Positions 1 through 64,000 of a DNA stretch of 64,000 nt are shown piece by piece. The translations under genes and the position numbers were made by a program. Positions within the stretch are counted from its first letter, which is position 1. Each line of letters starts with the position of its first letter. The stretch comes from Dicyema japonicum (lineage: Eukaryota > Animalia > Dicyemida): assembly GCA_011109175.1 (NCBI GenBank), contig RDEW01000001.1:476678-540677 (forward strand), given 5' to 3'. Under the pieces are notes generated by a model that was given only the letters and a program-made list of their open reading frames with translations, was not told the DNA's origin and did not search any database.

Positions 1-469
1 CTTGGGCAATTAATTATTAAACGTTTAAATTAATAATTCCCACAATTACGTAACTACGAATCACTCAGGAAAACTACGAATTCGTTTATATTGAGATGGA
101 GACTTCCGAGGTGTTGGAGACACCTTTCTCTTCAATATCGAACGAACGATCAGTTTTGACCACGTGTCGTAGTTTGGCGACCAATTAGTGAATGTTAGTC
201 TAAATTATGTGAGGATAAATAAGAATATCAGTGCAAACGTTAAAATTTTATAAATTAACCTCACATAGCTCCGACATAAAAATTATCCTGAAAATTAGGT
301 CAAGTGAAAAGAATTTGCTAATAAATGATTTCAAGTTAATGAAATCCGATTCCATAAAAAATGAAATTTGTATTAATCAATACATAAGTGTCAGAGATCA
401 CTTAGTTTAGGACATTCATCACTTTACTGATTAGAGTTCTGAGAAGGGAAACTCCCAAATATTCAAGTG

Positions 470-945
470 AATGGAAGATTTCAAGGCTAAGGTGAATCTT
501 AAGAGGCTTATAGGACCAGAGATACACCAGACGTAAGCCGAAGAAAAATAATATCTTGCTAACCTTTGGTCTCCTTTGACTTCTTGGATGATGACATACT
601 TAACATAATCAGGATATTTTAGTGCAATCGCGATAGTTCAATAATCGAATTTGACAACCAAGATGGCTATACCAAAGTGTTAATTACATGGTGTTACCTT
701 TGCTCACCTACGATACACCTTCCTGCTATTTTAGCGATGAAAGGGATCAGTGGAAATCCTGAATAAAGTTATAAGTACGGCATGTATAAAGAATTTATGG
801 CTAAACACGAAAGTCATCAGTAACAAACTAAGGATACTGTTGTATAACTCGGTTGTCAAACCTATACAACGCTGGGACTTGGGTACCTCACCATAGGAAG
901 GGAAGAAACTGGACTCTCCAAAAAATCACTTGAAAAAGAGAGAGA
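470..945 (+). mobile_element. Degenerate RTE-like non-LTR RT/thumb remnant
   Basis: Reads KNLWLNTKVISNKLRILLYNSVVKPI (~790-865), matching the RLYNSLVKSILLY thumb motif of the RTE-like copies at 49.6 and 58.3 kb. Boundaries approximate. Confidence 0.5.
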
Positions 946-999
946 TCAGGCCTGTCGACCAGGTGTAAGCCAATAAGCCTGAGATAATAGAGTTTCTTT

Positions 1000-1405
1000 G
1001 AAGACTATTGGGCACAATCTGAGAATGAAGTTGACATCCTCATCGAGGTAGGCCAAGAATGACTCTGCGGTCGTCGTCATACAAAAGGACTTGATAACCT
1101 TTAAAAAAAAATTGAAAACCGCGATTTTAGCGGAAAAGTCGATATTCGGAGTCTTCACAAAATCCCTGGAATCCACCCAACCATTAATTAGCTTAGTGAC
1201 TTCCTCAATTGCCTTCTTCCATACACTATCGAAATATCTACAATCATACAGAAATTTTGAGCCGATGCCACGTCCAATGAGAAGAGCTGTTCAGGATTCT
1301 CGACCCCGCCGAACTCGTCCTTTCCTTTGTCGTCTGGATCACTTAGTTAGTTGAGAACTTTTTATTTCTGTCTCTTTGACCCAGTGATCCTGGAGGTAAT
1401 AATGA
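1000..1405 (+). mobile_element. 3' fragment of Ingi/Vingi-like LINE
   Basis: PRPMRRAV resembles PRPIRKCVG in the 10.5 kb copy. Ends GGATCACTTAG, then the family 3' UTR TTTGACCCAGTGATCCTGGAGG and a TAATAAT tail. Confidence 0.65.
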
Positions 1406-1424
1406 CAATAATAAATTATTATTT

Positions 1425-1500
1425 ATTTATTATTTAATAACCCCGAAAAGGGAACACCAAGAAAGAAGGAGTAATCCAACTAATTAAGTGAGTTGAATTT
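1425..1500 (-). mobile_element. Inverted 3' end of the same LINE family
   Basis: Reverse complement reads CACTTAATTAGTTGG...TTCTTTCTTGGTGTTCCC...GGGGTTATTAAATAATAAATAAAT, similar to the 3' end at 57775-57840. Confidence 0.5.
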
Positions 1501-1505
1501 TCTCG

Positions 1506-1568
1506 TGGCGTCATGTGGTTCACCTTTTGTGGTGGCGCTCAGTGTAATAATACACCAAAAAGAACCAT
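1506..1568 (+). ncRNA. Putative HDV-like ribozyme (degenerate) at LINE 5' end
   Basis: P1 TGGCGTC/GGCGCTC (first pair mismatched), P2 GTGGTTC/GAACCAT, P3 ACC/GGT, L3 TTTTGT, P4 GTGT/ACAC, candidate catalytic C at 1556. Folded by eye. Confidence 0.55.
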
Positions 1569-4420
1569 TTGCTCTTCCCCATCCAGACTCTTATGCCTGG
1601 ATGGTATACCTCAACTGGAAACTCGAGATGTTGTTTGCTCCCCTGGATTCTATTGCTTTCTGGAGATATTGAACAAAACCCCGGACCAAAACCCCTTGTT
1701 ATTATGCAACTCAATGCTAACGGAATAAAAACAAAGATTCTGGAGTTACGATCTTTATTAACGAAGCACAAGATTGACATCTGCCTTATCTAGGAGTCAA
1801 AACTTTTTACAAAGAATACAACCCCACTTTTTCCTTGATACATCTCTATCAGAAAAGGCCGTATCGGACGTGGTGGCGGATTACTCTTATTAATAAAAAC
1901 GGTTTATCTTCGACTATGTAGCTCGCAAGTGGATGATTTAATTTTACACGACAAGACCGCGGAACAAATTTCTATTGATCTTATTAATAGGTCAGAACAT
2001 CTTATTCTAATCAACTTTTACATTCCACCGCCGGGATCCTGTCCTAATAACTATGTTCCGAAGCTCGACAAACTACAAGAAATTCGAAATGTGTTACTAT
2101 GTGGGGATTTCAATGACAAACATCCGCATTGGCTTAGTACTCAGTCGGCAGACAAGAGGGGGAGTCTAATTATCGACTCTCTCAAAAAAATGGTGATTCT
2201 GAATCACCCGAATATGTTCACAAGGACATCTATCCGAAGAAATGACAACCCAACCTCCCCCGACATATCCATTGCTTCCTCTAGGATTGTCCCGAAGATT
2301 TCATGGAACGTCTCCTAGGATTTTTATAGTGATCATAATCCAATCATATTAAAACTGAGCCGATTCAATAACTCGCGTAGAATTAAAGCAACCTTCAAGG
2401 TCTACAAGAAAGCTGACTGGTCGAATTTCAAGCTCTTCATTGACAATAACCTAATACACTTTGATCCCACCTCATTTTGCTCCATCGACAAAGCAGTGGA
2501 CCATCTAAACCATGTAATCCTTCAAGCTGAAAAGTTGTTTGTACCACGTGCAGTTTACAAATCCTACAAGCCTACTCTGGACTCGGAGACTCGTCTCCTC
2601 ATCAAACAAAGAAACTCCCTGAAGATGAATCATCTGCAAACCTCTTCTGATTTGCAAAATATAAAATGCTTAAATCAGAGAAAAGAAAGATAGGGCGTGG
2701 AAGCGCCTATTATCATCTATTGGACATATGAAATCCACGAGTCTTTTATGGAAAACTATTCGTCGAATCAAGCTAAACTTATCAGATGAATCAGAATCTT
2801 TTTCTGCTCCAAATACTGTGCAAGCTAACAACCTAATGAAATATTACGCATCCATAAGCCACAAGGACTTCTCGAAATCCATTCTTGTCACTTTCGGAAT
2901 TTAGTGCCTAAACCAACTTCATGGATCAATCTGTTTACGCATGCCGAGGTCACACAGGCTATAAGATCGATGAAGAGATCTTTTACGTGTGGACCTGACG
3001 GCATCCCGGGAATTTTGTTAAAACACCTTGGTAATGCTGCAATCAATTCAATTACGTCAATTTTTAATTTGTCTTCTAACATGAACGTCATCCCATGCAA
3101 ATGGAAAAACTCACTTATAATACCGATCCTTAAACCAGGAAAACCGAAAACCTTACCTTCTTCCTACCGTCCAATTTCATTAACGTGCGCATTATCGCGC
3201 CTAATGGAGAAACTCGTACTCTGGAAAATTAAACCCCATTTGCCCGACTGCCACTTTCAACATGGTTTCAAATGTGAGCGTTCAACTACGACACATTTGA
3301 CTTCACTGTCTCAATTTATATCAGAAGGGTTCAACGTAGCGAAACGCCATCTACGGACAATAATGGTTTCCTGGATATCCAGAAGGCGTTCGATTCTGTC
3401 TCGAGAATATTACTCACGAAGAAGGTTTTTGACACCACCATTCAGACGGATTTGAAAGATGGATAGCCAATTTTCTCTCCGGAAGAAGAGGACGTGTCTG
3501 TATAGGCCACGCAAGATCGAGGTCCCGTCTCCTACCAAATGGCGTCCCTCAAGGATCGCCCCTTCTCCGGCATTATTCAACTTGTTCCTCAACGATTTAC
3601 CCTGCCCTGGAGGACCAGATTCAATGCTTCTCACTTATGCTGACGACCTAATCATCGCTAGCAGGAACAAATACGTGGGTACAGCAAAATCAGAGCTTCA
3701 GTCACATATTGACGACCTGGGAGCCTGGTTGAAGTTGAATCGTCTCTCCGTATCCAGGGACAAATCAACATATACAATCTTCACCACGGACAGAAAAGAA
3801 AAACATACACTTGATTTGAACATTTTGGAGACTCCTTACCACTACAGACTCGTCCAACTATCCTGGGAGTGACATTTGACCTTTGATGTCATTTTCTCAA
3901 CATGTGAAGAACGTTATGACAAAGGGTCTCAGGAAACTTAATATAATCAAACCGCTCTTGAAGTCAAACCTTCACAGGAATGCGCCCTCGTCGTGTTCAA
4001 TCAACTCCTAAAACCGACGATTGAGTACGCCTGTGCCTCATGGGCCTATGGAGCTTCGATATCAAATTCACTCAAGATCAATACCCTAATTGGAAAACTA
4101 GCACGTCAAACGAATCTACCCCCGATCTTTTCCCTCCAATGCTTGACCACGCCGCAATCAAAAATAATGGCTCCGGCTTCATCTGTCTGTGTGGCCAAGA
4201 AACAAGTCGTTTCTTCCATTCAAGGCTAAAGGCTTCAAATACTCGAAATTTGGGGAAAAACCCCACTCCTCTTCAAACCCTAATGAAAGATGATCGTCGT
4301 TTATTCAGGAAAGCCGTGGGTACTCTGGAGGAACACAGGAAAAACCTCTCGATCCTGTTGAGGCGTACCGGATCACAATAATAAATGCCTCCTTCAGACC
4401 ATCCGTGACCGCTATTATAA
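1506..4420 (+). mobile_element. Full-length but disrupted Ingi/Vingi-like LINE (ribozyme-2A-APE-RT, no RNase H seen), ~2.9 kb
   Basis: LLLSGDIEQNPGP, then APE (QLNANG, GDFN, TSPDIS, SDHNP) and RT (YRPISL, QHGF, GVPQG across a frameshift, LFNLF, YADD). Several stops and frameshifts. Clade call rests on motifs and architecture. Confidence 0.88.
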
Positions 4421-4469
4421 TTTAAAAATAATAATTAAATATAAATTTAAAGCCACTTTATTTAACCAA

Positions 4470-7400
4470 CAATAAAAAGTTAATATTTAATAATCAACAA
4501 CCTTCCTCGCCTGCCTGTTAGCCAGCCTCCTCAAGCAGGTTCGATACTGGTTGCAGAAACAACTCCAGAGCGCCTTGTCCAATTGAACTCTCTGCCTATA
4601 TGGCCTCTCCGGGCTCTGCCTACTATACTCCAGTGTCAGGCTCTCTAGGGTCCGCTTTAATACAGTGGACTGTAGATAGGCCTGGAGCTTCCTATCTACC
4701 CCTAACTGCTTCAGATAACCCTTGTAGTACTTTGTTGCAATTCCTTCCCACGTCATTATTATATGAATAACGAGGACCTTGCAACCAAGCATCTGCCCCA
4801 TCTCGTTTGCAAGCAAGTCATACTTCCTTTTTTTCTCCACCTCCACAGTCTGCAAACGGTCTTGAGACGTAATGCCAACCTCTATGATAAGGACTTGGCC
4901 AGACTCCTTATCGTGTACCACAATGTCTGGTTTATTGTGCTTGACTAGCACCGAGGTACGGATAACACTGTCTACCTTAATTTGGACCCTGGTGTTCTCT
5001 ACTACAGATTGCACCTTATGAGTCCGCAACTTTCTGGTGTGGCGAATACCATACTTATTGCATAGTAGAAGATGAAGACTCCTTACTACCTCGTTATGCC
5101 TCTACACATAGTCGTGGCAGAGCATGGATCCACATCGAGTGGCTAAATGATCAACCGACATGCTCCTTGACTTACAGTGGGGACATGTATTTGTTGATCG
5201 ACCCCAAAAAATATTGCGGTCTTGCATATACGTGTACAACGCCTCCGATCGAGGTGAGTTGTCACCGTATTTTAGCCATATTGTCGACGACTTAAGGTCG
5301 ACATGTGGGTTGTCCAATGCTCTGAAGAGGACCTTATGAAGGCTTTTTAAGTTGATCTTTTCCATCAAATTATTATATTGTAATTCGATCAACGCCTTCA
5401 CATTTACTAGCCCACCATCATCAACACCATACTTAGCAGACAAAAAAGGTCTGATAGTGCCTAGGTGGGTTGCCCGTGTTTTCTCGGTCGTTATTATGGC
5501 GTGCTTCCTAGCAGACACACTTGACCCAGCTATCAGGGTGTCGTGCATTCGCATTAGGATACGCTCACTTAGTTGGACTACTCCACACAGTCCACGGCCG
5601 AATTTATCACGGGGTAAATATAGTCTCTCCTTATTGGCTGCCAACACATGGACATGGTTCTCTCTGAGTACTCCACGGATCATAACATCCATCTCATCAT
5701 ACTCTTTGGGCTCAAACTCCACAACACCTATGTAGTAGTTTAGCAGCGAGACAGCATACTCATTTAATGCTAGGAACAAATTCCTTGCATTTAGAGACGT
5801 CTTACACAATAACGCTGCTCTTTTACGGATGCCTTCAGTAATTTGTCGCTTTGTCTCAGGCATTATAAGGGACTTTGGAGATTCGGTAACACCCAGATAC
5901 TTATATCCTTCGTGTTCCTCTAGGACTCTTACTAACTCGCTACATACTTGCGTGTTAGTCGCAGACTTTGAATAAATCAAATCTAGCCTATACTCTCAAA
6001 GAATTCCCTGGCACAGACTCCCATGGAGTAGAGCTCCTCGGCTGTTTGAGCATACATCTTCAGGTCATCGATAAAAAGAAGGTGATTTGTGCTAAAGCAA
6101 CCCCTTCACAATGAACTGGTATTTGCTCAAACCGGTCATTGAGGCGGATACTCAATGGCTCCAAACAGATAATAAAGAGAAGCGGAGACATTATCCCCCT
6201 GAAAGATCCCCCTCTTAAGTTTTACCTCGCCTATCCGGTACCTATTATAGTTCAGATGAATTACTCCACCTATTCATCACAGCCACTACAAAGCTGATGA
6301 ACCACACAGGCATACACAGGCTGTGTAGGCACTCGACAAGGTAAGAATGATCAACTGAATCGTAAGCCTTCTTCACATCCACCCACATAGACAAATGTGA
6401 GTTTCCGTGAGACATAGAAAGGCATTTGTTGATCAAAGCCTGCTCTTTTGCCCCCTGACAATTTCGCACAGTACCCAACTAATTCTCGGAGAATCCCATT
6501 TGCTTCTACAAAGCTCCTGACCTCATTAGCCACCAATTTGGTCATCAGTTTATACAGGGTTGGCATGCAGGTTATCGGTCGATAATCTGCAGCAGATTGG
6601 GGTTGTCCAGCTTTGGGATCAAAATAAGTTGTCCCTGTGCATGCCCAATCAGGAATCGTTTCCGGTTAGTGATGCTTTCTGTAATACACGACACATAGAC
6701 TCGTGCGATGAAATGCATCTTTTGATAAAGAAATTATAAACTTTATCGTCCCCGGTCGTTTTCCAATCAGGGAGATGTCTCACTACCGCCTCAAACTTCT
6801 TGCGGAAATCGAAAATTCCGCACAATTCCGCCAAGAAAAGAGCGGCGCTGTACGGGACATTCCACGCATTACCTCTGCGTGGTTTAGCCTCCCACATACT
6901 ACCCATGGTGGCTTAGTGGTTAGGTGTCGGGCTTAAGTGGCTTAGGTTACGGGTTCGAATTTCGCTGCTGTTCACCTGGTGGAAGGTTCCACGCATCTAC
7001 GATGCAGAAATGGTTTGACGAGTGACGCCGTCATCAGTGAATACTCACTGCGGAACTGGATTGTCTAGAAAGGACACTCACACAAGAAAAAGAAAAAAGA
7101 AGTGAAGATCATTTCTTGGTTCTACGATTAGTTAAAATTAACTGTTCTTTACTTAAATGTGTGTCCTGCCTATGTGGAGCTATAAAATACTATGGCTCTC
7201 GTGAAAAGGCTTTATTATTATATTATACTACCCCATGTGGAAAGCATTTCCGCGTCCTGCTGGGAACATACACTATGGCCATTTTCGTGTAGGCGGCGGT
7301 AAAACAATCTGCGATTAAACTTAAACAGATATTTTATCTCCTTCTCTTACACCGACTTTCATGTTTTTAGAGTTTCTTCTTATACACCATTATTGCCCCC

Positions 7401-8100
7401 TCTAATCCCACTTTGCCCTCCTCAACTCTTTGAGGTCCCGTTTGGGAACACGGAGTTTACTAATTAGCCTTTTACTAGAGGCGGTGCTTTTCTTCTAACC
7501 CCTCTCGCCACACTACTTATGTGCCCCTCCAGTGCTTCCAGCTCAGTCTGTCTCCAAGCAATCTTGGCACAGATCTGTTCCCTCCATTTACTGGGTAGTC
7601 TGGTGATCTGTGCTGCATACAGCACTAGGGAGATGTCACCCAGTGACCCTACTGGCTTAGCCTCCATCGCATAAGCCACAGCCTTATTGATACAGGTTAA
7701 CACTACTCCGTTAACTTTACAATGAGGGATCTTGCGGGTAAATCTACGGTCCTCAAGTGGGACATCTGCAGCTGCAGCGAGATTCCGCGCAAAGACCTCA
7801 TAAACATGCTTGAGCTGCAACGTATCACAGCTCTGGTGCTCGTGCTCTCTTTGACAGTTGTGGTCATCTGGTCCCCGCCCATTTGAACCAGTACCCTCTT
7901 TGCCTACAGCCATTTTATTGAGTTCACTCACAGATATAGCAGTACTGAATCTGCCACTGCAGAGTTTCGCCAAGTATGGCCAACCATTCCAGGGCATTCG
8001 GGATAGCCTGCTACGTACCTGCAGGACTACCTGCCTCACCCATTCTTTTGGGTCAGCTGCCACAACGCTTTCGGATATGGCAAGAGTAATATTCATACCA
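4470..8100 (-). mobile_element. R4/Dong-like REL-type non-LTR retrotransposon, disrupted and interrupted by a SINE
   Basis: PTLYKL, KAYDSV, YKYLG, ERLYLPR, CPHC...HLATRC zinc knuckle, NKPDI...IEVG and EKKRKYDLLANE (PD-(D/E)xK endonuclease). Confidence 0.9.
6908..7224 (+). mobile_element. tRNA-derived SINE, copy 1
   Basis: A box TGGCTTAGTGG, B box GGTTCGAAT, (TTA)n tail. TSD ATACTACCC(C)ATG at 6896-6907 and 7225-7237. Splits the R4-like ORF at LSTWGSMW. Confidence 0.9.
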
Positions 8101-8589
8101 TCAGGTAACGCAAGTGACCTTTCTCTTTTTTTCCTTTCAACATTTTTACCAACTTTGAGAGTTTTAACGCCACCGAAATATAAATTAATAAATTAATTAA
8201 AGTTACTTTGTGAGTATCACGTGACTTATCAAATAATGACTATATTAGGATTACTTCCTTTGAACAATTTGAGTCTGTAATAAACGATCAATACATGTGA
8301 GTTCAATTATAATACTAGTGATCTTGTCATTATCTTCTTTACGTCCCCATAACTGGCCAGTGTCAGCAAATGAGGGATATTTTAACTGAACTAGACGAAG
8401 ACAAGGTGATGTACAACAGAGTCATCCTTGAAGTAGTCATCTGGTATCATTTCAGGTCCCTTCGGAGGAAATGATTCCTTTGTCTCAGAAATACTAAGTG
8501 AAGGTGGCCCCAACAGTGATATATGTCAGAGTTTGGGAATTTTGTTATTAAAGGGTGGATTTGAATTTGACAGAGTGGAAGGTTTCGAT

Positions 8590-10640
8590 ACCTTCGACTG
8601 ACTCCGTCTTCTCCCACTCCCGTCTTTCCAAACTATCACGTCATCAGGCGCGACCGCCCAGCTGGGCGGGGTGGAGGACTGCTTACCCTTATCAAAAAAG
8701 AAATTCCGTACGCAAACGAAACTTTTGTCAACCTCAAGTCTCCGACGTATATATTGGTATTTCAGTCAAGACAAGCATCGGAAACATAAACATATTGAAT
8801 GTGTATGTGCCACCGCCCAACTCTTGCCCCAAGGAATTCAGGTTCTCCCTGTCAGACATCGACAAATCAAAAAATATGTTACTTTGTGGAGACCTAAACG
8901 CAAAGCATCCGACATGGTTCAAGAACCAACCATGCGATGTCAGAGGAAACCAATTGTTATCGAATCTGGATGACCTGATAATATTAAACAACCCTACATT
9001 CAATACAAGGATTCCCTATAGAGCGAATGACATGACATCGTCCCCCGATCTTACTCTTGCCTCACCAAACATCGCAACATTAACAAAATGGACAGTACTA
9101 TACGAGACCAGCAGTGACCATAATCCCGTTATGATTACGTTTGAAGGAAGAGTGTCAATTGTAAAGAAACCTGTTTTATTTACCGACTACAAAAATGTCG
9201 ACTGGAAAAAGTTCTCAAATTTTGTCGACTATTATCTACTTGACTTTCATTTATCCAATTTCAACTCCATCGATAAAGCACTACACTATTTTATTCCCTG
9301 TGGTCCGGACGGAATCCCTGCAATAGTTCTGAAAAACATAGGCCCCTATGCTATCATGGACCTCACAAAATTTTTCAACTTTTCAATCAACGAAAATTGT
9401 ATTCCTTCCATATGGAAGCTATCAAACATACGACCTATTATGAAACCCGGGGGACCAAAGGGATCACCAGCCTCATACAGACCAATATCTCTCCTATGTG
9501 TTACATCAAAAGCTGATTCTTGAACTAATCAAACCATACCTTCCTGATGCACCTTTTCAACACGGATTCAGAAAAAACTCCACAGAAACGCATCTTACAT
9601 GCCTTACAAATTTCATCAAGGATGGACTAAAGCGCAAACCTCATCAGAAGTCTTTGTTATGCTCCATCGATATAGAAAAGGCTTTTGATACTTTCCCAAG
9701 AAAGTTTTTGATAAGGAAGATCTTTACGTCAAAAATTCCAAACAACCTGAAAATCTGGATCGCTAATTTCCTAAATGGAAGAAGAGGAAGAGTAACTGCT
9801 TGAAAAACTAGATCAGTGACCAAGTTCCTTCCAAATAAGATCCCTCAAGGATCTCCACTTTCACCACACCTATTCAACCTATTCCTCCCTTACCAGTGAC
9901 GATACTCTGGTTTGACATATGCGGATGATATAATCGTCGCAGTCAAAGAACAGTGCGTTAATACTGCTGTTTACCGGATACAAGCTTCATTGGAAGATCT
10001 GAACTGTTGGCTCGTTAAGAACATTCTACATACAAGTCTCGAAAAGTCTTATACAATAATTTTCACAACAAACAGAAGATTGACAAACTCCGCTTCATGT
10101 GTAGCCATAAATGGAAACTCAATCCCCACGACCAACTCGGTCAAGATACTGGGCGTAACTTACGACCCACTCTTGACCTTCAGCAAACACATCGACAACG
10201 TCATCTCTTGGGCACAACGAAAGCTAAATTTTGTTAAAACACTCCTTGGACAATATAATGAGTGTTTCAACTCAAATTTGGACTCGCTCTACGTGCAGTA
10301 TATTCAACCGTCTCTAACTTACGGGTGTGCAGCATGGGGAACCAACCTATCAAACAGGAATAAAGAAAAAATCAATACCTTCCAAAAAATAAGGCTTTGC
10401 AAAGGTTTTCTTGGACACCTCTAAACCCTATACCCTTTGAGGAATTAGTGAGGAAAACCGGAGCCTTACTACCCTCCAAAAAAGTTAGAAAACCCCGCCC
10501 AATCCGGAAATGCGTTGGAACCCAGGAAGAACATCGAGCAAGAATGAGATGGCTACTCGAGGCGGCCGGAATCACCTGACGGCTATGTAGTTAATTAATT
10601 AATTTGTCGGTGATTTTTGGTTTTTAATAATAATAATTTG
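8590..10640 (+). mobile_element. 5'-truncated, internally deleted Ingi/Vingi-like LINE
   Basis: APE (RRDR...GGG, GDLNAKH, SPDLTL, SDHNP), RT (YRPISL, QHGF, DIEKAFD, PQGS, YADD), C-terminus LLEAAGIT*, (TAA)n tail. Confidence 0.9.
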
Positions 10641-11109
10641 AACCGAATAATCTTTATCATAAACAATCTTGTATAATTAATTGAGAAAATCTTTATTATA
10701 AACAATCTTTTAAAAGCCCCACTTCATGGCTATTCTTTCTCACAATAGCGTGCCAACTCGCTCGAATAGCCGACGTTCACTGAAATCGTCAGAACGGAAT
10801 GAAATCTGACTACCAAGTCGAACAATAAATTCCTTTTCGAAAATCTCATGGTAACGCAAGTATCCTCAGCAAGTGGAATAAATTAATTCATCTGGTACGT
10901 CAGCATACTTATCTTAGCACATGAAGAATTTAAGATCAGAAAAAAGCACGATTCAAACCAGAATACTTCGACCAGGTTGAAAGCAATGTGGAATTAAACA
11001 AACAGCGAATCACAACAGAACTAACCACAACAGTCCGGTTCTAGAATGATTATTAACTGTTTTTATTTGGATTAAAATATATTTAATACAAATATAAATG
11101 AATAAAATT

Positions 11110-11565
11110 TCATTTAGAATTCAAATCCATATTCATGGCTTTGTGGAACCCTTCCATAACATACTTTCTAGTCTCTTCATTAGCCATGAGTCGCTCAGTC
11201 TCAGATTGTATGTCCTTCTTCCCAATTACAAACTCTTTTTTATTATTTGGAGACAGTTGCCTCCATATTTTCTTTTTCTCCTTATGTAATACGACACAGA
11301 CTCTTCCGCCAGATAAGAACTCGGAATAAAGTGAGAAATACCTTTATTGAACTTTTATTGGGTTCTACAGCACGTGAAAGCAAAATCTTTAGACTGTGGG
11401 AGTCCAATGACACTTCCACTAGGTCGGGCTTGTTGTGGGTTAAAGATATTTTGTTTGAGTCATATTCGAAGTCTGGTTTAATGTAAATTTTTATCTGGTC
11501 TTCTGTTTGATCCCAAACTTAAAAATAAGCAATATTATACAGTAAGATTTTATAGGATTATGCAT
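11110..11565 (-). CDS. CS (p23-like) domain co-chaperone, CacyBP/SIP-like; 2 introns (23 and 22 nt)
   Basis: Spliced product MHNPIKSYFWDQTEDQIKIYIK...SSIKFLSGGRVCVVLHKEKKKIWRQL...MDLNSK*. GT-AG introns, first at 11518-11540. YxWDQ and K..W..L are CS-domain motifs. Confidence 0.72.
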
Positions 11566-11889
11566 TTTGGATTAGTTCACGCAACACGAAACAAAGCAAT
11601 ACAGGTTTTTAAGTTTTGATAATTTATTTAAAATTAATTTTAATATGTTTTTAATTATTTTAATTTTATTACAAATTGATGAGATTTTGTCCTAATAAGA
11701 TGAACAACACGCATAAAGTTTCTTGAAGTTTGCAGCAACTTTTTTTTACTTTAGGAAAGAGATTAAGAAGAGAGACAGTCGAATTAAAGCAAAAAACGAC
11801 ATTTTCCTCTTTAACATATCTGAAAAATCCTCGGGTGATTTTTGACATGCAAATGTTATTTACGCCTTATGTTAAAAGTTGTAGCCAGA

Positions 11890-13010
11890 CACGAAACGAG
11901 GACTAAATGTCTCTCGTGGATGTGAACCTTCCTATGAAGAGTCTTCAGATCTTAGAGCTTAGCAGTTTCATTTTTATCCTAGACAAGTCATAGTTTAGCA
12001 CAGTTGGTAAGGTTGTTCCCGTCTCTCTCAATAATTTTAAGTAATTGTGGCCGTGAAGTAATTCTCCATCTTATAGTTGGCGGTAGTTGAAGTATCCAAC
12101 CGTAGAACATTTCCATAGAGTTTTAACCGGTCTTAGAGGATTATCTCCGACAGTTTTCTGACCTTGTTGAGGAGATCTATTTGTTAAATTCCTTCTTGTC
12201 CTCAATGACAATTTGTAGTCATGGCCAGTTGAGTACCAACTATCTCTAGGAGAAAACATTGTACGTTAGAATCCAAATGCTTCGAATCCTTAATCCGTAT
12301 GAACCAATGGAGGCGCATCGGACAAAATGAAATCTCTGCTTGAGCAAGTTGGGATCACGTTTGTAGTTAGTTTGATGTTATCGTGGTCTTGGAAATTTCC
12401 TTTGACTGATCTTTACGAATACTGACCTTAAGTGCTTCCCTATTAGATTCATGAAAGTGACAGCTATTTTACGCGTACTACTTAATATCCGATGATCTCC
12501 TACAAGTTAGTAAAGTGTAGGTTACGTATCTAACGATCTTTTTTATTATCGTTGGTTTTTTTTCATTTTACGAGACTGAAAGTAAATAATTTCAGTAAAA
12601 ATCTGTTGCGCTAAGTGTCCTCATTTTAGTTGGATATGACTCGTTTCCTTTCTTAGAAAACATTGAATTTTAAAAAATAATTTCAGGTGTCGAATCCTCC
12701 TTGCCTAAATTGGGGGAACTTTGATAAGTCTGTCTTTATGAGTAACTGGACAGTTTGGATCTCATTTTTGATTATTTCCGAATTCAGGTACTTCCCTAAT
12801 TCACGGAACACTTTCTTTCGGAATTAGATTTAATGAAATAATCGTTTGTGGAGTCTCGTGGGTGGTGGTTGTAGATTCTTTATAAAACTATCAAAATACG
12901 TTTAGAATAAACTTCTTTGAAATTCACATGAAAATATTCTGTAGCTCAGAGGTCAACACTTCAGAGGTTGCGTTACCAAGATTATAGAAGACTTGATCCA
13001 AAATCATCGA
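11890..13010 (-). mobile_element. Highly degenerate RTE-like LINE remnant
   Basis: Fragments TTLPTVLNYDLSRIKMKL and HETPQ are collinear with the RTE-like copies at 48.8-50.1 and 57.9-59.4 kb. Confidence 0.42.
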
Positions 13011-13039
13011 AAATATCGGTAACTTTGTGAAGAAAGCTT

Positions 13040-13359
13040 AATAATAACAGCCTATTCACGAGAGCCATAATATTTATAGCTCCGCATAGGCAGGACACAC
13101 ACTTTATTTAAGTAAAGAACAGTTAATTTTAACTAATCGTAAAACCAAGGAATGATCTTTACTTCTTTTTTTCTTTTTCTTGTGTGTGGGTCCTTTCTAG
13201 ACAATCCAGTTCCGCAGTGAGTATCCACTGATGACGGCGTCACTCGTCAAACCCTTTTAGCATCGTAAATGCGTGGAACCTTCCACCAGGTGAACAACAG
13301 CAAGAATCGAACCCGTAACCTAAGTCACTTTAGCCCGACACCTAACCACTATGTCACCC
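13040..13359 (-). mobile_element. tRNA-derived SINE, copy 2 (320 bp)
   Basis: About 90% identical by eye to copy 1. Perfect 18-bp TSD ACTTTGTGAAGAAAGCTT at 13022-13039 and 13360-13377. Confidence 0.92.
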
Positions 13360-13639
13360 ACTTTGTGAAGAAAGCTTTTTTAGAATAAATGATAATTGTT
13401 TCCGCGATGGAAGCCAAGAGACTAAAACGTCAGGAGCAAGTGCTCAGAACGAGTTATTCTAGGGTCCTCATTGTTTCTCTGTCGAGGGTAGTCTCCGAAA
13501 GATATCCATCTAGAAGATCTTCTAACCAAAGATATCCAAGGCTTTAGTAGAGATGTGGTCATGTAATGCTTTAACTTGATCTTATCGAGAAGTGGCTGAG
13601 GATTTTCAGCCAATTCACGAAACAAGTTAGTTATGGTCA

Positions 13640-14200
13640 AAATTATCTTTCTGCAGTTTTTTGTGTGAGTTAGAAAGGATGGTCTGGTTCCGTGTTTCGT
13701 TTAAAATTTTGAGATTACTCATCATGAGGTTATCTTAAACGATGAGAATGGTGAATTCCCAGTGGAGGTGGTCGGATGGTGTGAATTAGTTGCATCCAGT
13801 AATCATTCGAAGAGTTCCATTTGGATACTTTGAAGTTTTTGGATGTTGCAGGCTTAGAGGAATGAGATCCAGGAGGGCTCATGTAGTTCAAGATGGTTCT
13901 GATATATCGTTTGTAGATTATTCTGAAGGTTTACTTGTCCTGGCTGAGATAGAACCGGCCACCTCGCAAGTCTAAGGAATTGAAAGGGGAGGAGAGGTGA
14001 TTGGTTAATAACTAAGACTATGGAATCCAAGTGTGTATGAAGACGGGCTGGGGAAAAGTTAATGTTTCTATCCCTAGACGCGAAGATCAAGTAATCCGCA
14101 TATACCAGCGTATCTTTCAGTTGGGGTATGCTACTCAGGTGGAGTTGAATAAAGCCAGAGAGAGGGCAGACCCTTGAGGGATACCGTGTGGGAAAATAGA
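13640..14200 (-). mobile_element. Ingi/Vingi-like RT fragment
   Basis: GIPQGSALS..LFN, a YAD-like motif and downstream thumb residues. Confidence 0.68.
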
Positions 14201-14589
14201 GAAAGAGATTTCTTTGACATAATAATAAAATTCTAGACTATTTGTTCAGATAAAATCAACTTTTTTTTTAATAAAAATATATAATTTAAGCATGTTTGTG
14301 AGTTTAAACGATTAAAAAACAGAATTGTCAATAATAAGATGATTGAATAAAGAAAAACAATCAAATCTATTTAATATGTAGCAATTCGTTGCAGTAACAT
14401 GTTTTTAAAACGACGTGCCTACTCAACCAACAAAGTTAAAATTTTATAGTTCGTTATAAAACATTTTTCATTAAGGATTGTTGCATTCTTGTATTCACAC
14501 AAAAGCTAAATATTAAAAATGATGCTCACTTTCAGTTATTAATTTTTTTTATCTTTCACTCTTTTTTTTTTTTTAAACAAAAATTTATT

Positions 14590-15350
14590 AACAATAAAAT
14601 ATTATTTATTAACTATGGGGGAGAGCGGCTGCTGACATCACAGAGTAAGCGTTTCCGCGAACAACTGCGATACCAATTCTTTGCCTCAGCCAGACCGCTT
14701 CCCGCACGTCTTTCTTGCGGTGGGCCAACTTTCCCCGATTTCCTTTAGGAAAGAGGCTGTAATACTTCCAGCCGCACCAGACGTCTCGATTGCTACCGGT
14801 ACAAAACGGTAGCGGTCTTCAATTTCGCCATATTTTTTAATTTTGATTTTCTCGGCCAGATCGGCTGCCGATCCAGCAGACTGCGCCGAGCTGAGCATCA
14901 TCGAGTTCGAGAAAGAGTCCACAACAGTGCAGTCCCATACGAGCGATTTTCCCTCAGTGAACGGAAAGATAGTTAATCCATCCGGTCTTTTCCCATCTCC
15001 GCGGTCCAATCCCACAGGTTCCAATACTGCCGGGAAGCCTGCCGCTTCAAGAGCTCGAAAGACAATGTTGTTCATAGCAGCATGGCGGGGTGCTCTGCCC
15101 GCACTCCTTTTGCACGAGAGCGGGTGCAGCCCTTTGGCATCGACGATCCCTCCACAGCGACATTGGTGTTCGACGCAAACATCAGCTCCCAGGCGTTGTG
15201 CGATTCCAATCCGGAATACAGTCATCGTCCAATAGGGTCCCCATGGAGGAAGACGGGAGTGCATCCAGCCACGCTCCGCTCCATGGTTGGCGGCGGACAC
15301 GAGGCATGCAAGACGATGCTGGTTGGCCTCAGACTCTTTCACTCTAAATA
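14590..15350 (-). mobile_element. CRE-like non-LTR element, 3' portion (zinc knuckle + REL endonuclease)
   Basis: [45 protein letters not shown]. Confidence 0.9.
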
Positions 15351-15828
15351 AAGAATCCCAAAATCACAGAAACTGATTGTGACAAACTTCAGGAGGAAAA
15401 TCCGGCCGAAACTACGGAAACATACAAAAAGGTAGTGTTTTTCAATTTGCAGCGTTTGGATGAGTTCAATTTATCACGTATAAAACTACAACAAAAAATA
15501 GAAGAATTGAATTTAACCAAGAAATTATATAGTTGAATGACTAACAATTATATCGACTTTAAATGGGATTTTGGAAACAAAAAGAAAACTACAAAGTCCC
15601 TCTAATTGGCCAACATTTAAATTAGACAATTCTCAAATTGGCTACAAATTAGTTAAAAAACATAAATTTATTTGTACTAATCTTTTTCAATTAATTAAAA
15701 AAAGCAGTAACAGCGCTTCCGTGGAGTTATTGAGAAAGAAGCACCCTGCTCCACCACCGAACAAGCGGAACTTGACAATGGTCCCGGAACTTGACAATGG
15801 TCCCTCGTCCTTGGGAGGAATTCGCTGA

Positions 15829-16026
15829 TCAAATCACTTTCAGGATTCCACGGATTTTCAGGGATATCAATATTAGTTCGACATTACAAATGATGCTGCT
15901 CATCCGAGATACGAGACCTTGTACCTCCTTCCCGCAATTACGGCATCTGGCTCGACTCCCGCTCTTTCCAGGAATAATACGTTTATCGAAGTGAACCCAC
16001 AAGGCATCACGCTTTCTTCTAGACAT
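15829..16026 (-). mobile_element. BED zinc-finger fragment, probably a hAT-type transposase 5' remnant
   Basis: DALWVHF...ARCRNCGKEVQGLVSRM...C fits the BED consensus with the His lost. No DDE domain seen. Confidence 0.58.
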
Positions 16027-16094
16027 TAAAAATTTAAATAATTTTTTTGATTTTTTAATAATTTAAATCATTGATTTTTTTGATTAAAATCAAA

Positions 16095-16270
16095 TGATCC
16101 GTCTCGCGCCTACAGTTCCACAGCATTGGAAGCAAACTCGCCTCAAAAAGGTGCGAGCCACGGGAGGGACTCTGGTTGAGGCAGAGGCTCTAAATGGCGA
16201 TTATCAGAGGAAACGCCTTCGCCATTCTGTCGCCCTAATTATTGTCTAAATTAATTTATTTGTTGTTAAT
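16095..16270 (+). mobile_element. CRE-like extreme 3' fragment
   Basis: HSIGSKLASKRCEPREGLWLRQRL*MAIIRGNAFAIL matches the CRE C-terminus at ~46.0 kb. Confidence 0.7.
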
Positions 16271-16729
16271 AAAATGGCTGACATTAAAAAAATTAAAATT
16301 TTAAACTAAAAATTTTACCATGTGTTCGAAAACTTCTCGTTGCAAGGTTTGATTGTTACCAAAAACTCGAAATTTTTAGATATAAAGATGAGAATAATAC
16401 TACATCGTGCCAAACAATCGCTCACAGATTTTCTGATTTATTTAATATTCGAATTTCAAGAAAAACAGTGATTCCCGAGAGTCCATATTAAAGATGCTTT
16501 GTTAAATGATGCACTAATATCAAATAAAGCACAAAATAATACTGAAAAGTTATCAATTTGTCATTTCAAGAATTCAAAAGGAATTCTTAAAAAGAAATTA
16601 AAAACATTTCTTACAAGATTCAAAAAGACATGGTTTTCGAATGCATAAATTACACGGGGAAATGATAACTAACAGGATTTGTACATCGATCGGGTTTCAA
16701 TTGTTATGTACAAATATGTCTCTTTATTA

Positions 16730-16860
16730 TTTCCAATCAAAGAAAGAATAAAAATTAACCTGCACCATCTTAACGCTTGGATAATAGACAACCGGCTCAT
16801 GGTGAATGCAGAAAAGTCATCCACGTCCTTTTTTACCTCTGACAAAATATTCTGTATCTA
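16730..16860 (+). mobile_element. Small APE-type LINE RT fragment
   Basis: LNAWIIDNRLMVNAEKSSTSFFT resembles LGAWLKLNRLSVSRDKSTYTIFT in the 3.7 kb copy. Confidence 0.45.
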
Positions 16861-16999
16861 CATTTGTTCTCTTCCAAGAATATGTCCTAACCTCAGGACT
16901 GAACAGAAGCAACAATCCAGCTACTTCATTCTTTCATAGTAATTTGATTGTTTTGGAGTTATCTTGAATTAAATAATATAAAAGATAATCTGTAACCTA

Positions 17000-19330
17000 G
17001 TCATGCATTTGACTTGTTATCTCAGCTTGTCTTTCTCTACAAGCATCCCCCATATAGCACATGCGTCATCTTTTCCATGAATATTGTATTGAACAGGGAG
17101 AACTTAATTATATGAACCGAAAGAAGCGTAATAATTTGAGTATCTGCAAAAAAGGGGACATCAGAGAGGCCTTAAAATAATCCCAAATATAGAACATCTC
17201 GTAAACCTCCACCAAAGTCAAGGGTCTTTTAATAAAAATTACTCTTTCAAGCTCCTATATCGTCAGCCAACATTCTCATAGAGTCTTCCGCGGTTTCAAA
17301 TTCCTTTCAGCGTTTAGGTCATTATTCAGTACATCTGGAAGAGTTAATCTTTGTCTTCCACGAACACATCCATGTAAAGAAAACTAATCTATACAAAACA
17401 AATCCAACGCATCTCCCTTACCTAGTAACTACCGTATAGCTATGAAAAAGACCAAATTTGTTGTTTGGGGTGAAAAATTTCATCAAATATTTATCGACGT
17501 TTAAGACAAAGATAGAATCTGATTCTTTAATAAATTTAATTAAAAGTTTTGATTCGATTTTCAGGGTCATCAATCTCTCTATCACATCTGATTGTTGTTT
17601 CATGAGTTCAAGAGATTGTGAAATGATTCCTATTTCATCCCAAGACCTCTGAGAAAGTTCCTATGTTAAGGAGAACTATTCCAACTTCTCCCATTGTGTT
17701 TTCAAGTGTATATCTGTGATGATAGCCAACACATGAAGCACACGGAGAAAGAAAATCAAGGAGCGAAATGTCGGCCGCAAATCTGAGACAAAAGTCACCC
17801 TGAGGATACTTCTTCCAGCCTATATTGTTGAGTCTGACATTGAGAGTAAAGACTTTAGTGTTGAATCGTTGGTGCTTAAGATATCCCAATGCCTAAAGGC
17901 TGGCAAGAATCTCAGAACGAAAAGTAACTTGGGGTTAAAAGAAAGAAGAATGACACCTGTGAATCAAGATCCTCAGCCTAGTAGAGTCCTTCGAGAAAAG
18001 ATCACTCCTAAGACCCCAGTCATTAAAATAAACTTAAAGGAAAGACGATTCACCAACGTCAGTTATATTTGCATCAGTAAACTGATCTTTATTTTTATTT
18101 ATTAACAGGCTTACAATCTTTGATAAGCCCAGCACAAACAGTAATAACTAATTAATCAAAAAGTCTACTGGAGGGTTTTCCACAGCTGCAAGAAATGGAA
18201 GTCTTTCTTTGTTGATTCCGGATGGACTGTTTCTGTAGAAGTGGAAACTGAATGCACTTAACTAGTTGTTTACTTTAACTTCTTTCTCGGTGTATCTGGG
18301 GTTAATAAATCAATTAAATTATATTTAATCAAAAAAGGAACCCAAGAGAGAACGTCTGCCTGTGCCAACAAATTCCATCCTTCAATAGTTCATCACATTA
18401 GAGCTATCCTCTTGTAATTTTCATCACACGTCCTACCATCGCGGACATCCCTTCATTCTTCGGCGGAGGTTTTCATAATAGTAATTTACACAGGTTGAGA
18501 TGGTCAGAGAGAAAGCAGGAAAGATCTCTTTCAGCAACTGTGTAGTGCCAGAAGTACTTTTTGCCTCACGGACGGGATCTGATTGACGAGAATCGACCTT
18601 CGATGAAAAATCCATCTTTCTAAATTCGAACCCACGACTGTCAGATCCATGTCATCAGACGTTATGTTCATCCAAGGTCTAAGATGATTGATAACGAATT
18701 ACAGATTTCGTCCGACCTCACCCGTAGCATTCAAGATGAGATATTTGATGTGACAGAGACGGAGTACATCAAATCCGTCGTTGCTGCGACTAAGTAGAAT
18801 TCGGCCTTCGTTACGAGAAATCCAAGTTTCCAGAGATTGAACAATAGCCCGCAGGTCTTCTGATGCACCTTGATGTTTAGGCATCAACAAGCAAAAAGTA
18901 TTCAAGTGATGGCAAAACTATCATTATAGGTAAGAAGTCGGAGGGCGGTCCTCATGTCACAGTTTTAAGCCAATTCGTTCCTTGAGACCTGATTCCGGTC
19001 CGACTGAGCTTTTGGAGGGCAAGGTATATCCGAAATCACACGCTTGTCAGAAGAAATCTGCAAATGGAACTTTTATGATGTACCAGATTGATTTTCCAGA
19101 CTGATCTAGCTCTTGTAGCCTCCAAGAAAATATGAGACAAAAAAACATCAACTACTGTCTATCTCAAAATAACAAGAGAAGATCGTTAATAAAACGGCTG
19201 AGGCTGGAAGAGGCCTCTTGTATTTCTGATGTGTGCTCATTTCTATGGAGGTGATTGAGTCTGGGCCCTTGGAGTTTAGTTGCGGGACATTGAGATTGGT
19301 TCTCTGATTTCATCCCAGGTAAATCTAGTC
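17000..19330 (-). mobile_element. Very degenerate REL-type (NeSL/R2-like) non-LTR remnant
   Basis: Scattered motifs in the expected order: CP...HL..H finger (~19250), LMPK...LRAIV, DFS..DS, then C..C..H (~17740). Heavily mutated. Confidence 0.38.
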
Positions 19331-19519
19331 ATATAATTTTTCGGTTTAATCCTCTGGTAGTAATTTTGGTTGGATATAGAAGATAATATTTCATTAAAGA
19401 GAATGAGGACTTTGGATGAGTTTCTTTTGACATTATAGATTCTAGAGATATCAGCATTATCCTCGTAAGACTATTACTTTTTTAATCATTTTTTTATTTT
19501 TGTGTTTAAAAGAAAAAAA

Positions 19520-19790
19520 GAATTTTGCCCATTGTGGCGAATAATTTATCTTCTCCAAGATTGGTGCAATTACCGATGAAATAATCTCTTTGGAAGGCAC
19601 GTGTCGTGATATTCTATTAAAAGCTTTGCATATATCGATAGAGGTGGTTTATGGTTATTAAATTCATTGATAAAATTATTTTAGTCAGGTGGGGGTAGTT
19701 GAATGTTGTGGAAGAAATCCATGTTGTGATTTTGATAGATTGATAAATTGGTAGATGTGGTTAAGCACAAATTTTGGATATGACAAAAAG
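19520..19790 (-). mobile_element. Ingi/Vingi-like RT fragment
   Basis: QHGFLPQHST followed by SIDICKAFNRISR. Confidence 0.6.
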
Positions 19791-20199
19791 AAGAAAAATA
19801 GGACAAAAAGATCTTGGATCACGTGAACTTGTTCAATTTCAGAATAGGAATGATTGTTGACTATTTCCATAAGACGGGGATAAATACTTAGTCTAGAGAA
19901 GCAGTGAAAACTTTTTCGAGACCGCTTAGCCCTTTTGGGCAGAGGTAACTAAAAATTCAATTCAGTCCTTTAGATGACTTGTTTGTCATTTTTATTAACA
20001 TCACACTTCCATTATAGTTATTTTAAGTTGGTATATTAATTTGATCTCCTGGTGTTGTGTGCTTTTGTGGTGCGTAATTGTATCGTAAATTGATAATTAC
20101 CTCGGACCTGAACTAAGAATTACCACTGAACCTCATCATGGAGCGACGTAACATCATGGAGCAACACACATTATACTAAAGAGACTGGATATGACATGC

Positions 20200-21350
20200 T
20201 CTTCATGTGGTTGTGGAAATGCACGCAAATATGGGCTTTTATGCTGTCTTGTGGGGACTTTTCCACCTCGGATGTGTAAAGATGTCTCAGCAAACAGAAT
20301 GCTCGCTCTACCTCAATGATGTGGACTTCTCTTCTTGTCGGATCTAAGGAAAGCCATGAAGACTCCAATCAAAATCCAAAAACCCGTCCGGATCCCTACA
20401 GCTACATGTTTGGCCTCTGCAATTGAAGATGCTTTCACGTCCTACGACCAAGAGGCCTGGCTAAAATTCCTCAGTTTCGTCCCACTGGTACTCGGAATTC
20501 TATTTATCGATTCAAAAAAAGATCAACGGAACACAAGAGAAAGAACGACACTCGGGAACTCCCTTTCCTCGAAAATGAAGAACATCCAGGTTTTCAATAC
20601 ACATTGTCTCACCAAGAGGGAAGATGTCCTGAAACCAAAACACCCTGATGCCAATCCTCCGTTTTTTGAGTGGCCCGGACAAACTCCGAGAAAGAGTAAA
20701 TCGTAAGCTTTTTGAAGGCGACGTCCGAGCGCCGTTGCGCGTGTTGCCAGCGACTATATAGTCTTGACCTGCGACGCCTGAAGTGCTCGAACAGCTCAGA
20801 CAAAAAACATCCATTCCCCCGGCAGATTACCGCCCATTCGTGCTCCCGGGAAATGTGCCAAGGACGACCGTCACAGGAGGCGAAGTGTGTTGTGGCATTT
20901 CGTCGTTTGCTGTGAGTAGCAATGAAGGTCTTGATGGCCCGGTCACATCAAGGATCTCACGACTGGGGCTACTGCAGAAGCTTGCTGCAACCTTGTTAAT
21001 CAATTACAAAACTGGTTATACTTATTTTGAACGAAAATATTCCCCCTCAGCAAGGGAGCTTCTTTTCAGCGCATATCTACTGGCCTTCAAAAAACCCGAA
21101 GTTGGGGTCCGCCCTATTTCAGAAAGCTGACAGCCAAAATCACATGCAGTATTGTCTGTCTAAGAATATCTGAAAAATTATCCTCCTCCAACTAGGGAGT
21201 CGGTTTAAAGAACGGACTCTCGTTTCGATTATGAATTTGTTCGGAATCAGACAGACACGTGGCAGTGTGTGTCCCATGCTCTTCTATGGATGAATCGCAG
21301 ATTGTGACGCACGGAGGAAACCAGATGACTCCTAGAACGCGATAAAAATT
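20200..21350 (+). mobile_element. CRE-like element, 5' half with decayed PHD finger and internal deletions
   Basis: CGC...CCL...FHLGC, ATCLASAI..EAWLKFLSFVPLVLG, GLDG, FSAYLLAFKKPEVGVRPI, QLGVG. Confidence 0.8.
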
Positions 21351-21559
21351 AAGAAATGACACTGGTTTATTGTTTGCTTAATGAGAATGAGACATCATCA
21401 CAAACTATGGACTTCTTTTGACAAAACTGAACTCAGTGGTCCCCGTCGGATCGTTTATTTCTTCACGAGCTACGAATACCTAGGTATAGAATATCCCTAA
21501 GAAGGGAAGTCTATTTTAAATCAAAAAAATTATAGGCCGATTAGCTTTATTTGTAATAT

Positions 21560-21810
21560 TTCAAACTTGAAATATAGAAAAAATGATTTCGATTGATTAT
21601 CAAAATATATTTAAGACGAACAGTTTCTTCTGGAGGATCAGTGATGTTACCACTGTTATGAAGGGATGCACTATAAAACTGGAGGAGCATTCGTTCAGTT
21701 TTGTGACTGAAAGATTCGACACCCTTCAAATTCATCTCTTGGGAGATAAAGTCTTTGTTTAACGCAAGTGCATGTAGTTGTCCCTAAGAATTTGGCTGAT
21801 ATTTTGTCGA
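21560..21810 (-). mobile_element. R4/Dong-like fragment
   Basis: QRLYLPRDEF...ERMLLQ matches ERLYLPRDKF...ERILMR in the 5.6 kb copy. Confidence 0.55.
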
Positions 21811-22261
21811 CATGTTAAAATTTTTCAATTCAATGTTGAAAGTGCATATTGCTATAAAAAAGTTTACCGAGTTTAAATTTTTGATTGGCGCAAATGTTTT
21901 TTCTTAGATCTTCATAATTTCTCTAAAAAATTTTTATTCTAAAACTGTAATTATTCGATCTTGTTACTTTCGTAATACATTTTACTTTAGTCTCTAATGA
22001 ATTGATGGGTAAATGTCGGTAAAAGAGAGTTGTTTGTTATGAGTTCTATGTGACAAATAAAAATTATGTTGTAGTGAATAACTCCAGATGACAGTCTTTA
22101 TTAAAGCTTTGTTGATTTGGATTTTTAGAAGGTAAAAGTTATGATGGATGAAGGGAATAATAATAAGTTTAATATTGAACTTTAATGTTATGACGATATA
22201 AATGAATTATTACAAAAATATAATGCGTTAAGTATATTATTCAGTAATTAAAAGTATTGGC

Positions 22262-24214
22262 ATGTGGGGTATAATATTGATTGTGGGTTCAATGATTAAA
22301 ATCTTAAATAATGGTTACGATTTAATTATTTTAGTTGTTTGCTTCGATCATAGTGGCAAAGAAAAACTTAATGTTACTTGTAATAATGTGTAAATAATTC
22401 AGGTTTCAACGAAACTTTGAAATCCGTTTTATTATATGGGAAGAATATTGATGGACTGAAAGAAATTTTGTTGTCAGAGGTTGAATGATAAATTATTAGT
22501 AGAATTTAAAAAATGTAAAAAATCAACAAATTGGTTTAAAAACAAGTAATTTTTTGAATGACCACAATAACATCAATTTATACAAAGCCAATTGTATTTT
22601 ACTGCATTTTTATGAAATAACTGAAAGGTTTATAGTCGAATTCAAAGAATCTGTGAAATCATTTATGAATAATGAAATCCTATCAAAGGAATGTTTACTC
22701 AATATTTATGGTATTTGTTTTATGTATTATTAGATATATTTCAATCCGTCAATGTAATTGTCTAATTTACTTTAGTTTACTAATTCTGTCAAGATGATTG
22801 ATCATAACATTGAGTCTGCCAAGAAAATACCCGATGACCACAAAATACAGTAGTTTTAATGTAATTTAGTTTATTTAATACTTTGACGAACATTAATGAT
22901 GAAATACTAAATTTTGAATATAGGGGAGATTCACTAACGATTGTTGATTTCGTTACTACAGATTCTTCAGTGGAAACATCAGTCTATGGAAATGTTATAA
23001 AAATAGAGTATTATACTAAAATAACATCACACGGTTGATCATATCATCTAATATTAGTGAGAGTTGTCACTGTACAATCTCAGGATGACATTTTCAAACA
23101 ACTCTCACAACCGAAAAATAAAGTAGATAATATTATAACCGACGTTACCTCCCTTAGTCTTAATACTTCCGCATTAATTACAATAAAATTTGCAATTCGA
23201 CAAAAAAATAAAAGAGTACATTACCTAACTTATATTAGGACAAACTCCAATGTATTTCTATTGGGCACATTGGAGATGATGTAATAGACGAAGGACTGCC
23301 AACTTTAAAGGATGGAATGGCCACTTGTGTGTTTGACCATAACACTTCATTTGCTGTTTTATTTGTAAGACTTTATGTTACAAAAGAATCCTGATTTCGA
23401 ATACAGTATCGACCACCCAGTGTCGTATGTTGTAATTATTGGAATGTCAATATCCTCAATCTCGATTATAATCTCAATTCTAATGTTTTTAAGACAACTC
23501 AAGTTTATCAAATTTTAAATTTTCAGAGTTCTAGTAAAATCAAATTTTCAGGTCATTTTGTTAAATCTTGAAATTTCCATGCTGCTGTTTTACATAACTT
23601 TTAGTTTGGGAATAATTTATCCCAAAAAGAAATCATATTTGGAGTGTTCATTTGTAGGAATGTTACTCCACTTTGAAATTCTGTCACAATTTATGTGGAT
23701 GCTGACCGAGTCGGTCGTTCATTATCTAAAATTTGCAAAAGTCTTGGGAACTTGTAGTCATTTCATAGCAAAGTCGATGCTACTGAGTTGGGGTTGATTA
23801 TTTTGTTTATTTTCTGGATTGCCACTGCTCGTTAGTCTGTCAATATTACTTGTTAATAAAAGTAATTACCATTCGAATGGAAGATGCTTAATTTCAGGAA
23901 TTGAGTTGAAATTGACGTTGATAGCCCCAGTTGTCGTCATCGTTCTTATCAATGTTGTTTTGTTTGCACTCATCTTTAAAACTTTAAAAAGTATAAAACA
24001 TATTTCAAAAACCAAATCAATTGAAAATAGAATTTTGATCTTTCTTTTTATATTTTCAGGTTTTTGTCGATTAATTTAAGGAATTCCCTGGATTCTTATC
24101 TTTTTTACCAAATTTGACGAATCCAAAGTAGTTGATTATATTTTAAATATATTTATTTGTCCTCAAGGAATATTCGCTCTAATTCTAAACTTTTGTAATC
24201 GTCCTTCTAAATGA
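22262..24214 (+). CDS. Adhesion-type (family B2) GPCR: signal peptide, GAIN/GPS, 7TM; 12 introns of 20-24 nt, ~560 aa
   Basis: Introns at 22314-34, 22380-402, 22480-502, 22711-33, 22754-75, 22850-69, 23034-57, 23216-38, 23365-86, 23503-26, 23793-816 (ends TG) and 24060-80 leave 1683 nt in one open frame. Motifs TCVFDHNTSFAVLF, LLHF...FMWMLTE, WGLP, GIPW, QG. Confidence 0.9.
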
Positions 24215-25059
24215 CTTACAATTTCATTTCTTATTATTTAATTACTAATAATAGTTGTAAAGGTCATCAAACAGCCAAACACGTTGAAAGGCTATTTCTG
24301 CGAATGTGACAATGGGAACTTTTTGCGTATAATAATAAATTAAAAATAATCCTCATGTTCTATAGGGGCACAAAGATCCTATTATTGCTAACAACCAACT
24401 ATTAATGTTCTGTTCAATACGAATAATGCAATGACGGAATACTGTGTCATTCTGCCGCTCCTTTGAAATAAATCCATAATAAATATTAATAACAAAAATT
24501 TTCATTTGCGATCATCACGATCATAAAAGATTTGAGTAAACCAGAATGGATCGAACTCTTCTATAATTCGCAAGAACAGAACAGAAGACAAGATATATTT
24601 TTTCAATAGGATGTATTTTACATCAGTTGTAGCGAGTCTCGATTGACATGACTTTAATTTTACAAAATTTATCTGATCGGCCTAAACTTTTATTTTTTAA
24701 CAAACACAATAAAACACGAAACAGCAATTCATTTCTATATTTATATATGACAGGTTATAGAAAATGTAAACAATTATAATATATACTTGTGGTTAATATG
24801 TTGGTTAAGGATAATAATTGCAATATTAAATCAATAATAGCTTAATTGTTGAAAAGTCATTTTACATCTGTTAACAAGATAACTAAAATATATTTTCTGC
24901 AATCTAAAAACCAAAGGTACAAGAAAGTATTTGTAATAAGCCATTTGAACTTGTAAAATATTGATTGTTATGTCATAATATTATTTCCAATACTTTATTG
25001 ACACGAACATCTCCAAATCAATCAGGTCAAGAAAGTTATAATAACACCAGCTCTTAAGA

Positions 25060-25252
25060 AATTCATAATACCTACGAATAAGAACACGTGCTTTATTTTA
25101 GAGTAAAGAACAATTATCTCAACTAATCGTTGAAAAGGATCCAATGAATATTGTTTATTTTTTTGTCTCTGTAGACAATTCGGTTCAGCAGTGAGATGTT
25201 CACTGATGACAGAGTCATTCGTTAAAATGAGTGGAAACTTCTATATTATATA
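25060..25252 (-). mobile_element. Old, headless SINE copy 3
   Basis: AGTAAAGAAC...AACTAATCGT and GCAGTGAG..CACTGATGAC..GTCA.TCGT.AAA are collinear with copy 2. Confidence 0.6.
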
Positions 25253-25488
25253 TAAAATATTCCATCACATCACGATACCTAATCTAGATACAACTACCAT
25301 TAAATTTTAATTAAAAAATAAATAATACTTAAATTTTCAGATTTTATATTAATTTTATTTAAATTAATAATATTTTTGTTGGTTAACCTAAAAATAAATA
25401 GCTTTTCAAACATGGTTTAATAGGCCGGTTATTTGTCACTGATAATCAGAATTATTTACTGTTTTTGTTGTAATAAAAATGCTCAGTG

Positions 25489-26300
25489 ATTCCAGCGAGT
25501 AAGCATATGATGATTTATAACAATATTTTATTAAAAATATTTAAAATGTGAATAAACATGATTTTAGTTCAATTCAGCAGCCAATAAGAGAACTTTCAAT
25601 CTTCGAACAGTACACAATCGACTTTAATTCTATTTTTGGAGGTAATTTAACTTAGATTTAGTTTATATTTTGTTTCTCAATCTAAACTTACATAGATAAA
25701 CGTTTATCGGAAAAAAATGATGAAAAATTGGACCAGTCTTATCAAAACTTAAACAAAACTATAATGATGTTATTGGAATCTAAGCCGGAGGTATGATCGC
25801 GTACCAATTAAATATGCTTATTAGTACTGTGCTGTTCATTTCCGGTTAATTATAATCCGATTTTCTTTACTTTATCAACTTACAATTATGGTAGAAATTT
25901 GATGGAAATCAATATTCAGATCAGAATTGTTCTAATACTCACGTTTCCAATGATAGTGACGTCATTGATGACGATATTGTACCTCGTATTCTCCCTTTGT
26001 AATTCTTTTGCCTGATGTGATAGATACAGCTATATACATTTGGAGTTTTCGGTCTACTGCGTTAGTTCGACACTCAAAAGAAGACATTCACATTCTTCCT
26101 CACAAAAGAATAGGTCCAATTCTAAGTCTTCGGTATTACCTTTCTCCCACTAATAGCTAAAAGGTCAAATCCCCAAAACAGAATCTTTGAAGAATAATAG
26201 AATGCTGGGAAAATGCCGAAAAGTCTATGGAGTAGGGAGAAGGGATGCCTGGTGTAATCAGTGCAAGTGGAAGAAGGCGTGCTCACGTTTTGATCAATAA
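25489..26300 (+). CDS. Small protein ending in an HDBP/GLUT4EF-type C-clamp (SLC2A4RG/ZNF395/ZNF704 CR3-like); multi-intron
   Basis: Last exon (26157-26300) encodes [28 protein letters not shown], after a 24-nt GT-AG intron (26133-56). Upstream exons and start codon are tentative. Confidence 0.72.
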
Positions 26301-26786
26301 TATTATTTTACAAAAATATTTAGATTTAATTATTTTACAAGATTAAGTGTAATATTGTATTAAAGTTAGTTAAATCGGATTAATGCGTACTATTTGTTCT
26401 AATTACATTGATTACGTCAAACCAATGATGAATTCTTTTATCGATTAATAATGAAACTATAAGAAAATTAACTCTTTTTAGCAGCACCGAATATACCCCA
26501 TGAACTTAAATACGCCTCTAATGTTCAAGTAATGTCTTAAGGGATTCATAAACTTGACCACCAAATCTAAAATCAAATTTTCATTTTTGGATTAACAAAT
26601 TTTTGGAATTCAGCATATTTCTTAGACGAGTAAGCCAAGTGGGTAATTATTAGAATATTGAGGTGTGACGTACATCATTTCTTTTGTTTTTATTTTTTCG
26701 TAGGTAACGTCAGAAATATTGTAGAAACCTTATTCAGGGGATGAAAATATGTAAAATTGTAAGATTATTGAAAATTAGTAAAATGG

Positions 26787-27116
26787 CAACACAGAAAACG
26801 TCACCCTGACCGAACACAGTAAGGATTGGCAGATTAATAACTTTTTCTTTATACTGTGGGTACAGGCTCCGTTGTTGGTTGGTGGAGTGATCTCTCTGGT
26901 TAATTCCGATAACGGACGAGACTAAACCTACCTACTAGTTGTTCAACTTCTTAGAGAGATCAGTGTTTAAAACACTTGAATGTGAGCAATAACAGGTCTG
27001 TGATTGCCCTTTGACGTTCGGGGCTGCACGCAGCTAAGAAAGCATTAGATGTCTTGTTTGGAAAAGTAAGCTAAACCTTAAAATTTTTTTGTGACGGGAA
27101 TCAAGGCTTGTAATTT
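26787..27116 (+). pseudogene. 18S rRNA: 18S rRNA 3'-region fragment (isolated, degenerate)
   Basis: Universal motifs TTGGTGGAGTGAT..CTGGTTAATTCCGATAAC.GACGAGAC, AACTTCTTAGAG, GAGCAATAACAGGTCTGTGAT, GGGGCTGCACGC. Several substitutions; no 5' part. Confidence 0.85.
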
Positions 27117-27339
27117 CACGCGACTTGTTGTGGTATTGAAAAAGATTAACTCTACGTAATCCTTCTGAACAAATATATGAGTTAATTTCAAACGTGACAC
27201 ACGAAGACTTCTGATCAGGATTCCCAAAGATGGCCGTTTATCTGTCGCGAACTGTCTATACGAGTGTATTGAAGGGCAGTCTCTTCGGCCGACTCTAAGG
27301 ATTGGGTAAGATTATTTTACTTCGCTCCAAACACAAAAT

Positions 27340-28380
27340 GCATACTCAATAAGAGGGGGAAAGAAGAGAAATCACTCAAGTCAATAGTAAAAGAAAATAT
27401 CCACACATTATCCACTAAGAACTTATTTGTTGACTCTTAATGCACAGGTACAGATTCCAAAACTATGAGAAGCAAACATCGATTGTCTCGGACAAACAAA
27501 GATTACGAAATGCAATACGTCGAAAGCTTTCTGTAGATGGAATCTGTGCGGCCGTACACTTACTATAGTGAAACAGGACTTGTTGATATTGACCCGGATA
27601 TATGAAATTTAAATATGAGGATCTCAGATATGAGAGATTTAATAAAAGTTGAACTACTCAAGCTTTTATATCTACTCCGATGTTCACCCTGCTACGAACA
27701 ATACGACACTCTACTTTCAATATACAAATCTCTCAAGCAAACTGTTGAGTCACTAATTAACGTCCGCTTCGACGAACTTGGTTGGAAACAATGTAAGCTT
27801 CCCTCTGGATTTGTGGTGTCGGTCTGAGATCGGCGCTGGAGGTTGCGTACCCGACATATCTATCGTCTCTCTCAAGCTGCAGCCATTTGACACGGCAAGT
27901 CCTTCATAACACTATTGGACTTCGCTGGAATGAGTCATTTGACGAAGCTTGTAGGAAATTGAACGGGTCCGGACTCAAAATCCCCGAAGACACAACAAAG
28001 AAAAGTAATTGGGATAACATTGTCTGCTCCAAAATTTTGGAAGACCTTAAAAAAGAAGCAAATCAACATCGTCTGGCTTGTTTGGTGTCAGCTTCAAGTA
28101 GAGGGAGTGGAACATGGCTTGGTGCAATACCTTGCCCAAACCTCAGGACCTTTCTGGACGACGATTCTTTGAGGATTGGAATCTGAGAAAGGCTGGGACT
28201 AGACGTTTGCCAGGAGCACCGATGCCGATGCGGGAAAACAGTCGATGCGAAGGGATTGCACCCGCTGTCCTGCAGAAGAAGCGCCGGAAGGGGACCACGT
28301 CATGCTGCTCTGAACGATGTGATCGTCAGAACTCTGAAGGCTACAGTCTTCTCAGCACAGCTTGAACCAGTTTTGAGGTC
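27340..28380 (+). mobile_element. CRE-like element with a large internal deletion
   Basis: YLLRCSPC, WKQCKLP, HRLACLVSASSRGSGTWL, DDDSLRIG, CRCG. Confidence 0.85.
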
Positions 28381-28384
28381 ACTC

Positions 28385-28870
28385 GACGAAAAACCAAGCC
28401 AACAGCAATAAGGCGAACTCCCCCCTCTTATCGAATGCGATTAACTTTGCGGAGAACATGACGTGTCGAATTGCTTCTGGAAAGCATCCTGTTGATTAGT
28501 TTGGTGATAGCTAACACAAGCCGGACGCCAGAGTTGCTCGTTTTTTGAGCAATGAAGTCTTTGAAGTGTCCCGGGCGGAGCCCATCTAGTCCTCAAGTGC
28601 TGTTCGCGAAAAAAGAGAGAATTACATTTTTACGTCCTCTTCAGAAACAAGTAGATTTGGTAATTGTCCAAGGCAAGGTGAGATCTGCTAGTCATTTGGA
28701 GGACTAGGGTTTCACTCAACGAGCCGCGTAGAAGTGTTCGGATAATTCTGATCTGCAAGAATCTTTACGGCCGCACAGATTCCATCTACAGAAAGCTTTC
28801 GAGTTATTGCATTTCGTAATCTTTGTTTGTTCGAGACAATCGATGTTTGTTTCTCATAGTTTTAAACAAC
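28385..28870 (-). mobile_element. CRE-like 5'/RT fragment, inverted relative to its neighbour
   Basis: GLDGLRPGHFKD and FSAKLIAF. 28765-28862 is an inverted near-copy of 27459-27555. Confidence 0.8.
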
Positions 28871-28999
28871 TATAACCAATCCCACCGATTTCTTTGTGTC
28901 TTCCTAACCATGCGCTGACTTACTTCAACTTTTTCCAATGAAAAATGTATTTTAATGCTTATCATCCTGCATGGTTTTCCTTCAAGAAACCTAATTAAC

Positions 29000-29870
29000 A
29001 TGGAATGCAAATTCTGCATGGAGGACTTAGTTATTCTGAATAATCATGTTCTCATACTCGTTGTGCTCTACGTTTAGATCATCCTAATACTTCCCCTGGT
29101 ATTTCCCTCTGTTCTCAAAGTATCGCTCTCGACGCTCAATGGGATGTCCTTTATGATCTCCCAACTAACCACAACCCGAATTACTTCAACCATCAACCTA
29201 CGAAGAGGGGGATCACAAAGACGAATATAAACTATAAACTTAGAAAGTGAAATTCTTACAGAAACGAGTGTATTCAAAGACTTTTTTGTGCTTTTTTCCG
29301 TTCTTTTGATTCTGCTGTCGAGTTCTTCACAAAATGTACTGTAATTGCTGCAGACAAAAATTTTATTCCTCGTGGTTTCATAGCTAATAGCGGCCTAATA
29401 TTTCCTCCTGAATTTATTAATATTTTTAAAGAACGCAGGAAAATCGAATATCTCATGCCGTTTGAAATTATGGTTTCCTTGGTCGTTCGTTTATCATGTC
29501 AAACTACTCTCATACCGATACCTTCCAGACGTCGTTCCTCAAGGTTCGGTACTATCTCCAACCTTGTTTAATTTTCATATAGCAAGCTTGTTTAATTCTC
29601 AACAAACCAGGACACACATCTTTCTTATGCCAATGATATCATAACTGTCTCTCGCCACCGCGACGTAACCGTTGCTTTCATGGTCCTGCAAAACATATGT
29701 GACAAAATTTATTTTTGAATATACCAAAATCCCCTCACCCCTTCAAACAAAAAGTCACCAATAACGCTTTTCACTACAGACCGTCGTCAATTCAGCTTGA
29801 AACCAACGTTATTTATGAACAACGTTCTCCTTTCTGTGGTTAAAAACTCTGAAATTGTGGGATATATACT
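29000..29870 (+). mobile_element. Ingi/Vingi-like LINE fragment (APE end joined to RT)
   Basis: WDVLYDLPT.HNP, then VPQGSVLSPTLFNF, a YAND variant of YADD, and LFTTDRR. Confidence 0.7.
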
Positions 29871-30113
29871 ATGGAGAGATTGTAGGATATACAGTGGAGT
29901 AAAGGTTGTATTTTAATCTAAATCTTTTAAAGTTTGACGATCAAGGTCGGGATCAATAAATTTTTCGAATCGTAAACTTAAAAGTGAAAAAAATCTTAAG
30001 AAATTAAGAGTTGCTAATTCTTGAAAATCTAAAAAAGTGACTAATTCCTAAATTTTTAGTAAAATTAAAAAAAATCAAATTTGTGTACGATCTGAAAGTC
30101 TTTTACTTTTTAC

Positions 30114-30340
30114 GTGAAGGAATTCTGGGACGCCTGTCTCAGCGATGTACTTCCTACATGTTGGAAAGAGGGGGTTGATAACTTAATATGTACCCTCAGG
30201 GTTAACATGAAACGTATTTTAGCATCCTATTGCACTCTATATAAACTTATCGGTGATCCTGCCGAGTTGAGTTTACACTTTAATCAAAAGAACGAACGGT
30301 GTAACATAAATCAACTTTGCGAAATACAGATGGGTTAAAT
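30114..30340 (+). mobile_element. Possible RT fragment
   Basis: PTCWKEG...TLYKL...QMG resembles early RT motifs. Weak. Confidence 0.3.
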
Positions 30341-30829
30341 AGAACCCTCAATGATCCATCCTTTTCTTTACAGCAAATATGCGAGAAATATGTATTAACG
30401 GAAATTTACGGTAAAAACCAAGACACTAGCAAAAATTAATTAGAGTAATTTAGATTTTCGAGAAGATAGTAAATTCGTTAATTATCTATGTTTTTCGTGT
30501 TATCAGACAAAAAATGACAGTGGCAGTGTGATAGTCAAATCCACAGCTAAATAAGGTGAATGACAGTATATCAACTACGTTATCTGGTCCTAATTGAAGT
30601 ATAATAATGTAGTTTCTACAATCTTTGATGGGGGCTACCCATGGTTCTAATTAATGGAGACATAAGAATTTGCATAGTTTTAAAACTTTTAAGTGGTACA
30701 TCCAGGAAAGAAAAAGAAATTGAGTTATCTTTTATAGAACTTACAATCTGCCTGTAAAAAATTTTTGTTTCCAAAGATAATTGATTTCAAATTTCTTCAA
30801 ACATAAAAGCCGCTTGTTGTCCATTGCTG

Positions 30830-31370
30830 CACAACCGTTTCACCACGGAATCGAGACTCAATCCGAGGCAGGAAAATAAGATTGAGTTGACAAAAGCACG
30901 GCAGCTTGCGAGGGACGACAGGTAGCATGGAGTGACCAAATGGCAGAAGAAATCACACCAAACCTTATAGGAAGCTTTTTTTGGGACCAGCCAGTGCTGT
31001 AAAATCTGATATTGAGGATTTCTTCAGTCATCTGATGAGATCTTCCAGAGTTTAAAGTCTTTCTTGCATGAGTCGGAACGAGACATGAGTCGGAAAGAGT
31101 AGACCTTTCTCCTCATAAACTTTTCCACCCAGGACAAGAATAGAAGTCATCCAAGGAGAACCGTACCTCGCATCAGAAAAGAAGGACTCAGGCTTTTTCG
31201 ACAATAGAAAACTCGTCTGGCTTGAAAGCTAACATTTATGATTTCTCTTCCGCATATTAACTTGCAGATCGAGTTCTCACAACGGGAATAGCGATTTCCA
31301 GAGAGTCGATAATCGAGGCATCTCCACCAATCGTTCCGTCGTCGGCGTACCAAATATTAAGAGAGGCCGA
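30830..31370 (-). mobile_element. CRE-like RT fragment
   Basis: LNIWYADDG and YLSSLASCRAFVN. Confidence 0.65.
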
Positions 31371-31496
31371 TATCTTTTGAATAAAGTGGTAAATGGAGTG
31401 TATTAAGTTGTTTAACACCAAGCAGATTCGACAATGTGATCTCCAAAGACAAGGGAACTCTCAAATCCAAATTTATTAATGAATTTAGTTAATTAT

Positions 31497-33550
31497 TTAT
31501 TCTATTATTGTTGATATGTCAAGATCACTCAAAGTCGATAAATTTGTTTTGTATTTATTTCTATTGAATTTTTCTAAATTTCGCTGTCCAAACTCAATGC
31601 TATAGTGCCTTCTCACTTTCTAATAATAAATCACAAGCAAACCGGCCCTTTTATTTTATTTCTGAGGAGGATTTTGTATTTAAGGTTATCCTCCTCATTT
31701 TCCTCCATTTCAATTACCTCCCTATTCCTATTGTGAATCATAAAATATGCTTTTTTATGTTGTATCTACCAATATTGTCAATTCGAGAATTTTTCAAATA
31801 TATGACTGCGTCCTGTAGGTCCATCCTGTAGTTGGTCTTGAAGAGATATTTCTCACGTGTCAAGGGAGCCTCTCGTTGGAAGTAAGGAGCAATGTAATAG
31901 TAGTTGATGAACTCAAATCTGCAGTAAATGATATTTATACTTGTCCTTTAAATAGTTATTCCCCTTCTCCCCCGTGATTCCCTCAATGGCAGCCATCATG
32001 TGATCAGTCACTCTCAAATTGAGCTCCTCAAACATTGACATGGTCATTTCCTTACGTTTAACCACGTGGAGAAAGTTAACCAGAGGTTTTATGGTGATCC
32101 CCTGAACTGAATACAACTCCAACCTGTAAAAAGACGGTAAAGTAAATGAGACATAGCGTAGCACTAAGCATTGAGCGTTTGCTGACTATAATGTCTTCAT
32201 TGAGGAGTGAGACGAGACTGAAGGCCACAGCACCTCGGAGTCCTCCATAGGCCATAATGAACTGCTCATTAACTTTGATTTTGGAGACTCTAAAGTGGTT
32301 AATGATCATAGTGAGGATGATCACCCCCAGAGACCGATACAGGAGGCAGAAGACAATCACAAAGACAATAAAGTAAGCGTCCCACTGAAGAGTTTCATTG
32401 GCAGTGGAAATCCCCAGGAAGACGAAAATGATGGTTTCTGAGAGATTGCTCAGGACTTTACTGAAATATTTAACAGTGACCAGGGAAGTCTCAGCAATAT
32501 TCTCATTAACGTGTATTTTCATAGTCATGGCAGCAAAGACAATCCTAATAATTAAAATTGTCAATTTACGCTAAAATCCCAGAAAGACGGATTGTATCTG
32601 CCAGGAGGTAGCACAGATATGGGAGAAGGATCACTATAACTGGTTCGATTATCAATATCTTTGAGGTATATTTAGTGAGGAAGGCAGTGAGCATCCCAAA
32701 GATTACTCCAAACACAATTCCGAATATACTGGTCGTAAAGAACGAACCAATTCCGCTGATAATGTCAACGGCAATGATTTTTTTGATCACAGTAAAGTCA
32801 TTGAATATGTTATAGAGCACCTGAATTGGTATTAAACGCAGAAAACCACGGAAATTGCGTCATTTAGAAGAGATTCTCCAAATACAATAATGTAGAGGTC
32901 CTCGTTAACGTGGACTTCCTCAAAAATTGCTAAAACCGCGACGGGGTCCACAGCGGAGATGATTGAGCCAAACAGAAAGGCGTCAAGGAATGGAAGAGGG
33001 TATTTGAATAGTCCAAGCTTATATATCCCATAGAGAGATCCCCCTGAGGATGTTGATAGAGGACAAACCAATTGTAAAAGCGTTGAACAGAGTAGCGATG
33101 ATGGCGTAGGTTAGAATAGTTCCAATATTACGGAAAACGCGTCAACCGCATAAAAAAACCCGGCATCGAAGGCAATAGCTGGGAGAAGAAAAAGAAAAAA
33201 CGTATCAGCGCTGAAAATGTGATGAATCCCCACTTCAGCATTTTTAGACAAGAGAAAGAAGAGTCCAATAATGAGGCCAAGGATGAGGAGGAGGGAACTC
33301 TCAGGGACTGCATTTGGCAGTTTGGGGATAATGTGGAATACTAAATTATTAATATTGGTTAATTGAATGATAATTGTCAATCAAAGTACCTATTCTGGCC
33401 ATACTAGTGACGAATATCCAAATCCCAATTATAAATGTCACTGATTTCTGAAAAATTCCAGTGGAAGATTTGAAATCGTTTGTCGGTGTCATCATTGGTA
33501 CAAATTATTGCAGAAAAGAGAACATTTGCAATTAACACTATTATTAACAT
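31497..33550 (-). CDS. SLC9A: Na+/H+ exchanger (SLC9A, NHE1-5-like) with short introns; a few 1-2 nt frame errors near the 5' end are probably assembly errors
   Basis: [82 protein letters not shown] introns mostly 20-26 nt. Confidence 0.95.
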
Positions 33551-36500
33551 TAAGTTAAATATGAATTTATTAATTTTATTATCAATAATACATTTTTTAA
33601 TTTAATAATAAATTAATAATTTATTAATTAAAGAGTCAAAAATTATTTATTTTATTCGCCCATCTAACTCAATATTATCTTTTGTGTCCAACCTCTATGG
33701 CCTGTATAGGTTGTTCACGTCGCTGCACACCCACACTCAGAGACTACCCTAGATTGACATTCCATGCTGTCGTCCTTCTAATTATGCATCGATACTCCAT
33801 GTCTCTCCTCAGCTTGCAATAAATTAATAATATTTTATATCATTTTTAATTCATAAAATATTTTTTAGATGTTTTGTCTATTAAAGTTTATTTTAACATT
33901 GAAGACACTAATAAATTTGAATCAGCTTCCATGACAATAAAAAATAATCTATACATTTTGTTAGTGATCATTAATTCCATATATTGACCTAAAATACCCG
34001 AAGCTTTATAATGCATGAAAATCGATAAAAAACTATTTAAGTGACACCATTTAATGTTAACCTACTATTTCGTTATCTTCTACTGTTGATCGGAACTTCC
34101 TTAGCGAGTTTGTCAAACAACTCGATCTGGGTATCATTCACTTCATGAGATTCCCAAGGGATATCCTATGACCAACTTCACGTTGACTTCTCTGAAGGAA
34201 GAAAGTCTATGAGATTATATGCGTAAAGTTTTCTGGTGGATGTAGGGAAGCAGATTAAAACAAGCAAAGACTTGTATCCCAAAAATAAGTGTAACCCTAG
34301 CTTTAATGACCATCATCATAATTTGTTTTCACAGCATGTCTATAATTGTATTAGATTCAATATATTACAATCAATAATAAAATTTACGTTGGTAATCACG
34401 CCTTACGGCTTCTTCCCGACCGATCTCTCCCTCAGCAATCTTTTCCATTACTGCAAAGAACCAGGAAATCTATTGGGCATAGGAATACCGATCATTCCTA
34501 AGTGGACAATCAGATCAAGTCATTGTAGGCATTCACAAAGGTTGGACGTATTAAGATAAGTGAGTTGTAGTGATTATTGAAAACTAGACTCATTTAATCA
34601 ATAACAATCACACATTCGGAAAGAATTTATTTCGAACAAATCAATTATAACATTTTGATTTATTCATGAGATTTTGATATCCACTCCAAGAAGACATCCA
34701 TTCCAATTTCTAAAGTCTCCTAGAATGCTCCACCAGCGATCACTCCACTTTCTGGAAGTGCCCCTGCGACTTTCAGCAATATAACTTAACTGAGGTGTCC
34801 TTCTTCAGAGCTGATCTGTCTTCTTTAGAACGAACGATCATGTTTCCAAATGGGTTTCCGGGATTTTTTTGACTTTCCTTAAAGTAGTGGTGCAAATGGA
34901 CACACATTCAAAAAAGATTAAGTAAGGTTTTTAGTTGGATTGAGTCAATTTTCTCGATCCTCGAAAAGAAAAAGGCAAACCCCAGGCGTAGCCTTGGTGT
35001 GACGTGTTTAACTCATCAAAGAAAACTACTCTCCAGAGCACAATGAGACATTTGAAGGAGCTATACGGGGATGTGGTTTTCATATTTTTGTAATGAATAA
35101 AATTATCCGGCAGAAAGTGTCTACACCACATACAGTAAGAATACTCATAACCGCAAATTTTAGGAATTCGAATAAAACTGGTGGTTAGGAGAGTTGGCGG
35201 TTAGGAGTAATAAATAAAAATTTATTTTTGATAAACCAATTATCAAGTGTGTGTTGTTGACCTAATTTTTTCTTAGACGCTTTTGAAATTTAATTAAACC
35301 CCTCCATACCATTTAAATCAAACAATTAAGGCTGTTTAAATGATTTTTCAGTACATGAAAAGTCGAATGACATTCTGAGTTACCACATTAATATTATCTG
35401 TCTCTTCAACCTTTCCTATAAGATTTAATGAATTATCAAGTACTTTAGATCACTTTAAATTCATTGGTTCAGTCAATTCAGCCGTTTCTATTTCATTTTT
35501 TTGCTAAAAGAATATCTTCTTTCCTAAATTCGATATTCAAAAAATCCTCTCCTAAAATGTGATTTAATCTGTTCATTATTAATGGGTCCATTTCTTTATG
35601 TGACATGATTAAACATAATGGTGCTTGACAGATTTCTTTCTAACAAAAGCTCAAATGTATTATGGTTTCTTTAATATTCAGATTTTGGTATTCTTCAAAT
35701 GTGGCCCGAATCAATAATTCATTTATATCATCTACTTATCTCATTGTAAACTGTGTTCAACCAATTTAATTTTTTTATGAATTTTATTATTTTAAATATT
35801 AATAAANCGCGTCAACCGGCATAAAAAACCCGGCATCGAAGGCAATAGCTGGGAGAAGAAAAAGAAAAAACGTATCAGCGCTGAAAATGTGATGAATCCC
35901 CACTTCAGCATTTTTAGACAAGAGAAAGAAGAGTCCAATAATGAGGCCAAGGATGAGAAGGAGGGAACTCTCAGGGACAGCATTTGGCAGTTTGGGGATA
36001 ATGTGGAATACTAAATTATTAAATATTGGTTAATTGAATGATAATTGTCAATCAAAGTACCTATTCTGGCCATACTAGTGACGAATATCCAAATCCCAAT
36101 TATAAATATGTCACTGATTTCTGAAAAATTCAGTGGAAGATTTGAAATCGTTTGTCTGTGTCATCATTGGTACAAATTATTGCAGAAAGAGAACATTTGC
36201 AATTAACACTATTATTAACATTAAGTTAAATATGAATTTATTAATTTTATTATCAATAATACATTTTTTTAATTTAATAATAAATTAATAATTTATTAAT
36301 TAAAGAGTCAAAAATTATTTATTTTATTCGCCCATCTAACTCAATATTATCTTCTTGTGTCAACCTCTATGGCCTGTATAGGTTGTTCACGTCGCTGCAC
36401 ACCCCACACTCAGAGACTACCCTAGATTGACATTCCATGCTGTCGTCCTTCTAATTATGCATTGATACTCCATGTCTCTCCTCAGCTTGCAATAAATTAA

Positions 36501-38213
36501 TAATATTTTATATCATTTTTAATTCATTTTTAATTCATATAATTTAATAAAATATTTTTTTTAGATGTTTTGTCTATTAAAGTTTATTTTAACATTGAAG
36601 ACACTAATAAATTTGAATCAGCTTCCATGACAATAAAAAAATAATCTATACATTTTGTTAGTGATCATTAATTCCATATATTGACCTAAAATACCCCGAA
36701 GCTTTATAATGCATGAAAATCGATAAAAAACTATTTAAGTGACACCATTTAATGTTACCTACTATTTCGTTATCTTCTACTGTTGTGATCGGAACTTCCT
36801 TAGCGAGTTTATCAGACAACTCGATCTGGGTATCATTCACTTCATGAGATTCCCAAGGGATATCCTATGACCAACTTCACGTTGACTTCTCTGAAGGAAG
36901 AAGTCTATGAGATTATATGCGTAAAGTTTTCTGGTGGATGTAGGGAAGCAGATTAAAACAAGCAAAGACTTGTATCCCAAAAATAAGTGTAACCCTAGCT
37001 TAATGACCCATCATCATAATTTGTTTTCACAGCATGTCTATAATTGTATTAGATTCAATATATTACAATCAATAATAAAATTTATGTTGGTAATCACGCC
37101 TTACGGCTTCTTCCGACCGATCTCTCCTCAGCAATCTTTTCCATTACTGCAAAGAACCAGGAAATCTATTGGGCATAGGAATACCGATCATTCCTAAGTG
37201 GACAATCAGATCAAGTCATTGTAGGCATTCACAAAGGTTGGACGTATTAAAATAAGCGAGTTGTAGTGATTATTGAAAACTAGACTCATTTAATCAATAA
37301 CAATCACACATTCGGAAAGAATTTATTTCGAACAAATCAATTATAACATTTTGATTTATTCATGAGATTTTGATATCCACTCCAAGAAAACATCCACTCC
37401 AATTTCTAAAGTCTACCCCCAGGCGTAGCCTTGGTGTGACGTGTTTAACTCATCAAAGAAAAACTACTCCCCAGAGCACAATGAGACATTTGAAGGAGCT
37501 ATACGGGGATGTGGTTTTCATATTTTTGTAATGAATAAAATTATCCGGCAGAAAGTGTCTACACCACATACAGTAAGACTCCTCATAACCGCAAATTTTA
37601 GGAATTCGAATAAAACTGGTGGTTAGGAGGAGTTGGCGGTTAGGAGTAATAAAAAAAATTTATTTTTGATAAACCAATTATCAAGTGTGTGTTGTTGACC
37701 TAATTTTTTCTTAAACGCTTTTGAAATTTAATTAAACCCCTCCATACCATTTAAATTAAACAATTAAGGCTGTTTAAATGATTTTTCAGTACATGAAAAG
37801 TCGAATGACATTCTGAGTTACCACATTAATATTGTCTGTCTCTTCAACCTTTCCTATAAGATTTAATGAATTATCAAGTACTTAAGATCACTTTAAATTC
37901 ATTGGTTTAGTCAATTCAGCCGTTTCTATTTCATTTTTTGCTAAAAGAATATCTTCTTTCCTAAATTCGATATTCAAAAAATCCTCTCCTAAAATGTGAT
38001 TTAATCTGTTCATTATTAATGGGTCCATTTCTTTATGTGACATGATTAAACATAATGGTGCTTGACAGATTTTTTCCAAAAAAAAGCTCAAATGTATTAT
38101 GGTTTCTTTAATATTCAGATTTTGGTATTCTTCAAATGTGGATTCAATAATTCATTTATATCATCTACTTATCTCATGGTAAACTGTGTTCAACCAATTT
38201 AATTTTTTTTATG
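33138..38213. repeat. ~2.6 kb direct duplication (33138-35780 vs 35808-38213) joined at n35807; probably uncollapsed haplotypes
   Basis: Near-identical sequence with scattered SNPs and indels, plus a ~260-bp segment (34719-34978) missing from copy 2. Confidence 0.9.
35808..36221 (-). pseudogene. SLC9A: Duplicate 5' exons of the NHE gene (probably an assembly or allelic copy)
   Basis: Same sequence as 33138-33550. Restores the ISDIFIIGIW frame that is broken in copy 1 but carries other indels. Confidence 0.75.
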
Positions 38214-38239
38214 AAAGAAATTTTATTATAAAATGAATA

Positions 38240-38320
38240 AAAATTAAATTAAGGCATCTGAATGGCCATGCTATTTCTCCTAACAATAGCCAACGAGATA
38301 CGTTCTTTAATTATTCCGTA
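38240..38320 (-). mobile_element. Tiny CRE-like 3' remnant
   Basis: IKERISLAIVRRNSMAI resembles LIERISLQIVRGNALSI. Confidence 0.5.
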
Positions 38321-38789
38321 GTCTAACAATTGCAATAAACTTACTACATTTGGTGGTAAATAAATTAGCTCGATGTTTTTTAAATAAATTTTAATGAACT
38401 ATTTTTTTAAAGTTGGTGGTAAAGAAAACTGGCAATTAGGAGGAGTTTGTCATATATTTGGGGATTTTTTGTAAAATTTGGAGGTTAGGAGGGTTTTACT
38501 TTGACATTATTGACTTTTTGACTTTATAGCTTTTTATTTATACATTAAAAACTACATTTTTGGAAAGATATTGAGGATGATCGAGTAGAGAAGACCTAGA
38601 TAATTCTAAAATGAAACTAGATGAAGTAGATACTACTCGCAAAATTGCATAAGAAAGCAACTCACTAAAAATTGCCCATAGTGCTGCACTAGAACGAGAA
38701 GATCATATCTCTTTTAGTTGTGCACATGCATAATAATAGTTTTTTCTACAGGATTAGACAGACGGGAGAAGGTGTCTTATACACTCAAA

Positions 38790-38880
38790 CACTTTTGTTA
38801 TCCAGTTATGCATGACAAAAGTGGAATCTCAAATTAATTAACTTTTTTGGTTCCACGGACATTGCTATCAATAGTATTAA
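38790..38880 (+). mobile_element. Tiny RTE-like 3' end
   Basis: CATG.CA.AAGTGGAATCTCAAATT..TTAACTTTT.TGGTTC..CGGACATTGCTA is shared with 47910-47970. Confidence 0.55.
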
Positions 38881-40095
38881 TTATGTAATGTCCTTAGTTA
38901 GCTTATCGATTTAAGAGTCGGTGGGTGGGATAAGAAACTCAGATATTTTCACAGTCTTTGCATCTGTGGAATATAACTTAAAATGATAAACTTGTTTCAG
39001 ATATTTCGCAAGAAAATTCAATTATTCGATGTTTCTCCCTCGAGCCAGTTCAAGTATGTAGAACTTAAACTCATAGTTGCATGGACACACTTCTCGGTCC
39101 GATTTAAAATTGACTTACATAAATAACCTCAGTGGTGACATATAACCAGTTTTTGTTTTTTAAACCTATGTATATTTCTACTGATAGTAAAGAGTTTTTT
39201 CACTGAAGCCGTCAGTGATAAACTGGGAGACGGATTTGAGTTAAGTCGTGGTAAACTAATCTGCTGAAAAGTCGCACTGGAAGCTAGTATCGGTATAGTT
39301 GGAGAATCAACGTTAATGCAAGTCTCTCCAACATAGTGGATGTTATAGATACGTGCGGTAGTTAGATGAGTCATCTACATTTCCGTCTTTAGAATCGAAT
39401 CGCGGAATTCTTCCGAACTTTTGGAAGGAAGTGAATGTTAGGAAGTTATATAAACTTATTAACTAGACCAAAGAGACCTTCACAAGCACGAGTAAATCAA
39501 TGGACTTGTTCATATCATTTATAGTTAGGTCCATGATGTTCTATCTCTAATTATAGAAGATATCAACATGGTTAATAGTTAACTACTCAAATTAACAACA
39601 AAATGTGGATGCTAACTCACATAGTCTTATGTGGTCACTAAAATTATTATTAAAGAGTTGTCTTCAAGACGATTGATAAGTTATGCTTCCATCTAAGATC
39701 ATAAACAATATATTCATTTGGGAATTTGATTTCTAAGATCAGCTCTGGTTTCCCTCACCTACATTTATTTGATACCATACAAAGGTACTCTTCCAAATTC
39801 GAGTCATTTAACACCTCATCTTTTGTCATTATGGCAAAACCCAATAATTTAAGAGATCATTTGTGTCCCTCCGCCGTAGTTACTGCATGACTTTACAAGA
39901 ATGTCAACAAAACCGAACTATCTGATACGGTGATGTGTTACTCCTGCTTCCTGGCGACCACAAGATAGTCATCTCTTATCTTCTGTTCATTATTCAATAT
40001 AAGCGGCAGATACACCCTACTGGTCTCAGAGATCGTTTGCTTTTGGGTGTTATTTTTTATTACCTTCACTGTAAGGGATAAATAAATTAGACGAT

Positions 40096-40639
40096 AATTA
40101 TGTTATCGATATTTAAGCAACTTTAGCTATAAAGGTTAATATAAGTGACAACTTTAAGAGGTGATTGCTTACTACTTGTGGAGTCATTTATGGAAAGGTA
40201 GGTGATCCAAGATTTCCCATATTATTATCTTATAAATGATCTTTTTCGAGTTATACTAGCTGTTAGTAACCATTCATTATAATGTTTAACTCAAAAAGTA
40301 CAAAAATCTACTATCCCCTATTCCAAGAGATTACAGTTACCACATTTAGTGTCTCCTATGTTATATNTAATTATGTTATCGATATTTAAGCAACTTTAGC
40401 TATAAAGGTTAATATAAGTGACAACTTTAAGAGGTGATTGCTTACTACTTGTGGAGTCATTTATGGAAAGGTAGGTGATCCAAGATTCCCCATATTATTA
40501 TCTCATAAATGATCTTTTTCGAGTTATACTAGCTGTTAGTAACCATTCATTATAATGTTTAACTCAAAAAGTACAAAAATCTACTATCCCCTATTCCAAG
40601 AGATTACAGTTACCACATTTAGTGTCTCCTATGTTATAT
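40096..40639. repeat. ~270-bp duplication flanking n40367 (scaffolding overlap). Same pattern at n42838, n47018, n49234 and n63108.
   Basis: Near-identical direct copies meet exactly at a single n. Confidence 0.85.
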
Positions 40640-41364
40640 TATTATTTGAATATTAAGTATAAATCAAAAACCATCATCTTAGAAAGGAGACTCAAACAGT
40701 TCGAACTCGTTGTTATGGTCTTCCCGCCTACTTGAAGACCACACGATGAGCTTTCTTTGACTGCCTCTACTTTCACAATTGAATGACCTCTGGAAGCGTC
40801 CATTTAGGCCATCATATTTTTGCTAGACTGGAGTAAATAAAATAGAAATATCCACGACTGCATACAAAAAGGCTGCAATAACCAGACAAGTCAAGCTAAT
40901 CATTCATGAGCTAGGAATTTAATAAACAGGACATGGCATAAAACAAAAACACGTGAAAATATGTAGGAAGCAGAACATTTTTATGAATAAAGTCTGTTTT
41001 TATTACTGTGATTTCAAATTTTAGAAATAATTAAGGTAGGACACAAAGAAAAAATACATAATAATTGATCAAGTCACAGTTTATACAAACGCATAACACA
41101 AATTAAAAACATCCTTATAGACGTCAAGTAGGCTATTTCGTAGGAACCATCAATGAAGAATATCCCATGAGTACAAGATGAGAAATGGGCCTATTCCCTC
41201 GCAAACAATATTACATCACGTTAAACAAAAATGTAAATACATTGAAGCCTTTGACAAAGAGGAAATGAACCCATTTAGTTGTTTATGAAGATGTCCAAGG
41301 GAAAACGCAGATATAGTTAGTTAGTTAGTTAGAAACGCTAATAATATGAACAGAAAGGAAATTA

Positions 41365-41425
41365 TTATTATTACCCCCAAGATCACTGGGTCAAAGAGAA
41401 AGAAATTACAGAAAGTAAGGAATTT
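41365..41425 (-). mobile_element. Isolated Ingi/Vingi-like 3' end
   Basis: Reverse complement TTTCTTTCTCTTTGACCCAGTGATCTTGGGGGTAATAATAATAAT. Confidence 0.7.
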
Positions 41426-41543
41426 TCTGTAAATAATAGTTAATTTAAATTTATTAATTAAAATAAGAAAATAATAAAAATTAAAATTTTATTATGGTTA
41501 ACCTAAATTTAATAGAGAGACATACATGCTATTGACGTTAGCA

Positions 41544-42266
41544 ATGTCTAGTGGTCTTCGTCGCGTTGCACAAAATCCTATGGATGTCGACTTGGAAACC
41601 CTTATTCAGAATAAAAGGGGACGATTTAATTCACGGAGAGGGTTTTCACGGCAAAACATGCGAAATCAGTTCCCTCGTAACCGCGCATTCCCTTCCTACA
41701 ACTCCTCTCAAGTAAATCCGAGAAATGGTTCACTTCCAGCTTGACAGTCTGCCCTTTTGGAGGAAAGACAGATTCCAGAACATCAATGGATCGGGGACGA
41801 GTGGCTCTACCCAGATTATCGTCAGGAATCTCCATTACGGGGTCAACGAAGATGATTTAACTGTATTTTGACTCTCCTCACGTTTAGACCCTATTCTCAG
41901 AATTTGGACGTCTACTGAAAGTAGAGATTCATTACGACAGGGCAGGGAGATCCCTGGGGGAGGCACGTGTGCTGTTTGCTGACTCCGGTGACGCAACCTA
42001 TGCCTCTAAGAAATACAACGGAGTACCTTTGGATGGTTGGGTTTGGGTCATTAGTGTAGGGATGCCAATGACTATATCAGTGGGTGGAGAAGAGACTCAA
42101 AGAGATGGAGGATTCAGAAGGGGAGGCGGCCAGTTCAGGTTGGATTAGTCGGAAGAATGAATGAAATAGAAGGATGAGAAGAGGGAGAGGATTCGGGAAA
42201 CGGAACTTGACTGTTCAGCAATTGGATGCCCAGTTGGATGACTACAGGAATCAGGTTCTCTCTTAG
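41544..42266 (+). CDS. ALYREF: ALY/REF (THOC4) mRNA export adaptor; 4 introns (28, 25, 24, 31 nt)
   Basis: [16 protein letters not shown] ([18 protein letters not shown]...[12 protein letters not shown]...[10 protein letters not shown]), [17 protein letters not shown]. Introns at 41712-39, 41863-87, 42036-59, 42139-69. Start could be 41544 or 41580. Confidence 0.92.
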
Positions 42267-43170
42267 TGTTATTTGAGGCACCCACTATTTGATTAATTCA
42301 CTTGTCTTAGTTCCTTCCTTCCTTTTCTCTTTTTAGACTTTTGATTGTAATTTAATATATTAGGGTTTTTATTTGTTTAATAATGATATTTTTATTTATT
42401 AAGTAATTTTTTAACATCAAAATATTAACAATAAAAAAAAGCGGATTAAATTACGTAGTAAGCCTTTCCGTGGACAACTGCAATCCAAATTTTTTATTCA
42501 ATCATGCCGTTTACCGTACGTCTTTCTTACGATCAGGTAATTTCCCCTCAATTTACTTCAAGAACGAGGCTTCGATACTTCCGCAGCGCCTGACGTTTTT
42601 ATTAAGTGATTAATAGGAAGTTATGGTAGTTATCTCACTTCCTTTTACGATTTATGTTTTTCTAACAACGATGCCATGTGGGGATAAGTGATATAGGTCC
42701 TAAGGGAAAACAGACTTCCACTTGTCACGACTGCACCATGTTGGCTACAATGTGCTTACATATTTTTGATGGCAGTCGGATAGAAATCCTGATACAGTCT
42801 CTGATATAAAACTAGTTAATATGACCTTGGGTTTTCANGGTAGTTATCACACTTCCTTTTACGATTTATGTTTTTTTAACAACGATGTAATGTGGGGATA
42901 AGTGATATAGGTCCTAAGGGAAAACAGACTTCCAATTGTCACGACTGCACCATGTTGGCTACAATGTGCTTACATATTTTTGATGGAAGTCGGATAGAAA
43001 TCCTGATACAGTCTCTGATATAAAACTAGTTAATATGACCTTGGGTTTTCATGTCTTGGTTTACAATAACGTTATCAATATTTTGTCACTAGTTACATGT
43101 AACACTGGATTCAACAAATTGAATACATTAAGTGATCAATCTCTAATTTAAACAGCAGGGTAAAACCTTA

Positions 43171-46110
43171 ATGATATTAGTCTATCCCCTGCATTATCTG
43201 TGGAGAGGCAAACAAGAGGAAATATAGTATCCAATGTTCCCGTTGCCCAAATTTTGGACACCTTGGGTGCAACAAGCTGACAAGACAGACTGCTCAGTGT
43301 CTCCCAAGTTGGTCATGCCCCACATGCCTTGGGAACCCCACAAGGCAAAATGAACGGCTCTCTGGTTCAGTCCTGGACCTATCTAACACGGACGAATGTT
43401 TACGCCGCCTGAACCGGCTTGTATCAGAGAGGGTTATCCCACTCAGAATCCCAAAGTCGGTGCGCCTAGCAGCTGCCACGTGTCTCTCAAAACTAATTAC
43501 CAAAGCAGTCAGTGACAACACCCAAGAAGCTTGGATGCGCCTTCTCTGCTTTGCACCTCTTGTCCTCGGATCACATCCGACCGAACTGAAGGAACGGAAT
43601 GTCAAGTCAATCATCAAAAGGAACGTTTCTAAATACGAAAGTATCAACCTGGCGGATACACTGGAAAGCATTTCAACTGCTGTTGACTCACCCTTTTCAT
43701 CCAGAATCAAGAAAAGAGATCTTCGCAGATAAATAAACAAGAAGATCATGGTCGGGGACATTCAGGGAGCCCTACGTACACTCTCCAGCAGCGACAAGGT
43801 TCTTTCACCAAGCAAAAAAACCTTAGATCAGTTAGTCCAGAAACATCCGCCCGCACCAGCTGATCTACGTGACACGAAAATTCAAAAGGATGTCCCACAA
43901 CTAAATGCCACCCCTGATGATATTAAATGGGCTATTCGTGCATTCCCTGGAAGCAGCGGCGCCGGTCTGGACGGCCTACGCCCAAGCCACATAAAAGACC
44001 TCACCTCTGTAACAACCGTCGACACAAAGGACTCCCTCACCGTCTCATTGAATGCTCCTACGAACCACGTTTTTCGGGCAGATATCTCGGAGTATGCTCG
44101 AGAACTCCTCTTCGCTTCGAGGTTGGTAGCCTTCAAGAAGCCTTGCGGCGGGATAAGACCCATCGCCATTGGTAACGTCCTTAGGCGCCTATCGTCGAAG
44201 ATCTCTGCCAGAGGAGCCAGCAAGACTTTAAGTGCCGAAATTAGTCCTGTCCAACTCGGAGTTGGAGTACATAATGGATGTGAATCAGTAATACATTCAA
44301 TCCGGAATTTTGTTGCCAGCCCTCCTGACGCGCAGGATTCAATTATAGTCAAACTGGACATACGTAATGCATTCAATAGCATCCGAAAGGATAGAATCAT
44401 AGAAGATAGTGTCTCTAGGATTCCTGAGATCAGCAGGATGGTCAGACTCTCATATGGTTCCCCGTGTACGCTGATCTTCGGACAACACGCCATCAAGTCC
44501 AAGACTGGAGTCCAACAAGGAGACCCACTTGGCCCTCTACTCTTTGCTTTGGGAATCGACTGTGTATCATCTGCGATCAAAACTCCCTTGAACTTATGGT
44601 ACCTTGATGACGCGACCATTGGGGGGAGTTGGGAAATTGTTGTGGAAGAGGTTAAACGCGTCATCCCTGCCCTCGCGGCACTCGGACTGGAGCCGAATCC
44701 ATCGAAGTGCGAAGTTATTAACGTGACCTGTGGAGAGGACACCTTTGAACGCGCAATAACGACCATTTCTACTTGCCTCCAGGACATCAAAGTCACCCGA
44801 CTAGAAAAGGCGATTTTCCTCGGATCTCCTCTGTATGACATGTCAACTGTCCTGGAGGAGAAGAGTGAATCCGTACAGCTGCTCACGCACAATCTAAAGG
44901 CTTTGGACTCCCACATTTCTCTCTTCATCCTCAAGAATTTTCACCTTACACCACGACTCCTTTTTTTTCTACGGACATCCCCATGTTTCACAGACATGGA
45001 TTTCTTGAGAGTTATCGATGAGAAGCTGAGGACCTCTGTTGAAGAAACACTTAACATCTCTCTGGATAAAGCAGGGTGGACCCAATGCAAGTTACCACTT
45101 CGTTATGGAGGAATTGGGATACGCTCGCCACTTGAACTCGCCCTCCCAGCCTTTCTGTCTTCGACATATGCTTCCCGTGGTCTAGTTCACCAGATCCTAC
45201 GCTACATTAACGGATCGGACACTGAACCAATGGCATGCATGGCTCACGATGTTTGGATTGGACTTAATTTGGGACTCCCGAAGAACTTCAACAAACAACG
45301 AGACTGGAACGAACTTGTATGTTCGAGGACCATCGATGAGCTAAAACCACAACTCGACCAGCATCGTCTGGCTTGTCTGGCTACCGCATCAACAAACGTA
45401 AGTGGTGCATGGCTCAAAGCATTCCCGTGCATTTCACTCGGAACTTTTCTGGACGATGACTCCACGAGGATTGGGGTTTGCGTCCGCCTCGGAATCGATG
45501 TTTGCGCAATCCATCGCTGTAGATGTGGAGGAATAGTCGACGCGAAAGGACTCCACGCACTTTCCTGCCGAAGGAGCGCTGGAAGGAGCCTGAGACATAG
45601 TGCAATCAACAAGGTTATTGCGTGGGGACTAGAAGCTGCCGGATTCCCTGTCCAGATGGAGCCCCTAGGACTTGCCACGGCAAACAGAAGGCCGGATGGA
45701 GCGACTCTGTTCCCGTGGGATGCTGGGAAGTACCTGGCCTGGGATGCCACCTGCGTAGATAGCTTCTCCCCTTCCAATATTACAATGAGTGCGACAAATC
45801 CAGGCTCAGCTGCAGAGAAAGCAGAAATACTTAAAGCAAAGAAGTACACATGCCTCGGCGAGCAGTACACATTTGAACCAGTCGCAGTCGAAACTTCGGG
45901 AGTCATAGGAAGCAGGTCGTTAGCCCTGCTCAACAAAATTGGATCGTTAGTCGCTAAAAGGAGGAGGGATGTCAGAGAGAAGGGCTGGCTCATTGAGCGC
46001 ATCTCCTTACAGATCGTAAGGGGAAATGCGCTCTCAATCCTGAGAGCAGCCAGTAGCCTTTAACTATTTGGTTTTATTCTTCAATAAATTGTTATTATTT
46101 AAAAAAAATT
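43171..46110 (+). mobile_element. Near-intact CRE-like non-LTR retrotransposon: PHD finger, RT, CCHC knuckle, REL endonuclease
   Basis: One frame from 43190 to 46063 with a single TAA (43730-32). Motifs GLDGLRP, GIRPIAIG, QLGVG, KLDIRNAFN, GVQQGDPLGP, WYLDD, CRCG..HALSC, RPDG, KAKKY, AVET. Confidence 0.95.
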
Positions 46111-47789
46111 AATATGATGAAAACCAACCGAAGGCCGAGTTTTTTCTCAATTTCTACTGTTCTGCAGAGTCGGTATTTAGGCAGTCAGAATGAACAAAAA
46201 ATAAATAAAAACTTGAAACGGTAAATGATTGACGAACTTTTCGTCATAAACAAGAGATCTTCCATGTGAAAATGGAAATATAGTCATCTCATCATCACGC
46301 CCAGTGGGCTTTATTTGAAAGAAAACCTAATTGATTCCAACCAACGTTCGATTTGAAGGGGGATTTTTCCTAGGAATTTCCCAATACTTTTTCTGCAAGA
46401 AAGAGGATAAATCTCTTTTTGATAAAATATGGTCTCAACAACACATGTGAGGTTTACAAAATTCGAAGTAGACATGGAGGCAAATATTTTAACAAAGTTG
46501 TGACCTTCATTTAAACTGCCCGGATGCAAGCAAGGGAGTGCTGATTTAGGCTCTTCTTAGCACCATGAGGGAAGACTTGGAACAACTTCATGATTTATGC
46601 TGCAGTTTATCCACGAGAAAGTAGAAGTCAACTCCTTCCGACAGTGTGTGAGCTTTGGAAAGGCCTCGTCGAACGATATATCTAGAAATTACATAAAATA
46701 AATATGAAGTGCAACAATTATAACCGACCGAAGATTAGACCACCAATAGTAGTTAGAAGTTTAAATTGGGACTAACCGTGTCAGAATTGATCTAAAGATG
46801 TCAGAATTTTTGAAAACATGCATATGAATATAGTTATTTAGTGCAAACTCGAAATATGGGCATTAAACAACTTAAATCTTCAGGTCATGGAACCAAGATC
46901 CTATTCTTTTATAAATAGAGTACCCCCTTAGATTACCATCATGTTAATTAGTACCTGGCTGAATGTATGATGACATCGGATCTGACTGTCGTGGTTTTGA
47001 ATTCGAAAGATGGACTTNGAAGTTTAAATTGGGACTAACCGTGTCAGAATTGATCCAAAGATGTCAGAATTTTCGAAAGCATGCATATGAATATAGTTAT
47101 TTAGTGGAAACTCGAAATATGGGCATTAAACAACTTAACTCTCAGGTCATGGAACCAAGATCCTATTCTTTTATAAATAGAGTACCCCCTTAGATTACCA
47201 TCATGTTAATTAGTGCCTGGTTGAATGTATGATGACATCGGATCTAACTGTCGTGGTTTTGAATTCGATAGATGGACTTTTTAATGTTCAATTTTTGTCA
47301 ACTGAATCCTGTGTCCTTCTTTCATGACACATCGGTTGATCTTTTTACTTCCACTCTGACCAACTCAACTGGTTAAGATTTCCACCTTGAAAACTCTTCA
47401 GCACGAGAATAAAGGAAGTCTACAACGGTAGGAAGTGCGATGAAAATAGAAGACCGTGAGACCTAAATCTCCACTTCTCTTTGGAAGCCTGTAATGAATA
47501 TTGGGGGGTGGATCAGGTCGGCGAAACCAGACATTTCCATGGGTTCTTTCCTTGGATTAATTAGTTGGGACTGTTTTCCCTGGACTCACCAAATATTGTA
47601 AGCTTGGGGTTATAACTAATAATTGAGGATTAACTTAATGAATTGTGGCTTTCTCTAATGCCACTACTGATGAATTAAGATTATTATCTTTCAGGTGATC
47701 CAATTTCATCATAGACCAAACAATAATGAGACATTAAAGAGCACAGAGGCCATGCAATCATATTTTTCTGTGTTAAACAAAACAACGTA

Positions 47790-47975
47790 TCGAGGTCGAC
47801 AAAGAACTCACTTACATAAGAAGAAAGCTGAAAACAGCATAGGATATAGATGAGGGCAGTTGCGAGAAACAAGGGAAGATGGAAACGACTCACAGGGCGT
47901 ATCCAGAGATGCATGGCAGAAGTGGAATCTCAAATTAGTTAACTTTTCTGGTTCTGCGGACATTGCTAATATTAT
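47790..47975 (+). mobile_element. RTE-like 3' end
   Basis: AVARNKGRWKRLTGRIQRCMAEVESQIS*, then a short UTR and (TAT)n tail. Confidence 0.55.
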
Positions 47976-48810
47976 TATTATATCCCCGGGAACACAGGAA
48001 AGAGGAAAAAGTTATCGTCTAATTTAGTGTTCCCGGTGTCAGTGCGTCTTCTTTTGTTTCGACTTTGTCTGTAATCTTTTATGATCGTCCAAAAGGGGGA
48101 AGGTTTGATCATACTTCTGGTAGGCGAAAAACTCATCTTCGAGGCGGTTACCAGAAGATCGCACCATTTTCAAGAATTTTTGTTGTTCATACCGAGATGT
48201 TCCATAACTTTGTATGATCTCTAATTTGTTCCGCGTGGATATTGACAAGGGTGTAATCCAAGCCGTACATGCATGTTCCAGTGTCGGAAGAATACACTGT
48301 TTGTATAATAATTTGAGATGAGAAAGTGAAGATATTGGCGATCTAGCAAAGGTCTTGAGGATCCCCATCTTTTTTTGAACTTTTGAAATTATTGTGTCCA
48401 CATGATGTGTGAACGTCATCAACGGGTCATATGTAACTCCAAGGATTTGATGGGTTCTTATTAACTGGGATAAGCTCTCCATTCCAAGTTAATTTAGGAT
48501 CGAAGGATGTATGTTTCCTGTAGGAGGAGATAATCGCAGTGCTCGACTTCCCAGGGGATATTATCATGTGGTTTTTGAGGAACCATGGGTTCATAATGTC
48601 GAGGGTCTCCTGAACCCTTCGTGCAGTTTCTTTATAGTCTTGGTGTCTTACTACGACAATGAGATGGTCGGCATAAGATAGAAGAATGGTATTTTGGATG
48701 TTTGGATTTGGAAGGTCTCTTGTAAATAAATTGAACAAGGTTGGTGATAAAGAGGATCCTTGAGGGACCTCGTTGGGGAAATATCGTTGTCTTGATTTTC
48801 TATTATTCAT
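47975..48810 (-). mobile_element. Ingi/Vingi-like LINE, 3' third
   Basis: EVPQGSSLSPTLFNLF, SYADH, ILGVTYD, family-type 3' UTR and (TAA)n tail. Confidence 0.85.
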
Positions 48811-48814
48811 GACA

Positions 48815-50110
48815 ACTTGGGTACTTTTATCAGAAACTTACCTATTGGTCAGGGTACGGGACAAGTGCTCTAAACCATTTGAAACAACATCTGGGACACT
48901 TCAAGGGGATCAGTTATCTCCCATACTATTTGTCATATTCCTGGAAGCTGCATTGAGGGAGCTAAAACCATACTATAAAGCAAAAAATCGATGTGATGGC
49001 TTATGCGGATGAAGTGGATTTCATTTCTCTTGACATGAATGCTCTGAAAAGCCTATTGGAGGTGATGCCAAATAAACTTGCCGAGTGGTTCCTCAATGTA
49101 AATGTAAAAAAAACAGAATTGACTGAACTAGTCAGATAAAATGAACTAATTGATCTTGCGAAACGGAGTGGCCTTTGGATGCGATTGGTGCAAAGGGTGG
49201 CCGGCGCGGCACAAGGGAACCTTAATTGACTTTNTGCCAAATAAACTTGCCGAGTGGTTCCTCAATGTAAATGTAAAAAAACAGAATTGACTGAACTAGT
49301 CAGATAAAATGAACTAATTGATCTTGCGAAACGGAGTGGCCTTTGGATGCGATTGGTGCAAAGGGTGGCCGGCGCGACACAAGGGAACCTTAATTGACTT
49401 TTGTTTTTTTATGTGTTCTCGGCAGTGCTGATAATAATAATAAGTCAGATAAAAATCTAAGCTGGATGAACATTGGATAAAAGTAAAGAAACTCGGATCG
49501 TTATTGGGAGATGAAGAAGACGTAAATATGCTGAAAACACATGCAAACAGCCTAAAGGAAAATTGGCTAAAGCGTTGAGTGCACAAACACGGACACGTTT
49601 ATACAATTCACTGGTGAAGTCTATTCTCCTCTACAATGCCGGAACACGGAGACTTTCTGATACGGACAATCACAATCTAGAATCGTTCCATAGAGATCAA
49701 CTTCGTCGTACTCTAGCCTCGACATGGCATTCAAGACTCAGAAGCAAAATAGTTTACACTAGGACATCAAGCAAACCTATCTCACTAGAAATAACGGCAT
49801 GCAGGTGGAGACTATTCGGACACATTCCAAGAATGAATTTGGAGGCACCAGCAAATACTGCCATGGAGGACTATTTCGAAGCTGACGGACCTTGTTTCAG
49901 GGGACAGCCGAGAAATACTCTCCCGGTTACGCTGGATAGAGAACTTCGGAGAGTGGGGAAACTATTAAAAGACGGGGACTACCTTGACGCCTTACGTTGT
50001 CCAGGACAGGGGGAAATGAAAGAAATTAATAACTCTTATTGTTTCCTGTACTGCACAAGCTTTGTCATAACCCATTGCAAAGTGCTTAATAATAATTATA
50101 ATTCATTTAT
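48815..50110 (+). mobile_element. RTE-like LINE, 5'-truncated
   Basis: GTLQGDQLSPILF, YADE, NVKKTE, RLYNSLVKSILLYN, RWRLFGH, RGQPRNTLP. Confidence 0.85.
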
Positions 50111-50868
50111 GCATCTAATTTAACGTGGTGGTATGTGGTGCTATGTGGCTAGTTGGTCAATAATTATTTTCCCTCCGATGGCGTCATTAGATCTACCTTT
50201 CTGAGGAAACGCTCAATGCCTGGTCGGCATCAAGAGGATTCACCTATTTTTCCACGGGGACAATGTCGTCATCGGGAAACAAGTTCTGGAAAACTGGAAC
50301 GAGTCAGGATCAAGAAGTTAGTTTGGTTACCCCAGATCTTTGAAATAATTTTAATTTACCAATCCATCAAAGTTGATTCTGGTGATTAGGAACGTGGAGA
50401 AGGACTTATTCTAAGAGATCTATATACAGATAAAAACTCACATTTTAGTATCAAAATTATAATCATATTTTACTTTACAATAGCATTTTCCTACAAAATA
50501 ATAAGTTTAACTGATTAGCTTGAAACCTATTTCATATAGCCTTCTCCTCTAAAAGAGTATGTTTCACTAACTAAATAACCCTGCGAGTTTGTCAAAAATC
50601 AAAATTCTTATATAACTCAAAGAAATGCAACTATAATTGTGACTAATCCACATAACTCCCTTAATTATACTCCTCACAAACCTTATCTCATCTATTTGTA
50701 GTCTTTGTTTACTATTTCTCCTATTAGTTTATCGTCCTCTAATGATTAAAGCAGATACTGTAAATATATTATTAAAATTATTTCCGTCAATTGATTTGTT
50801 TGATTTAAGCTTTGAAGGTTGCGCATGATTTATAAATACCTGTTTTCGGATATTCCGACGAACTAGCA

Positions 50869-51753
50869 ATGAGTAAAGGTCACATCACACAAATCAACGA
50901 CAGCACAGAACAAGGTATAGGAAAACCAACTGGAGACCAGCACGAGGGACTCATGAACTTTAAAAGGGTCGTGAGAAACTTTGCTGGGAAAGTCAGAACC
51001 TCCAAACCTATTACTCAAAGCGGTATTAGAAATAACCAATTTAGACCGCAACATAAACCAGCTTGGTGGACTCTTCATGGCTGGACGGCCTCTCCCAATG
51101 GAGTCCCGTGAAAAAATAATAGAACTTCATTTGAGAGGGCAAAATGTATCTAAAATCTCCAAGAACCTTAAAATCTCACATGCTTGTGTGAGCAGAATAG
51201 TCAAAAGGTCAGTATTTCTTTCTTTTATTAAATATTCAATTTTGTTTACAATAGATTTCAAGAAGAAGGGTCTTTGCATCCACACAAGATTGGGGGATCA
51301 GCTCGTAGGGTCACAGTCGAAAAAATTGTGGAGGCAGTGAAGCGACTGAATAATGAGAATGTCCGACGGAATGATATTCAGAGCGAGTTATTGTCACAAC
51401 AAATATGCACAGAGGATAACCTACCCAGTCTGAGCAGTATCAACAGGCATGTGAGTTTGTAATTTGTAGAATTTTGAGAAACTATAAATCTGAGTTTCAG
51501 CCGAGTTCAGGAAAATCCAAAATCAGTAAGGAAAAAATATCACAGATCAGTGAAGATGATAAAGATTCAGTCAAACAGGAAAATAAAGAAGGACCGAAAG
51601 AATATAAATGCAATTTTTGCCGCCAATTTGAAGTTATTATTGATTTAATCTTAGATTTATCACAGATTTTTCGAAAATTATGGTCGTTTTATGGTTTATA
51701 ATGTAATTAATTTAAGTTTTATAATCTTCCATTTTATTATTTAGATCCCTTAA
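50869..51753 (+). CDS. Pax: Pax-family paired-domain transcription factor; no octapeptide or homeodomain seen
   Basis: NQLGGLF..GRPLP...ISHACVSRI.KR|FQEEGS..P..IGGS...LPSLSSINR|ILR. Introns at 51023-44, 51208-54 and 51447-69 (GC-AG) fall at conserved Pax positions. 3' end uncertain. Confidence 0.9.
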
Positions 51754-51829
51754 TCGCCCCCTACTTTCTCAGTTTTTGGCAAATTTGGAATAACAGTTAT
51801 TTTTGGCTTATTATCAGTGTTTCACGATG

Positions 51830-52650
51830 ATCAATGCTTATCTTCATCCTTCGGCACATTTCCCTTTAATTTTGATTTTTCTGACAAGTTTGACGTGACT
51901 TTAGACGAGGAACAAAAATAGTTATTCTTTAATTTGTTAACGCTTTATTCTGTCACTCTTATTTTTACATTAATTTCATCATTAATAGCCATTAACTAAA
52001 CCGTATTTCCCTCGTGGGCTAGAGGGAATAGCCATAAGGGATGTGCTCCTACAATCTTAGGGATTAGTCTAATTGTAACAGTGAATCCGATATTCTTAGG
52101 CCTTTCATCCTTTATTAAAAACATGACTGAACTAAACTTAAATATAAAAGAAAAATAACCTTGACAGAATTAAAGATTATGTTTGACTGTTTTGTCCCAG
52201 ATAACCAATTGCTGCATTGTCTCCTCTCACTATCAATTCCTCAGAATCAACTATAGGACAAAAGTTTTCCCTTCTGGTTTACGTTTGATCTTAAATAGTC
52301 AAACCATCCCCGATGCGAGAAAAGTTTGGTTACTCTTTGAGGATGACCAAGTCCACTGTTTATATTATGCAGTGATCGTACAATGACCATCCATGTTGTG
52401 AAACTGGAAATTCTGAGCTTTTTTTATGTTTTATGAAACGCATGAGTTTGTCATCATAAAAACAGGAAGGATGGAAACATAAATTCACCATGGAAACCAC
52501 TTTGAGTCATATTTACTAGTGTGAGGAGGGTGAAAGTCCTTTTAACATCAATTAGAGTTTGTGACTCCACAATTGGTGAACCATGTAATGCAGATTTGAA
52601 AATTATTGGATCCTAATTGTACCCCATAAACTTTAGTATTTCTGTCAAAA
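51830..52650 (-). CDS. Possible short-intron host gene with CUB-like segments
   Basis: Spliceable segment CSNW...IIFNSVK|FSSVMFLIKDERPKNIGFTVTI and an upstream SGFHGEF resemble CUB C-terminal strands. I could not build a full gene model. Confidence 0.25.
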
Positions 52651-52939
52651 ATCGTGAGTTACTTGGAAACTTGAGTATCACCCTTTCTATTGCAACAAGA
52701 AAAATGAAAATATTTAATGAACCATAGGTTTATATTAAGTTATTTCAGGCACCCACTCCGACCAAAATTTTATTAAACCGATTAGCCTACCAATATTATC
52801 TGAGAAGTTTTATTCCATAAAATCAGTAATTCCATTAACAACCCTAAAGTCTAATAACAAATGTAATTATCAACCCAAACTTCGACTTTTAGTATTTAAA
52901 TTCCACTACAAACAAAGCGTTCGTAAAAAAGACAAATGG

Positions 52940-53018
52940 AAATTCGAGTAAGCGTTTTCGCGGACAACTCCGATCCCAATTCGTTGCCTCAGCCAGACCG
53001 CTTTCCGCCAATTTCCCC
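52940..53018 (-). mobile_element. CRE-like 3' snippet next to the n gap
   Basis: Near copy of 53330-53385 (WLRQRIGI.VVR.NA). Confidence 0.6.
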
Positions 53019-53039
53019 NATTGCAACAAGAAAAATGAC

Positions 53040-53177
53040 AATTCACTGATGACGGCGTCACTCGTCAAACCCTTTCTGCATCGCAGATGCGTGGAACCTT
53101 CCACCAGGTGAACAGCAGCGAGATTCGAACCCATATCCTAAGTCACTTAAGCCCGACACCTAACCACTATGCCACCC
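53040..53177 (-). mobile_element. tRNA-derived SINE, copy 4 (head and body only)
   Basis: GGGTGGCATAGTGGTTAGG...GGTTCGAATCTC plus the hairpin body. Truncated near n53019. Confidence 0.87.
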
Positions 53178-53259
53178 GGCTTTATCACAAAGTCAACCAG
53201 AAAATTTGCTGTCATAAATGTGATCTATCTGATTACTGAAAATAACAACAATTTAATAA

Positions 53260-55150
53260 AAAATATTAAAATTAATTAACAATAAAATATTATTTATTAA
53301 CTATGGGGAAGAGCGGCTGCTGACATTACGGAGTAAGCGTTTCCGCGGACAACTGCGATCCCAATTCGTTGCCTCAGCCAGACCGGAAAAATAGTTATCC
53401 CATCCTGTCTTCTCCCATCTCCGCGGTCCAATCCCACGGGCTCCAGTACTGCCGGGAAGCCTGCAGCTTCAAGAGCACGCATGACAATGTTGTTCATAGC
53501 AGCATGACGGGGTGTTCTGCCCACATTCCTTTTGCACGAGAGGGGATGCAGCCCTTTGGCATTGACGAACCCTCCAAACGACATTGGTGTTCGACACAAA
53601 CATCAACTTCCAGGCGTTGTGCGATTCCAATCCGAATACAATCATCATCCAAAAAGGTCCCCGGGGAGGAACACGGGAATGCATCCATCCACGCTCCTCA
53701 CCCATGGTTGGCGGTGGACACGAGGCATGCAAGACCATGCTAGTTGGCCTCAGACTTTAGCACGTTGAAGATATTCTTAGAGTAGATATCATCCCAGTCA
53801 CGTTGCCTCGAAGGATCGTTCGGCATATCCAAACCAGTTTCACACCATTCGCGACGAGCTTCGTCGAAGACTTTTTCCCAAGAAAATCCGGTTGGAAAGC
53901 GTAGGATATCTTGGACCAAAAGGCTTCCACTTGAGAGCGATGACACATATGCTGGAAAGGCGATCTCCAGCGCCGACCTGAGACCCCTTCCTCCGAGGCG
54001 TGTAGGAAGCTTGCATTGATTCCAACTCGGCACGTCAAAGTGGATGTTTAGAAGGAATTCATCTGGTTTTCTCAATGTCCTATCAGTGACTGGAGGATGT
54101 CACGATGTTTGAAGCAGGGAGAACATCGGAGAGCATATATGAGTTTGGGCAAGCCGATGCTATTCTTCAAAAGGAAGAACATTGTATGAGCATCGAGTAA
54201 GGAGAGGTCCCTCTTTTGTTTGTAGATGGCTCCGCAGTTCCTTTTCGTCAAGTGGGCACCCAAGAAAGTATGTCCGCTCCCTGGGTAAGACGGTAATTCC
54301 AGGTAGTATCGAGTTGAAAGACTCGATCATGTTGATAAAATCACTCTCCGAGTATATGATATTTATTAGCCCCGATTTCTTTATATTTATCTCAAGTCCG
54401 AGGTTTCGTAGTGCCGGCATGGCATTTGACAGAACGTCATGAACTTATCTCCAAGGCCTCCATCAAGATACCAGAGGTTTAGTTGTGTGTTGATAGAGCG
54501 GACAATTTCATCGATGGCCAGAGCAAGAGAAGTGGACCAAGTGGGTCCCTTTGTTGGACTCCAGTCTCCGAACAGATAATCTTGTCCCCGAAAACAAGTG
54601 AAGAATTGGTTCCTTAAGAGAGGTAGACAAGTGGAATAAGTTCGGGGGCTCGTTTACTTGTAGTTTCAAAAATTTGATCCCTCCTTAGTGAATTGAAGGC
54701 ATTGCAGATGTCAAGCTTGACCCCAATGTATGGGTTTTGTTCGTCTTTCTATCCAAAAAAACACCTCGCAGCATGCACTGCCGCCTCGCATCCGTTCCTT
54801 ACACCAACCCCCAGTTAAAGGGGGGATAATTCTTCATTTATTCTCGGACAGACAATACTGCATGCGATTTTCGCTGTCAGTCTTCTGAAATAGTTGCCGA
54901 CCGTGATGGGGCAGACTCCACCTTCGGGTTTTTTGAAGGCCAGTAGATGTGCACTGAAAAAAAGCTCCCTTGCGTGAGGAGGAATATCTCCGTTCAAAAT
55001 ACGCATAACCAGTTTTGTAATTGATTTGACAAGGTTGTAGCCAGCTTCTGCGGTAGCCCCCGCCGTAAGATCCTTGATGTGACCTGGCCGTAAGCCATCG
55101 AGACCTCCACTGCAACTCCATGATGATGCAATTACACACCACAAGATCAC
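53260..55150 (-). mobile_element. CRE-like element, 5'-truncated and disrupted
   Basis: GLDGLRPGHIKD, LAFKKP, GVQQGDP, SPCF, WNQCKLP, HPLSC, IVRGNA. Shares its 3' UTR with the 14.6 kb copy. Confidence 0.9.
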
Positions 55151-55269
55151 CACGTGAAGGATAGTAATATTTTTTATATTTTAATTGATTTACAATTTTA
55201 ATGTTGCATAATCAAAGTAATCCAGCTTAGATAATTGAGTAGATGTTGCCCTTAACAACTGCTAGAGAA

Positions 55270-55480
55270 ATCTTTTGGAACAATTACTCAGTTTCCTGAC
55301 GTTCGTTACTCGCTTTGGTTATCATGTAACCCAGCGATCTTAGAAAAGAGACCGTTTTGGGCCCGAAGACTCCCTTCGTATAGACGAATACGGGCAGTAC
55401 GTAGAATTCTGTTGAGAGGCTGTAATATTTTCTTATTTTGAAATTTTCAAAAGTTCGAAGAGCCTCCTCAGCTTTCACCA
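55270..55480 (-). mobile_element. Diverged CRE-like REL fragment
   Basis: KIRKYYSL..F...P...T.G.FGPKT.SFL.SLG. Confidence 0.55.
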
Positions 55481-55869
55481 CTAGCCACTATCAAACAAAC
55501 TACTTGGATCGCTGGTGGAAAATTTAACGAAAATTCGCAAGATGTTGGAGGCTGGGATCACTGACTCAAATGAAAGCTCTTAAAAAGTTTATTAAGAGAC
55601 CATTAATGAACAAATTGCAGGTCCCATGGTCGAGATTGCCAAAGTATGAGAACATTATGTAAGTCTATTAGAACAAACGTACACCCATTGGCACATAGAT
55701 AACATTTACAGAAATCTCCATGGAATAATCTTTTTTGGACATCCACATGAAATCATGGTAATCCACTAAATGAACAGTAGAGTCCTCATCCATGTAATCA
55801 GTATCTGCATAGGAACTCGACGGTGATGTCTCTTCACGACTATTTCCTTTGTATGAATAGCCATTAGAA

Positions 55870-56460
55870 GTTTATTTATTTATCCCCAAAACCACCAAGA
55901 AAGATAGGTCAAACTAACTAATTAGGTGATCCCAGCCTCCAACAACATCAGAACTCTCTTCGTCTGGTCTACTGATGACCCAACCGCATTCCGAAAGCTC
56001 CTTCTTTTCCTTCTGCATAGGAATTCAATCGGCGTGACTTTTTTATAACCGACCGAAAATCCTCTGCATGGGCTACCTACCTCTTCCTTGAATGGGTTTC
56101 ATATTTCCTTGCAAAAACGTAGGAAACCCTGGCCATTATTCAACGTCTCCTCATCAGAAACGAGGCCACCAATGGAGATGTCAGTGTGGTGCATAATTTT
56201 CCGCCTTAGAGAGTTCAAACGATCCACTCTCGAAGAGGGAATCGCAAATTTTCAGGTGGAGCGGCCATATTCATTGGTATGAACGATGACTTATTGGTAG
56301 ACCTTGTTGACGCAAGCAGCAGTAGGGAAAGAGCTTTGCTTTATGATCGCTTTTAAAATGTTCCATTTCCGAATACCCTTGGCAAGCACCTCCTCCACGT
56401 GACTCGAGAACGTCATCAGAGAGTCGAAAACTATCCCAAGGATCTTACCAAAATTTTGTT
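55870..56460 (-). mobile_element. Ingi/Vingi-like LINE, 3' part
   Basis: KILGIVFDSLMTFSSHV...LLEAGIT*, then TTAGTTAG, the UTR and a TAAA tail. Confidence 0.75.
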
Positions 56461-56710
56461 AAAATTAATATATATTATAATAATTTAATAAAAATAAATT
56501 TAAAATAATGATTAGGAAGGGTCGTTATTATAATGGAATAAGTGTAAAGTTAATATTTTCATTATTATATTTCACAATTGGATGGAATATATTTGGATAT
56601 ACATTATATAATTTCTCAAATGAGGAACGTGAAACTAGTATTTTCACCCAATTAAGCCACAAGATTGGTTTATAACATTCTAATAAATTTTGTCAATATT
56701 TTCACATTAT

Positions 56711-56895
56711 TTTATTTCCCCCAGTTCTTATAACTGTGAAGACATCTCATTGACTATGAAAAGAAGGGAGATTATTTATCATTAGGGAGAGATAAGCTAA
56801 CATTATTTTATTTCTCCCAGTTCTTATAACTGTGAAGACATCTCATTGACTATGAAAAGAAGGGAGATTATTTATCATTAGGGAGAGATAAGCTA
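56711..56895. repeat. 96-bp direct tandem duplication that includes a splice-acceptor-like tract
   Basis: CAGTTCTTATAAC at 56722 and 56818. Confidence 0.9.
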
Positions 56896-57129
56896 TCAAA
56901 ACACCATCTAATTTGAGTAAGAACGATTACACTTAGTGTGCAGTTAGTTGGGATTATTATACGTGATTGCCTCAAAGAGACTGAGTTTTTGATTATTTCA
57001 ATTCTAATTAAAATTATTCCATTCGGAGATTATGTTGCTGAGTCATTTGTTGGCATTAAAGAACACTAAAAATACTGGTTTAGTATAACGAATGACTTAG
57101 TGACTAAAGAAAGGATTAATTGAAATTCT

Positions 57130-57845
57130 GAAATGCACCATGTCCCTCAAGATTTCAAGCGAAATAACAAACTGGGTGACACTTAGCACAGGAAATGTCA
57201 AGGAAGTATCCCTCTCTCAATTCTTACCCCGAAATCCGTATACAAAGTATCAGATCAATCGAAGGTCCCCATATCCATCATAAGAACCTTTGACCGTTTT
57301 GGAGACTGATAAACAGAAATGTTTCTACTCAACTGGGAGTTGGTGTTCCTTACGACTGTGAAATGATTATTTAATCAGTCTGATCATTCCCTCTTAGGTA
57401 AAGATTGACATAGCTAATGCTTCCAACTTGCGAAAGAGACCAAATGTTTGAAACTTGCCTCCATCTCTGGAGATCATTATTCGATTTTTATAACAGACTT
57501 GGAATCTTCTCGGTTGTATGAGGATAATTATGCTGGAACGGGAATGTGGAACAAAAATACCTCCTCTGCTGACGGAATCTACAACTCGTAGATGTGGTTC
57601 CGGATTTCTCCTCATTTGCGAAATAGATGGACACTCACTAAGCCTTTCACTGTTTCAAAAATTTCCTTCCCCAATAAGCTTCCTCTGCAAGGATCAAAGA
57701 AGGCATTTCCGTTCGACAGTGGTAACAATGGAGACGCAAAGGCTTAGGATGACACATTTGGTTGCGGGAACTGGGATCACCTAACTAGTTGTCATTACTT
57801 TGTCTTTCTTTCTCGGTGATCCCGGGGTTAATAAATAAATTATTA
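57130..57845 (+). mobile_element. Ingi/Vingi-like LINE, decayed 3' part
   Basis: TFD, IIPS, ASNL, ending AGTGIT*. 3' stem-loop CTCGG-TGATC-CCGGG and TAAA tail. Confidence 0.7.
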
Positions 57846-57849
57846 TTAT

Positions 57850-59460
57850 TAAAAGCACTTTTACAGAACCAAAGAACGTTATATTAACAAAGGTCCCGTT
57901 TGTGCCACACGTTTCAAACTCTACTTTACTAGGCGTCTCTATTGCCCTCTGCTTTGCGCATCTGTCCTTAGATCTTCTAGGTCTTCTGCAGATTTAAGTT
58001 TTCTTCCAATTCCATTAAGATCCTGATTTGTTCTCATTGTTAAAGTAATTGTCCATTATTATATTTGCAGGGGCGTTTATGTCTATTCTAAGCACGTGCC
58101 CTAACATTCTCCATCTTGATTTAATAATGTCGATGCTTATTGGCTTCGATTGTGCCACAGGGTATAATTTCTTATTTGAAATATTCTTGGGACAACCTAG
58201 GTCCGTTAAATTGCGTAATTGTTTTCGATGAAATATATCCATTTTCTTGATCTCCAGCTCTGTGACTCCCCATTTACCAGAGTTGTACATAAGCACCAGC
58301 TTTATATATGCGTTGTATAGTCTTATTCTTAGATTTGTTTTTATTATCTTTCGTCGACTCCATATCTTCTGCATTTTCTTATACATGGCAGTGGCTAGAA
58401 CTATTCTATACATCATGTCCTCACTATCACCAAATAAGGATCCTAGTTTCCATTTTTCCTCGATTTTTCATCAATATATTTTAATTCCCTTGTGATTCTT
58501 ATGTGTTCAGTCTTTTCCAGATTAACTCGGAGACCAATTCTTAAATACTCCAGGGATTTTCTTTAAAGCAAGTCCAAGCTCCAGATCATTTTCTGACACA
58601 AAATCTATGTCATCTGCATATATAATCTCCATCTGCATGCATCCTTCACATTTTGTTATAAGAGCTCTCAATGCCGCTTCCAGGTATACGACGAATAGAA
58701 CTGGAGATAGAGAGTCTCCCTGAGGTATTCCAACTGTTGTCCCGAAGGGCTTCGATGTGGTGTTCCTAACTCGTAAATTTAATTCAGTGTTAGATAATAG
58801 GAAACGGACAAGTCTTGTGTTATCCTTATCAAGAAAACTTCCAGCAACGTCCAAAAATGTTTTTCTGTTGACAGTGTCAAACTCACTGGACATGCCCACT
58901 TCCAAAATCTTAAAATCACTCCTGTATCGTTGAAACATGGCACATATCCACATGTGGGACCAAGCGAGTATCATTATTTTTACATGGTTCCATTCTCAGC
59001 CGCAATTTTTGTTTAATTAATAATGATCCAATTTCGTGATCGAAGACCCCTTTAAATCCTGCCGGCCTTTTTTCCCCAAGCACGTCGAAACTTGCCTTCT
59101 TTATTTCATCAACAGTAGCATTCCAAATCATCTCTGGGGGATTTTCTATATTTATGTTAACAATCTCCTTAATTGCCATACAATAATCTTCACGCGTCTT
59201 CTCACATAAGCATAATTTTTCCACAACTAAACGATCCAGATAAGCTCTATTCTTTCTAGCTCCATCTATTCCGAACTATCTTTTCATTCTGAAACGTATC
59301 GAAGGTTCTCAAAAATTTTAATGTTCTCAGGGCAATTATTGCAAAGACCCCGTAGCCAGTAGAAGAGGATTTGAACCTAAATAATTGTAATTCCTAATGT
59401 CCATGCACAGTGGAAATCCTAAAACTGTGGATCTATCCATCATAAGGTGGTTGTGTAAAA
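57850..59460 (-). mobile_element. RTE-like LINE with internal deletion
   Basis: GIPQGDSLSPVLF, IYADD, RIRLYNAYIK, RWRMLGHVLR, LKSAEDLEDLR. Linker and APE remnant upstream. Confidence 0.85.
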
Positions 59461-59488
59461 AACCAAATGACCTGCCAGACAAATTGAA

Positions 59489-60167
59489 TTAAAAGAAATA
59501 TTTATTTTTTCTTGCAAATTTAAATGTAAAATAATGCACATTTATGACATCTCCCCTACAATCCATAAGGAATGATGCAGTTTCCCCTTTAATTTTGAAC
59601 CTCCACGCTAAGCCAAGGAGACTTCTCTTTTCAGCAAACTGAACCTTTTCGAGGGGTATGATGAATGTGTTGAATTTTCGAATAGGAAATATGGTTTCTA
59701 TTTGTACGTGGTCATCTGGTAACTTGTATATTGACTTGACGACTCTAAACTGTGCAAATACAGCGACAGCCACCGAAATCCATCCTAAAAGGTTACATTG
59801 ATGTCTTACCGAGGGCATATAAGGGGGTAGAAATAAAATAAGAATCTAACTTCACAAATACTTCAGCCAAAGCAAAGTAAAGCATCCCAAAACCTCCCTG
59901 AACGGGACTGTACCAATATCGGATGAATTTATTACGGAGGTTATAAATTGGCATTTTCATGTTTGATTTTCTCCATGAATGTGTGCTTTGTACTAAGCTA
60001 CGACCAATCAAATACTTAGACAAACCAAAACCTCCCTGAACGGGACTGTACCAATATCGGATGAATTTATTACGGAGGTTATAAATTGGCATTTTCATGT
60101 TTGATTTTCTCCATGAATGTGTGCTTTGTACTAAGCTACGACCAATCAAATACTTAGACAAACACAT
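59489..60167 (-). CDS. TMEM223: TMEM223-like mitochondrial membrane protein; one 25-nt intron (59785-59809); in-frame 138-bp duplication at the N-terminus
   Basis: Two hydrophobic segments, then V.IET..P...F.IPLEKV and FKIKG...FLMD..G...N..YF, matching the TMEM223 C-terminal pattern as I recall it. Confidence 0.65.
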
Positions 60168-60244
60168 TATTATTTTAATTGTTATTAATTTTTCTTAATT
60201 ATATTAATTTTATTAAAATAATATTGCCAAATTGTATTAACTCC

Positions 60245-60320
60245 CTTGTCGGTCTGGGATTACTTAGTTGAGAACCTTTTATTTCTTTCTCTTTGACCCA
60301 GTGATCCTGGAGGTAATAAT
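60245..60320 (+). mobile_element. Isolated Ingi/Vingi-like 3' end
   Basis: Near-identical to 1335-1403 (GGAT.ACTTAG...TTTGACCCAGTGATCCTGGAGGTAATAAT). Confidence 0.8.
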
Positions 60321-60428
60321 TAACTCAAGGAGGCTTTTAACTTTGTTTTGAGGAATATTATCACACACAAAATATATTTGTTGAACATTGACGCAAACCT
60401 GAAATTATAGTTGGGAAACTTCTTAAGA

Positions 60429-60501
60429 AATTTTCGATGTGGTTCACCTTCACGTGGAGAAAATTGGGTACCAGTATCAAACTGGCAACTAAAAGAACCA
60501 C
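60429..60501 (+). ncRNA. HDV-like self-cleaving ribozyme fold at LINE 5' end
   Basis: P1 AATTTTC/GAAAATT, J1/2 GAT, P2 GTGGTTC/GAACCAC, P3 ACC/GGA (one mismatch), L3 TTCACGT, P1.1 GG (60466-67), P4 CCAGT/ACTGG, J4/2 with CTAA (C60489). Confidence 0.75.
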
Positions 60502-62380
60502 TACTATTCCCCTGTCAACCTTTTCAACGACCTCTGGGAAGTCGGACTGGATGATGGCGGCTATTGAGCGGGCGCGTAGCTTTCGCTCCCAAAGATCGGA
60601 TTGGCTACTTTTAATCCTAGCTGGGACATCGAACAGAACCCCGGGCCCCATAAAAACGGGAAATTCCTTAATATCATGTAATTCAACATACGGCCTCACA
60701 AATCAAATGAAATTTTTGCATTTTTAACTTTCCACAAAATTGATTTCGCCATGCTACAGGAAACGAAACTATCAAAAAAGTCAGTGCTTCCACACTACAA
60801 AGACTACTCAATTGTCCGCCGTAATCTACCAAATTCAAACAGGGGAAACGGTGTTCTCATACTCATACACTAATCTATTCCATTCTCCGATACTTCCTCT
60901 CTGACACTAGCTCTGTTTGAAGATGACGATCACATTGAACTTACTTCTGTCTTGGTGTAAATAAACCACACAAGGTACACATTTGTAAATATTTACATCC
61001 CACCACCAAGTCTCAGTATGAAACATTACTCCTAAAAACTAACCGAATTACAAAAGATTGAAAATGTGATAATCTGCGGAGATCTAAATGCAAAAGATCC
61101 TCTCTGGCTAATCGGCCAAAAGAGTAATGAGAGGGGTTTTCAGATCCTCTCTCAACTAGAACAATTAGTTATCCTCAATGACAGGAAATCACACACTCGA
61201 ACAGCTTCCAGACCTGGAGACTCTAATACATCACCCGACCTCACACTATGTTCTCCATCACTATCTTCGGCGATATCTTGGAGAATTGTATATGACCTCG
61301 GACTATAATCCAATTCTACTGTCAATCAAACTACTCTCGCCTATTGTTAGGCATCAGAAAACTATAACGAATTACAAACGTACAAAATGGGATTCATTCA
61401 GAGAAGAAACAGAAAAATTTCTATCCGACTTTTCCGTTGAGAATTTCAAATCGCTCGACGCCGCAAAGAAATTTTTTAATGAGGTCATCCTCAGTGCCGA
61501 CAAGAAATACATTTCAAGAAGACTCATTGCAGACTATAATCCAACCTTAATAACGAAATTACATAATTAATCAACAAGAGGAAATTGACCGTTGGAACAA
61601 TTTCATCACAAAAATTAACCACCGAACAAAACTAAAGGATTTTTGGAGCACTTTACGTGGAATTCAGTCGAAACAAAATAGAATGGAGACAACCCACGCC
61701 ACCAGTATTGACAAGAATCAAACACCACGTGATTTCACTCATCAGGTAGATATCATAATGGACCACTACGCAAAAGTGAGTCACATAGATATGACCAAAT
61801 GCTCTCGTCCGTGCAAATTGAAAAACGTTCAAACTCCTCAAGGAAAACCGATTGAAATCAGTACGTCGGATGTCCAAAAACTCTCCTGACAAAGAGCTTG
61901 ATGGAATCTGTATTTAAAGCACCTGGGAATGCAAGGACTCAAAGCAACAACAGACATAATTTCTGTGTCCATCAACACCTACAGAATTTCTGCACTATGA
62001 AAAAAATCCAAAATAATCCCAATCCTGAAGCCCAAGAAAGATCCTTCGGAACCGGGATTTTTCAGACCAATTTCACTACTATCTGTAGTATCGAAGATTG
62101 TTGAACGTGTTGTACTGAAACTAATATCGAAGTATCTTCCCTTCCCTGATTTTCAACATGGCTTTCGTCCATAATACTCAATCTGGAGAGTTCCAGCCAC
62201 CATTGCCACTTGAGGCCATGATATGAATGAACTATAGAACGCGCCAGTCACTCGACCGATACGTGCTTGTGTGGGGTCGAAGGAGGAGCATCGGGCCAAG
62301 ATGAGGTCCCTGCTAGAGCGTGCTGGAATCACGTGATTAGTTAGTTTGTGCAACCATGGTCTCTGGTGTTGTTATTATTA
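60429..62380 (+). mobile_element. Ingi/Vingi-like LINE with 5' ribozyme and 2A; most of RT deleted
   Basis: LILAG-DIEQNPGP (1-nt deletion), APE (QETKL, GDLNAK, SPDLTL), QHGFRP, then a jump to RPIRACVG...LLERAGIT*. Confidence 0.9.
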
Positions 62381-62554
62381 GTGATGTGGGTTTCGAAGGT
62401 TTTGGTTCTGCTTGTACCTTCTTAAAAATTCCATGTCATTATCATTATTACCAAAAAATAAAAAAAGTCATAAATAGTTCAACGTCCACAACAGACACCT
62501 GCCTCATTGTTAAGCATTGAAATTCATGCTGGATTTGGATCATCTGACAGAATG

Positions 62555-63600
62555 GCCATGTCTTTAGAGCGTCTCTTTTGGCCATAAGATAGAAAATATC
62601 TGGAATTCTCGTCAAAATATGAGAAGAAACCTTCTCCCTACTAAGATTAATCCAGGATTCCAAGACAAAACAAAAGAGAAAACTAAACATGGACATCGAA
62701 TCACCGATACTCATAGTAAGTCGATCAATGACGTGATGAACGGCATTGGGTCGCTTATATGAAAAGGAAAAAGGATTAGAAGGGAGATGGCCTTTTGAGC
62801 TGATTTTCAAAAAATGGGTTTCATAGCTTTTTGCACATACGTAGAAAGCCTTAACCATTTCTCAACGTGCCGCCTCTGAAAGGAGACTGAGGATGGATAT
62901 GGTGTTGATTGCATATTCCATGTATGGAAATTACTCTCCTATAATCGAGGGAAGGCTGTGTCTACTTCAGGATCGTAACATGTTTTTTGATAACGGAAAA
63001 ACAAAGTGGGGACATTGTAACTCAGCAAAGAAGATCGTCGATCACCTTGCAACCTTCGTGGGAGAATGCTGAATAGCTCATATCAAAGCGGTCATGTTTA
63101 CACCTACNTTGTAACTCAGCAAAGAAGATCGTCGATCACCTTGCAACCAAGTGTGGGAGAATGCTGAATAGCTCATATCAAAGCGGTCATGTTTACACCT
63201 ACATCTCTGCCGTCAATATGGAATAAGAAAAACTAAGAAACTGAAGACCGATTCAGTTGAGTCTGTTGTCGTAACTGAATTTGTGGAGATTCGTGTAGAC
63301 ATGAAGACCAGTGCGGATACAGCTGTAACAATAACAAATCCGACATTTTCGTTTAAAATAAGACAAAAAATACGATTACACTTGTTGAAATTGGGATCAC
63401 TTCCCAAAACTGCCTCAAGCAGGTTGAGGTAGAAAAGTTCCAGTATGACCTACTGGCGAACTCACTTGAGATTATCCGCATAGGTGAAAATAATCCATGA
63501 TGTCATCACGGTGGAGGAGAGGGTCAAAGCTTGTATACAAACGTTAGTGTTACGGAAGACTTTGGAGAGTCTGCAAGCTGAGGAAAGGAATATCTATGGT
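62555..63600 (+). mobile_element. R4/Dong-like element, 3' part
   Basis: LQDRNMF...HC...VDHLAT, PDIF...VEIGITSQ..L.QVEVEK..YDLLAN, VLRKTLESL. Confidence 0.8.
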
Positions 63601-64000
63601 GAGGAAGACAATATGGAATGTCAACCTAGGGTAATCTCTGAATGTGGGGTGTGCAGCGACGTGAACACACCTGTACATGCAATAGAGGTTGGCGTTGTGG
63701 TTCATCTCGAAATGTCAGTTGGATGAGTGTTGCCTTACACAACATTCAGAAAAAAGAACCACTTACATTTCCTATCGGTTCTCTCAAAAGAGTTCTCGAT
63801 GGCGACCGTTGAGCAAGCACAAAAACCTCGCTCTATGTTTTAAAGGTATTTTCCTTGGTACTCTTTAAGCAATGTATATCCGATATTCTTTCAGTGTAGA
63901 CCAATAATGTGTGGATTTCTGACAAAATGTGCAGGTTTTTACGGCTACCAGAGCAGACCATAAAATTAGTCTGAGTGGTTGCTGAATAATCGAAAAAAAA

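What the first reader, a model, noticed from the sequence alone, without database searches (positions are those of the whole stretch)
60429..60501. Well-formed HDV-like nested double pseudoknot (73 nt)
All elements appear in canonical order: P1 (7 bp), J1/2, P2 (7 bp), P3, a 7-nt L3 UUCACGU (similar to the UCAACGU/UCCUCGU loops I recall for L1Tc and R2 ribozymes), P1', GG for P1.1, a 5-bp P4, CUAA with the candidate catalytic C, and P2'. Deviations: an A.A pair closing P3, A1-U instead of G1.U, and two extra A in J4/2.
Basis: partly seen in the sequence, partly recalled or inferred. Interest (0 to 1): 0.85.

Follow-up and report, generated by a model that had tools for sequence, protein, structure and literature searches.

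The report
HDV-like ribozyme heading a 2A LINE
The 73-base fold is real and sits at the first base of a decayed jumping gene (a LINE with a 2A "StopGo" leader) in an octopus-like genome, so it is most likely a self-cutting HDV-type RNA that trims the element's transcript, which is a known kind of device in a new host and element group.

Summary

The fold alone is weak evidence. A descriptor loosened enough to accept it hits about 15 times in this window. Context and comparison carry the case:
- The fold lies on the sense strand at the 5' end of a degraded APE-type LINE. The AUG sits in J1/2, followed by a 2A leader, the AP endonuclease and the start of the RT.
- Contigs from public runs break away from the window exactly at 60428/60429, with unlike flanks.
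- The only other 2A LINE in the window (1507-1568) carries the same fold, with a G.U first pair and a perfect P3.
- Distant 2A LINEs on three metagenome contigs carry it too. P1 and P2 differ completely in sequence but stay complementary, and L3 stays near-constant (UUCACGC, UCUACGC, UUCCCGU).
- In one of them, P1 starts directly after a (TA)19 microsatellite.
- L3 here (UUCACGU) is identical to that of the CPEB3 ribozyme.

Cleavage itself is untested. This subfamily has an A.A at the base of P3, an A-U first pair and a long J4/2, so its activity is uncertain.

Verdict: a new member of a known kind. First-stage notes flag the same architecture in other windows of this genome; those notes are unchecked.

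The parts
60429..60435 (+). P1 5' strand. The predicted cleavage site is immediately 5' of A60429.
   Evidence: 7 bp with 60459-60465. Contigs break from the window at 60428/60429.
60436..60438 (+). J1/2 (GAU). The AUG at 60437-60439 spans J1/2 and the first base of P2.
   Evidence: ORF 60437-60727 begins MWFTFTW. MWFTF is also the start of the Octopus sinensis relative P0002.
60439..60445 (+). P2 5' strand
   Evidence: 7 bp with 60495-60501. In about 78% of read depth 60502 is A, which would add a U60438-A pair.
60446..60458 (+). P3 (ACC/GGA, i.e. A.A plus 2 C-G) closing L3 UUCACGU
   Evidence: L3 is identical to the CPEB3 ribozyme loop (GTTCACGTCGCGGCC in PMC10274809). Relatives have ACC/GGU, GCC/GGU and GCC/GGC.
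60459..60467 (+). P1 3' strand (60459-65), then GG (60466-67), the 3' strand of P1.1 pairing with U60450 and C60451
60471..60485 (+). P4 hairpin CCAGU-AUCAA-ACUGG
   Evidence: The same position holds unrelated hairpins in the 1507 copy and in L001.
60486..60494 (+). J4/2 CAACUAAAA with candidate catalytic C60489
   Evidence: The C-(U/A)AAAA run before P2' is kept in the 1507 copy and L001.
60495..60501 (+). P2 3' strand
60437..60648 (+). Leader ORF ending in a 2A motif (WLLLILAG / DIEQNPGP). In this copy the two halves are one base out of frame at the G-run 60623-60625.
   Evidence: About 30-58% of read depth from other copies has one more G there.
60661..61320 (+). AP-endonuclease domain of the LINE, with in-frame stops and a frame change
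   Evidence: The 90-aa piece at 61036-61305 finds APE-RT LINE proteins, the best at 50% identity in Octopus sinensis.
61990..62172 (+). Start of the reverse-transcriptase domain. LINE-like coding translation ends near 62180, so the copy looks 3'-truncated or interrupted.
   Evidence: …RPISLLSVVSKIVERVV…HGFRP
1507..1568 (+). Second, diverged copy of the fold. P1 GGCGUC/GGCGCU (G.U first pair), P2 GUGGUUC/GAACCAU, P3 ACC/GGU, L3 UUUUGU, P4 GUGUA-AUAA-UACAC, C-AAAAA.
   Evidence: It is followed by the 2A motif ILLLSGDIEQNPGP at about 1647-1688 and an APE.
60224..60320 (+). 3' end of a very abundant repeat with a (TAA)n tail, about 108 nt upstream. It is not part of the ribozyme.
   Evidence: Depth rises to about 1.1 million towards 60320, and 63 contigs leave the window there into AAT repeats. 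The same tail lies about 105 nt upstream of the 1507 copy.

Best explanation
60429-60501 is the 5'-terminal HDV-like ribozyme of a single-ORF, APE-type LINE that carries an N-terminal 2A (StopGo) leader.

Shown:
- the fold itself;
- its place at the exact 5' boundary of the repeat;
- its recurrence, with compensating P1 and P2 changes, in a second copy and in distant 2A LINEs.

Inferred mechanism:
- The element is transcribed as part of a longer read-through transcript.
- The RNA folds into the nested double pseudoknot, and C60489 in J4/2 cuts the chain 5' of A60429.
- This leaves an uncapped 5'-OH element RNA whose first base is the first base of P1, and that RNA is the template for new copies.
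- Translation then begins inside or just after the ribozyme. Here the AUG lies in J1/2, so P2-P3-L3 encode MWFTF.
- The 2A motif releases this structure-dictated leader peptide from the APE-RT protein.

This particular copy is dead. Its leader and 2A are out of frame, the APE has stops and the RT is cut off. At most it could still self-cleave if transcribed.
For: 1. Context. The fold is on the sense strand, 8 nt before the AUG and about 195 nt before DIEQNPGP, and is followed by APE and RT.
2. Boundary. In run X2, 10 contigs align from 60429 onward with unlike sequence before it. Contig pieces in X1 start at 60428/60429. One contig joins 60320 to 60429 through 9 other bases.
3. Recurrence in the window. 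The window has only two NPGP motifs, and both are preceded by the fold.
4. Distant relatives. L002 (136-216), L005 (235-335) and L009 (39-113) are 2A LINEs found through APE homology. They have L3 UUCACGC, UCUACGC and UUCCCGU, and wholly different but complementary P1 and P2.
5. Enrichment. Four of the 7 strict-descriptor hits in 427 kb lie within 300 nt upstream of a 2A motif. That search space is about 1.5% of the total.
6. L009. P1 starts directly after (TA)19, and the frame is open without an AUG from nt 40 to the 2A motif.
7. Conservation. Between the 1507 element and the O. sinensis element L001, blastn aligns only the ribozyme region (107 nt, 75%). P4 differs in sequence there but stays a hairpin.
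8. Variants. Those listed among copies fall in J1/4 and P4. None is listed in P1, P2, P3, L3 or J4/2.
9. Precedent. HDV-like ribozymes process R2, Dong, R4 and L1Tc RNAs at their 5' ends, and an active R2 ribozyme carries a P3 mismatch (PMC3774820, PMC3185411, PMC4908430).
Against: - No cleavage data exist.
- The A.A sits at the base of P3 next to P2, a region PMC4908430 counts as part of the catalytic core.
- The first pair is A-U, not G.U.
- The candidate C is 5 nt from P2', not 3.
- P1 is six A-U pairs plus one G-C.
- A nested alternative fold is about as stable as the pseudoknot.
- Rfam HDV and CPEB3 models find none of these sequences.
- Pairing in the descriptor-found relatives is perfect by construction, and the L3 rule was set post hoc.
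- L001 lacks the L3 G and its first P1 pair.
- L003, L007 and L027 show no fold.
- Only 40 of 84 variant sites were listed by read laying.
- Whether the public runs are DNA or RNA is not recorded.
Confidence: 0.74

Rival explanations
1. The fold descends from an HDV-like ribozyme, but in this subfamily it no longer cleaves. Under this reading it serves another 5'-end role, such as internal promoter, translation start or RNP binding, as argued for Pr77 of L1Tc. The boundary at 60429 would then be a transcription start.
For: The A.A in the P2-P3 base, the A-U first pair and the long J4/2. No variant at the A.A pair was listed among copies. The AUG and the first five codons lie inside the fold. 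L1Tc's first 77 nt act as both promoter and ribozyme (PMC3383444).
Against: L3 and P1.1 are fully canonical. An active R2 ribozyme tolerates a P3 mismatch (PMC3774820). P1 begins exactly at the repeat boundary here and at the microsatellite edge in L009, which is what cleavage predicts.
Confidence: 0.19
2. The fold is a chance match of a permissive descriptor. Under this reading the conserved stretch ATGTGGTTCACC…AGAACCA reflects only the coding of the leader peptide (MWFTF…KRT).
For: The loose descriptor hits about 15 times in the window and 226 times in 427 kb. Within the octopus copies both P2 strands are sequence-conserved, so they show no covariation.
Against: In L002, L005 and L009 the fold lies upstream of any AUG or in an AUG-less frame, with different P1 and P2 sequences. 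The enrichment upstream of 2A motifs, the exact boundary and a leader that finds no protein homologues beyond one all argue against chance.
Confidence: 0.07

Closest known systems
L1TcRz / Pr77 of Trypanosoma cruzi L1Tc (ingi clade)
   Same: An HDV-like ribozyme occupies the first roughly 75 nt of a single-ORF APE-type LINE whose ORF carries an N-terminal 2A. The cleavage site is the element's first nucleotide. P1.1 is weak, at 1-2 bp (PMC3185411, PMC3383444, PMC3708506).
   Different: The host here is an animal (octopus-like). Promoter activity was not examined. The AUG lies inside J1/2. The clade of this LINE is unresolved: no RT tree was made, and RNase H appears only in some distant relatives.
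R2 / R4 / Dong 5' ribozymes
   Same: They process a co-transcript at the 5' junction. P1 is 6-7 bp, P4 is variable, J1/4 is 0-2 nt, and mismatches are tolerated. Dong sits in (TAA)n repeats (PMC3774820), and the elements here sit beside (TAA)n and (TA)n repeats.
   Different: Those elements use a restriction-like endonuclease and fixed targets. This element is APE-type and has a 2A leader.
CPEB3 ribozyme (mammals)
   Same: The L3 sequence UUCACGU is identical, P1.1 is weak and the fold is compact at about 70 nt.
   Different: CPEB3 is intronic and single-copy, with a G.U first pair, a 3-bp G-C P3 and a 4-nt J4/2. The Rfam CPEB3 model gives no hit here.
2A-bearing APE-type LINEs of metazoa (Odon et al. 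2013, PMC3708506)
   Same: A GD(V/I)ExNPGP motif in the N-terminal part of a single long ORF. Molluscs are among the hosts, and some relatives have a PHD finger between the 2A motif and the APE.
   Different: That paper does not mention ribozymes (0 occurrences). The link between the 2A leader and a 5' HDV-like fold in animal LINEs is the added observation.

Membership tests
HDV-like self-cleaving ribozymes | Nested double pseudoknot in the order P1, J1/2, P2, P3, L3, P3', P1', P1.1, P4, J4/2, P2' | tested here: met
HDV-like self-cleaving ribozymes | P1 of 6-7 bp whose first nucleotide is the cleavage site | tested here: met
   7 Watson-Crick pairs. The repeat boundary is at 60428/9.
HDV-like self-cleaving ribozymes | G.U wobble as the first pair of P1 | tested here: not met
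   A60429-U60465 here. It is G.U in the 1507 copy and U-A, C-G and G-C in L002, L005 and L009. This pair is therefore not conserved in this group.
HDV-like self-cleaving ribozymes | 3-bp P3 | tested here: inconclusive
   Two C-G pairs plus A.A. Relatives have 3 bp. An active R2 ribozyme with a P3 mismatch is on record (PMC3774820).
HDV-like self-cleaving ribozymes | L3 with a 5' U and a G near its 3' end (reverse wobble), plus pyrimidines that form P1.1 | tested here: met
   UUCACGU is identical to the CPEB3 L3. P1.1 is C60451-G60466 and U60450.G60467.
HDV-like self-cleaving ribozymes | Catalytic C in J4/2 a few nucleotides before P2' | tested here: inconclusive
   C60489 is followed by UAAAA, so 5 nt rather than 3. 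The C-(U/A)AAAA run is kept in the octopus copies. L002 and L005 have C-AAAC, and L009 has C-GAC.
HDV-like self-cleaving ribozymes | Helices supported by compensating changes in relatives | tested here: met
   15 of 17 helix positions change on both sides across 6 sequences. Pairing is by construction for the descriptor-found rows. Independent support comes from the enrichment upstream of 2A motifs.
HDV-like self-cleaving ribozymes | Mg-dependent self-cleavage yielding 5'-OH and 2',3'-cyclic phosphate ends | not testable with these tools
   No assay was possible. The kind of the public runs is unknown, and they are contigs only.
HDV-like self-cleaving ribozymes | Match to Rfam HDV-type covariance models | tested here: not met
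   No hit at E of 10 or below for this site or for L002, L005 and L009. These models miss the retrotransposon members found here, so the result is weak evidence.
2A-bearing APE-type non-LTR retrotransposons | D(V/I)ExNPGP in the N-terminal region of an ORF that encodes APE and RT | tested here: met
   DIEQNPGP at 60625-60648, then APE and the start of RT. In this copy it is out of frame with the AUG.
L1Tc/ingi clade | RT phylogeny and a C-terminal RNase H domain | not tested
   The copy is cut within the RT. RNase H is seen only in some distant relatives. No reference RT set was available.

The most novel reading that the evidence does not exclude
The pairing of ribozyme and 2A may be a functional module rather than a coincidence. 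The ribozyme must occupy the extreme 5' end. Translation starts inside it or right after it, on an uncapped 5'-OH RNA, from an AUG in J1/2 or with no AUG at all. The first residues are therefore dictated by RNA structure, and the 2A motif exists to shed that peptide from the APE-RT protein. The same layout in trypanosome L1Tc, in octopus LINEs and in unidentified metagenome eukaryotes would then point to an old, widespread expression strategy for promoter-less LINEs.
Probability: 0.3. Interest if true: 0.7.

Novelty: new member of a known kind. Interest (0 to 1): 0.5.

Why it matters
HDV-like ribozymes at LINE 5' ends have been known since 2010-2011, so the class is not new. Three things are added here:
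- A well-supported cephalopod-type example.
- Evidence that animal 2A LINEs, described in 2013 without any mention of ribozymes, commonly start with such a fold, as L1Tc does.
- A case of dual coding, where P2-P3-L3 also encode the first five residues of the leader peptide.

This gives a testable reason for 2A leaders in single-ORF LINEs, and a set of natural variants (A-U first pair, P3 mismatch, long J4/2) for probing what the HDV fold tolerates.

Tried and rejected
- Rfam, at gathering and E-value thresholds, on the site and on the relatives gave no HDV or CPEB3 hit. Only weak unrelated matches appeared (ceN89, RAGATH-32, and AT-repeat artefacts).
- The leader ORF finds no homologues. P0002, whether residues 1-130 or whole, finds almost nothing more. 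More octopus 5' ends could therefore not be fetched.
- The first alignment given to the search for related loci was too diverse. A 3-sequence alignment worked.
- P0037 has no contig on record.
- L003, L007 and L027 are 2A-bearing but show no acceptable fold. L006 has the core GCC-UUCACG-GGU with imperfect P1 and P2. L004 is degenerate, with no L3 G and no intact 2A.
- An apparent P1.1 covariation between the 1507 copy and L001 was dropped. It uses non-canonical L3 positions, and L001 lacks the L3 G.
- Similarity upstream of P1 between copies is not significant (p = 0.06-0.48).
- The MAFFT alignment of the six ribozymes was not structurally consistent. Pair counts were therefore made in a script instead of with the count of structure pairs, and no covariance model was built.
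- The Ruminski 2011 and Webb 2009 papers are not held.
- The organism's name stays coded. "Octopus-like" rests on the nearest relatives being in O. sinensis.

Full report
**Observation.**
- P1 is AAUUUUC/GAAAAUU, 7 bp.
- J1/2 is GAU.
- P2 is GUGGUUC/GAACCAC, 7 bp.
- P3 is ACC/GGA, which gives an A.A and two C-G pairs.
- L3 is UUCACGU.
- GG after P1' can pair with U60450 and C60451 to form P1.1.
- P4 is CCAGU/ACUGG.
- J4/2 is CAACUAAAA, with C60489 five bases before P2'.

ViennaRNA prefers a nested alternative (-18.3 kcal/mol, z = -2.2). The pseudoknot's nested halves score -6.6 and -14.1 kcal/mol, so the two folds are of similar stability. Rfam finds no HDV-type family here.

**Chance.** A descriptor loosened enough to accept this site hits about 15 times on the two strands of the window and 226 times in 427 kb of window plus fetched loci. 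The fold alone therefore proves little. A stricter rule requires a 7-nt L3 of the form U-Y-Y-N-C-G-Y, P1 of at least 6 bp, P2 of at least 5 bp and at most one P3 mismatch. It gives 7 hits in 427 kb, against 0.75 per 214 kb in shuffles. That rule was written after seeing the hits. It does follow the known loop: the mouse CPEB3 ribozyme contains GTTCACGTCGCGGCC (PMC10274809), so its L3 is the same UUCACGU.

**Context.** The fold heads a degraded non-LTR retrotransposon on the + strand.
- An AUG at 60437 spans J1/2 and P2 and opens a frame reading MWFTFTW… up to WLLLILAG.
- One base out of frame follows DIEQNPGP (60625-60648), a 2A/StopGo motif.
- Then come an AP-endonuclease domain with stops and a frame change, and the first RT motifs. 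LINE-like coding translation ends near 62180.
- About 30-58% of read depth from other copies carries one more G in the G-run at 60623-60625, so the frame break is particular to some copies.
- 2A leaders in single-ORF APE-type LINEs of animals, molluscs included, are described in PMC3708506. That paper never mentions ribozymes.

**Boundary.** Logan contigs of four public runs were laid on 60200-60900. Three runs are from one sample of organism A and one is from organism B.
- 60224-60320 is the 3' end of a hugely abundant repeat with a (TAA)n tail.
- 60331-60424 is a separate repeat. In organism B it continues into other sequence after 60424.
- From about 60440, depth rises to 100-150 thousand.
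- The only well-supported break between 60320 and 60897 is at 60429. Ten contigs of X2 align from 60429 onward, each with unlike sequence before it (agreement 0.51).
- Three listed pieces of X1 start at 60428/60429.
- One contig joins 60320 to 60429 through AATAATGTT.

The repeat's first base is therefore the first base of P1. [quoted passage not shown]

The listed variants inside the fold are 60468 (J1/4) and 60481 (base of P4). The change at 60502 would lengthen P2. None is listed in P1, P2, P3, L3 or J4/2, although only 40 of 84 variant sites were shown.

**Relatives.** A 90-aa APE piece was searched against 1.8 billion representative proteins and found 133 LINE proteins. The best two come from Octopus sinensis.
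- One of them, P0002, starts MWFTFSGG… and has a 2A motif. Its locus L001 shows the same core, with a C.C first pair and no G in L3.
- The exact 12-mer ATGTGGTTCACC occurs a second time in the window at 1513.
- There, 1507-1568 folds as P1 GGCGUC/GGCGCU (G.U first pair), P2 GUGGUUC/GAACCAU, P3 ACC/GGU, L3 UUUUGU, P4 GUGUA-AUAA-UACAC and C-AAAAA. It is followed by ILLLSGDIEQNPGP and an APE.
- These are the only two NPGP motifs in the window.
- Between the 1507 element and L001, blastn aligns only 107 nt, which is the ribozyme region. P4 differs in sequence but remains a hairpin.

**Distant relatives.** Contigs encoding other 2A-bearing hits, plus 45 metagenome loci found through APE homology, gave three more folds within 300 nt upstream of a 2A motif on the sense strand.
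- L002 136-216: P1 UUGGACC/GGUCCGA, P2 UCCUGCC/GGCAGGA, P3 ACC/GGU, L3 UUCACGC.
- L005 235-335: P1 CGGUUG/CAACCG, P2 UGCUGUC/GACAGCA, P3 GCC/GGU, L3 UCUACGC.
- L009 39-113: P1 GAUUUC/GAAAUC, P2 GAGGA/UCUUC, P3 GCC/GGC, L3 UUCCCGU.

Four of the seven strict hits fall in the roughly 1.5% of sequence that lies upstream of a 2A motif. In L009, P1 begins directly after (TA)19, and the frame is open without an AUG from nt 40 to the 2A motif.

Across the six sequences, 15 of 17 helix positions change on both sides. Because the descriptor demands pairing, the weight lies on where the hits fall, not on the pairing itself. L003, L007 and L027 show no fold, and L006 and L004 are imperfect.

**Mechanism.** The best reading (0.74) is a ribozyme that frees the element's RNA from a longer transcript at A60429, as in R2, Dong, R4 and L1Tc (PMC3774820, PMC3185411). 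Translation would begin in or just after the fold, and the 2A motif would release the leader peptide. Cleavage, the catalytic role of C60489 and the translation step are all inferred.

The doubts concern this subfamily:
- The A.A lies at the base of P3 next to P2, which PMC4908430 counts as part of the catalytic core.
- The first pair is A-U.
- J4/2 is two bases longer than usual.
- P1 is A-U rich.

An active R2 ribozyme with a 4-bp P1, a P3 mismatch and odd L3 spacing is on record (PMC3774820), and L1TcRz works with a one-pair P1.1 (PMC3185411). The deviations are therefore not disqualifying.

The rivals are a fold that is kept but no longer cleaves (0.19) and chance plus coding constraint (0.07).

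**Comparison and novelty.** It works like L1TcRz and the R2-type ribozymes. On membership:
- Topology, P1, L3, P1.1, covariation and 5'-terminal position are met.
- P3 and J4/2 are inconclusive.
- The G.U first pair and Rfam matches are not met.
- Catalysis cannot be tested here.

It is a new member of a known kind. The added points are the link between 2A leaders and HDV-like folds in animal LINEs, and the AUG with its first five codons lying inside the ribozyme.

First-stage notes report the same architecture in several other windows of this genome. They are unchecked, were not used as evidence, and only show that the scan met this before.

Noticed in passing
60224-60320 (+), about 1290-1402 (+), 41368-41450 (-): This is the 3' end of a very abundant repeat ending …TTTGACCCAGTGATCCTGGAGGTAATAA(TAA)n, with depth climbing to about 1.1 million towards the tail. 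Two of the three copies lie about 105 nt upstream of the only two 2A-LINE 5' ends. One public contig joins the tail to 60429 with 9 filler bases. This suggests insertion next to (TAA)n tails, or template switching at the 5' end.
   Followed up: partly
60425-60492: Contigs of runs X1 and X7 show a joint that goes back 68 bases (60492 to 60425). Some copies therefore carry the ribozyme unit in tandem.
   Followed up: no
60331-60424: This is a separate repeat between the (TAA)n tail and the ribozyme. A contig of organism B carries it at about 85% identity and then continues into other sequence at 60424. It could be a preferred target or an unrelated repeat.
   Followed up: partly
L009:1-345: In this metagenome 2A LINE the reading frame is open from the second base of the element through the ribozyme to the 2A motif, with no in-frame AUG. 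The element abuts a (TA)19 microsatellite.
   Followed up: partly
26778-27172 (+): A partial eukaryotic 18S rRNA match (model positions 1178-1606, 146 bits) sits in the middle of a repeat-rich region. It is an rDNA fragment or pseudogene.
   Followed up: no
58015-59224 (-) and 59887-60162 (+): A reverse-transcriptase fragment of another LINE lies on the opposite strand (…YADDIDFVSE…). A 138-nt unit is repeated twice in tandem just upstream of the finding.
   Followed up: no
P0010, P0059, P0025, P0071, P0101 (relatives): Several related LINE proteins carry a cysteine-rich, PHD-like finger between the 2A motif and the APE. Odon et al. described this for some CR1 and Crack elements.
   Followed up: no

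What the first reader, a model, noticed from the sequence alone, without database searches (positions are those of the whole stretch)
60429..62380. L1Tc/ingi-type retroelement in an animal: 5' HDV-like ribozyme + 2A StopGo leader + APE-RT + structured 3' tail
Seen: two copies (1506-4420 and 60429-62380) start with an HDV-like fold, then a ~30-codon leader ending DIEQNPGP, then APE and RT. About a dozen further fragments of the lineage are in the window. Known: trypanosomatid L1Tc/ingi carry a 5' 77-nt HDV-like ribozyme, L1Tc has an N-terminal 2A, and the related Vingi clade is ~3 kb without RNase H. Inference: this is an Ingi/Vingi-type family that self-cleaves out of read-through transcripts and recodes its own translation. 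I do not know of a description in a host of this type.
Basis: partly seen in the sequence, partly recalled or inferred. Interest (0 to 1): 0.88.

Follow-up and report, generated by a model that had tools for sequence, protein, structure and literature searches.

The report
Ribozyme-like head plus 2A LINE family
Two dead copies of a very abundant jumping gene (LINE) of a dicyemid parasite start with a conserved RNA knot shaped like hepatitis-delta-type self-cutting RNAs. The knot holds the start codon and leads into a 2A "ribosome-skipping" peptide, a design known from trypanosome LINEs; self-cutting is untested and doubtful for one of the two families.

Summary
Both copies carry an exact DIEQNPGP 2A motif (0 expected by chance). 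Both begin with a P1-P2-P3-P4 nested double pseudoknot, followed by APE and RT remnants.

In the whole genome (67.5 Mb, 377 scaffolds, matching Dicyema japonicum) at least 10 related families share the head:
- P2 and P3 are invariant.
- P1 and P4 differ between families but stay complementary.
- The AUG lies inside the fold, in frame with the 2A.

Two metagenomic relatives have a homologous head with compensatory P2 changes. A conserved 3' stem plus a (TAA)n tail closes the elements.

Limits:
- Rfam gives only a sub-threshold HDV hit.
- No RNA data were available.
- Copies of family B (copy 2) start at P1 +1, as a ribozyme predicts. Family A (copy 1) keeps 4-12 inherited bases upstream of P1.
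- The intact ORF has no RNase H, so it is not Ingi proper. "Vingi-like" fits but could not be tested against named references.
- The "octopus" relatives lie on a scaffold that looks dicyemid.

2A in animal LINEs, HDV-like ribozymes at LINE 5' ends, and both together in L1Tc are already published. The scan has noted this architecture many times elsewhere in this genome. Verdict: new member of a known kind, moderate interest.

The parts
1405..1491 (-). Inverted 3' UTR plus (TAA)n-type tail of family A, abutting the 5' end of copy 1. Together with copy 1 this has the layout of a twin-priming or inversion product.
   Evidence: It is the reverse complement of the 3' UTR found after GGGATCAC in six other full-length A copies. 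Contigs of other copies join 4371 to 1491 on opposite strands.
1495..1506 (+). 12-nt inherited leader GAATTTTCTCGT upstream of P1 in young family A.
   Evidence: The leader, or its 3' 8-11 nt, is present in about 19 independent A copies with unrelated flanks. No alternative P1 partner was found for it.
1507..1568 (+). Copy 1 head, an HDV-type double pseudoknot: P1 1507-1512/1534-1539, P2 1515-1520/1563-1568, P3 1522-1524/1531-1533, P4 1542-1546/1551-1555, candidate catalytic C1556. The start codon is 1513-1515.
   Evidence: Constrained folding and a descriptor scan. No Rfam hit.
1665..1688 (+). 2A motif DIEQNPGP of copy 1.
   Evidence: Exact pattern match, 0 expected. It is in frame with the AUG in better copies.
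1689..4376 (+). Decayed APE-RT ORF of copy 1: APE about 1700-2350, RT about 2990-3900 with YADD, ORF end at GGATCAC 4370-4376. It has many stops and frameshifts.
   Evidence: Translation. tblastn to the intact family C ORF covers aa 46-868. Homology to other A copies ends at 4376.
60429..60501 (+). Copy 2 head (family B): P1 60429-60435/60459-60465, P2 60439-60444/60496-60501, P3 60446-60448/60456-60458 with L3 UUCACGU, P4 60471-60475/60481-60485, candidate catalytic C60486. The start codon is 60437-60439.
   Evidence: Rfam HDV-F-prausnitzii full-length alignment at 20.4 bits, below the cut-off. About 20 B copies with unrelated flanks start at (A)AATTTTC, that is at P1 +1 within 1-2 nt.
60625..60648 (+). 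2A motif DIEQNPGP of copy 2. The upstream part of its 2A is degraded and frameshifted from the AUG.
60649..62181 (+). Decayed APE and N-terminal RT of copy 2, broken at 62181.
   Evidence: tblastn. Genome matches split at 62181/62182 and none bridge the junction.
62182..62381 (+). 3'-terminal module: the last roughly 30 codons (..EEHRAKMRSLLERAGIT, stop 62334-62336), a short 3' UTR and an (ATT)n-type tail. It is either the 3' end of the same element after an internal deletion or a separate truncated copy.
   Evidence: At least 651 candidate genome matches ending at about 62377-62383. Translation.
1335..1420 (+). 3' stem-loop (GGAUCACU...AGUGAUCC) plus tail of a related family, lying just upstream of copy 1. 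A like module at 60256-60325 lies upstream of copy 2. Others are at 57773-57831 (+), 10568-10627 (+), about 55880-55933 (-) and about 47980-48034 (-).
   Evidence: z-scores -2.2 to -2.8. There are compensatory variants of the stem.

Best explanation
These are two dead copies of a single-ORF, RNase-H-less APE-RT LINE lineage. It has thousands of copies in a dicyemid genome that matches Dicyema japonicum by assembly statistics.

The element RNA begins with a roughly 65-75-nt nested double pseudoknot of the HDV-ribozyme type, and its J1/2-P2 region contains the start codon. Translation from that AUG makes a 58-71-aa leader whose first codons are dictated by the RNA fold. The leader ends in a canonical 2A (GD[VI]ExNPG|P), so ribosome skipping would release the enzyme starting 5-8 residues before the APE domain. 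The RNA ends in a conserved stem formed between the last codons (GGGAUCAC) and the 3' UTR, followed by a (TAA)n tail. This stem is probably the RT's recognition site.

[quoted passage not shown] It trims read-through transcripts to the element's first base, and may also help translation of the uncapped product, as in R2 and L1Tc. This fits family B (copy 2). In family A (copy 1) the fold is kept, but the productive RNA starts upstream of it, so cleavage there is weak, lost or dispensable.

Shown: the anatomy, helix covariation, the frame relations and the 5'-end positions.
Inferred: cleavage, 2A activity and the role of the 3' stem.
For: - Motif: exact 2A twice, 0 expected by chance.
- Head abundance: the pattern GTGGTTCNCC..AGAACCA has 192 genome matches against 0 for the reversed control.
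- Helix covariation: at least 10 families share P2 and P3 but have different, internally complementary P1 and P4 helices. P1 examples are AAUUUUC/GAAAAUU, AAUCGUC/GACGAUU, AAUGCC/GGCAUU, AAUGAC/GUCAUU, GCGUGC/GCACGU and GGCGUC/GGCGCU. P4 has about 10 different sequences.
- Own 5' and 3' P1 strands pair better than cross-family pairings (10 of 20000 permutations).
- Synonymous positions of the codons in P2 and P3 never vary, although the RTs are only about 50% identical.
- Rfam aligns copy 2 over the whole HDV model with P1, P3 and P4 in place.
- The 5' ends of families B, H, G and I coincide with P1 +1.
- The AUG is in frame with 2A in families A, B, C and G.
- An intact 935-aa ORF has APE and RVT_1 only.
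- Relatives L121 and L122 (45% RT identity) have a homologous head (GCC-UUCACGA-GGU-GGUGGC) with compensatory P2 (GGGA/UCCC against GAAGG/CCUUC).
- The 3' stem has compensatory variants (GGGAACAC/GUGUUCCC; GGAAUCACC/GGUGAUUYU).
- Precedents: L1Tc carries a ribozyme plus 2A; R2, RTE and others carry ribozymes.
Against: - No Rfam family reaches its threshold, and nine other family heads give no HDV hit at all.
- Families A, C, D and F inherit 4-12 nt upstream of P1. The youngest and most successful family (A, up to 99% identical copies) always does. The twin-priming layout of copy 1 independently places the RNA 5' end at GAAUUUUC.
- The C expected after P4 is ambiguous in families C and H and absent in I. 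P1 is only 4-6 bp in several families. P1.1 cannot be assessed.
- Thermodynamic z-scores of the nested part are weak (-0.6 to -2.2).
- No RNA reads were available.
- P2 and P3 never covary, so they are supported only by invariance within Dicyema and by the two metagenomic relatives.
Confidence: 0.6

Rival explanations
1. The head is a conserved structured RNA that no longer self-cleaves, or never did, in most of these families. Its selected role would be something else: cap-independent translation initiation at the AUG embedded in it, binding of the element's own protein, or 5'-end handling during integration. The element's 5' end would be set by transcription initiation.
For: - Inherited 4-12-nt leaders upstream of P1 in families A, C, D and F, including the most recently amplified family.
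- Family I lacks P4 and any C in J4/2 yet keeps P1, P2 and P3.
- P2 and P3 are invariant in sequence, suggesting a sequence-specific partner.
- No Rfam-level match.
Against: - Families B, H, G and I begin at P1 +1 in many independent insertions, as a 5' cut predicts.
- The topology, helix sizes, the L3 sequence and the C after P4 fit HDV-like ribozymes.
- The same position and function are documented in six LINE clades.
Confidence: 0.3
2. There is no functional RNA fold. The conservation reflects coding constraint on the leader (MWFT..KRT) and/or a DNA-level internal promoter, and the helices are chance.
For: - The invariant blocks encode MWFT and KRT.
- L1Tc's first 77 nt are also a promoter.
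- Folding z-scores are modest.
Against: - Coding or promoter constraint cannot explain P1 and P4 changing sequence while staying complementary in about 10 families, nor the compensatory P2 in L121 and L122.
- Synonymous sites in the invariant blocks are frozen.
Confidence: 0.05
3. Clade rival: the lineage belongs not to Ingi/Vingi but to another RNase-H-less 2A-bearing clade (CR1, L2, Rex1 or Crack), which also have microsatellite tails and 3' stem-loops.
For: - 2A occurs in Rex1, Crack, L2, L2A and CR1 as well as Ingi. None was detected in Vingi.
- A 3' stem-loop plus a microsatellite tail is typical of 'stringent' CR1/L2-type LINEs (my own knowledge).
- The deep nodes of the tree are unresolved.
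Against: - The best full-length relatives outside the RNase-H-less clade carry RNase H and often 2A, and include Diplonema, a euglenozoan.
- The size (about 2.9 kb, ORF about 935 aa) and the production of 5'+3' deletion derivatives match what is described for Vingi.
Confidence: 0.3

Closest known systems
L1Tc / ingi of trypanosomatids (Pr77 / L1TcRz HDV-like ribozyme plus N-terminal 2A)
   Same: The order of parts is the same: an HDV-like fold at the extreme 5' end, a 2A just before the APE domain, a single long ORF with APE and RT, and non-autonomous 5'+3' deletion derivatives.
   Different: - L1Tc/ingi ORFs are about 1,600 aa and carry RNase H. The Dicyema ORF is about 935 aa and has none.
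- The tail here is (TAA)n after a 3' stem, not poly(A).
- Here the AUG sits inside the fold.
- Cleavage and promoter activity are shown for L1Tc and untested here.
- No trypanosome sequence could be fetched for comparison.
Vingi clade (Kojima et al. 2011; Vingi-1_ACar)
   Same: Compact, about 3 kb, single ORF with APE and RT and no RNase H. It is described as sister to Ingi, gives many internal-deletion derivatives, and a roughly 74-nt 5' module is reused in SINEs.
   Different: [quoted passage not shown]
- No 2A was detected in Vingi.
- Membership was not tested here, for lack of reference sequences.
HDV-like ribozymes of R2, RTE and other LINEs (Eickbush 2010; Ruminski 2011)
   Same: A nested double pseudoknot at the 5' end of a LINE RNA. 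It is proposed to process co-transcripts and to support translation of the downstream ORF.
   Different: - Those ribozymes are shown to cleave; this one is not.
- Here the coding sequence starts inside the fold and is followed by 2A.
- Several families keep bases 5' of P1.
2A-bearing APE-type LINEs of animals (Odon et al. 2013, PMC3708506)
   Same: [quoted passage not shown] One Ingi-clade element of the mollusc Aplysia is included.
   Different: That paper does not mention ribozymes (0 occurrences) and has no dicyemid data.
Twister-variant ribozymes of Schistosoma mansoni non-LTR retrotransposons (PMC8501958)
   Same: A self-cleaving RNA at a LINE end in a parasitic spiralian.
   Different: A different ribozyme class. 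No twister or hammerhead match occurs in this window.

Membership tests
HDV-like self-cleaving ribozyme | Nested double pseudoknot with P1, P2, P3 and P4 in the canonical order and sizes | tested here: met
   Both window copies and at least 10 genome families show it. The Rfam HDV model aligns end to end on copy 2.
HDV-like self-cleaving ribozyme | Score at or above Rfam's gathering threshold for an HDV-type family | tested here: not met
   20.4 bits against 44 for copy 2. There is no hit for copy 1 or for nine other family heads.
HDV-like self-cleaving ribozyme | Catalytic cytosine in J4/2 directly after P4 | tested here: inconclusive
   A C follows P4 in A, B, D, F and K. It is one base later in E and G, ambiguous in C and H, and absent in I.
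HDV-like self-cleaving ribozyme | P1.1 mini-helix and a G.U pair at the base of P1 | tested here: inconclusive
   G.U is at the P1 base in A, C, D and K, and A-U in B, H and I. Possible 2-bp P1.1 pairings exist but are not testable by covariation (hand inspection).
HDV-like self-cleaving ribozyme | Cleavage immediately 5' of P1, so element 5' ends lie at P1 +1 | tested here: inconclusive
   Genomic 5' ends lie at P1 +1 within 2 nt in B (about 20 copies), H, G and I. They lie 4-12 nt upstream in A, C, D and F. Cleavage itself is not testable here and there are no RNA runs.
2A / StopGo recoding peptide | [quoted passage not shown] | tested here: met
   LLLSGDIEQNPGP (A), LLILAGDIEQNPGP (B), LLTSGDVEQNPGP (C), LLTSGDIELNPGP (G). 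Skipping activity is not testable here.
APE-type non-LTR retrotransposon | N-terminal APE endonuclease plus an RT domain in one ORF; dispersed, 5'-truncated copies | tested here: met
   Pfam Exo_endo_phos and Exo_endo_phos_2 plus RVT_1. There are 4570 RT candidates in the genome.
Ingi clade | RNase H domain downstream of RT; ORF about 1,600 aa | tested here: not met
   The intact 935-aa and 1025-aa ORFs have no RNase H. All 19 members of the surrounding starred clade lack it.
Ingi / Vingi group | RT groups with Repbase Ingi/Vingi references in a phylogeny | not testable with these tools
   No named Ingi, L1Tc or Vingi protein could be retrieved. The tree of unnamed relatives leaves the link to the RNase-H-bearing 2A clade unresolved.
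Vingi clade | About 3 kb, single ORF of about 1,000 aa with APE and RT, no RNase H | tested here: met
   The element is about 2.88 kb plus 3' UTR. These features are shared with other clades, so they do not decide membership.

The most novel reading that the evidence does not exclude
The invariant P2/P3 pseudoknot core holding the start codon may not primarily be a ribozyme. It could be a new kind of LINE 5' module that recruits ribosomes, or the element's own protein, to an RNA whose 5' end is made in another way, with 2A evolved to discard the peptide that the RNA structure forces the ORF to encode. Self-cleavage would then be ancestral or optional. The same head would define the whole RNase-H-less '2A-LINE' (Vingi-like) clade across marine eukaryotes.
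Probability: 0.25. Interest if true: 0.7.

Novelty: new member of a known kind. Interest (0 to 1): 0.45.

Why it matters
If the head cleaves, HDV-like ribozymes extend to a seventh LINE clade, RNase-H-less and possibly Vingi. They also extend to Dicyemida, where these elements make up a large part of a 49%-repeat genome.

The L1Tc design (ribozyme, then 2A, then APE-RT) would then be old and widespread rather than a trypanosome peculiarity.

The families that keep the fold but not a P1 +1 start offer a natural experiment. They could separate cleavage from other roles of the fold, such as translation or RNP assembly.

Vingi-type elements are now used as gene-insertion tools with their native 5' UTR retained (PMC13708176). 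What that 5' module does therefore has practical interest.

Tried and rejected
- Rfam at gathering threshold on the whole window gave only an SSU rRNA fragment. At E-value threshold, copy 1 and 20 other heads gave no HDV hit.
- Sequencing runs: four holders, all Logan contigs from one 2019 study, none on record as RNA. Laying them gave no 5'-end information.
- Named clade references could not be obtained. Three protein searches, the ESM Atlas and the PDB gave no Ingi, L1Tc or Vingi sequence. The Vingi paper PMC3002237 is not held.
- My descriptor scan found no HDV-type fold upstream of the 2A in the more distant relatives L118 and L119. About 15% of shuffles give a hit, so the scan alone is weak evidence.
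- Host-parasite horizontal transfer from or to octopus: considered and rejected as the simplest reading. The 'Octopus sinensis' protein P0073 (82% identical RT piece) lies on scaffold VCDQ01001777.1. Its importin gene there has 32- and 40-bp introns, shares an intron position with the D. japonicum orthologue (56-73% aa identity), and sits among three LINE 3' ends of this lineage. That points to dicyemid DNA in the octopus assembly.
- An alternative P1 for the 12-nt leader of family A: none found.
- Target-site duplications for family B could not be assessed.
- A covariance model was not built, because the MAFFT alignment was not in structural register across families.
Full report
**What is there**

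The window is G000:C1:476678-540677 of a 67.5-Mb, 377-contig assembly. Those figures are exactly those published for Dicyema japonicum, whose genome is 49% repeats with introns averaging 38 bp (PMC6736024). The degenerate 2A pattern matches exactly twice, at 1665-1687 and 60625-60647, and never in shuffles. Both sites are followed by decayed APE and RT sequence.

- Copy 1 (family A) runs from about 1495 to 4376.
- Copy 2 (family B) runs from 60429 to 62181. A roughly 200-nt 3'-terminal module then continues to about 62381. No other genomic copy shares the 62181/62182 junction.
- Neither copy is intact.

**The 5' fold**

Copy 2 folds as follows:
- P1 AAUUUUC/GAAAAUU
- J1/2 holding the AUG
- P2 GUGGUU/AACCAC
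- P3 (A)CC/GG(A) with L3 UUCACGU
- P4 CCAGU/ACUGG
- then a C and an A-rich J4/2

Rfam aligns 60429-60495 to the whole HDV-F-prausnitzii model with P1, P3 and P4 in place, but at 20.4 bits against a cut-off of 44.

Copy 1 has the same topology with a different P1 (GGCGUC/GGCGCU, G.U at its base) and a different P4 (GUGUA/UACAC). It has no Rfam hit.

**Genome-wide evidence for the fold**

The 5' regions have at least 218 (A) and at least 148 (B) candidate matches. The pattern GTGGTTCNCC-N20-50-AGAACCA occurs 192 times, against 0 for the reversed control.

After fetching upstream sequence for 40 diverse hits, at least 10 families emerge. All share P2 and P3 letter for letter, but their P1 and P4 helices differ:
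- P1: AAUUUUC/GAAAAUU (B), AAUCGUC/GACGAUU (H), AAUGCC/GGCAUU (I), AAUGAC/GUCAUU (G), GCGUGC/GCACGU (K), GGCGUC/GGCGCU (A), GCGUC/GGCGU (C, D).
- P4: about ten unrelated hairpin sequences at the same place.

Pairing each family's 5' strand with its own 3' strand beats random pairings (10 of 20000 permutations).

The invariant blocks encode MWFT and KRT, yet their synonymous positions never vary, although the RTs are only about 50% identical. That points to selection on the nucleic acid.

Two metagenomic relatives, L121 and L122 (45% RT identity, with 2A leaders), carry a recognisably homologous head (GCCAUC...GGAGCC-UUCACGA-GGU-GGUGGC). Their P2 differs between them and stays complementary (GGGA/UCCC against GAAGG/CCUUC).

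The fold is therefore a real, conserved RNA structure of the HDV type. Folding energies of the nested part alone are unremarkable.

**Does it cut?**

This could not be tested. Only DNA-like contig runs hold the sequence. The indirect test is where independent insertions begin.

- Family B copies, about 20 with unrelated flanks, begin at (A)AAUUUUC, that is at P1 +1 within 1-2 nt. Families H, G and I behave likewise.
- Families C, D, F and old A all carry AGCGU or AACGU upstream of P1.
- Young family A, the most recently amplified (copies up to 99% identical), carries GAAUUUUCUCGU.

Copy 1 adds an independent marker. An inverted family A 3' UTR and tail (about 1405-1491) abuts its 5' end. This is the layout expected from twin priming, and it again places the RNA 5' end at GAAUUUUC. 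I found no alternative P1 for that leader.

The 5' strand retained by C and D would pair 8 bp with the K-type 3' strand. This suggests that their leader is the remnant of a longer ancestral P1. Self-cleavage is thus plausible for B-type heads and doubtful or dispensable for A-type heads.

**Coding design**

The AUG (1513-1515; 60437-60439) lies in J1/2 and P2. In better copies it opens a frame that runs into the 2A:
- 59 aa in family A
- 71 aa in family B
- 58 aa in family C

The APE domain begins 5-8 residues after NPG|P. One family C copy has an intact 935-aa ORF with APE and RVT_1 and no RNase H. Another family has a 1025-aa ORF with a mutated 2A, NTGP. I used the intact ORF only as a search query.

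My inference is that 2A lets the element discard a leader whose sequence is dictated by the RNA fold.

**3' end**

Normal copies end with a stem between the last codons (GGGAUCAC[C]) and the 3' UTR ([G]GUGAUCCC), then GGGG(U)UAA and a (TAA)n or (TAAA)n tail. Compensatory variants exist: GGGAACAC/GUGUUCCC, GGAAUCACC/GGUGAUUYU and GGAUCACU/AGUGAUCC.

Copy 1's own 3' UTR is displaced, and copy 2's stem is weak. Both copies sit just downstream of tails of older copies (1335-1420; 60256-60325).

**Clade**

There are 4570 RT candidates in the genome. In an RT tree of 66 sequences, the Dicyema ORFs fall in a starred 19-member clade. All its members lack RNase H, and most members with a complete N-terminus carry 2A.

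A second group carries RNase H, often 2A, and includes Diplonema. Its relation to the first clade is unresolved.

This fits 'Vingi-like, related to Ingi' but does not show it, because no named reference could be fetched. The element is not Ingi proper.

**Literature**

- 2A in the N-terminal region of animal APE-type LINEs is published, including an Ingi-clade element of Aplysia. None was found in Vingi, and ribozymes are not mentioned (PMC3708506).
[quoted passage not shown] RTE, Ingi, Vingi and R2 are the clades that make 5'+3' bipartite derivatives (PMC5786205).
- L1Tc combines both features.
- The dicyemid genome paper mentions only 'LINE-1 ORF2' copies.

**Correction to earlier notes of this scan**

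The scan has flagged this same architecture many times on other pieces of this genome. Some of those notes call the host or its relatives 'octopus'.

The Octopus sinensis protein P0073 that matches at 82% lies on a 482-kb scaffold. Only the 1.3-kb LINE fragment there matches D. japonicum DNA (about 80% identity). However, the neighbouring importin gene has 32- and 40-bp introns and shares an intron position with the D. japonicum orthologue (56-73% aa identity). Three LINE 3' ends of this lineage lie within 29 kb. The scaffold is most simply DNA of another dicyemid within the octopus assembly, not evidence of octopus LINEs or of horizontal transfer.

**Verdict**

This is a new member of a known kind. 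Its most interesting aspect is that the fold is conserved even where the cleavage-defined 5' end is not.

Noticed in passing
window 26778-27172 (+): A degenerate fragment of eukaryotic SSU rRNA (model positions 1178-1606, 146 bits) sits alone in repeat-rich DNA. It is presumably an rRNA pseudogene or a retroposed piece.
   Followed up: no
L120 (Octopus sinensis assembly GCA_006345805.1, scaffold VCDQ01001777.1:385235-414718): This scaffold, annotated as octopus, carries an importin-alpha gene with 32- and 40-bp introns and a shared intron position with the D. japonicum orthologue. It also carries three 3' ends and one 1.3-kb fragment of this LINE lineage. It is probably dicyemid contamination of the octopus assembly. 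The gene model P0073 fuses an RT fragment to importin.
   Followed up: partly
window 1405-1491 with 1495-4376: Copy 1 has the layout of a twin-priming (or inversion) product. Its 3' UTR and tail lie inverted against its own 5' end, and the body ends at GGATCAC followed by AATAATAA.
   Followed up: yes
window 1335-1420 and 60256-60325: Both full-headed copies lie about 75-105 nt downstream of the 3' stem-loop and (TAA)n tail of an older related element. This suggests preferential insertion into or beside existing AT-rich tails.
   Followed up: no
L094 (G000:C79:52426-52832) and L095: Family K heads have an enlarged L3 containing GUAAGUAU...AG, which looks like a tiny dicyemid-type intron inside the fold. 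In this family P1 uses the AGCGUGC strand, which is only a leader in families C, D and F.
   Followed up: no
L037, L042, L045 (three loci): Chimeric heads: a partial A-like head (GTGCGTC ATGTGATTCACC ATCTC) is fused upstream of a complete B head. This is evidence of template switching between family RNAs at their 5' ends, and a possible origin of the B-like GAAUUUUC leader of young family A.
   Followed up: no
L114 (G000:C12:47300-51300): A related family has an intact 1025-aa ORF whose 2A is mutated to GDVETNTGP and whose leader lacks the MWFT head. The head and 2A are therefore not universal in the lineage.
   Followed up: no
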